Positions 1 through 47,019 of a stretch of 47,019 nt of DNA are shown piece by piece (position 1 is the stretch's first letter; each line of letters starts with the position of its first letter). The stretch is from positions 1 to 47,019 of the forward strand of contig JAAYXN010000105.1 in the NCBI GenBank assembly GCA_012515885.1, read 5' to 3'. This DNA comes from Rhodococcus sp. (in: high G+C Gram-positive bacteria) (lineage in GTDB: Bacteria; Actinomycetota; Actinomycetes; Mycobacteriales; Mycobacteriaceae). The notes beneath the pieces are model-generated. The model was not told the origin of the DNA, searched no databases, and saw only the letters and a program-made list of their open reading frames with translations. The translations under genes were made by a program, and so were the position numbers.

Positions 1-104
1 AGTTCGCGGGCTACTTCCGCGATCGTGCGGCCTGAATCGATGACGCGGTGCGCGGCCTCGACTTTATATTCCGGTGTGAATGACCGGCGTGGGCGCGGTG
101 ACAT
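1..104 (-). CDS. IS3-family transposase OrfA, N-terminal part (partial; not in ORF track)
   Basis: Manual translation from ATG at 104 gives MSPRPRRSFTPEYKVEAAHRVIDSGRTIAEVARE..., a typical HTH_Tnp_1 start. GAAGGA ribosome-binding site upstream. Confidence 0.85.
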   Translation of the reverse strand, partial: MSPRPRRSFTPEYKVEAAHRVIDSGRTIAEVARE

Positions 105-170
105 AAGGACATCCTTCCAGCAGGAACATGATCCTGCTAAGTGAGTGTCCACTCACCGGGGGGAACCTCA
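1..170 (-). mobile_element. IS3-family insertion sequence, left end (runs off the window edge)
   Basis: Minus strand begins at 170 with TGAGGTTCCCCCCGGTGAGTGGACAC, a TG-starting IS3-type terminal repeat. An IS3 OrfA-like reading frame starts about 65 nt inside. The partner IR is outside the window. Confidence 0.8.
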
Positions 171-345
171 TCGTACGCAACTGGAGAGGTGATCTCGACA
201 GACATCCGCCCACCGTACTATCTGGCCGCGCCTCGGGGGCGAACGAAATCAAAGCAGAACAAGGTCTGTTATATGCAACATTGTCGGGGGCGGAGGCCCG
301 TAATCTAAGGCCCAGTCGGCGATCGAGACAGTTTGGGGGAGCGCC

Positions 346-1092
346 ATGTCGTGGAGCACTAGCAAGCTAGCGGAGCTGGCAAACGTGAGTGTGCGGACAG
401 TGCGGCACTACCACCAGATCGGGCTACTCCCAGAACCTGAGCGGCTCTCCAACGGCTACAAGCAGTACGACACCGCACACCTAGTTGCGGTACTGCAGAT
501 TCGACGGTTATCAGCGCTGGGGATTCCACTGGACCAGATCGCGAAGATTCTCGATGACCCCGAGACAGGGGACAGGCAACTGCGTGCACTCCGAGACGAA
601 CTGGACGAGACAATCGCGCAGTTAGAGTCCACGCGGGAGGAAGTGCAACGAGTCATCGACTCCGGCGTCGACGCCGACATCTCCGTGGAAGCAGATCGAA
701 CCATGAGGGCGCTGAGACTCGACCGACACGGCGACGAGGGACGAGCACTTGCGACGGTGATGACGAACCTGTTGCCGCGCGAAGAGTTCACCCAGTTCGT
801 CGATCAGATCGAGAAGGCAGCGCCGGACTTTGCGCCAGTGGATGACGAGCTAGTTCAACTCGACCCCGATTCCAGCAGCGAACAGATCCGCGATCTCGCT
901 GGGCGCATTCTTGAGTCGATCGACGGCTTTCTAGGCGCCAACCCCGAACTGATGTCACCAGAGCACTCGCATGACGCGTCGCGTGCAGATGCAGTAAGGC
1001 ACGCTATGCAGTTGTCTTACAACCCCGCTCAATCGCAGGTGATGAACCTCGTCAACGCTGAGATGGCGAGGCGTCAGGCGGCCAGTGGTTGA
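346..1092 (+). CDS. MerR-family transcriptional regulator
   Basis: N-terminal MerR HTH (LAELANVSVRTVRHYHQIGLL-P-R--NGYKQY), then a coiled coil. GGAG RBS upstream. Confidence 0.9.
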   Translation: MSWSTSKLAELANVSVRTVRHYHQIGLLPEPERLSNGYKQYDTAHLVAVLQIRRLSALGIPLDQIAKILDDPETGDRQLRALRDELDETIAQLESTREEVQRVIDSGVDADISVEADRTMRALRLDRHGDEGRALATVMTNLLPREEFTQFVDQIEKAAPDFAPVDDELVQLDPDSSSEQIRDLAGRILESIDGFLGANPELMSPEHSHDASRADAVRHAMQLSYNPAQSQVMNLVNAEMARRQAASG

Positions 1093-1100
1093 AACGAACT

Positions 1101-1172
1101 CCAGCCGCGCACGCTTTTGACCAACCGCACCGGAAGTTTTCGGAGCGGATGGGTCAAAGCGTGCGCGGCTGG
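1101..1172. terminator. Long imperfect inverted repeat (terminator or REP-like hairpin)
   Basis: CCAGCCGCGCACGCTTTTGACC...GGTCAAAGCGTGCGCGGCTGG with further imperfect pairing inside. Starts 8 nt after the MerR stop. Confidence 0.6.
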
Positions 1173-1196
1173 TGATTATTCTCAACGCTAAGCATC

Positions 1197-1216
1197 GTTA
1201 CATGTAACATTGGGAT
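1197..1216 (+). promoter_or_regulatory. TA operator palindrome overlapping a leaderless -10 element
   Basis: Perfect palindrome GTTACATGTAAC (1197-1208). TAACAT (1205-1210, TANNNT) lies 6 nt before ATG 1217, with no SD sequence. Confidence 0.65.
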
Positions 1217-1423
1217 ATGTCAGTGAAGGATCGGGTCGCAGAATATCGCCGCAAGATGCGCGAACGTGGGTTTCGGCCGGTCCAGGTGTGGGTTCCCGAC
1301 GTCCGTAGCGAAGAGTTCGCAGCGGAAGCCAGGCGGCAATCATTGCTGCTAGCTGCGGCTGACGCACGCAGCGATGATCAAGACTTCGTGGAAGCCGTGG
1401 CCACACCCTGGGGTGATGAATGA
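1217..1423 (+). CDS. Antitoxin, DUF3018/MazE-like family
   Basis: 68 aa with [32 protein letters not shown] and an acidic C-terminus. Overlaps the toxin start (ATGA). Confidence 0.85.
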   Translation: [68 protein letters not shown]

Positions 1424-1755
1424 AACGCGGGGAAGTGTGGACAGTCGCTGGCGGCGCCTACGCATCGAAACCCCGGCCCGCAGTAATCATCCAAGATGAC
1501 CTGTTCGCATCAACCGATTCGGTTCTCGTCGCACCCTTCACGTCGACGCTCGTCAGCGCGCCGCTCATGCGGATCCGTGTAGACCCGACAGTTGCCGGCG
1601 ACTCGTCGGGATTGGAGAGCGCAAGCGACATCATGGTCGACAAAGTCACATCCGTCAGACGCAGCACCGTACAGGCGAAGATCGGCCGATTGTCCCCGGA
1701 ACTCCTAGTAGACGTCGATCGGGCACTGATGGTCATCCTCGGGTTGGCCCGATAG
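1420..1755 (+). CDS. mazF: PemK/MazF-family endoribonuclease toxin
   Basis: MKRGEVW...KPRPAVIIQ-D...V--FTS...DKV-SV...IGRL, the PemK/MazF signature. Coupled to the upstream antitoxin. Confidence 0.9.
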   Translation: MKRGEVWTVAGGAYASKPRPAVIIQDDLFASTDSVLVAPFTSTLVSAPLMRIRVDPTVAGDSSGLESASDIMVDKVTSVRRSTVQAKIGRLSPELLVDVDRALMVILGLAR

Positions 1756-1775
1756 GGGACTGGCGCCATATTCCG

Positions 1776-1814
1776 CTACACCCGACCTACTTGGACACAG
1801 AAAGTCGGGCGTAG
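1776..1814. promoter_or_regulatory. Inverted repeat upstream of the AraC gene (operator or terminator)
   Basis: CTACACCCGAC-N17-GTCGGGCGTAG, 10/11 complementary. Confidence 0.45.
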
Positions 1815-1861
1815 AGCCCTCACATGCTCGTACCGTTTGAGGGGCCTGGAAGGAGGTAAAC

Positions 1862-2740
1862 ATGGACGGTTGGAACGCCGCACTCGAAAGCATCGAACGG
1901 CAACTTGGTAGCGACGACATCGACGTGAACGCACTGGCGCGACTGGTATTGACGAATGAGTTTCAGTTCCGACGCATGTTTTCAGTGCTTTCTGGGTTAA
2001 CCCTCTCTGACTACATACGACGCAGACGGCTCACAGTCGCGGCGTCAGTAGTTCTTGAGGGTAGGGAAGCGATCCAGGATATTGCGGTGCGGTTCGGGTA
2101 CTCCTCGGCCGACGCCTTCAGTCGAGCCTTTCGAGCAGTGCACGGCGTTGGCCCGCAGGAGGCCAGACAATCTGGCGCAGTTCTGCGTTCGCAACCCCGA
2201 CTGATGATCACACTCAACATCGAGGGAGCAGAACAAGTGGACTATCGGCTTGAGAACAAGGGGCCGTTTGCGCTGATCGGACGTAAGAGGCGCATGCAGA
2301 TCGTATTTGAAGGGCCGAATCAGGAGATGATCGATTTCTACAAGGAGGTCGGCCATGACGAAATCGATGCGATCGGCGAGCTTGCGAATGTGGAGCCGAA
2401 GGGCACGCTCAGTGTTTGTACAGACTTCGAGGAGGGGCGTGAGGATGGCAGCAGCTTCGAGTTCTGGATAGCTGCCGCTGTGGAAAGCAATCCTGGGGAA
2501 GTTGAGTCCAGCGGGCATCGGCTTGATGTGCTCGACGTGCCTGCCCACACGTGGCTCGTGCTGTTCACCGAAGATACTGCGACAGAGGCCATTCAGCAGC
2601 TCTGGGTAGATGCCTACGGCAAATGGTTTCCCTCAAACCCGTACAGCGCGGTTCCTGGCCCAGAACTCTGCGTGAACGTCTACGACGAAGAAGGCAACGA
2701 CCTTCGTACTGAACTGTGGCTGCCAGTCCAGAAGGTTTGA
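1862..2740 (+). CDS. AraC-family regulator with C-terminal GyrI-like effector-binding domain
   Basis: AraC HTH (FRRMFS--SG--LSDYIRRRRLT; IAVRFGYSSADAFSRAFRAVHG) and GyrI-like tail (W...YGKWFPSNPY...GPE...ELWLPV). AAGGAGG RBS. Confidence 0.92.
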   Translation: MDGWNAALESIERQLGSDDIDVNALARLVLTNEFQFRRMFSVLSGLTLSDYIRRRRLTVAASVVLEGREAIQDIAVRFGYSSADAFSRAFRAVHGVGPQEARQSGAVLRSQPRLMITLNIEGAEQVDYRLENKGPFALIGRKRRMQIVFEGPNQEMIDFYKEVGHDEIDAIGELANVEPKGTLSVCTDFEEGREDGSSFEFWIAAAVESNPGEVESSGHRLDVLDVPAHTWLVLFTEDTATEAIQQLWVDAYGKWFPSNPYSAVPGPELCVNVYDEEGNDLRTELWLPVQKV

Positions 2741-2767
2741 AAGTGTCGAAGGGGGCTCCCGGAGTCC

Positions 2768-2873
2768 ACGTGACATAAACCGAGAGTCGGAAGCGCCAAG
2801 GGGAGGCACCTTCCGTCTTTACTTGACATAAACCGAGAGTTGGAGGCATCGAGCAGGGCCCTTTCCGGTCTTT
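2768..2873. repeat. Two 53-bp tandem units, each carrying a dif-like (cer-like 11-8-11) Xer site
   Basis: Sites read ACGTGACATAA-ACCGAGAG-TCGGAAGCGCC (2768) and ACTTGACATAA-ACCGAGAG-TTGGAGGCATC (2821). Both units end in GTCTTT. The next XerD arm (dif) starts at 2874. Confidence 0.8.
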
Positions 2874-2901
2874 ACCTGACATAATGTAGATTATCGGCAA
2901 A
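2874..2901 (-). other. dif: Chromosomal dif site (XerC/XerD dimer resolution)
   Basis: Minus strand reads TTTGCCGATAA-TCTACA-TTATGTCAGGT, matching the actinobacterial dif pattern (..GCCGATAA-N6-TTATGTCAAGT). It is intergenic, and gene orientation mostly converges on it from both sides. Confidence 0.88.
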
Positions 2902-2971
2902 ACGGTGACCTGGGGATTTTCGGCGAAATCGGCGTTCACCCCATATGTAGACGCACACAGCTCCAACGTGC

Positions 2972-3013
2972 CGTTGCCAACGCGGGATGAGTCTGCACTC
3001 CGTGTTGGCAACG
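2972..3013. repeat. Inverted repeat (hairpin)
   Basis: CGTTGCCAACGCGG-N14-CCGTGTTGGCAACG, 13/14 complementary. Confidence 0.55.
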
Positions 3014-3250
3014 CGCATCGACACGTCACGCCAAAAACGCCCCGAATCTTCGGTGAATAATATGCAGTGACTCGAATCAACTCAGGTTCTAGCCATCGAC
3101 TCTGCCGATATATCGATTCCCGTCGAAAGTGGTTGACCGTGAGGCAAAGTCGACCACTTCCCCACCTCCCGGCTAGCCACGGTCATTACGTCACTGTGAC
3201 GAATATCAGCACCCCGGGCGCCCCGTCGGTGTCTCATACGCCGGGCCCCT

Positions 3251-4684
3251 CTACGCGCCGGACGCGTGTAGAGGGGCTGCTACCTGCTGGGCCGCAACGC
3301 CCTGCTGCGCCACTGCATTGAGCACCGCCGAGAATCGGGCAACGAAACGGTTGATCGTCACACGGCCGGTTGCCGTGTCGGGAAACCGTGACCGCAGCGA
3401 CAGACCCTCGGTGGTACGAGACACCCAGAACTGGGCGTCATCACACACGGTGATATTGCTAATGTGACGAGCATTCAACTCGCGGTGGCGATCCGATCCC
3501 TCGATACGCCGATAGTCGATATACGAAACCATGAAGAGATCAGTCCGGGTACGCCGGTAGCGATCGCCAACCCCGTCGTGAATCTGCTTCATATTTAAAC
3601 TACCTAGAGACAAAGATGCGCGGAACGCGGCATGGGTGTCCGTCAGCGTGGATGCGAAGTCGAGATCGGTGACAGGAACAGTGAGCGGCGCGCTCGTGGT
3701 CAGCCAGCCAACGGCGTTCTCCCACTGTGAATCACGACGAGTATGCAGCGGGAACTGCAGGGGAAGCTCCCCCGGCCCGCCTTCAAGACGGACAGCCATC
3801 GCGAGCGCGGTCAGCATCCCCGTGAACATCGAACCACCCGCGTCCAGGCAGTGACGTTCAAATAGGTCGGTTTCAGCGGCACCGAGAACAGCCTGAACAT
3901 CAGACGCCTGCGGCGCAGGCTTACCTGCCTCAACGCCGAGATCCAGCGGGAAGCTTGGTGCGCTACCGCCGCACTCGTCGTAAAACTTTGCCCACGCCCT
4001 AATACGTGGATCGGCGGGTGTTACGACAGTGGCGACCTTGCCCGCGCGCTGTTCCTCTTCGCAGTAGGCCATGAAACTGCCTGCGGTACCGAGAGCGTCG
4101 TTTACGGCCTCGGACGTCACGTGCGGGTCGCTAACCAGCAGCTCATAGATCGCGGAGAGTTCGCGCACTGCAATGGCCAACGAAAGCCCATCGACGAGTG
4201 TGTGATCAAAAGCGGCAATCACAGTGGTCGACTTTGCCCTGGTGACCGCACTGAAGAGGTACGCGGGGAAGGTCAGCGGGTCGCAGACTTCAGTAAATCT
4301 GGCACGCAGGTAGCCCCGCAGATCGCTGCGCGTGCTGATAACCCGGGCTGAGGACGGCGTCAGGGCGATATCCACGGGATCAAGGGTCCGGCGTTCAATG
4401 CCCTGCGCGCTGACATCGAAACCGGTCCACAGCGTGTCGTGGCGGGCGACGAACAACTCAAACATCCGGCCCAGTAGCTCACAGCGAGGCTTACCTGAAA
4501 CATCAAAACTTGCCGCCATCCATACACTCGCGCCGACGCCTTGAGTGCGGGCGGTGTCGAGGTGGAAGCGCTGGTTATAGCTTGGCGGAACGGCGCTGGT
4601 ACGCGCATCGCGCCGGGCCGTGACGGTCCATTCCGTCACGGCTCCCGGCTCGATGTCGTAACGATCAATGGTGGTGACGTACAT
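3251..4684 (-). CDS. PapA-type (condensation-fold) acyltransferase
   Basis: 477 aa. N-terminal PG----W...VPPSYNQ-FHL, catalytic HxxxDG (DHTLVDG), F-LDLG, AVGW and SYIDYR motifs as in mycobacterial PapA proteins. Confidence 0.8.
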   Translation of the reverse strand: MYVTTIDRYDIEPGAVTEWTVTARRDARTSAVPPSYNQRFHLDTARTQGVGASVWMAASFDVSGKPRCELLGRMFELFVARHDTLWTGFDVSAQGIERRTLDPVDIALTPSSARVISTRSDLRGYLRARFTEVCDPLTFPAYLFSAVTRAKSTTVIAAFDHTLVDGLSLAIAVRELSAIYELLVSDPHVTSEAVNDALGTAGSFMAYCEEEQRAGKVATVVTPADPRIRAWAKFYDECGGSAPSFPLDLGVEAGKPAPQASDVQAVLGAAETDLFERHCLDAGGSMFTGMLTALAMAVRLEGGPGELPLQFPLHTRRDSQWENAVGWLTTSAPLTVPVTDLDFASTLTDTHAAFRASLSLGSLNMKQIHDGVGDRYRRTRTDLFMVSYIDYRRIEGSDRHRELNARHISNITVCDDAQFWVSRTTEGLSLRSRFPDTATGRVTINRFVARFSAVLNAVAQQGVAAQQVAAPLHASGA

Positions 4685-5187
4685 CAGCTGCCCGTGTACG
4701 AGCTTCCCGAGTTGCTGCGTTCGCTGCGGCTAGCCTCAGGAGCAGTCTGTGCTTCCGTCTCGAACAGTCCGTTCTGGCGGATGCCGTTCAGCACACGCTC
4801 CAGGCAGCCGTACGCCGCAACGGTGATCACTGCTGCCGGTCCGCCAGCAACTGCGGCCAGACGCTGACCCACAGCGTTCACCAGCACGTCGACGTTCTGC
4901 ACACTGACCTCAGACGTGGTTGCACCGACCAGTGCACCGACGCCGCAGGTGCGCAATTGCCGGACAACGACGTCGCCCGCTGCGGTGATGTAAGCGGTGG
5001 CACGCTCGACAGGGCTAGCTGTCCGCACCACTCCCTCACCGTCTCCCTGGGCAGGTACGGCGTCTTCAGTTGACTCCGTGATGCTGATCGGCGGCACGAA
5101 AGGAGCTACTGGCTGGGCGTGGGCGGTTGCTGCACCCAATGTCAGAGCCGTCACGGCTGTCGCAATAACGAGGGAAATACGCTTCAC
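4684..5187 (-). CDS. Secreted hypothetical protein (Sec signal, Cys pair, Gly/Ala-rich hydrophobic segments)
   Basis: Signal peptide MKRISLVIATAVTALTLGAATAHA, AAGGA RBS, and a stop overlapping the start of the PapA-type gene. Confidence 0.7.
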   Translation of the reverse strand: MKRISLVIATAVTALTLGAATAHAQPVAPFVPPISITESTEDAVPAQGDGEGVVRTASPVERATAYITAAGDVVVRQLRTCGVGALVGATTSEVSVQNVDVLVNAVGQRLAAVAGGPAAVITVAAYGCLERVLNGIRQNGLFETEAQTAPEASRSERSNSGSSYTGS

Positions 5188-5568
5188 GGATGTATTCCTT
5201 ACATGGGGGTTGGATACGGATACTCACGTTGCGTCGCTGAATCCATTGCGTAATTCCGGAATGGGGCCACTGAATTGTTGAGTTACCTCTATGCGGCGAT
5301 GTCGGAGTGATACATCGCTGTGCGCAGTGAACTACTAATTCGCGAGTTGCGGTCCCGTTCGGGCTTTACGTCTGGTTCTGCGAGCGTCGCAGAACAGGTC
5401 GACTTCAGGGGTGGTGAAGGGGAAATCTGCGTCGTTTCAAGCCTTCACACGACGCAATTCCTGTGACCAGTCCGTGACCTAGAAAGTGTCCCGTCTTTGC
5501 ACGGCAAATGCTGACCCTTCGTAAACCGGAGTTTGTAACATCACAGCTAGAGGCCATAAAAGTTGCGT

Positions 5569-5640
5569 CCGGTCCGGATCCGGCCCGGTAGTGTGGACCC
5601 CGCTGTGAGCAAACCAATAATGAGATGTGGATCTCATTAT
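5569..5640. promoter_or_regulatory. Two palindromic candidate operators in the divergent promoter region
   Basis: CCGGTCCGGATCCGGCCCGG (5569-5588, one mismatched pair) and perfect ATAATGAGAT-GTGG-ATCTCATTAT (5617-5640). Confidence 0.5.
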
Positions 5641-5785
5641 GCTGGAATCGCGGCGCTGTGCCATGCTAAATACGCGAGGGCCAAACCGGGCGGTGCTCCG
5701 ACATATCGTCGATCACTTAGCAGTTGAACCGTAAAGAGGCAGTGCGGCGATTGAATTATGTAGGAACTAGCGGGTCGGAGAGTTA

Positions 5786-8700
5786 ATGGAAGATCTCGAT
5801 AGTTCAGATCACCCCCGCGCAAAATTCGCCGAACGCTTTTCTTTGCTATACGACGTAGCGGGCCGTCCCGTTCTGAAAAGACTCGCTGATCACGCCAATG
5901 CGGCAATTGTGGTGACCGATTCACGCCGGTCGGTTTTCGTTTCTGCTCAGCGTTTATCGGACTGGCGTTCAGGCCGGAACGTGCCCGCCCGATTTGAGGG
6001 GCTCGCCGCGACGGTACGTGTCTTGATTGCTGCCGCGCGTTCTCGGCAGCCGCAGCCACCTGTTGACGGCCTGTACTCGGTGCGGGTGTGGCAACAGTGG
6101 TGGGAACAGGCGGCACGGAGCGAGGTTGGAACACCACGCGCCAGCGCAGCGCCCCCACCGACCCCGGCCGTTGAGGTCACTGAACCGCCCTACCGCGGCC
6201 TCGCCGCATTCACCGCCCAGGACAGCCGCTTCTTCTTTGGCCGCGGCCGCGCCAGTGAGGCGCTCGCGACGCTGGTTCGTGCCAGCATTGCGGTCCGTGC
6301 GCCGTCTGAGGGCGACGATCTAGACCCTGCAGTTCCAGAGCCCGACGAGTTAGACGCGGAACCGCTGTCACTGTCGGTGTTGGTGGGCGCCTCGGGCTCG
6401 GGGAAATCGTCGCTGCTGTACGCGGGACTCGCGCCGCTCCTAGCGCCTGAATACGAGCTAGTAGCGCTGACGCCCGGCTCGCAGCCGATCACCAAGCTGA
6501 CGGAGGCGTTGGCCGCCGTTCCGGTCGGTACACGCACCGTGCTGGTGATCGACCAGTGCGAGGAACTGTTCACCCAGACGGTGGACGATCATCTGCGTAC
6601 CCAGTTCATCGATCAGCTCACCACGATCGCGCGGACAGGCCGATACGGCACTGTCGTCGTCGATGCTGTTGTCATCGCGGTGCGCGCTGACTTCTATGAG
6701 CAGTGCCTGCGGTACCCGCAGTTGGCGAGCAGTCTTCAGGACGCACAAATGGTCTTGGGGCAAATGACCCCAGCCGAAATCACGTCGGCGGTGGAGTGCC
6801 CCGCACATTTGGTGGGGGTACCCGTCGAGCCGGGGTTGGTCAATCTGATGCTGCGTGACCTCGGTGCACCGCCAGCACTGGAGGGAGTCGACACCCCGGA
6901 ACTGTCCGCCGCCCAGTACAGCGCCGGAGCGCTACCGCTGCTCAGTCACGCTCTTCTCGCCACGTGGCAGGCGCGCACTGGCGCCGAACTGTCCATTCGG
7001 GCGTACACGTCGGTCGGTGGTGTGCACGGCGCCGTGGCGCGTACCGCCGATCAGGTGTGGGAAGGGCTCTCGCCGCGTCAGCAGGTGGCCGCCCGCCAGC
7101 TACTCACCGAGTTGGTGACGGTATCGGAAGACGGCCCAGACACCCGCCGCAAAGTTCATCGCAGCGACCTTCTCGCCGCGTGTACGGATTCGATTGATGC
7201 GGCTGGCGCGCTGCGACAACTCATCTCGTCACGCCTGGTGACCAGTGATTCTCACGGCGTAGAACTCACTCACGAAGCGTTGCTGCATGCCTGGCCGCGG
7301 TTGGCGGACTGGCTGCGCGAGGATCGCGCGAACGCGGTGCTGCGTCAACGCATCGATAAGGACGCTCGCGAGTGGGATCAGCATGACCGCGACAGATCGC
7401 TTCTGTACCGGGGTTTGCGACTCGAATCTGCCCTGGCGTGGACTGCTGATCACAGCAACCGGATTCTGCCCACTACACGGGCTTTCGTGACTGCCGCCGA
7501 GAAGCATGGTCGCGCTGTGCGTCTTCGAGGCCGCGTACTTGTGGTCGCGTTGACGGTGCTGGCGATTGTCGCGTCGGTAGCTGCGGTGACGGCTCATTTT
7601 CAGCGTGCGGCGGCAACTGATCAGCGCAACGCCGCCCAGTATGCAGAACTGCTGGCGCAGGCGTCCCGCGCGCAGGTCTCTGATCCGTCGCGATCGGCGC
7701 AACTAGCGCTCACCGCTCACGAAGGCCGACCCGATGACGCGGCGGCCTACACGATGACGGTGGCGACCCAGAATGCCCCGCTCGCTAGCGAATTGGGTGC
7801 TCACGGCGGCGCGGTGTATCACACAGCGGTGAGCAGTACTGGTATCGCGGCGTCAGCAAGCTATGACCGCACTATCCGGCTGTGGGACGTCGCTCGCGGA
7901 GTACAGGTTGGTCCCGCGTTGGAAGGCCACACAAGTTGGGTGACCAGTGTGGCTTTCAGTCCGGACGGACGCATTTTGGCGAGCGGCAGTGGTGATCGGA
8001 CTGTTCGGCTGTGGGATGTCAGTGACCCCGAGAGTCCGCGGCCTATCGGTATCCCGCGGGAAGGCCATACCGGCGCGATCTACATGGTGGCGTTCGCGCC
8101 AGACGGCCGCACGGTGGCGAGTGCGAGCGATGACTCGACGGTGCGGCTGTGGAGTATCGGGGATAGCGGAAATAGCGACGCCCCCGACCCGACAGGTGAC
8201 GGCACAGTTCTCAGTGGACACTCCGCGGCCGTGCGCTCGGTGGCATTCGCTCCAGATGGCCAGATGCTGGTGTCTGGCAGTGACGATCACACGGCGCGGC
8301 TGTGGGATCTTCGTCGGCCGCTCGCACCGACCGTGATTGGTGCGCCGCTCGTGGGCCATTCGGACACCGTGCATTCAGTGGCGTTTAGTCCCGATGGGAC
8401 GCTGTTGGCGACCGGTAGTGACGATCAGAGTGTGCGGCTGTGGTTTACCAATGGACACACTCAGCCACTCCCAGCGCGTGAACCGCTCACGGGCCATGAT
8501 GCGGCGATTTGGTCGATCGGGTTCAGCCCTGACGGATCAGCGTTGGTGTCGGCGAGCTGGGATGGAACAGCGAAAATCTGGTCGCTCGCAGATCCCAATA
8601 CTCCCACCACGTTGGGGCAGCCGCTCGCGGGCAGCAGCGGCGGATTAACGACGGCCGTATTTACCCCGGACGGGCATTCGGTTCTCACTGGTGGCCAGGA

Positions 8701-9769
8701 CGGCCTAGTGCGTCGGTGGACGCTCTCTGACGCGGTTTTGACGGGTCATTCGCTGCGGGTGGCAACACCGGCTGTGAGCGCGGATGGACGCGTCATGGTC
8801 ACCGGTTCGCGTGATACGACGGCTGTGGTGTGGGATGTGCCGCCTGGGCAGGTGCCACGCAAGCGTGCCCAGGTGTCCTCCCCGGATGGTCTCGGGATTG
8901 AGGCGGTCGCGATCTCTGATGAGGGAACGCAGATGGCGACGGTGAGCCTGGGGTCGGGTCATATCCAGTTATGGAACATCGCTGGCGACCCGGTTCCGCA
9001 GGGCCCGCCTTTGACTGTGGCTGCCCGTTACACACACGCGGTGGCGTTCAGTCCGGGTGGGGACCTACTGGCCACTGCGTCCGACGACCAGTCGTTGCAG
9101 TTGTGGCAACTGCGTGATGGGCAGCCGCCGGTACCGGCCGGTCCCCCGCTCATCGGGGCCGGTGGCTGGATCAATGGGATTGAATTCAGCCCCGACGGCA
9201 CGCTCCTGGCGGCAGCGAGTAGCGATCAGAAAATTCATGTGTGGGATGTCTCTGCGCCGTCCGCACCGACGCGCGCGATGCCGCCGCTGACTGGGCATGA
9301 CGGCGCCGTCAACTCGGTGTCATTTAGCGCCGACGGCGACACCCTTGCTAGCAGCAGCGATGACCAAACCATCCGGATCTGGACGAAGAAGGATGACGGT
9401 TGGGCGCCGGGTGGGGTGTTGACGGGGCACACGAGCACGATTCGTTCGGTGTCGTTTGCTCCGCAGGGCCGCATCCTCGCCAGCGGCAGCGATGACCAAA
9501 GCGTGCGGCTCTGGAACGTCGACGACCCTGACAATCCCCATGCGGTCGGTGATTCGATTGTTCCGGCAGGGACGGTGCGCTGGCGTGTGGTGTATGGCGC
9601 GAGCCCTGACGTCCTCCTTGCTGCAGGCGAAGGTGGCGCTGTTCGAATGCTCGACCTCAATATCGAACACGCACGTGACCGGGTCTGCCGGGCGACTGGC
9701 GGTGAACTACTCGAACCCACATGGGCCAAGTACCTCACGGACGAAAAGTTCCAGTCCCCATGCACCTGA
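5786..9769 (+). CDS. HTH-like + nSTAND1-type NTPase + TM helix + 14 WD40 repeats
   Basis: PYRGL-AF...FFGR, Walker A GASGSGKSS, Walker B VLVIDQCEELF, LPLLSHAL and HEALL-AWPRL--WL motifs. Hydrophobic helix VLVVALTVLAIVASVAAV. About 14 GH...VAFSPDG...WD repeats. Confidence 0.92.
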   Translation: MEDLDSSDHPRAKFAERFSLLYDVAGRPVLKRLADHANAAIVVTDSRRSVFVSAQRLSDWRSGRNVPARFEGLAATVRVLIAAARSRQPQPPVDGLYSVRVWQQWWEQAARSEVGTPRASAAPPPTPAVEVTEPPYRGLAAFTAQDSRFFFGRGRASEALATLVRASIAVRAPSEGDDLDPAVPEPDELDAEPLSLSVLVGASGSGKSSLLYAGLAPLLAPEYELVALTPGSQPITKLTEALAAVPVGTRTVLVIDQCEELFTQTVDDHLRTQFIDQLTTIARTGRYGTVVVDAVVIAVRADFYEQCLRYPQLASSLQDAQMVLGQMTPAEITSAVECPAHLVGVPVEPGLVNLMLRDLGAPPALEGVDTPELSAAQYSAGALPLLSHALLATWQARTGAELSIRAYTSVGGVHGAVARTADQVWEGLSPRQQVAARQLLTELVTVSEDGPDTRRKVHRSDLLAACTDSIDAAGALRQLISSRLVTSDSHGVELTHEALLHAWPRLADWLREDRANAVLRQRIDKDAREWDQHDRDRSLLYRGLRLESALAWTADHSNRILPTTRAFVTAAEKHGRAVRLRGRVLVVALTVLAIVASVAAVTAHFQRAAATDQRNAAQYAELLAQASRAQVSDPSRSAQLALTAHEGRPDDAAAYTMTVATQNAPLASELGAHGGAVYHTAVSSTGIAASASYDRTIRLWDVARGVQVGPALEGHTSWVTSVAFSPDGRILASGSGDRTVRLWDVSDPESPRPIGIPREGHTGAIYMVAFAPDGRTVASASDDSTVRLWSIGDSGNSDAPDPTGDGTVLSGHSAAVRSVAFAPDGQMLVSGSDDHTARLWDLRRPLAPTVIGAPLVGHSDTVHSVAFSPDGTLLATGSDDQSVRLWFTNGHTQPLPAREPLTGHDAAIWSIGFSPDGSALVSASWDGTAKIWSLADPNTPTTLGQPLAGSSGGLTTAVFTPDGHSVLTGGQDGLVRRWTLSDAVLTGHSLRVATPAVSADGRVMVTGSRDTTAVVWDVPPGQVPRKRAQVSSPDGLGIEAVAISDEGTQMATVSLGSGHIQLWNIAGDPVPQGPPLTVAARYTHAVAFSPGGDLLATASDDQSLQLWQLRDGQPPVPAGPPLIGAGGWINGIEFSPDGTLLAAASSDQKIHVWDVSAPSAPTRAMPPLTGHDGAVNSVSFSADGDTLASSSDDQTIRIWTKKDDGWAPGGVLTGHTSTIRSVSFAPQGRILASGSDDQSVRLWNVDDPDNPHAVGDSIVPAGTVRWRVVYGASPDVLLAAGEGGAVRMLDLNIEHARDRVCRATGGELLEPTWAKYLTDEKFQSPCT

Positions 9770-9802
9770 GCTGTACAGGCAGGGTGTGACTGACAGGTAT
9801 AT

Positions 9803-10135
9803 CTAGCGGAGCCGTTCTGCGTCCCGCGCTCGCTGCACCAACTCTGCGCATAGGGCCGCTAGTTCGTCGCGGCTCGCGTTCTCGTCGACGGCGGTAGCGA
9901 TGTCTTCCGCGGCGGCACGCACCTCGAAAGCACGATCAGCGAGGGCCCGGGCCTCCTCCGCGGTGAGAATGACCGAATCCGGCGCCAGATCGGCACGACG
10001 AACTTGGCTGCGCTGTTCATAGGCGCGTTGACGGCAGGATTGACGACAATAGCGGCGACGGCGACCCACTTCTGAGTCGGCAACTTCGCGGCCGCACCAC
10101 AAGCAAGATTCGAGGCGGCGTGAAACGGATGCCAT
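9803..10135 (-). CDS. Conserved hypothetical protein (Rv2049c-like; CxxC...CxxxC zinc motif)
   Basis: CLWCGR...GRRRRYCRQSCRQRAYEQR. Divergent from rbpA as in mycobacteria. TAGGGT lies 8 nt before the ATG. Confidence 0.8.
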   Translation of the reverse strand: MASVSRRLESCLWCGREVADSEVGRRRRYCRQSCRQRAYEQRSQVRRADLAPDSVILTAEEARALADRAFEVRAAAEDIATAVDENASRDELAALCAELVQRARDAERLR

Positions 10136-10195
10136 GTCGAGTCACCCTACTGGGCGGTTGCCGGTAAGCTGGCGTGGTTGCGATGCAGACACCCC

Positions 10196-10223
10196 GGGAA
10201 CCTTTATGGGCTCGGGCGCGTTG
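10196..10223 (+). promoter_or_regulatory. SigE/SigH (SigR)-type promoter of rbpA
   Basis: GGGAAC-N17-CGTTG, matching the ECF consensus, about 85 nt upstream of rbpA. Confidence 0.8.
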
Positions 10224-10307
10224 TATCTACGTGTGCTTGTTCGGGTACCTGCAGGGTTAGGTACCTACCAGCGGACACACAGAATTGACCGACGAGAGGA
10301 CACCACC

Positions 10308-10646
10308 ATGGCAGATCGCGTACTTCGAGGTAGCCGACTCGGAGCGGTGAGCTACGAGACCGACCGTGACCATGATCTCGCGCCCCGCCGGATGGCGAAG
10401 TACCGGTGCGACAACGGTGAGGTGTTCGATATCCCGTTTGCTGACGACGCGGAGATCCCGGGCACCTGGCTGTGCCGCAATGGTCTGGAAGGCACCCTGG
10501 TTGAGGGCACTGCCCCGGAAGCCAAGAAGGTAAAGCCGCCCCGTACCCACTGGGACATGCTGCTTGAGCGTCGGAGCACCGAAGAGCTTGAAGAGCTTCT
10601 CAAGGAGCGCCTCGACCTGATTAAGGCCAAGCGCCGCGGCGCGTAA
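10308..10646 (+). CDS. rbpA: RNA polymerase-binding protein RbpA
   Basis: MADRVLRGSRLGAVSYETDR...KPPRTHWDMLLERRS-EELEELL. The true start is ATG 10308 (GAGAGGA RBS), not the longer ORF-track start. Confidence 0.97.
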   Translation: MADRVLRGSRLGAVSYETDRDHDLAPRRMAKYRCDNGEVFDIPFADDAEIPGTWLCRNGLEGTLVEGTAPEAKKVKPPRTHWDMLLERRSTEELEELLKERLDLIKAKRRGA

Positions 10647-10660
10647 TACCGCAGAACAGC

Positions 10661-10704
10661 AAGGTGGGGCGGTATCGGAGAAATCCGATACCGCCCCACC
10701 TTTT
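10661..10704 (+). terminator. Intrinsic terminator after rbpA
   Basis: Perfect 19-bp stem AAGGTGGGGCGGTATCGGA-GAAA-TCCGATACCGCCCCACCTT followed by T residues. Confidence 0.88.
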
Positions 10705-10723
10705 GCATTTCTCACTGCCGTTG

Positions 10724-10799
10724 ACCGTTCCCGCATGCCCTTTCTACTCGTGCATGCGCAATTGCCGATCCGGGAAGACAAACCGCATGCGGGAACGGT
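10724..10799 (-). terminator. Second inverted repeat just after the NRPS stop
   Basis: ACCGTTCCCGCATGC (10724-10738) and GCATGCGGGAACGGT (10785-10799) form perfect 15-bp arms around a 46-nt loop. Confidence 0.5.
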
Positions 10800-10816
10800 T
10801 TCGCTGCTGCTGCGTC

Positions 10817-13800
10817 TTACTTCCAGGCGGCGGTGCGATCATCACTGCCCGGTGTGGTCGATGACGGCGCCGGGTCCAGTGCCGGTGCGATGGCCGCCAG
10901 CGAATCCGGTGTGGTCATCGTCCAGTGCGTCGCAGGAACCCTGTGCACGGCGAGGTTGCCGTGAATGTACGGCGCCCACGATCGCTGCGGGGCCGGGTGC
11001 ACAGCCTCATCGAGTCCAGCTTCAAAGAACGTGACATCACCGGTGTACAGACCCGGTTGATGGTCGCCAAGGAGCCCGACGGTACTGGTGGCTGCCGCAT
11101 AGATACGGCCGAGCTGCTCGGCCGTCAACGCGCCCAGCGGGCCTTCCACACCGACAAGTAGCTGTGCGACCAGTTCCGGCTGGAACGCTTCACTGGTCAA
11201 CAGCTCGTCGCTGAGTGATTCGCCGATCAGCGCGGTTGCTGCTGCCGGGTCCACACCGAACCCTGCGAGCAGGTCGGCGACGCTGACGTCTTGCGATCCG
11301 TACTGCTCCTGATCGATATCGACGTAGCTGTCGAAAATGCCGAGGATCGCGACCTCTTCACCGAGTTCTTGGAACTGGACAGCCATTTCGTGGGCGATGA
11401 CGCCGCCGAACGACCAGCCAGCGAGGTGGTACGGACCGTGTGGCTGAATCGCACGGACTTCACGGACATACCGGGACGCGTACTCGACGATGCTCGGCGG
11501 CTCCGGTTCGCCGGTCAAAACCGGTGACTGCAAACCGATGATGGGTCGGCTGGTGCGCAGTTCCTGACTCAAGCCCGCATAGCTCCACGCCAAACCGACG
11601 AACGGGTGCACGCAGAACAGCGGCGACTCTTCACCGCGCGGCCGGATCGGTAGGACGACGTCAAAGGCGCCGCCGCTATCGAGAACACCATCGGTCATGG
11701 ACTGCTGTACGCGACGTCCCAGGCTTTGCGGAGTGGGGTCGGTAAACATCCACTGCAACGGGAATTCGGTGCCCAGGCTCTCCGATACCGACCGTGCCAC
11801 AGACGTGGCGAGCAGCGAGTTGCCGCCGAGGTCGAAGAAGTTATCGAGAATGCCGACCCGCTCCACGTCGAGAACCGTCGCGAACGCTGTCGCGATCGTG
11901 AATTCGGCTGCGGTGCGCGGGGCCACGTACGTCGCGGTGCTCACACCAATTTCGGGTGCGGGCAGCGCCTTGCGATCGAGCTTGCCGCTCGGGCTGAGCG
12001 GGAAGGTATCGAGCACCACGTAGTGCGCGGGAACCATGTAGGACGGGACACGCTCGGACACGTACGTCGGTAGTGCCCCGGTATCTGCTGGCAGAGCCGA
12101 GTCGACGTCGGCCACCACGTACGCGACGAGCGACTGCTCACCGCGTTCGTCGGTGTGCACGGTCACGGCCGCCTGAGTGATGTCCTCGTGCGTCAGCAGG
12201 GCAGCTTCGATCTCACCGAGTTCGATGCGCTGACCACGCAGCTTGACCTGGAAGTCGCTGCGGCCCACATACTCCAGAGCGCCATCACGCAGGCGCCGCA
12301 CCAGGTCACCGGTGCGGTACATACGCGTACCGGGCGCTAACGGGTTAGCGACGAAGCGGTCTGCGGTCAGATCCGGGCGCGCGACATACCCTTGCGCGAG
12401 CTGAACACCTGCAAGGTACAGCTCACCGACGACACCGACTGGGACGCGGCGCAGACGTGCGTCGAGCACGTGAGCCTGCGTGTTCCATACCGGGTGACCG
12501 ATCGGGATCGAGTGCTCTTCGGCGCCGTCGACGGCCCACGAGGTGACGTCCACGGCGGCTTCGGTGGGCCCGTACAGGTTGTACAGGCGCGCATTGGGCA
12601 GCAGTTCGGTGAACGTGTGGGCGGTATCGACTGGCAGCGCCTCACCGGAAGCGAACACCTGCCGCAGGCTGGTGCAGCGCGCCGCAGACGGTTCCGCCGT
12701 AAACACCGACAGCATCGATGGCACGAAGTGTGCGGTCGTGACGCCCTGTTCGAGGATCATCGCGGCCAAGCGCGCCGGGTCGCGATGCGCGTCAGGTGCG
12801 GCGATCGCGAGGCGGGCACCAACCTGCAGCGGCCAGAACAGCTCCCACACCGATACGTCGAAGGTCACGGGGGTCTTTTGGACCACCACATCGTCAGCAG
12901 TGAGCTGGTATTCGGATTGCATCCACAGCAGACGGTTCACGATGGCGCCGTGGGTAACGGCGACACCCTTCGGTTTGCCGGTAGAGCCGGACGTAAAGAT
13001 CACGTACGCAACATCTGCTGGCGAGCAGGCCACAGCGACACGCTCAGCGACCGGAGTCAGAGTGAGGGTGTCAATGTTGATGACCGGTGCACTGGTCGGG
13101 ATGGTGCGCGGGTTGACTTCGCGGACCAATACCAGTGCGGGCGTGGCGGTCTCAAGGATGTGGCTGATCCGCTCCACCGGGTGATCGGGGTCGATGGGCA
13201 CGTAGCCGGCACCGGCACGCTGCACCGCATACATCGCGGTCAGCATCTCGATGCTGCGGCGCATCGCCACTGCCACCAGTGAGCCTGGCGTAACGCCGTG
13301 CTCGATGAGCTGGGCAGCCATCGCATTGACCCGAGCATCGAACTCGCCGTAGGTCAGGGTCGTATCACCGAATGTGACCGCGGGCTGATCCCTGTGGCGT
13401 GCAGCCGCGTCAGCGAACAGGGACACGAGCGTGGCGTCAGGAATCGACACCTCGGTCGCGTTGCTGGCGGTCAGCGCTGCCTGTTCCTTGGGTGCCAACA
13501 GATTCACATCGCCGACCGGCATCGCTGGGTTGGTTGCCAATGCCCGGGCGAGGACGCGGAAACGGCCAGCGAAGACGGCCACGGTTGACTCGTCGAACAG
13601 GTCGCTCGCATACGTCCAGTGCGCGGTGATTCCGTCGGGAGCGCCGTCGTCGGTGAACTTCTCCACCAGCGTGAGCTGCAGATCAAACTTGGCGACGGGC
13701 ACATCGACGTCGACACCTGACACTTCAAGGCCGCCGAGGGTCAACGTGGGCTGCTCATGGTTCTGGAACGTGAGCATCACCTGGAACAGCGGGTGACGGC

Positions 13801-16800
13801 CCGTAGAGCGCGGCGGATCTACCGCTTCTACGACGCGTTCGAACGGCAGGTCAGCATGCGCGAACGCATCCAGGTCGATCTCGCGGACCTGCTCGAGCAG
13901 TCCGGTGAAGGATTGACCGAAGTCGATGGGCGTACGCAGCACGAGGGTGCCCACGAACATACCGATGAGGTCATCGAGTTCGCGTTCACCGCGGCCTGCG
14001 ACCGGCGTACCGATCGTGATGTCCGATGAACCCGACAGGCGTGCCAACAGAGCCGACAGCGCCGCGTGGGCAACCATGAACACAGATGTGCCGGAATGAC
14101 GTGCAAGCTCACTCATTGCCGCGTGCGTCTTGGCGTCCAGCTCAGTTTTGACGGTGCCACCTGCATAGGTCGCCTCTACTGGACGTGGCCGGTCGGTCGG
14201 CAACTCCAGCTCGGCAGGCGCGCCAGCAAGAGCGTTCTGCCAGAACGTGATCTGCTGCGCGATCAACGATTCCGGATCGGATTCGTCACCGAGCAGCTCA
14301 CGCTGCCACAGCGCGTAGTCGGCGTACTGGACGGGCAGCGGCTCCCACGTCGGGGCTTGGCCTGCGACATGAGCGCTGTAGGCAGCCATGACATCACGCA
14401 CCATCGGGCCCGCGGACCATCCGTCTGCAGAAATGTGGTGGATGACCAGGGCGAGCACGTGCATGGGTTCCGGTGCGTCAGTGACCTGGATCAGACGTAC
14501 CCGTACCGGCACCTCGGCGGCGACATCGAAAGGCTGGGTGAAGAGTTCAGCCAGCGTCGAATGCAGCGCCGCCACTGTGGTGCGCTCGCCGTACACCGGT
14601 ACCTCAGACGCGGACACGATGACCTGGTGCGGTCCGTGCGCGTCGTCGGGGTAGAGCGTGCGGAGGGATTCGTGGCGTTCAAGCACATCGTCGACGGCCG
14701 AGCGCAACGCGGTCACATCCAGGTTGCCGCGCAACTGCACAGCCACCGGAATGTTGTCTGCGGCCGAGGACGGGTCCAGACGGTTGAGGAACCACAGACG
14801 CTGCTGTGCGAGCGACAGCGGTAGCCGCTCGGGGCGCTGCGTAGCGCGCAGCGGTGGACGTGTAGACGCACCGGCGGCGTGATCCAAGCGTGCCGCGAGC
14901 TCAGCGACCGTGGGTGCTTCGAACAGGGTGCGAAGTTCAACGGCCTTGCCGGTGGCCTCGGACAGGCGACTCATCACTCGGGTCGCGATCAGCGAGTTGC
15001 CTCCGAGTTCGAAGAATCCAGCATCAGCACCGACCTTGTCCACACCCAAAACGTCAGCGAATACGTTTGCCACGATCCGCTCCGACGGCGTTGCCGGTTC
15101 GCGGTATTCGCTGGTATCGCCCAGTTCCGGGGCGGGCAGTGCGCGTCGATCGAGCTTGCCGTTGACTGACAGCGGCAAGGCGTCCAGCGTCACAAAGTGG
15201 TGCGGAACCATGTATGCGGGAACGTGTGCGGACAGGTGCTGACGCAGTTGCGCGGTCTCAGCGGTTTCGCTGCCACTGACGTAGGCAACGAGAGACTGCT
15301 GGCCGTGAGCGTCGGTGTAGACCGTGACGGCTGCCTGATCCACGCTGTGGTGGGCGAGCAGCGCGGTCTCGATCTCGCCGAGTTCAATGCGGAAGCCGCG
15401 CACCTTGACCTGGAAGTCGGCGCGTTCGAGGTATTCGAGAACGAGCTTGTCGCCCTCAACCCGACGCCAGCGCACCAGGTCACCGGTGCGGTACAGCCGC
15501 TCCCCCGCATCGGTATTGCTGAACGGGTTGGCGACGAAGCGTTCAGCGGTGAGCTCTGGCCGCGCGAAGTAGCCGCGTGCCAACTGCTCGCCGCCCAGGT
15601 ACAGCTCACCGGCGACGCCCACCGCGACGGGCTTCAGTCGACGATCAAGCACGTACGTGGTGGTGTTCCACTCGGGCGCACCGATCGAAACGGTTCCGGT
15701 GTCGGTGGCGCTGGTCTGCCATGCGGTGACCGACACGGCCGCTTCTGTCGGGCCGTATAGGTTGTGCAGTGTGACGTTGCCGCCGAACGCTTGATGGAAC
15801 CGGGCTGCGGTGTCGGCGGACAGGTTCTCACCGATGCACAGCACCTGGCGTAGCGCAGGCTGATCGGCTGCATTCTCGGTGGCGAGGAACGCATCGAGCA
15901 GCGACGGCACGAAGTGTGCGGTCGTGATGTTCTGCTCACGCATCAACGCAGCAAGATACGCCGGGTCGCGGTGTCCGTCAGGACGGGCGATCACCATGCG
16001 AGCGCCGGAAATGAGCGGCCAGAACAGTTCCCACACTGACAGGTCGAAGGTGATGGGTGTCTTTTGGACGAGCCCGTCACCGGGTGCCAGCGGGTAGCGA
16101 TGCTGCTTCCACCGCATCTGGTTTGCTGCCGCAGCATGCGAGACCGCAACACCCTTGGGCTTACCGGTCGAGCCGGAAGTAAAGATGACGTAGGCCGTGT
16201 TGTCCGGTGCCGCTGCTACGGCGGACTGACGCGACGGCTGCGGAAGCGTCTCCACCTTGTCGACTTCAAGAACCTCAATGTCCGCGTGGGTGAAGCCGTC
16301 CCGGCTCGTGGTCAATACGCAACGCGGTGCAGCGGTATCGAGCACGTAGTTGATGCGCTCTGCCGGGTGGTCCAGATCGATCGGCAGGTACGCGCCGCCA
16401 GCACGCACAATGGCGTGCATCGCGATCATCAATTCCAGGCTGCGGTGCATCGCCAAACCAACAAGCACCTCGGGCCCAACACCGATGGTGCGCAACCGGG
16501 CTGCCAGATCCTCGACGAACTGATCGAACTGTGCATAGCTCAGATCGATGCCCTCGAAAGACAGGGCAATCTCGTTCGGGTACCGGGCCGCCGCATCGCG
16601 AACCAGGTCGCTGAGCGTGGCTGGCGGCAGCGATCGAGCGGTGTCGTTGACAGATTCAACAATCTCGGCGCAATCGTCAGGAGCAAGCAGCTCGATATCA
16701 CCCACACACGTAGCCGGATCCTCCGCGATAGCGGTCACGATCCGAGTGAACTGGCTGATGAATCCGCGCACGGTGCTCTCATCGAACAGATCGCGGGCGT

Positions 16801-19800
16801 ACGTCAACTGCGCGGCAATGACATCCGGTTCGCCACCATCATTGGTTTGCTCGGTCAGGGTCAGGTGGAGATCGAAATTCGACACATCGGTGTCAAGTTC
16901 GAGTCCTTCGACCGCGAGTTCGGGCAGTTCGAAGCGGGTCTTGCCGAGGTTCTGGAATGACAGCGCCACCTGGAACAGTGCGTGGTAGGCGCTTGAGCGC
17001 ACCGGGTTGATGATCTCGACGAGGCGCTCGAACGGCAGATCCTGGTGTGAGAACGCATCGAACGAGACTGAACGTGCCTGTGCCAGGAGATCACTGAACG
17101 TGGCGTGCTCGTCGACATCGGTGCGCAGCACCAGCGTGTTGACGAACATGCCCACCAGATCGTCCAGTGCGCGTTCGCCGCGACCTGCAATCGGGGCACC
17201 GATCGCGATATCGCGTTCACCGCTCAGACGTGCCAGCAGCACTGAGAACGCTGCGTGCATCACCATGAACAGCGACGCCTGGTGTTCGCGGGAGACTGCC
17301 AGCAGACGCTGGTGGGTGGCGGCGTCGATCGTGAAGTCGATGTGTCCGCCGCGCCCACTTGCTACCGGTGGACGGGGACGATCGCTCGGCAGTGACAACT
17401 GGTCCGGCAAACCAGCGAGTGTCTTTGTCCAGTAGTCGATCTGGGTCGAGATCAACGACTGCGGGTCGTCCTCGCTGCCGAGAACCTTGCGCTGCCACAG
17501 GCTGTAATCCGCGTACTGGACAGGCAGAGGCTCCCACGTCGGGGCGTTTCCTTCGCGCCGCGCCGCATACGCGAGCATTACGTCGCGTGCTAGTGGCGCC
17601 AAAGACCAGCCGTCGCCGGAAATGTGGTGCGCAACCAGCACGAACACGAAAGTGTCTGTCGTATCGGCATCGGGCGTATCGGTGACGTCAAACAGCTGTA
17701 CGCGCAGCGGAACCTGTGTGGTGACATCGAAGCCGCGCATTGCGAACTCGGTGACAGCGCCGAGCAGGTCCGCCTGTGTCGTGGCGACCGGAGTCAACTC
17801 CACCGCGGCGGCGTCCGCGTCAACAATCACCTGGTAGGGACCCGAGTCGGAATCCGGGTAACGCGTACGCAACGACTCATGACGAGCAATAACGTCGGCG
17901 ACCGCGCCGCGCAGCGCAGCGACGTCGACCTGCCCGGTCATCTTCATCGCGACCGGCAGGTTGTAGGACGGCGACGACGTGTCGAACTGGTTGAGGAACC
18001 ACATGCGCTGCTGAGCCAGCGACAGCGGAATCTGTTCGGGGCGCTCCTGCGGTACCAGGGGTTCCCGGTTCGCAGAGGCCGCTTCAGCGCTTGCGCCCGC
18101 CGCTGCGCTCTGCTGTACCAGGGCAGCGAGTTCTTCAACGGTCGGGTGCTCAAAGACATCGCGCACCGCGATCCGCACGGACAGCGCCAATTCGATCCGG
18201 GAAACCACCTGGGTGGCTACCAGCGAGTTGCCGCCGAGTTCGAAGAAGCTGTCCGTCGCACCAACCTCGGTGATCGACAGCAAGTCTTCGAAGATTGCCG
18301 CGATGGCCCGCTCACGGTCATCACGTGGCGCGACTGATTCCCGGCGAATGAACTGGGGTTCGGGCAGTGCTCGACGATCAAGTTTTCCTGCAGGTGTCAG
18401 CGGTAGTTCCGCCAGCACGGTGATCGACGCCGGAACCATGTAGGCCGGTAGACGCTCACCGACGAACGCAGACAGCTCAGCGGCGGTCACGGTCGCTTCC
18501 GGTGCGGGCAGCACGTATGAGACGAGCTGCGTCATGCCGCCAGCGCCGTCGTAGCCGACAGTGAGAGCGAAGTCGACGTCGGTGTGCGCGGTCAGCGCAG
18601 CGTCGATCTCGCCCAGTTCGATACGGAAACCGCGGATCTTGACCTGGTGGTCGGTACGGCCAACGAAGTCCAGGGTGCCGTCGGCGCGCCAGCGCACCAG
18701 GTCACCGGTGCGGTACATGCGCTGCCCGTCATCACCAAATGGGTTGGCGATGAAGCGTTCCGCGCTCAGCTCGGGACGTTCGAGGTAGCCGCGCGCGAGG
18801 GCGACGCCCGCCACGTACAGCTCACCGGCAACACCGACCGGAACGGGGTGCAACTGGGCATCAAGGACCAGTGCGGTGACGCCGCGGCTGGGTCCACCGA
18901 TGCTGACCGGCTCGCCCGCGACCAGCGGAGCGGTGATCGAGGACATGATAGTGGCCTCGCTGGGGCCGTACGCGTTGAACATCGCACGTCCCGGGGCCCA
19001 ACGGGCAACCAGTTCCGGTGGGCACACGTCGCCTGCGACGACGACCGTGCGCACGTGCTCAAGTCCGCGGTGATCCACCGATGCCAGGGCAGCCGGTGTC
19101 GCGAAAGCGTGGGTGACAGCTTCACGTCGCAGCACGTCAGCCAGTTCGTCGCCGCCGTAGATCGACTGCGGCGCAATGACGATCGTGGCACCAGCGCTCA
19201 GCGCCATCAGGATTTCGAATACTGACGCGTCGAAGCTCGGTGACGCGAAATGCAGGGTCCGCGACGACTTGTCCACGGAGAGCAGCTCACGCTCGTCAGT
19301 GACGAGGTTCGCCAGACCGGTGTGCGTGACCGCAACGCCCTTCGGCTTGCCGGTCGAGCCGGACGTGTAGATCACGTAGGCGATGTGGCCGAGCTGGATC
19401 GGAGCCATTCGGTCTGTATCGGTCAGTGCGGCAGCCGATTCTGCGTCGCGCTGCGCCGTTGCGCCAACTTCATCGAGGACGATCCAGCGGATAGTCGACG
19501 GCAAAGTCGATGCGTGCGCGCCCAGGGTCACGCCGATGTGGGCACGTGAGTCGGACACCATGTGCTCGATACGGTCCGCTGGGTAACCCGGGTCGACCGG
19601 CACAAATGCGGCACCGGTTTTCGCGACCGCCCAGATGGCCAGGATCGATTCGAGGGAACGCGGCAATGCCAGCGCCACCCGTGACTCGGGGCCGACGCCG
19701 CGATCAACGAGGACCCGTGCGAGCTGGTTCGAACGCTCATCGAGTTTGCGGTAGCTGATCGAGTGAGAACCACTGGTGCTGTTGCTGCCGCTTGTGCCAC

Positions 19801-22800
19801 TCACTCGGACAGCTTCGCCATCGGGGTTGGCGGCCACGGCCGCGCGCAGAATCTCCACGAGGGTCACAGGCGGCGCAGATGCGGCGCCCGCGCGGCCTGT
19901 GAGGTCGCGGTACTCCGCTTCGCTGAGAACATCGATGTCGCCGATACGTGTGTCCGGGTGCGCGAGAGCGCTGGTCAGTACTCGCTGGAACCGCTCGGTG
20001 AACGCAGTAGCCGTTGCCTCATCGAAGAGGTCGGTGGCGTACACCAGCTCACCTGCGAAACCAGATTCGGTCGCGGTCAGAGTCAGGTGCAGATCGAACT
20101 TCGCGGCCACTGACTGCGGCGTCAGCGCGGTAGCGCGCAGCTCACCGAGTTCAATGACACCGCCCAGTTCGGCAGGTCCTTCGTTGACGCCCAGCGCCAC
20201 CTGGAAGACCGGGTGATGCGCGGTCGAACGCGACAGGTCAAGAACCTCAACGAGACGCTCGAATGGGACATCAGCGTTTGCGAAGGCGTCGAGGTCCGTG
20301 GAGGTGGTGTGCCGGAGCAGCTCGGCGAACGTGGCCTCGGGACGCACCTGGGTGCGCAGAGCGAGGGTGCCGACGAACATGCCGACCAGGTCATCGAGTT
20401 CGCGCTCGCCGCGGCCCGCGATCGCGGTACCCACAGCAATGTCGCTGCTGCCCGACAGGCGGCTAAGCACCACCGACAGGGCGGCGTGGATAGCCATGAA
20501 GGTGCTGGCGCCGTGTGCGCGGCCAACCTCGCGGAGTTGGTTCGCGGTGGCCTCATCGATAGCGAAACGCACCACGTCACCGCCCAGCGACGGCACGGCA
20601 GGACGGGTCCGGTCAGCGGGAAGCTCCAACTGTTCCGGCGCGTCGGCGAGCTGATCGCGCCAGTACGCGATTTGGCGTGCTGCGAGGCTGTCTTGATCGT
20701 TCTCGTCACCCAGGATCTCTCGCTGCCACAGTGCGTAGTCGGCGTACTGCACCGACAGTTCCGGCAACTGCGGCGCCGCACCGGCAACACGTGCCACATA
20801 CGCGGCGAGGACGTCGCGCACGAGCGGAGTTGTTGATGCGCCGTCGCTGCTGATGTGGTGTGCGACAAAGGCAAACACATGCCGATCACGGTCAACGGCG
20901 AACAGGGCTGCGCGGAACGGCACCTCACGGGCGACGTCGAAGCCCGCGGTCAGGAACGCCTCGACGCGCGCAGTGAGGTCGCCGTCGTCCGTCGTATCCC
21001 CTGCCTGCATACCTGCGAGAGCCGTGCCGAGCGCTGCGTCAGTATCAACGATCACCTGGCGCGGGCCGGAGCCGTCGTCGGGGAAGACGGTGCGCAGGGT
21101 TTCGTGGCGTTCCACAACGTCGCCCAGTGCCGCAACAAGAGCGGACGTGTTGAGCGGACCGGTCAGTTCCAGGGCAACCGGAATGTTGTATGCGGCGCTC
21201 GCGGTATCGAACTGGTTGAGGAACCACATGCGCTGCTGGGCAGACGACAGCGGAATCCGCGCTGGACGCTCCTGCTTGACCAGCGGGGCCCGGGTGGCCA
21301 CCGCGTCAGCGATATCGATCTGTGACGCCAATGCCCGAACTGTTGAATGCTCGAAGAGATCACGCAGCGCGACATCCGTGCCCAACGTTGCAACGAGCCG
21401 CGCGATGACCTTCGTCGCCGACAGCGAGTTGCCGCCGAGTTCGAAGAAGTTGTCGAGCGCACCGACCTGATCGACACCGAGGACCTCAGCGAACACTGCT
21501 GCGACTGCTTGTTCTTCTGCGGTCTGCGGAGCCACAAACTCGGCGGTGGACGTGCCGACCTGCGGCTGCGGCAGTGCCTTGCGATCGAGCTTGCCGCTCG
21601 GGTTCAGCGGGAAAGCGTCCAGTGCCACGTAGTGCGTCGGCACCATGTAGGACGGCAGCACTCCAGACAGGTGCGGCGTCACGACTGTCGCGATACCTGC
21701 AGGATTCTGTGCTGCGAGGGCTGAGTCTGGCGCCGCAACCAGGTAGGCGATCAAGGACTGTTCGCCGCGGCTGTCGGTGTGTACGACGACAGCGGCTTGG
21801 CTGACCGAGTCGTGGGTCAGCAAGGCTGCTTCGATCTCGCCGAGTTCGATGCGCTGACCACGCAACTTGACCTGGAAGTCGCTGCGGCCCACATATTCCA
21901 GAGCGCCGTCGCCACGGCGGCGCACCAGATCGCCCGTGCGGTACATGCGCGTACCGGGCGCGAAGGGGTTGGCGACGAAGCGGTCTGCTGTCAGGTCGGG
22001 GCGTGCGACGTAGCCCTGCGCGAGCTGTACGCCAGCGAGATAGAGCTCTCCCCTGGTGCCTACAGGAACGGGCTGTAGACGGTCATCGAGGACGTGCAGC
22101 TGCGTGTTCCACGCGGGCAGGCCGATGGGGATAGCTCCGGGGGCGTTGGCGTCGACGGTCCAGGACACCAAGTCGACGGTCGCTTCGGTCGGACCGTACA
22201 GGTTCTGCAGCGTCGCCGCCGACACGGACGTGAACGCCTGAGCCTGCGCGCGAGTCAGTGCTTCACCGCCGGTGAAGACCATGCGCAGCGACGTGCACTG
22301 CGGCGCAGACGGTTCTGCAGTGAACACGGCCAGCATGGACGGCACGAACTGCGCGAAGGTGACGTTCTCGCGGCAGATCAGATCCACGAGGTAGGCGGGA
22401 TCCTTGTGACCCTCCGGCTTCGCGATGACGACGCTGGCACCAACAAGCAGCGGCCAGAACAGCTCGGTCACGGATGCGTCGAAGGTGATGGGCGCCTTCT
22501 GCAGCGCCACATCCTGCGCGTTCAACCCGAACCGGCTGTCTAGCCACCGGAAACGCTTCGCGACGGAACGGTGCGAGACCGCAACACCCTTCGGCTTGCC
22601 TGTTGAACCGGACGTAAAGATGACGTACGCAATCGAATTGGGGTCAATATCGACCACGACGCGATCACCGGTGTACGAGGACAGATCCGTATCCGTCAAA
22701 TCAAGGACCGGCAGGTCGGCGGCATCTGGAACCGGTACAGCGTCCGATTCCGTTGACCGCGCGGTGAGCATCAGTGACGGCTGTGCGGTAGCGAGAATGT

Positions 22801-25800
22801 GCTCGATGCGATCGGCTGGATGGCTGGGATCAATCGGCACGTATCCGGCGCCGACGCGGTGAACCGCGTACAGGGCTGCGAGCATCGTGATCGAGCGCTC
22901 CATCGCCACAGCCACCAACGCGCCGGGCTGAACGCCATGAGCGATCAGTACTCGCGCAAGGGTATTCACCTGCGCATCGAACTGCGCGTAGGTCAGCGAC
23001 GTGCCCGCGAAGCGCACTGCCGTGTGCTGCGGGAACTGTGCCACTGACTGCGCGAACCGGGTCACGATGGTCTCGTCTGGAACATCGACATCTGTGGCGT
23101 TGAACTGGGTCAGCGCAGCAGTCTCGTCGGTGTCCATCAGGTTGACGTCGTGCGCGATCGTTTCCGGATCAGCGATGAGTGCACCCAGCAGTTGGGTGTA
23201 GCGGTCAGCGAAACGTGTCACGGTGGCGTGATCGAACAGATCCTGCGCGTACGTCCACTGCATCGTCATACCGGCAGGTTCGCCAGCGTCGTCGAAGCGT
23301 TCGGAAATGTTGACCTGGAGATCAAACTTGGCGACCGCAGGCAGTTCCGTGATCGGAGTGACTTCAATGCCCGCGAGCTGCAGGCTCGACTGGCTGTCGC
23401 GGCCGAACGTTTCCATGCCCAGCATCACCTGGAACAGCGGGGTCACGCTGGTTGACCGCGGCGGGTCAAGCGCCTCGACGAGCTGTTCGAACGGAACATC
23501 GGTGTGTGCGAACGCGCTGAGCGCCACCTCACGTGAACCACTCAGGACGTCAGCAAATGAGGCACCGGTATCGATCTGGGTGCGCAGCACGACGGTATTG
23601 ACGAACATGCCGATCAGGCCATCGAGTTCCTGCTCGCCGCGGCCCGCCACTGCGGTACCCACGGAGATGTCGGAGCTACCCGACAGCCGGGACAGCAGTA
23701 GCGCGAGTACTGCGTGATTGACCATGAACATTGACGCGCCGTGCTGGCGGGCCAACGCTGCCGTGCTCGCGTGCGTCGCGGCATCGACGTCAATATCGAC
23801 GCGGCCGCCGCGGAATGACGGCGCAACTGGGCGCGGGCGGTCTGTGGGCAATTCCAGCTCGACCGGTGCGTCCGCGAGAGCCTGCCGCCAGAATCCGATC
23901 TGCTCAGAAAGCAGCGACTGTGGATCTTTCTCCGAGCCCAACAGCTCTTGCTGCCACAGTGCGTAGTCGACGTACTGGACGGGAAGCGGTGCCCACTCCG
24001 GTGCGGTGCCGTTGATCCGTGCGGCATACGCGGCCATCACGTCCGTCACCAGTGGACGCAGCGACCAGCCGTCCGCGGCGATGTGGTGCAGCACAAGGAC
24101 CAGCACATGCTCGGAGCGGCTCTGGCGGAACATGTGTGCCCGCACTGGAACTTCGGTGGCGACATCGAACCCACGGGAGACGACCTCAAGGATCTGATCC
24201 TCAAGGTTGTCGGTGGCATCGGTTGGAACATCGCTGATGGTGATTGCCGATACTGGACGCACCACGGCCTGCGGTGCCCCATCCACTCCGGTGCTCGGGA
24301 ACACCGTGCGGAGCGTTTCGTGGCGGTTCATGACGTCCAGCAGTGCTTCACGCAGCTTGGTGACATTGACGCGTCCAGAGAGCTGCAGGACGAGCGGAAT
24401 GTTGTAGGCAGCCGACGTCGGGTCGAGTCGGTTGAGGAACCACATCCGTTGCTGCGCAGCGGACAGCGGTAGCTGCTTCGGGCGGGCGCGGTCGGTCAGT
24501 GCCGGGCGCTGCCTGCCGTTGCCTGCCGCGACCAGTGCCTGAGCGAATGCTCCGACTGTTGGGTGATCGAAGAGGGTACGTACCGAGACACGTGTCCCCT
24601 GAGCCTGGCCGACGCGCGCGACGACCTGGGTCGCGGACAGCGAGTTGCCACCGAGGTCGAAGAAGTCGTCGTCGAGGCCGATCGCCTGATCGGTGCCGAT
24701 CACTTCCGCGAAAATTCCGACAACAGCTGCCTCGATCGCCGTGGTCGGCGCACGGAACGTGGTGGTGCGTTCAAACACGGGTTCGGGCAGGCGATCTCGG
24801 TCGAGCTTGCCGACCGGGGTGCGCGGAATCTCGTCGAGGACGGTGATCGAGGACGGCACCATGTGCGACGGCAATGCCTGCGCGACAAAGGAGGTCAGTT
24901 CAGGAACTGTAATGCTCTCGCCGGGTACTGCACGGACGTACGACACGAGAGCTGTCGTCCCGTTCGGCAGGGTGTGCGTCAGGGTGGTCGCGAAACCCAC
25001 CGCCGAATGCTCAGCGAGGCGGGCGTCGATTTCACCGAGTTCAACGCGCAAACCGCGAATCTTGACCTGGAAGTCGCTGCGGCCGACGTATTCGAGGACG
25101 TGTGCGCCGTCCGTTCCGACGCCCCACCGGACGACGTCGCCGGTACGGTACATCCGCTCCCCCGCACCAGAGTAGGGGTTGGCGACGAAACGCTCTGCGG
25201 TCAAACCGAAGCGGCGATGGTAGCCGCGGGCAAGTGCCGGACCGGAAACGTACAGCTCACCGGGTACACCCACGGGCACGGGGCGTAGACGCTGGTCGAG
25301 GACCATCGCGGACACGGCCGGGATCGGTCCACCGATATCGGTGGGGCCGTCAACGGTGACGGCATCGCTGATGGTGACCATCATGGTCGCTTCAGCAGGG
25401 CCATAACCGTTGAACAGGCCACGCTCAGCAGCCCAGGTGCGGGCGAGGTCCGCGCCCCACGCTTCGCCACCGATCGTGACGTACTGCAGGGTGTCGATGC
25501 CCTCCGGGTCCATCGAAGCGAGTGCCGTGGGGGTGACAAACGCGTGGCTGACCCGTCGACGACGAATCAGAGCCGCCAGTTCTGGGCCACCGAAAACGTC
25601 CTCGGGGGCGATGATCAGCGTGCCACCGCCGCCAGCAGCGAGGAGGTAGTCGTAGACCGACGCGTCGAAGCTCGGCGACGTGACATGCAGTGCCCGAACC
25701 TGCGGCGACAGGTGGAAACGCGCGCTCTGTTCCGCGACCACATTGGCGATGCCGGTGTGGGTGACCGAGACGCCCTTCGGTAGCCCGGTGGAGCCGGACG

Positions 25801-28800
25801 TGTAGATCACGAAGGCTGTGTGCGCTGGCAGAAGCGGCGCGGTGCGATCAGCGTCGGTAATGGCCTCGTCTGGCTGCGCGAAGAGCACAGCGAGGGTCTG
25901 CGGATCGTCGAGGATCAGCCACGGAATGGAACTGGGCAACGCATCCACGTGTGCGCGGATAGTGAGACCAATGGTCGGTGCAGAATCGCTGATCATGTGC
26001 GCGATTCGCTCGGCCGGATGGCGAGGATCGATCGGCACAAACGCGGCACCGGTCTTCGCCACCGCCCACGCGGCGGTCACTGATTCGAGCGAACGCGGTA
26101 CAGCCACAGCAACGAACGTTTCGGGACCGACACCGGCCGCAATCAACGCGCGGGCGAGACGGGTCGTGTGCGAATCCAGTTCGCCATAGGTGACGACGTG
26201 CTCAACATCGCTGCGGCCGTGGATGATCGCGGGCGCAGCAGGGTTGACGGCAGCGTCGGCGAAGATGTCCGCCAAGGTGCGGGTGGGTGCTGACGCCCCG
26301 CCGCGTACCGGTACCAGTGCCGCACGTTCGTGTTCGCTGAGGATGTCGATGTCTCCCACAACGCGCTGCGGGTCACGTGCGACGGCCTCAAGCAGTCGAG
26401 TCAGTCGCGCACCAAGGTCAGCTGCGGTTGTCTCATCGAAAAGATCGTGCGCGTAGGCGATCTCGGCGTGGATACCGGCTGCGGTGCCTTGCTCATCGCG
26501 ACGTTCGGCGAGGGTGAACTGCAGATCGAACTTGGCGACGCCCGGATCGAGGTCTTCGACCCGCACCGCCACGTCGGCCATGGTGAATTCGGTGGGCACG
26601 CTGTCTTGCATCGACAGCGCCACCTGGAACAGTGGGTGACGCGAGCGTGAGCGGGTGGGGTCGATCGCTTCGACGACACGCTCGAACGGCACATCAGCGT
26701 TAGCAAACGCGGTCAGTGCAGTGGCGCGGGTGCGCGCCAGGTGCGCCTCGAACGAGTCGCTATCGATGACGGGTGTGCGGATAGCGAGGGTGTTGACGAA
26801 CATGCCGACGAGGTCGTCGAGCTTTTGATCGCCGCGGCCGGCGACTGCTGTGCCGATGACAACGTCATCGGTGGCGGCGAGACGTCCAAGCAGTGTGCTG
26901 AGCGCGGCGTGAACGACCATAAACAGTGTTGCACCAGCGCCGCGGCCCAGATCCAGCAGGTCGTGGTGCAGCGCGGCATCAAGTTCGAACAGTACCCGGC
27001 CGCCGCGGAACGACGACTCTGCCGGGCGGGGGCGATCAGCGGGCAGTTGCAGTTCTTCGGGAGCGCCCGCAAGCTGACCGGTCCAGTAGTTCAGTTGCTG
27101 TGCGGCAACCGAATCGGGGTCACTGTCGGTACCCAACACATGCTGCTGCCACAGCGCGTAGTCCGCGTACTGCACCGGCAGCGCCGTCCACTCCGGGCGA
27201 CGGCGGGCAGCGCGGGCCGCGTAGGCCGACACGACATCGCGGGCCAGAGGCCCAAAGGACCAGCCGTCGGCGGCGATATGGTGCAGCACGATCGTCAACA
27301 GGTACTCGGAGTGCTCTGCGCTTCCGCTGTCGGCTGCGAGCCGGAACAGCGCGCTGCGCACCGGCAGTTCGCTCGTGACATCAAAACCGCGACTTGCGAA
27401 TTCGACGAGCTTGTTTTCCAACTCTGACGCCTTGACGTCCACCACGTCGAGGGAAGCTGCGGCCTCAGCGGCGGGAACGATGACCTGAACAGCTCGTCCG
27501 TCGCGTTCGGGGTAGATGGTGCGCAGCGACTCGTGGCGTCCCAACACATCGCCGAGTGCGACGGTCATGGCCGCGATATCGAGGTCGCCGGTAAAGCGGA
27601 CCGCGAACGGCAGGTTGTAGGTCGGGGCCTGTGTATCGAACCGGTTGAGGAACCAGATCCGCTGCTGCGCAGCCGAGAGCGGAAGCTCGTCGGGACGCTG
27701 TGCGGCCACCAGTTCGGGGCGGGTGCGGGCGCCGCGTTCGGCGTCGGCGATCCGCCCAGCAAGCGCCTGCACTGTCGGGTACTCAAAGAGGTCACGCAGC
27801 GCGACGTCGGTATCGAGCGCCGAGGACAGGCGGGCAATCACCTTCGTCGCGGAGAGCGAGTTGCCACCGAGTTCAAAGAAGTTGTCGAGTGCGCCGACCG
27901 GTGAGTGGCCGAGAACGTCCGAGAATACGTCAGCGACAGCGTTTTCCTGCAGGGTGCGCGGCGCGACGTACGCAGCAGTGCTGACACCGATTTCAGGCTC
28001 GGGTAGTGCGCGGCGATCGAGCTTGCCACTGGCGCTGAGCGGGAAAGCATCCAGCGCTACGTAGTGCGTGGGCACCATGTAGGACGGCACCTTCTGGCCC
28101 ACGTGCTCAGAGAGAGCTGCCGGTGCCGCTGCGCCGACAACGTAGGCGACGAGGGACTGCTCGCCGCGGCTGTCGGTGTAAATGGTGACCGCAGCCTGCG
28201 CCAGATCCGGATGGGTCAGCAGTGCCGCTTCGATTTCGCCGAGTTCGATGCGCTGGCCACGCAGCTTGACCTGGAAGTCGGTGCGGCCAATGTATTCGAG
28301 GGCGCCATCGCGTCGTCGACGCACGAGATCACCGGTGCGGTACATGCGTGCACCCGGAGTAAACGGGTTCGCGATGAAGCGATCTGCGGTGAGATCGCTT
28401 CGTGAGACGTAGCCCTGAGCGAGCTGAGCGCCCGCAAGATAGAGCTCACCTGCAACACCGGCAGGAACGGGCTGCAGACGACCATCGAGGACGTGCAACT
28501 GCGTGTTCCAGACCGGGTGACCGATCGGGATGGACTGTTCGCGGCCATCGACTGCCCAGTAGGTGACGTCGACGGCGGCTTCGGTGGGGCCATAGAGGTT
28601 GTGGAGTGCGGTAACCGGCAGCAGCGCCCGGAACTGCTGGGCATGCTGGGTGGTCAACGCTTCACCCGAGGTAAAGACCTGACGCAGCGTGGTGCACTGC
28701 TGCGCGGTCGGCTCGGCAGTAAAGACCGCCAGCATCGACGGCACGAAGTGCGCGGTCGTTACGGCGTGCTCAGTGATGAGCGAGGCCAGAGCCTTCGGGT

Positions 28801-31800
28801 CGCGGTGTGCGTCGGGCGCCGCGATCACGAGTTGCGCGCCAACGAGCAGCGGCCAGAAAAGCTCCCACACTGAGACGTCGAACGTCACCGGGGTCTTCTG
28901 GATGACCACGTCCGAGGTCGTGAGGTCGTGCTCGGCCTGCATCCACAGCAGCCGGTTGACGATCGAGCGGTGCGAGACCGCAACGCCCTTCGGCTTGCCG
29001 GTCGAACCCGAGGTGAAAATGACGTAGGCGATGTCGTCAGGTGCGATCGCGACCTGCACGGGTGCGGGCGGTGCGACCGACAGGTCGATCTGGTCGAGAT
29101 CGACAACGCTGACGCCGCCGCTGCGACCGAGACCTGCAAGTTCGAAGCTCACCAGGTCGGTGCCGTCTTGAGTGCGGGCCAGGACCAGGCTGGGCGCCGC
29201 GACATCAAGGATGTGGCGGATGCGTTCGGCTGGCTGATCAGGATCGATGGGCACGTATCCGGCGCCGACGCGTTGGACCGCGTACACGGCCACCAGCATG
29301 TCCACGGACCTGCGGATCGCGACAGCAACCAGCGAACCGGGCGTAACTCCCCGATCGATAAGGAACCGTGAGAGAGAGTTCACGCGCGCATCGAACTGCG
29401 CGTACGTCAATGATTCCTCGCCCGCGACGACCGCGGTCTTGCTGGCGAAATCGCTTGCGGTGGTGGCGAAGAGGGTGACCAGATCGAGGTCGGGAAGATC
29501 GACACCGGTGGCGTTGAACCCGGTGATGGCGGAGTTTTCAGCACTGGTGAGCAGCGCGAAATCGCCGACCGGGGTGCCGGTTTCGTTGGCAGCAGCGTCG
29601 CTGACGATCGTGTCCAATACGGCGAGGAAACGGTCAGCGAGGGCCACCACGGTGTCGTGGTCGAACAGATCCGCGGCGTAACTGAACTGGGCGTGAATGC
29701 CGTCCGGTTCGCCGTTGCCCGCGGTACGTTCCGCGAGCGTCACACTGAGATCAAACTTTTCGACGTCGATGACGGTATCGAGCGCCTCGACACTCAGATC
29801 CCCCAGTTCCAGGCGCGGCTGCTCATGGTTTTGCAGCGTGAGCATCACCTGGAACAGCGGGTGACGTCCGGTCGCGCGCGGCGGATCGAGCGCGTCCACC
29901 AGTTGCTCGAACGGGACGTCAGCGTGGGCGTAGGCCGCCAAGTCGGTATCGCGGACCTGCGCCAACAATTGCGCAAACGATGCGCCGCCGTCGACCTGTG
30001 TCCGCAGGACCAGCGTATTGACGAACATGCCGATGAGATCGTCGAGTTCCCGCTCGCCGCGGCCAGCGACCGGTGTTCCGATCGTGATGTCGGCGGAGCC
30101 GGTCAGACGCGAGAGCAGGAGCGCGAGGGCCGAGTGAGCGACCATGAAGAATGAGGCGCCGTGCTCTCGACCCAGCTGCGTGAGTGCCCGGTGCAGCTCG
30201 GGAGAAATCTCGACATCATGGTGGCCGCCCCGGAATGAGGCTGCGGCGGCGCGGGGCCGATCAACTGGAAGCTCAAGTTCCGCGGGCGCACCCGCGAGAG
30301 CATCACGCCAGTAGCTGATCTGCTGCGTCGTCAGTGATTCTGGATCGGCGGCATCCCCGAGCAGTTCACGCTGCCACAGCGCGTAGTCGGCGTACTGGAT
30401 CGGTAGCGGCTCCCACGCTGGAGCCTGACCGGCGACACGGGCCGCGTACGCGGTGATGACGTCGCGGATCATCGGTCCGGCGGACCAGCCGTCACCGGCG
30501 ATGTGGTGGACGACCAGCGCCAGGATGTGCTGCGGCGCCTCGCCAGCGGGGATGTCGGTGATACGCAGAACGCGTACCCGCAGTGGTACCTGCGTGGTGA
30601 CGTCGAAGCCGCCGCTAAAGAACGTGACAAGCGCGGACGGTAGTTGCTCGGTGGCAACCTCGTCGGCCGACAGGGCGGAGGCTGCCGCGGACGGTTCAAG
30701 GATCACCTGGCGCGGTGTGCCATCCACCTCGGGGAAGACGGTACGCAGAGACTCGTGGCGTGTGATGACGTCGGCAACAGCGGCGGCGAGTGCACTCACA
30801 TTGAGTTCGCCAGTGAACCGAACACCGAAAGGCAGGTTGTAGACGGCGGATTCGGGGTCGAACCGGTTGAGGAACCACATACGCTGCTGCGCAGCGGACA
30901 GCGGCAACACCTCGGGACGCTCGGCGCGGACCAGCTTGGGTCGGATCACTGTATCGGCGTCGACGCCGCTGATGCGTGCGGCAATCGCAGCCACAGTGGG
31001 ATTCTCGAACAGATCCCGCACCGCGAAATCGGTATCAAACTCGGCGCGCACGCGCGAGACAACGCGGGTCGCGTTGAGCGAGTTTCCACCGAGATCGAAG
31101 AAGCTGTCCGTGGCGCCGACCTGCTCAAGATGCAGGACCTCACCGAACACTGCCGCGACGGCGCGCTCAGCGTCGGTGCGCGGTGCGGTGTATTCGCGAT
31201 CAGTGGCCGTAAAGGTCGGGGCCGGTAGCGCTTTACGGTCCAGTTTGCCGCTGGGGTTGAGGGGGAACTCGTCGAGGCTGGTGATCACCGACGGCAGCAT
31301 GTACACCGGGAGCTTTTCGCTCGCGTGTGCACGCAGTTCTTCCGCGTCGACGGCGTCGGCAGTGACCACGTAGGCGACCAGGTGATCGCCGGTGGCCTCG
31401 TCGGAGTACACAAGGACCGCAGCACCGGTGACGGCTTCATGACTACGCAGGACGGCTTCGATTTCGCCAAGTTCGATGCGTTGACCGCGGAACTTGACCT
31501 GGAAGTCGGTGCGGCCGATGTATTCGAGGGCGCCGTCTTTGCGGCGACGCACGAGGTCGCCGGTGCGGTACATGCGTGCGCCTGGGGTAAACGGGTTCGC
31601 GACGAAACGATCCGAGGTCAGGTCAACGCGGCCGAGGTAGCCGCGCGCCAACTGAACGCCGCCTAGGTACAGCTCACCGGGAACCCCGGCGGGTACGGAA
31701 TGCAGTCGTGAATCGAGCACGTACAGCTGGGTGTTCCACTGCGGTACACCAATAGGCACGGTTGTAACGTCTGCGTCTGTGGTCTCCCAATAGGTGACCG

Positions 31801-34800
31801 ACACGGCCGCTTCGGTGGGGCCGTACAGGTTATGCAGTCCCGCGTTCCAGCGGCCGCGGAACAGTTCGGCGGTCCGCGGCGGGAGTGCCTCACCAATGAC
31901 GAGGACGTGCTTCAAGGAGGCACACGTGTCCTGCGGCGCTTCGGCAATGAAGACGTCGAGCATCGACGGGACGAAGTCGGTGGCGGTGACGCCGAGACGA
32001 TCGATCACCGTGGCGAGGTACTCGGGGTCGCGGTGCCCGTCAGCGGTGGCGAGCACGACGCTGCAACCGACCTGGTGCGGCCAGAAGTAGCCCCATACGG
32101 ACACGTCGAACGTCGTCGCGGTCTTCTGCAGATAGACGTCTGCCCCGGACAGTGCATATTCGTCCTGAATCCAGGCGAGCTGGTTGACGATCGCACGGTG
32201 AGTGACCGCTACGCCCTTGGGCTTTCCGGTCGAACCGGAGGTGTAGATGACGTACGCGGTGTTGTCTTCGCGTAGCGGCGCGGTGCGATCGGCGTCAGTG
32301 ATCGGTGCGTCGTTGTAGCCGGACAGATCCAGTGAATCGGTGAGGATGAACGGGGCGGGAACGTCAAGCCCGTCGATGTTGTCGGTGGCAGTGGTGAGAA
32401 CGCAGTCCGGACCAGCGGATTCGAGGACGTACCCGACGCGATCGGCCGGATGGTCGGGATCGACCGGGACGTACGCGCCACCGGCCTTGACGACGGCATA
32501 CATGGCGACGACAAGGTCGATGCTGCGGCGCATCAACACGGCCACCCGAGACTCCGGGCCCACACCGGACTCGATCAGATGCCGCGCCAAACGCGTGGAC
32601 GCCGCATCAAACTCGGCGAACGACAGAACGCGCTGCGGGGCACCATCAGCCATCAGCTCGCCGGAGATCAGTGCGGGTGCGTGTGGAGACCGCGCCACCT
32701 GATCGGCAAACAGGCTCGGCAGTGTTCCGCGCGGTGCCTCGTGGGCAGTGTCGTTCCAGCGAGCAAGTTCATCGTTGTGTGCCGACGTATCCGCCAGCTC
32801 GATGTCGCCGACAACGCGCGCCGGATCAGCGGTGGCCGCAGTCAGCGCCGCCACGAACTGGTCGGCAAAACCGCGGACGGTGGATTCGTCGAAAAGGTCT
32901 GTCGCGTAGTTGAACTGCGCCGTGATAGGTCCAGCGTCGCCGCCCGAGGTGACTTCGGTGTTCGAGAGGATGACCTGCAAGTCGAACGGTGACACATCCG
33001 GCATGAGCGGGACAGTCGCGATCGTCAGATCGGGCAGCGTGAACTCTGCGTGCGCATGGTTCTGGAAGAACAGTGCCACCTGGAACAGCGGCGAATGCGC
33101 GGTAGAGCGGACCGGGGAGAGCGCATCGACGAGCCGTTCGAAGGGCACTTCTGCGTGCGAGAACGCCGCGAGGTCAGTGCTGCGCACCTGGCTAAGAAGC
33201 TGCGCGAACGACGCGGACGGGTCTACCTGTGCGCGAAGAACCAGCGTGTTCACGAACATGCCGACGAGATCGTCGAGTGCCTGATCGCTGCGGCCAGCCA
33301 CCGGTGTACCGACCGCAATATCTTCGGTCGCACTGAGGCGGCTCAAAACCACTGACAGTGCAGCGTGCGCGACCATGAACGTTGACGCTGAGTGGTCTTT
33401 ACCGATACGCGCCATCGCGGCGTGAACGTCGGCCGGAATTTCGACGGAGAAACTCGCACCCCGGCCACTAGCAACGGCTGGGCGTGGCCTGTCTGCGGGG
33501 AGTTCAAGTACGTCAGGGAGCCCTTCGAGGGCGCCCTTCCAGTACGCGAGTTCGCGGGCTGAGCGCGAGGATTTTTCAGACTCGTCACCGAGAAGTTCGT
33601 GTTGCCACAGCGTGTAGTCGGCGTACTGAACCGGCAGCGGTTCCCATGCAGGTACTGAGCCCTGTGCGCGCGCCGCGTACGCGACCATGACGTCGCGGGC
33701 AAGCGGTGCGAACGACCAGCCGTCAGAGGCGATGTGGTGCAAAACGATCGCGAGGACATACTCGTCGGCACCGGTTTGCAGCAGTCGGGCACGTACCGGA
33801 AGTTCGGTGGTGACGTCGAAGCCACGCAACACGAACTCAAGGACGGCAGATTCGACGGAGGAGGCGTCCACCTCCACGTGATCGAGCGTGAAACCGGACT
33901 CTAGGGCCTGTGTGGGCTCAAGGATCTGCTGGATCGGCCCGGAGTCCGTGCCCGGGAAAATCGTGCGCAGAGACTCGTGCCGGGCCAACACGTCTGCCAG
34001 CGCGCTGCGCAATGCATCGGTGTCGAGGGATCCCTGAAACCGCACCGCCAACGGCAGATTGTGCACCGGGTTGGAGGTGTCGTACTGGTTGAGGAACCAC
34101 ACGCGTTGCTGCGGGGCGGACAGCGGAATCTGTGCGGGGCGTTCCCGCGAGGTCAGCGGCGTGGTCGCCGTTTCACCAGCGCCGTCGCCCGCTTCGACAA
34201 CCCGCGCGAGGGTTTCCACCGTGGGAGAGTCGAAGAGATCGCGCAGCGCCACGTTGGCACCGAGTTGTTCACGCAGCCGGGAGATGACCCGGGTTGCGCT
34301 CAGTGAGTTGCCGCCGAGGTCAAAGAAGCTGTCCGTGGCACTGACATCGCGCGTGCCTAGGACGTCGCTGAACACGGCCGCGACCGCCTGCTCGCCGTCA
34401 GTGCGCGGCGCGATGTATTCGCGATCGCTGCCGCCAAAAGTGGGCGCCGGTAGCGCTTTACGGTCCAGTTTGCCGCTGGGGTTGAGCGGGAACTCACCCA
34501 GCTCGATGATCACGGACGGAAGCATGTAGACCGGCAGCTGGGTGCTGGCGTGTGCACGCAGCTGTGCGACACGCTCGGCAGCATCTGCGTCCCCATCCAT
34601 GTCGGGGCCAGCACTGTCGTTGCGGACGACATACGCGATCAGGTGATCGCCGGTACCCGAATCGGAATGGACGAGGACCGCGGCACCAGTGACCGCGTCG
34701 TGGCTGCGCAGGACCGCTTCGATCTCACCGAGTTCGATGCGCTGACCACGGAACTTGACCTGGAAGTCGGTGCGGCCGATGTAATCGATCGCGCCGTCTT

Positions 34801-37800
34801 TGCGGCGACGCACCAGGTCACCGGTGCGGTACATGCGGGCGCCGGGTTCGCCGTAGGGGTTAGCGATAAAGCGATCTGAGGTGAGGTCAACGCGGCCGAG
34901 GTAGCCGCGCGCCAACTGGACACCGCCCAGGTACAGCTCACCGGGGACTCCGTCAGGCACCGGGTGCAGACGCGAATCAAGAACGTACAGCTGCGTGTTC
35001 CACTCTGGCAGACCGATAGGAACGCTGTGGACGTCGGCGTCGCTGGTGGGCCAGTACGTGACCGAGACCGCAGCTTCGGTGGGGCCGTACAGGTTGTGCA
35101 ACTCGGCGCCCAAGCGGGTACGGAACAGTTCCGCGGTGCGCGGCGGCAATGCTTCACCGACAGCGATTGCCCACTTCAGGGACGTGCACGTGCCACTCGG
35201 CGCTTCGGCGATGAAGACGTCGAGCATCGAGGGGACGAAGTCGGTGGCGGTAACGCGGTAGCGATCGATGACCGCAGCGAGGTATGCGGGGTCGCGGTGA
35301 CCGTCCGGGGTGGCCAACACGACGGGGGTACCGACCTGGAACGGCCAGAAGTAGCCCCACACCGACACATCAAACGTGGTGGCAGTCTTCTGCAAGTAGA
35401 CGTCGTCGTGAGTCAGTCGATATTCGCTTTGAATCCAGATCAGCTGGTTGACGATCGCGCGGTGACTGACCGCTACGCCCTTGGGCTTTCCGGTTGAACC
35501 GGAGGTGTAGATGACGTACGCGGTGTTGTCCGGATGCAGTGCACCCAGGCGCTCCGCATCGGTCAGCGGGGCATCGGTGTAGCTGGAAAGGTCCAGTTCA
35601 TCAACGAACGTCAGCTCCGGCGCAACGTCGATGGCATCGCCGCGGGTAGAGAGCACGCAGGTGGGCTGCGCGGATTCGAGGACGTACCCGACGCGATCAG
35701 CGGGATGGTCAGGATCGACCGGGACGTACGCGCCACCAGCCTTGACGACGGCATACATCGCGACGACGAGGTCGATGCTGCGGCGCATCAACACGGCCAC
35801 CCGAGACTCCGGACCCACACCGCGGTCGATGAGGTAGCGCGCCAAACGTGTAGACGCCGCATCAAACTCAGCGAACGTCAGGCGCTGCGGTTCGGCCGAG
35901 ACCTCACCAAAAATCAGGGCCGACTGATCGGCGAAAGCCTGAGCCGCGTCCGCGAACAGCGACACCAGCGTGCGCGGCGGAATGTCCATGGCCGTCTCGT
36001 TGACGCGCTCCAGCGCCGCGCGTTCGCTGTCACGCAGGACGGCGATGTCGCCGATCACGGTATCGGGGTCGGCAGTGACGGCCGAGAGGATGGTCGCGAA
36101 TCGCTCGGTCAGTGCATCCACGCTCACGTCGTCAAACAGATCGCTCGCGTATGTCCACGTCAGCGCGAGGCCAGCGCTGTCCCCGGAGTCCGTGAAGCGC
36201 TCGGTGACATCGAGCTGGAGATCGAATTTGGCGATAGGCACTTCAATTTCACGTGCCTCGACGGTGAGACCCTCAAGCTCCGCGGCGGTGCGGGGACCAT
36301 TCTGGTAGCTGAGCATCACCTGGAACAGCGGGTGGTGAGCGGTCGAGCGCACTGGGCTCAGAACATCGACAAGCCGCTCAAATGGCACGTCGGTGTTGGC
36401 GAACGCGTGCAAATCGACGTCTTTGACCCGGCCCAACAGCTCAGCAAAGCTATCGCCTGCCGACACCTGGGTGCGCAATGTCGCCGTGTTGACGAACATG
36501 CCGACCAGACGGTCGAGTGCTTCGTCACCGCGGCCCGCGACCGGAGTGCCGACCACAATGTCTTCGCCGCCACCGCAGCGATGCAGCAGCGTCGCAAAGG
36601 CAGCGTGCACCACCATGAACGCGGTGGCACCGTGCTCACGGGCCACCCGCTGGATCAGTGCGTGCGTCTCGGCGCCAAGTTCACGTTCGACTCGTCCACC
36701 GCGGTAGGACATTTCGGCGGGACGTGGTCGATCAGTGGGCAGTTCGATGCTTGTCGGAATCCCCGCGAGGGTCTTCTTCCAGAAATCGATCTGGCGGGCG
36801 GCAACACTGGACTGATCGTCTTCGCTGCCCAACACTGCGTGCTGCCACAGCGTGAAGTCGGAGTACTGAACCGGCAGCGGCTCCCACGCGGGTTCGGCAC
36901 CGGTCAGACGCGCCGAGTAGGCGACCATGATGTCGGTTGCCAGCGGCGCGAGAGACCACCCATCAGCACTGATGTGGTGGACGATGAGCGCCAACACGTG
37001 CGTCTGCGGATCCAGACGCAGCAGGGCCGCACGGAACGGCACCTCGGTAGTGAGGTCAAAGCCGCGCGAGGCCATCGCCGTGACGTGTTCGGTGAGCGGC
37101 GCACTGGTCTCGTCGCCAGAAATATTGACAAGTTCCAGGCCCGGGAACGCCTGAGTTGCGGGCACAACGACCTGACGCGCGCTCTGCTCAGTTTCCGGGT
37201 AGACGGTGCGCAGCGCCTCATGACGATCGACGACGTCAACCAGCGCGCGCTCAAGCGCCGCGATATCAAGATCGCCGGTCAGCCGCAGCGAGATCGGTAG
37301 GTTGTACGCCGGCGATGCTGGATCAAACCGGTTCAGGAACCACATCCGCTGCTGGGCCATCGACAGTGGAATGACCTCGGGCTTGGGACCAGCGATGAGC
37401 TGGGGACGAGCCGGCTCACCGGCGTCGGCCGCTGCGCTGGCGATGCTCGCCAAACCAGCGATGGTGGGATGCTCGAATACGTCGCGGACGGCGATTCGCA
37501 CGCCGAGGGCCGCGTTGATTCGTGATGTCAGCTGTGTCGCCGACAGCGAGCTGCCGCCCAGTTCGAAGAAGTCGGAGTGCACACCGAGCGCATCGATATC
37601 GAGGACGCTGGTGAATACTTCAGCGATCGCTGCTTCTACGGCGTTGCGCGGCGCCGTGGTGTCGGCGTCTTTCGCGGAGAAGTTCGGTGTCGGCAGTGCC
37701 TTGCGGTCAATCTTTCCTGCAGGCGTGAGTGGGAAAGATTCCAGCTCGATGACCGCGGAGGGGACCATGTACCGCGGCAAAATCTCTGCCACATGCTCGA

Positions 37801-40639
37801 TGAGGTCGTCGATGACGATGCGGTCTTCGACGATAAGGGCAGACTGCTCCCCTGCTTCTTCAGCCTTCTCTGCCACCACGTAGGACACGAGACGGGTGGG
37901 ATGGCCGGGAGCGTCGTATCCGATCGAATACGCCCCGCGCACCTTCGGATCGCTCATCAGCGCCGAGTCGACATCGCCCAGCTCGATCCGGAACCCGCGG
38001 ATCTTGACCTGGAAGTCGGTGCGGCCCTGGAACTCCAGGACCTGCCCACCGTCGCGGTCTGTTGACCAGCGAACGAGGTCACCGGTCCGGTACATACGAC
38101 CGGGACCAAAGGGGCTGGCGACGAAACGATCAGATGTTTGCCCGGGTCGCCCCACATAGCCGCGGGCCAGGCTTTGGCCCAGGATGTACAGCTCACCGAC
38201 AACACCGGTAGGCACTGGACGTAGCCGATGGTCGAGCACGGCGAATACTGAGCCGCGCCGAGGGCCACCAATAGAGATGGCTTCGCCGATAGTCATCGGG
38301 ATGGAGCACGACGCGAAGACGGTGGTCTCTGTCGGACCGTACGCATTGAACATTTTGCGGTTCGGTGCCCAACGGCTGACAAGCTCCGGCGGGCACACGT
38401 CTCCACCGACAACCACAATGGCAAGCTCATCAAGCCCGTCCGGTTCGACTGATGCGAGCGCTGCGGGAGTGCAGAATGCGTGCGTGACGCGGTGCTCCGC
38501 GAGCAGCTCATGCAGTTCGGAGCCACCGTAGGTGCTGGTTGGCGCGGCGACCACCGTCGCGCCCGCACCGATGGCCATCATCAGTTCAAGGATGGACGCG
38601 TCGAAACTGGGCGAGGCGAAGTGCAGTGTCCGCGCCTGGTCGGTGATCAGCCAGCGTTCACGCTCATCTGCGGCGAGCGCGGCGAGCCCGCGGTGACTGA
38701 CCGTGACGCCCTTCGGCTTACCGGTCGAGCCCGAGGTGTAGATGATGTACGAAGCATGCTCAAGGCGCAGCGGCGCGGTGCGATCATCGTCATCGAGTGC
38801 GACCGCCGACAGTCGATCAATGGCTGCGCTGACCCGGTCGTCGTCGAGCAGGATCCATTCGACCCAATCGGGCAGATTCGGCCGAATATCACTGGTGGTG
38901 ACACCGACGAGTGCACCGCAGTCCGTGAGCATGTAGTTGATGCGCTCACGCGGATAGGTGGGATCGATCGGGACGAACGCGGCCCCGGACTTGGCGACCG
39001 CCCACGTCGCGCTCACCGAATCCACGGATCGGGGCAGGGCGATAGCAATCGGGGTATCTGGGCAGGCGCCGCGCTCTATCAGTGCTCGGGCAAGCCGGTT
39101 GGTGTTTCGGTCCAGCTCGGGGTAGGTGAGGGTGCGAAACTGGCCGTCGCGACCCGGCGCGATCAGCGCCTCCCCCTCGCCGCCGCGTTCTACTGCCTGT
39201 TCGAGGAGTCGGGGCAGCGTCAGCGGCAATGGCGCGGCGGGGCCAGCTGCGGGCACGCCAGCGCGTTCGGCGATCGTGAGGATCTCTAGGGAGCCGACGG
39301 TGTCGTCGTCGCCCAACGAGAAGAACCCGTCGAGGAAGTCCCGCAGTCGCGCATGGTGGCTTCCGAGTACGTCTTCGGCGTACAGCTCAGGGTTGCCGAT
39401 CAGGTCCAGGTGCAGTGAATTTCCAGCACCCTCGCCGGGGTAGACGTTGACGAGCAGGTCACTGACGTGGCCACTGGAAAGCACACGCAGGCGGCCAACG
39501 ATGTCGCCCACCACCAGTTCGGCATCAAACAGCATGATGTTGACGACAGGACCGAAGTAGCCAGCTTCTGAGCCTGCGTCACGCAGAATGTCCGCGAAGG
39601 GGTACCGCTGGTGGCGCAGCGCGGCGGTAATTTCCATGCGCGCAGCCTCAACCAGCTGGGCCGAAGTGGTCTCTGGCCGGACGGTAAAGCGCAGGGGTAG
39701 GACGTTCGAGACCATGCCGCCGGAGCGACGCAGCAGCGCGGTGGTGCGGGCACTGACCGGCAAGGTCAATACGACGTCCTCGTTACCGGACATGCGGGCC
39801 ATAAAGGCCGCGATTCCCGCGACCATCTCGAAAGCGATGGTCGACTCGCGCCGGGCACGTGCGGCATCGAGGCGCGCAGTGGTGGTATCAGGCAGCTGCA
39901 TGTGGGAGGTCCGCACATCCACATGCGTCGGGGCTTGGCGGTCCGCGATGGTGAAGGATTCGAATCCCTTCTCGATGCGCTCGGACCAGTGCGTCTTGTC
40001 CTTCTCGAAGCGAGTGGACGCGTGGTATTCGGCGTCGATCTCCGCGAGCTTGAGCAGGTCCGCGGCACCGGCGGGTTTGGGTTCTGTCCCGTTCTTGGCT
40101 GCTGTGTACAGCTCTGCTGCGCGGGACATGAAGGTGAACGCGCCCATACCGTCCAGGACGATGTGGTGTGCCCGGCTGTACCAGTAATAGACATCGGATT
40201 CGATGTGCAGCAGCGTCGAAGCGATCAGGCGGTCGGTGAGGATGTCGACGGGGGCCGTGTATTCGGCCTTCATCCACGCCGCTGCGGCTGCGCGCGGGTC
40301 GTTCTCGTCTCGTAGGTCGACGTAGCCGATCCTGGCGTCCAGGTTCGGATCTACGCACTGCCACGGCATGCCGTCTACTTCGACGATGCGTACGAATCCG
40401 GAGCCGAACTCGCGGGCAGCGGTGACCATGGACTCTGAGAGGACCTCGACATCGACCTCGCCGACCAACTCGACGTATTGGGCGATGTTGACGGGAACCT
40501 CAGGCGCGAGCTGCTGAGCGAACCACATGCCGCGCTGTGGGCCGGAGAGTGGGAAAAGCTCGGTGGGGTTGTCATCTCGATCCGCTGCGGAACGCCTGGA
40601 TGCAGAATCGACCACGCCGAGTCGCCTCATTTCCGTCAA
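10817..40639 (-). CDS. Non-ribosomal peptide synthetase, 9 modules: Cstarter-A-T-(C-A-T)x8-TE
   Basis: Nine HHxxxDG, nine (Y/F)TSGSTG(K/L)PKG and nine FF(E/D)LGG(N/S)SL motifs at about 3.2-kb spacing. Terminal thioesterase GWSFGG. No epimerisation domains. Start is TTG 40639 or ATG 40630. Confidence 0.97.
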
Positions 40640-40918
40640 GGGCCACGCGCTTGCGCGGCCACCACTGCCTACAACTTCCCGTTACCGCCGCACTGAGTCG
40701 GCGAATCGCTACTACCGCGCTGAGTCGGTGCAACTGCGATGAAGGCAATACGGCAAAGCGCGCTGTACGGATGTAACCCGCCAGCACGCTTAGGCCTGCC
40801 CTCTCAGGGATCTATCGACTTCAACTTCACAGTTGTTTCACGCATCCCAACATTCGAGATTTGGGCTCGAGCTGCGGACTTACCGCACTCTACGCGACGT
40901 CTATGATTCAAGAACGAG

Positions 40919-41707
40919 CTACTTGCGGGCAAATCGCTTCAGCTTGGACATCCGACTATCGATGCCCCAGCGAGCTACTTTGAGGAACGCCTCATTGATG
41001 ATTCCGCCACTCATCTTCGATTCGCCGACAGTGCGCTCAGTGAAGGTGATCGGGACTTCCCGCACGACGAAACCCTGCTGCAGGGTGCGCCATGCCAGGT
41101 CAACCTGGAAGCAGTAGCCGTGCGACTCGATGGTCTCCAGCGGCAACTTCTCCAACACTTCCCGCCGGAACGCGCGGTAGCCGCCGGTGATGTCCTTAAC
41201 TTTGACGCCCAAGGCAAGGCGCGAGTAGATATTTCCGCCACGTGAGAGGAACTCGCGACGTTTGGGCCAGTTCACAACACTGCCGCCCGGAACATAGCGA
41301 GAACCCAACACCAGATCGGCTCCGGCGTCGACTTCGTCGAGGAGTCGGTTCAGTTGTTCTGGAGCGTGGCTGCCGTCCGCATCCATTTCCACGATGACCG
41401 TGTAGCCACGCTCAAGCCCCCACCTGAAACCGGAGATGTAGGCAGCGCCGAGGCCGTTCTTCTCGGTGCGGTGCATCGCGTGAATGCGCTGCTGCGGATC
41501 AGCCGCGACCAGTTCGTCAGCAACCTGGCCGGTGCCATCAGGGCTGCCGTCATCGACGATGAGGATGTGGGCGGTCGGCCTAGCGGCCTGGACGCGTCCC
41601 ACGATCATGGTGATGTTCTCGCGCTCGTTGTACGTCGGAATGATGACGAGGGTCCGCGCGCTGGGAACTTCTCCAGTCGGGCTCGCAGGCGTGTGCTCCG
41701 AGGGCAT
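40919..41707 (-). CDS. ppm1: Polyprenol monophosphomannose synthase (GT2)
   Basis: [37 protein letters not shown] and FTER--GESKMS motifs. Lies downstream of lnt. Confidence 0.95.
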
Positions 41708-41778
41708 CAGGATCCTCCCCGCCGGTTTCCCGGCATTCCTAAGTCAAGGCCGGGTAGTCCGGCACGTGTCGAGACCGG

Positions 41779-43392
41779 TTACCCGGCGTTTACGGTGCGT
41801 CGCGTCCGGGCGGACGCGACGATGATGGCGCAGAACGCGACGAAGCACATAACGTACTCCGGCCACGCGCCGAGCCGACTAGCCAGAGTAGTACCTTCGC
41901 GCAGCGGCAAATTCTCGACTACCGCGGCAGGTACGAAAAGGTCGGTTTGTTCGATGACCGATCCGTCCGGTCCGATGATGGCGCTGACCCCACTGGTTGC
42001 GGCAACAACAACGGCTCGACCATGCTCAACGGCCCGAACCCGCGACATAGCTAACTGTTGATACGTCATTTCTGTGTCACCGAACGTGGCGTTGTTGGTG
42101 GGGACCGCGAGGATCTGCGCCCCGGATCGGATCGAGGCCGCGAAAGCCCGGTCGAACGCAACCTCGTAACACGTCGCAACACCGATCGTCACGCCCGCCG
42201 CAGTCACCGTCCCGTCACCGTTGCCAGGCACAAAATAGCCAGCACGCTCGGCATACTCCGAAAATAAGGCGAAAAAGTCGCGGTAGGGCAGGTATTCGCC
42301 GAAAGGTTGGATTATCCGCTTGTCGTGCCGATCCCCCGGCCCGCTCTCGCCATCCCAGACGATGACCGAGTTAGTGGTGGTTCGCACACCATCCTCAGTT
42401 GGTGCGTTGACGAGCACAGAACCGACAAGAATCGGAGCCTTAATTGCGGTGGCCGCCCGGCTGATATCGGCTGCCGCGTCGGCGTTGCGCAGCGGATCAA
42501 TATCGGAGGCGTTCTCCGGCCACACCACGACGTCAGGCTGGGGCGCGGTACCTGCTGCGACCTCATCAGCCAGTTCGATCGTGCGGGCGACATGGTTATC
42601 GAGCACCTGTTTGCGCTGAGCATTAAAGTCCAAGCCCAGCCGCGGCACGCTCCCCTGGATCGCCGCGACCGTGACACGGTCCTCTCCCCCAGCGTCTGAA
42701 ACTGATGAATCGTCGGCAGCGCTCGGCAACGTAGGTATCAGCGCAATGCCCACCACCGGCGCAATCACGAAGGCGGCAACTGCTCCCGCGAAGGCGCGGC
42801 TAAAGCGCAGTTCCAGCGCAATCCAGGCCAATCCACTGCCACATAGCGCCACCGCGAACGTCAAGAGCGGTGCCCCGCCCACCGACGCGATCGACAGAAA
42901 CCAGCCTTCTGATTGCCCGAAAGCCAGGCGCCCCCACGGGAACCCGCCAAAAGGCACGCTTGAGCGCAGCCATTCAGTGGCCACCCACAGCGTCGCTATC
43001 CACCAGGGAGCGCCAGGCAAGCGCGCCAGCACAATCACCAGTAAGCCGAACAGGCCAATAAACAGCGCTTCGAAAGAGGCCAGAGCAATCCACGGGAAAG
43101 GCCCAACGAACTCCCCCACCCACGGCAACAGGGGAAGGAGAAATCCCAGCCCCGCGAGGTAGCCGTAGCCGAATCAGGCACGCAGTGCCCGCCCGCCATG
43201 CGGAAGCCAACCGAGGGTCGGTGGATCCTCAGCACGGGATCGAGTCACCAGCACCCACACCAGCAGGGCGATGCCGACGGGCGCGAGGAACCACAGGGGA
43301 CGCGGCGGAAAGCTCAGGAACAGAAGGAAACCTGCGGCAAGGGAAACGAGCGATCGAAGAGCGATCGCGCGGCCGCCAGATTCAGCGTTCAT
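41779..43392 (-). pseudogene. lnt: Apolipoprotein N-acyltransferase interrupted by an in-frame TGA at 43174-43176
   Basis: One reading frame from ATG 43392: MNAE...LSFPPRPLWFLAP...RALRA*FGYGYLAGLGFLLPLLPWVGEFVG. The catalytic E-K-C motifs (WPEN, DKRIIQPFGEY, TCYEVAFD) are intact downstream. Confidence 0.85.
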
Positions 43393-44980
43393 AGACGACG
43401 ACACCGCGGTGAACTGATTGACGCAGCACCGGCCACGTCGACGCCGGGTCCAGCTGCGGCAACGCGGGAACACGTGAGCGTGGATCCGTCGACCAACGCT
43501 GAACAGAATCCTTCGGAGCGCTCACCACGAGTTCGCCGGTATCCCAAATCGCGTACGAAGCGGGAGCGCCGGGGGTGAGTGTGCCCGCCATACCGTCACG
43601 GACGCCACCTGCCCGCCACGCACCGCGCGTGGCTGCGGCGAACGCTGCCCGCGGTGAAATCCCGCTGCCCTCAGTGTGGTGGTGGACAGCGGCGGACACC
43701 ATCGCCCAGGGACTGACCGCGGTGACCGGAGTATCTGAGCCGAAAGCCAACGAAACTCCCGCCGCGGCAAGAGCAGCAAAGTTATTGAGCGTCTGCGCGC
43801 GGTCAGCTCCGAGCCGCTGCTCGTAGAGTTCGCCGGGCGCCCCCCACTGGGCGTCGAATCCCGGCTGCATGCTTGCGATGACGCCACAGGAGGCGAAGAA
43901 CTTCGCTTGATCGCGCGTCATCATTTCGGCGTGCTCGATGCGGTGACCCCGCGCCGCGATAGCCGGTGACCCCAATTCCTCTGCCGCACGGGCGAACCCC
44001 TGCGCCAAAGCGGTCATTGCCGCGTCTCCGATCGCATGGAACCCGGCTTGCACCCCTACCTGGGTGCATGCGATGACGTGGTCTGCAATCTCATCAACGT
44101 CGAGGTAGCTGGCACCGCAGGTGTGCGGTGCGTCCGTATACGGCTCGTGCAGCAGCGCGGTGTGGGAACCGAGAGCGCCGTCAACGAACAGGTCGCCGCC
44201 CAGAGCCACCGCCCCCGTCTCCGCCAGAACCGCGCGCGCCGCCACATCGTCTTTGACAGCCTGGCCCCAATAGCCGCGGACCTCAACGGGATGCTCACAC
44301 CCCAAAAGCTCCCTAAAGTCATCGAGCCCGCCGATCTCTGGACCACCACACTCATGCACCGCGACAATGCCCTGCGCGGCGAAGCTATCGAGCGCAGCAG
44401 CCCGCGCACGAGCCCGCTGCGAGGCGTCAACCAGAGAACGTGCCGCCGCCCGCACCAGATGATGCGCGTCAGTGCGTAGCGGCCCCTGCGCGTCGTATCC
44501 ATCAGCGCCGATCAGGCTGGGAACATCTATCCGAAGCGCGGACGATGCAGCCGCCGAATGCACATCTATCCGCGCCAGGTACACGCGGCGACCAGGAGCA
44601 ACACGGTCAAGATCGTCCGTGGTGGGTGGCTGCGCCACCGGCCATCGGGACTCATCCCAGCCATGCCCCCAAATAATGGCGTCTGGGTGGGCGGCAGCGT
44701 AGTCCTGCACTAAGTCCAAGCAGTGCTCAAGCGAGGTCGTATCGGCAAGATTGAGACCGATCAACGCCAACCCGAGCGAAGTGACATGCACGTGCGTGTC
44801 CACAAAAGCGGGGGTGACAAAACCACCCTCCAGATCGATGACCACCGCATCTGGGTGCAGCGCGCGTCCGGCACGCTCGTCGCCAACCCACACCACCGTG
44901 CCGTCAGTGACTGCTATCGACGTGGCATCGGGAGCGAACGAACTATAAATGCGACCACCGATGAAGAGTTGCGTACTCAC
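43382..44980 (-). CDS. Amidohydrolase family 3 protein (Rv2052c-like)
   Basis: PAFVDTHVH, DGALGSHTA, FHAIGD, HRIEHAE and FGSDTPV motifs. Syntenic between fxsA and lnt. Confidence 0.92.
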   Translation of the reverse strand: MSTQLFIGGRIYSSFAPDATSIAVTDGTVVWVGDERAGRALHPDAVVIDLEGGFVTPAFVDTHVHVTSLGLALIGLNLADTTSLEHCLDLVQDYAAAHPDAIIWGHGWDESRWPVAQPPTTDDLDRVAPGRRVYLARIDVHSAAASSALRIDVPSLIGADGYDAQGPLRTDAHHLVRAAARSLVDASQRARARAAALDSFAAQGIVAVHECGGPEIGGLDDFRELLGCEHPVEVRGYWGQAVKDDVAARAVLAETGAVALGGDLFVDGALGSHTALLHEPYTDAPHTCGASYLDVDEIADHVIACTQVGVQAGFHAIGDAAMTALAQGFARAAEELGSPAIAARGHRIEHAEMMTRDQAKFFASCGVIASMQPGFDAQWGAPGELYEQRLGADRAQTLNNFAALAAAGVSLAFGSDTPVTAVSPWAMVSAAVHHHTEGSGISPRAAFAAATRGAWRAGGVRDGMAGTLTPGAPASYAIWDTGELVVSAPKDSVQRWSTDPRSRVPALPQLDPASTWPVLRQSVHRGVVVYER

Positions 44981-44998
44981 AGTGATCCAGTGTGCCCG

Positions 44999-45556
44999 TC
45001 ACGGCAGCATGCGTCGCTCACCGGGGCGGGAAGAATCCGAAAATCCTTCTCGACGAGAGAACGAATCGCCCTCCGTGCGCGTCGGGTTGTCCACGAACTC
45101 GGTATCAATCACGTCCCCATCGATGACGTCGCCGCCGCCAGCGCGTCCGCGGTAGAAGTTGCCACCTACCCGACCAGCAGTACTAGCTCCCGCAACGACC
45201 ATGGCGGCTTTGCGTCCACCCACGAAGACCGCGAGCGGGCGAACAATGCGCCGAGTCGGGGGCAGCAAGAACACCAGGGCCAGCGCCGAGGTCACCAACC
45301 CGGGAACGAGCATCAACACCGACCCGATTGCAACCAGTGCACCGTCAGCAACCGCTGAGCCGGCGTCACCGCGCCCCTGCGACGCATTGCGGAAGCCTCG
45401 GACCACGCTTTGCCACTGCGTGCGGATCAAAATCAGACCCACCGCCATTCCCGCGAGGATAAGCAAGATTGTCCAACCCACCCCGATGAGGTTTCCGACG
45501 ACGATCAGCGCCGTCACTTCGACAATGACATAGAGCAGAAATAGCACGGCAAACAT
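44999..45556 (-). CDS. fxsA: FxsA-family membrane protein
   Basis: Hydrophobic N-terminus with E..IG...T, L--PGL-TS--LLPPTR and C-terminal VIDGDVID. Mycobacterial synteny. Confidence 0.9.
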   Translation of the reverse strand: MFAVLFLLYVIVEVTALIVVGNLIGVGWTILLILAGMAVGLILIRTQWQSVVRGFRNASQGRGDAGSAVADGALVAIGSVLMLVPGLVTSALALVFLLPPTRRIVRPLAVFVGGRKAAMVVAGASTAGRVGGNFYRGRAGGGDVIDGDVIDTEFVDNPTRTEGDSFSRREGFSDSSRPGERRMLP

Positions 45557-45590
45557 GTGGGCCTCTTCCTTGAGCGGCGTACATCTTCAT

Positions 45591-45618
45591 CAACGAACCG
45601 AGCCGCGAAAATGCTCCC
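45591..45618 (-). promoter_or_regulatory. SigE/SigH-type promoter of the fxsA operon
   Basis: Minus strand GGGAGC-N17-CGTTG (one mismatch to GGGAAC), about 35 nt upstream of the fxsA start. Confidence 0.6.
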
Positions 45619-45656
45619 AGATCGGACACCAATTTTGCTGCGCAGCACCGGTTCGT

Positions 45657-46316
45657 TCAGGAACCAGGCTTGACCAGGCCCGTTTCATAGGCCAGTACCA
45701 CTGCCTGGACGCGGTCCCGGCAGTCCAGCTTGGTGAGAATTCGCCCCACATGCGATTTGACCGTCGACTCCGACAGGTGAAGGTCACTGGCTATCTCGTG
45801 GTTCGAGGCACCGCCCGCGATATGGACAAGCACCTCGCGTTCGCGTTCAGTGAGCGCATCGAGAATCTCAGGATTGCGGGTCGCGCCAAAACCCTCATCA
45901 AAAACATGGGTCAGCAGGCGGCGCGTGACCCGCGGCGACACCACCGCGTCCCCGGCGGCAACACTGCGGATCGCTGACACCAAATCTTCCGGCGGCGTGT
46001 CTTTGAGCAGGAACCCGCTCGCACCGGCCCGCAAGGCACCCATCGAATGCTCATCAAGGTCGAAAGTGGTCATCACCAAGACACGGGTACTGCTGCCCGC
46101 TTCCAGAATCTGCTTGGTCGCGGTCACACCGTCCACTACAGGCATCCGAATATCCATGAGAACCACATCCGGTTCGAGACGCTTAACTGCAGCTACCGCC
46201 GCACCGCCATCACGTGCTTCACCGACAACAGTGATGTCGTCCTGTGCATCGAGAACCATCGCCAAACCCATGCGCATCAATTCTTGATCGTCAACGAGCA
46301 GCACGGTAATCGGCAC
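45657..46316 (-). CDS. NarL/LuxR-family response regulator
   Basis: Receiver domain (LLVDDQ, DVVLMDIRMP, TTFD, FLLKD) and LuxR HTH (LTEREREVL...SN-EIA--L-LSESTVKSHV). TAGGTT 6 nt before the GTG suggests a leaderless transcript. Confidence 0.93.
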   Translation of the reverse strand: MPITVLLVDDQELMRMGLAMVLDAQDDITVVGEARDGGAAVAAVKRLEPDVVLMDIRMPVVDGVTATKQILEAGSSTRVLVMTTFDLDEHSMGALRAGASGFLLKDTPPEDLVSAIRSVAAGDAVVSPRVTRRLLTHVFDEGFGATRNPEILDALTEREREVLVHIAGGASNHEIASDLHLSESTVKSHVGRILTKLDCRDRVQAVVLAYETGLVKPGS

Positions 46317-46538
46317 CGCGTCAACCTAACATCGCCGCGGCTCACATGTGCATGTCCTGGCGGTCTACGGCGGTGCAGGTCCGCATCAGATACAAGCCCC
46401 AGTGACGTATCACCACAACACAGTGCCGGGGCCCACTTCTGCTGACGTAGCGTCCCTTATTTCGGCCCACTATCAGTAAGGTCATCGGGAATCTTTTCTT
46501 GCCCGTGTATATGACCCTCAATTTACTGGAGCCTTTTG

Positions 46539-47019
46539 ATGCGCCCCACCCGCTGGACCCGTGGCCGCCGCGCCGCCGTACTCACAGTTACGACCGCTAC
46601 CCTGTTCGGGATCTTCGCAAGCCCCGTCGCTCACGCTCAATCTTTCACCGGCTCAGCTGGATCCCCAGTTGCGTTGGTCGGCACGCAGTCCGCCCCACGT
46701 GCCCCACTGCCAGGGTGGCGTGAAGTGTTTGTTGACGACTTCACCACCGACGCAGCAACCGGCAGCTTCGCGAACTCTGAGTGCAACAATCCGCGCAAGG
46801 TGGTGTACACCGGAACTGAAGGCACCCGTTGGAGCGCGTACCCGGAATGCTTCCTCGACACCTACAACAAGAACCCGTATCGCGCAGATCGCGTGCTCAG
46901 CGTCCATGACGGCGTCCTGGACTACAACTTGCACACCGTTGACGGGCGTCGCGCTGGCGCTAATCTGGCTCCGTTCGTAAGCGGAAACGACAAGGGCCAG
47001 GTCTACGGCCGCTACTCGG
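46539..47019 (+). CDS. Secreted GH16-like glycoside hydrolase, N-terminal part (partial; not in ORF track)
   Basis: Manual translation: MRPTRWTRGRRAAVLTVTTATLFGIFASPVAHAQ...GWREVFVDDF...VLSVHDGVL...GQVYGRYS, open to the window end. GGAG RBS. The catalytic ExDxxE motif is not within the window. Confidence 0.65.
   Translation, partial: MRPTRWTRGRRAAVLTVTTATLFGIFASPVAHAQSFTGSAGSPVALVGTQSAPRAPLPGWREVFVDDFTTDAATGSFANSECNNPRKVVYTGTEGTRWSAYPECFLDTYNKNPYRADRVLSVHDGVLDYNLHTVDGRRAGANLAPFVSGNDKGQVYGRYS

Follow-up and report, generated by a model that had tools for sequence, protein, structure and literature searches.

Two extra XerD arms beside an ordinary chromosomal dif in a Rhodococcus: candidate relics of XerD-anchored micro-duplication

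How does a chromosomal dif come to be accompanied by two further XerD arms, each exactly 53 bp from the next? The question is raised by a contig of Rhodococcus sp. (Mycobacteriales; assembly GCA_012515885.1, contig JAAYXN010000105.1), of which positions 1 to 47,019 form the window, that is, the whole stretch of DNA analysed here. A sequence-only reading had described the extra arms as cer-like Xer sites in helical phase and had offered two explanations for them, namely attachment sites or scars of a Xer-exploiting cassette system that stacks at dif, or XerD docking sites with a non-recombinational role. The relevant features are listed below, with the extra arms referred to as satellites 1 and 2 and the XerD and XerC sides of dif as the D side and the C side.

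346..1092, plus strand: MerR-family regulator, a context gene
1217..1755, plus strand: mazE-like antitoxin and PemK/MazF toxin, in the lower-GC region on the D side
1862..2740, plus strand: AraC/GyrI-like regulator, the gene of the D-side flank, with its stop codon 27 bp before the distal arm
2724..2778, minus strand: unit U3, satellite XerD arm 2 (2768-2778, TTATGTCACGT) and a flank reaching into the end of araC
2779..2831, minus strand: unit U2, satellite XerD arm 1 (2821-2831, TTATGTCAAGT) and a diverged copy of the 42-bp flank of U1
2832..2884, minus strand: unit U1, the XerD arm of dif and its 42-bp native D-side flank, ending in the common 12-bp stretch that contains the '8-bp core' (2832-2839)
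2874..2901, minus strand: chromosomal dif, with the XerC arm at 2891-2901, the 6-bp centre TCTACA at 2885-2890 and the XerD arm at 2874-2884
10134..10646, plus strand: open reading frame containing rbpA, a synteny marker for the terminus region

The GC content is 58.5% on the D side of dif, compared with 62-64%. The start of the contig (1-172) resembles the end of an IS, and reads diverge at 170-172. An imperfect inverted repeat of 72 bp lies at 1101-1172, with a second copy on contig C207, and an NRPS-like open reading frame of 9,940 amino acids (10817-40639) lies downstream of rbpA. Homologues of the mazE-like gene were found about 0.5 kb or less from a dif-like site in two of six other genomes (L196 and L198). 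Comparison of the array region with Rfam gave no structured-RNA match, and no promoter was found in the array, where a single weak terminator-like stem (2801-2814) is at chance level.

The dif itself is ordinary. Its placement at 2874-2901 is supported by an 11-6-11 structure with both arms, by the match to congeners and by synteny with rbpA, and a search for a better dif in the rest of the assembly (75.8% complete) returned none with both arms, which leaves this as the only such site. With one mismatch allowed, the same pattern occurs in 38 of 40 congeners, at least two of these matches looking like chance (L030 and L051 were dropped from later profiles), and the centre TCTACA is common among them. 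In all five congeners tested, rbpA lies on the C side in the same orientation, 2.6-61 kb from dif; here the distance is about 7 kb. Known dif and XerCD systems of Actinomycetota, as described in the accessible parts of the reports on the Frankia-type dif (PMC3025954) and the mycobacterial dif (10.1101/758037), agree with this 11-6-11 form, whereas the sites examined in relatives are without the two extra XerD arms found here. The dif sites of the family also share a C-side motif, approximately CAGGTC, 6-11 bp before the XerC arm (here within window positions 2902-2920), and a D-side GG...CCC motif at +12 to +21.

Two Xer-like recombinase genes are present in the assembly, and we infer which of them is XerC and which XerD. 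Near-full-length matches in congeners share 71-79% identity with the XerD-like protein, and no close relative was present among the genomes compared. Seven large-genome congeners (G001, G006, G009, G017, G024, G428 and G433) gave no strong XerD-like match among the matches listed, and in the same seven no TCTACA or TCGACA dif was seen. A search for the FtsK gamma domain returned no match in this assembly, which is 75.8% complete. To the right of dif the GC skew is positive, opposite to the textbook sign; it is dominated there by a 30-kb gene, and the contig begins 2.9 kb to the left of the site. Polar KOPS motifs were considered and dropped: the E. coli motif occurs three times on the contig, always on the plus strand, with two copies pointing away from dif.

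The three XerD arms are borne out at 2768 (ACGTGACATAA), 2821 (ACTTGACATAA) and 2874 (ACCTGACATAA), as is their spacing of exactly 53 bp. The 11-mer TTATGTCANGT occurs four times in the 2.83-Mb, 509-contig assembly, three of these within the array, and the 8-mer TTATGTCA occurs ten times; the chance of two additional TTATGTCA copies inside 150 bp is about 2e-8. Both satellite arms have the same orientation as the XerD arm of dif, at +53 and +106, and each matches it at 10 of 11 positions, the exception being the variable position 9; with this match both carry the bona fide XerD arm expected of a XerD-only site. An assembly artefact at the array is unlikely because the copies have diverged. Among the listed contigs of four read runs, none spans 2401-2985, and the bin 2801-3000 has a depth of 0.15; runs with small shares were left out as evidence. 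A lone perfect XerD arm, also without a XerC arm, lies on another contig (G000:C98:175-185).

The two dif-proximal units, U1 and U2, are one duplicated unit. Outside the arm they are identical at 32 of 43 columns, with seven transitions, two transversions and two gap columns, and none of 4,000 shuffles scored as well. The equal spacing and the common 'core' therefore follow from the duplication; the core, whose identity in both satellites was confirmed by recount, is simply the end of the unit. Satellite 1 has its left side in common with satellite 2 and its right side in common with dif. The first 24 flank bases of U1 and U2 resemble the native dif flanks of 62 relatives in a gapped comparison (p 0.011 and 0.013), which was a second test; the ungapped profile, run first, gave p 0.065 for U1, 0.041 for U2 and 0.41 for U3. 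The flank of U3 matches U1/U2 at 23 of 47 columns (p 0.09 and 0.21, not significant) and runs into the end of araC. Both U1 and U2 are still 53 bp long, although an apparent deletion and an insertion separate them.

Homology between dif and the satellites begins at the first base of the arm, its inner edge, which is the site of the XerD cut. At the centre positions next to the arm dif has ACA and the satellites GGT, with no base in common. The arms are intact at 10 of 11 positions, whereas the flanks have diverged by 26-49% (about 49% for U3). The neutral probability of retaining both arms is about 0.25 x 0.06 if the divergence is split between the copies and 0.05 x 0.001 if all of it lies on the satellites, figures that are biased in that the arms were found through being intact. 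As for the helical phasing proposed earlier, 53 bp does equal 5.05 turns, but this adds little: 8 of the 31 periods from 38 to 68 bp fall within 1 bp of whole turns, equal spacing is expected of a duplication, and the parallel case in Actinomycetospora has periods of 50 and 51.

The layout is rare. Tandem arms 41-71 bp apart were found in none of 400 genomes of the order. Of 95 dif-like sites from 93 of 94 loci, this is the only one whose D side carries full lone arms within 300 bp; one such arm, at -62, is present at a Gordonia plasmid site, and three others are weak. At a further locus (L106) a second full site lies 236 bp from the first and has the D-side flank in common with it. Relaxed patterns gave one match in 400 genomes of the class and four in 300 of the family, and all five lack both a full second arm and a duplicated flank. 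Across GTDB, 185,579 species were scanned for exact TTATGTCA pairs 38-68 bp apart, which gave 21 loci; two of these are titled actinobacteria (L065 and L056), and the remaining 19 were inspected by eye only. In the first of the two, from a Mycobacteriales MAG, the lone arm lies at +63 beside an unrelated flank and is followed by an inverted arm-like copy. The accessible portion of the literature yielded no description of such a layout.

The second, L056, is the Actinomycetospora locus L167. Matches were present in 32 of 34 Actinomycetospora genomes, giving 30 loci, two of which (L167 and L169) show a duplicated arm; L191 represents the single form of the locus. In both, the arm and about 40 bp of flank occur twice, with periods of 50 and 51 and the junction at the inner edge of the arm, and the satellite arm of L169 is mutated at position 2. 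Homology is evident between the proximal and the distal flank (p 0.008 and <0.001), and the single-copy flank matches the distal copy (57 and 51) far better than the proximal (22 and 22), which fits either faster change in the proximal copy or an incoming foreign half-site. Since L167 and L169 probably share one event, there are only two independent junctions in all.

Several other arrangements came to light in these searches. Two loci of the same genus, L204 (1556-1570) and L205 (minus strand, ~1515-1499), carry a degenerate arm-like motif exactly 47 bp from a dif-like site, preceded by TCTCRG, which is faintly like the satellite core and may be chance. Two contigs of 68% GC titled Rickettsiales (L059 and L063) have a dif with arms in mixed orientation. 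Many dif-like sites of relatives (L150-L163, L019-L021, L026, L038, L106 and L111-L117), often on plasmids or small contigs, combine variable 6-bp centres with flank motifs that recur on either side; in L163, two such sites separated by 10.7 kb have the C-side flank in common. Their appearance is that of dif modules or accessory sequences of actinobacteria, of which the accessible literature on pdif and Rhodococcus gave no account. Among viral contigs, 8 of 13 loci judged by eye (L006, L007, L009-L011, L013, L014 and L017) carry clusters of two to five or more lone TTATGTCAAGT-type arms.

We consider it about an even chance (probability roughly 0.5) that the satellites are XerD-anchored micro-duplications of the XerD half of dif, and mostly relics. 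Cleavage by a tyrosine recombinase yields a 3'-phosphotyrosine and releases a 5'-OH that attacks the bond of the partner (PMC5241119). XerD makes its cut in the bottom strand, where the centre begins (PMC9226527), and acts first in dimer resolution (PMC9226527; 10.1101/758037). On the plus strand of the window, the 3' end of each arm lies exactly at the bond that XerD cuts. Two short tandem duplications of the XerD arm with about 42 bp of flank, each starting at this cut point, could then have arisen as follows. After cutting at the inner edge of the arm, XerD would remain bound to the arm-side 3' end. Rather than being exchanged with the partner dif, this end would be ligated to a stray 5'-OH some 50 nt away on the sister chromosome, and replication would then fix the duplication, leaving dif intact and adding a lone arm without a XerC arm. 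The second copy may stem from another such event or from unequal exchange between the repeats, and U3 would be the oldest copy.

The homology of U1 and U2, the resemblance of their flanks to native dif flanks, the lack of a common base next to the arm, the rarity of the layout and the independent Actinomycetospora junction at the same edge speak for this origin by micro-duplication. Against it count the non-significant homology of U3 outside the arm and the constant 53 bp of U1 and U2 despite indels; moreover, there are two independent junctions only, a short common centre could have decayed, and the match to the distal copy in Actinomycetospora also fits a foreign half-site. That both satellite arms keep all ten positions outside position 9 counts against their being relics. 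No report of a duplication made by XerD was found in the literature as far as it was accessible. The satellites are likely to bind XerD without recombining.

The first alternative, which we regard as unlikely, is that the half-sites have been kept by selection as extra XerD docking sites, either for SMC unloading or for holding FtsK/XerD at the terminus. Arms intact at 10 of 11 positions against the 26-49% divergence of the flanks favour it, as do the period of 5.05 turns and the existence of XerC-independent XerD sites (XDS) in Bacillus and Staphylococcus (PMC9226527, accessible in part). In the available descriptions of the XDS of Bacillus subtilis and Staphylococcus aureus (PMC9226527 and PMC11898615), these sites, like the satellites, have a full XerD arm without a XerC arm and lie in the terminus region. 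They also have, 5-6 bp from the arm, an inverted inner half-site of five bases (an inversion that is our reading of the XDS definition in the accessible part of PMC9226527), whereas the best candidate beside the satellites, at 5-8 bp, matches at 2 of 5 positions; and unlike XDS, the satellites adjoin dif, derive from it and are lineage-specific. Further against selection for docking, no such D-side array occurs at the 94 other dif-like sites of relatives or in the 400 genomes of the order, the satellite arm of L169 has decayed and the parallel periods are 50 and 51, and the assembly holds no field of lone arms, with one other copy present. The satellites may have the docking role proposed earlier and may work like XerD-only sites, but they lack the Bacillus signature and the array is not fixed among relatives.

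That the tandem duplication arose in the ordinary way, through replication slippage or unequal recombination and without cleavage by XerD, is in our view distinctly unlikely. On this account full-dif copies are excised by Xer and the half-sites survive; the homology of the units and the rarity of the layout agree with it, and full-dif direct repeats are indeed excised in mycobacteria, as the available text of 10.1101/758037 describes. Surviving junctions, however, could then fall anywhere in the centre or the inner XerC arm, whereas both independent cases start exactly at the edge of the arm, and there is no microhomology between the centre of dif and the end of the unit.

It is improbable that the satellites are scars, each an attachment half left behind when a Xer-exploiting element or dif module that had inserted at dif was lost again. 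This would accord with the lower GC of the D side (58.5% against 62-64%) and its mazEF, merR and araC genes, with the mazE homologues beside dif-like sites in two of six other genomes, with the frequency of dif-like sites on plasmids and small contigs of relatives, and with the sharing of the two sides of satellite 1 between satellite 2 and dif; the proximal Actinomycetospora unit, too, may be foreign. Nothing but a copy of the flank lies between the sites, however, the junctions are without a XerC arm, the centres do not match dif, and the motif was found neither in the rest of the assembly nor in 40 relatives, with no related match in metagenomes. The searches behind this covered the genome, relatives and plasmids, as the sequence-only reading had advised, and gave no other copy. 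With one mismatch allowed, the satellite motif occurred in 0 of 40 relatives; in viral contigs it had one match, read as coding DNA; the satellite 20-mer had no match in metagenomes; and a 19-letter pattern had eight there, none with a dif or second arm within 120 bp on each side. A plasmid search returned 27 records, none covering 80% of the query and most matching dif only, mainly from Gordonia and Rhodococcus; two match the U1 flank at E=6.

Known counterparts are the arrays of integrative elements exploiting Xer (IMEX) at dif1 of Vibrio cholerae (CTX, RS1 and TLC; PMC9226527), which likewise stack partly degenerate Xer sites beside a working dif. There the attP of TLC has a defective XerD arm, whereas the satellites miss the XerC side. 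In IMEX arrays, element DNA lies between attL and attR; here the arms are separated by the flank copy only, their centres do not pair with that of dif, and no folded single-strand attP was found, a CTX-like hairpin scoring no better than shuffles (z 0.69 and 1.11). The idea of cassette or attachment-site scars thus gained no positive support, with no cargo between the sites and no second copy of the motif. Nothing points to a new mobile system, so the argument for a new cassette system lapses.

That the satellites are working 11-8-11 cer-like sites recombining through their common 8-bp core is highly improbable. Recounting agrees with the earlier figures of 8/11 and 7/11 matches to the cer arm and of 3/11 between the 2821 copy and the local XerC arm in the 6-bp register. 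At face value the likeness to the cer arm is above chance, as at least 8/11 (best of three registers) is reached in 0.4% of random places, with the reference arm taken from the earlier note and chosen after the fact and the two satellite copies not independent; the term 'cer-like' is weak in that the match to the local XerC arm is poor. In the 8-bp register satellite 1 matches that arm at 6/11 positions, including the two innermost bases, and satellite 2 at 3/11. Over the inner seven bases the matches are 4/7 and 2/7, and a comparison of the two putative C arms shows differences at 4 of 11 positions, so that by sequence comparison no XerC arm recognisable to the host lies 8 bp from the XerD arm. 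ColE1 cer resembles the satellites in the identical 8-bp stretch before the arm and in arm likeness, but the satellites are chromosomal. According to PMC9226527, the inner XerC arm of cer carries two changes, and cer requires accessory sequences and proteins, for which 53 bp would leave no room; exchange between the satellites would also delete one unit. Strand transfer requires pairing of the first 2-3 bases of the centres (10.1101/758037, accessible in part), and conventional exchange between satellite and dif is therefore ruled out. On these comparisons of arms and centres, the satellites fall outside cer-type sites, XDS and IMEX attachment arrays alike.

Returning to the micro-duplication reading, a bolder and quite doubtful extension is that one-armed transfer by XerD, stamping its own arm beside dif, is the birth process of half-site arrays, and that this lineage kept two copies, in helical phase, as XerD docking sites. 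At present the case comprises one rare, lineage-specific layout and one independent parallel, without conservation. Should the junction rule hold, the recombinase's own error would provide a concrete origin for lone XerD arms next to dif, and dimer resolution would be linked to the Bacillus sites at which XerD, independently of XerC, unloads SMC.
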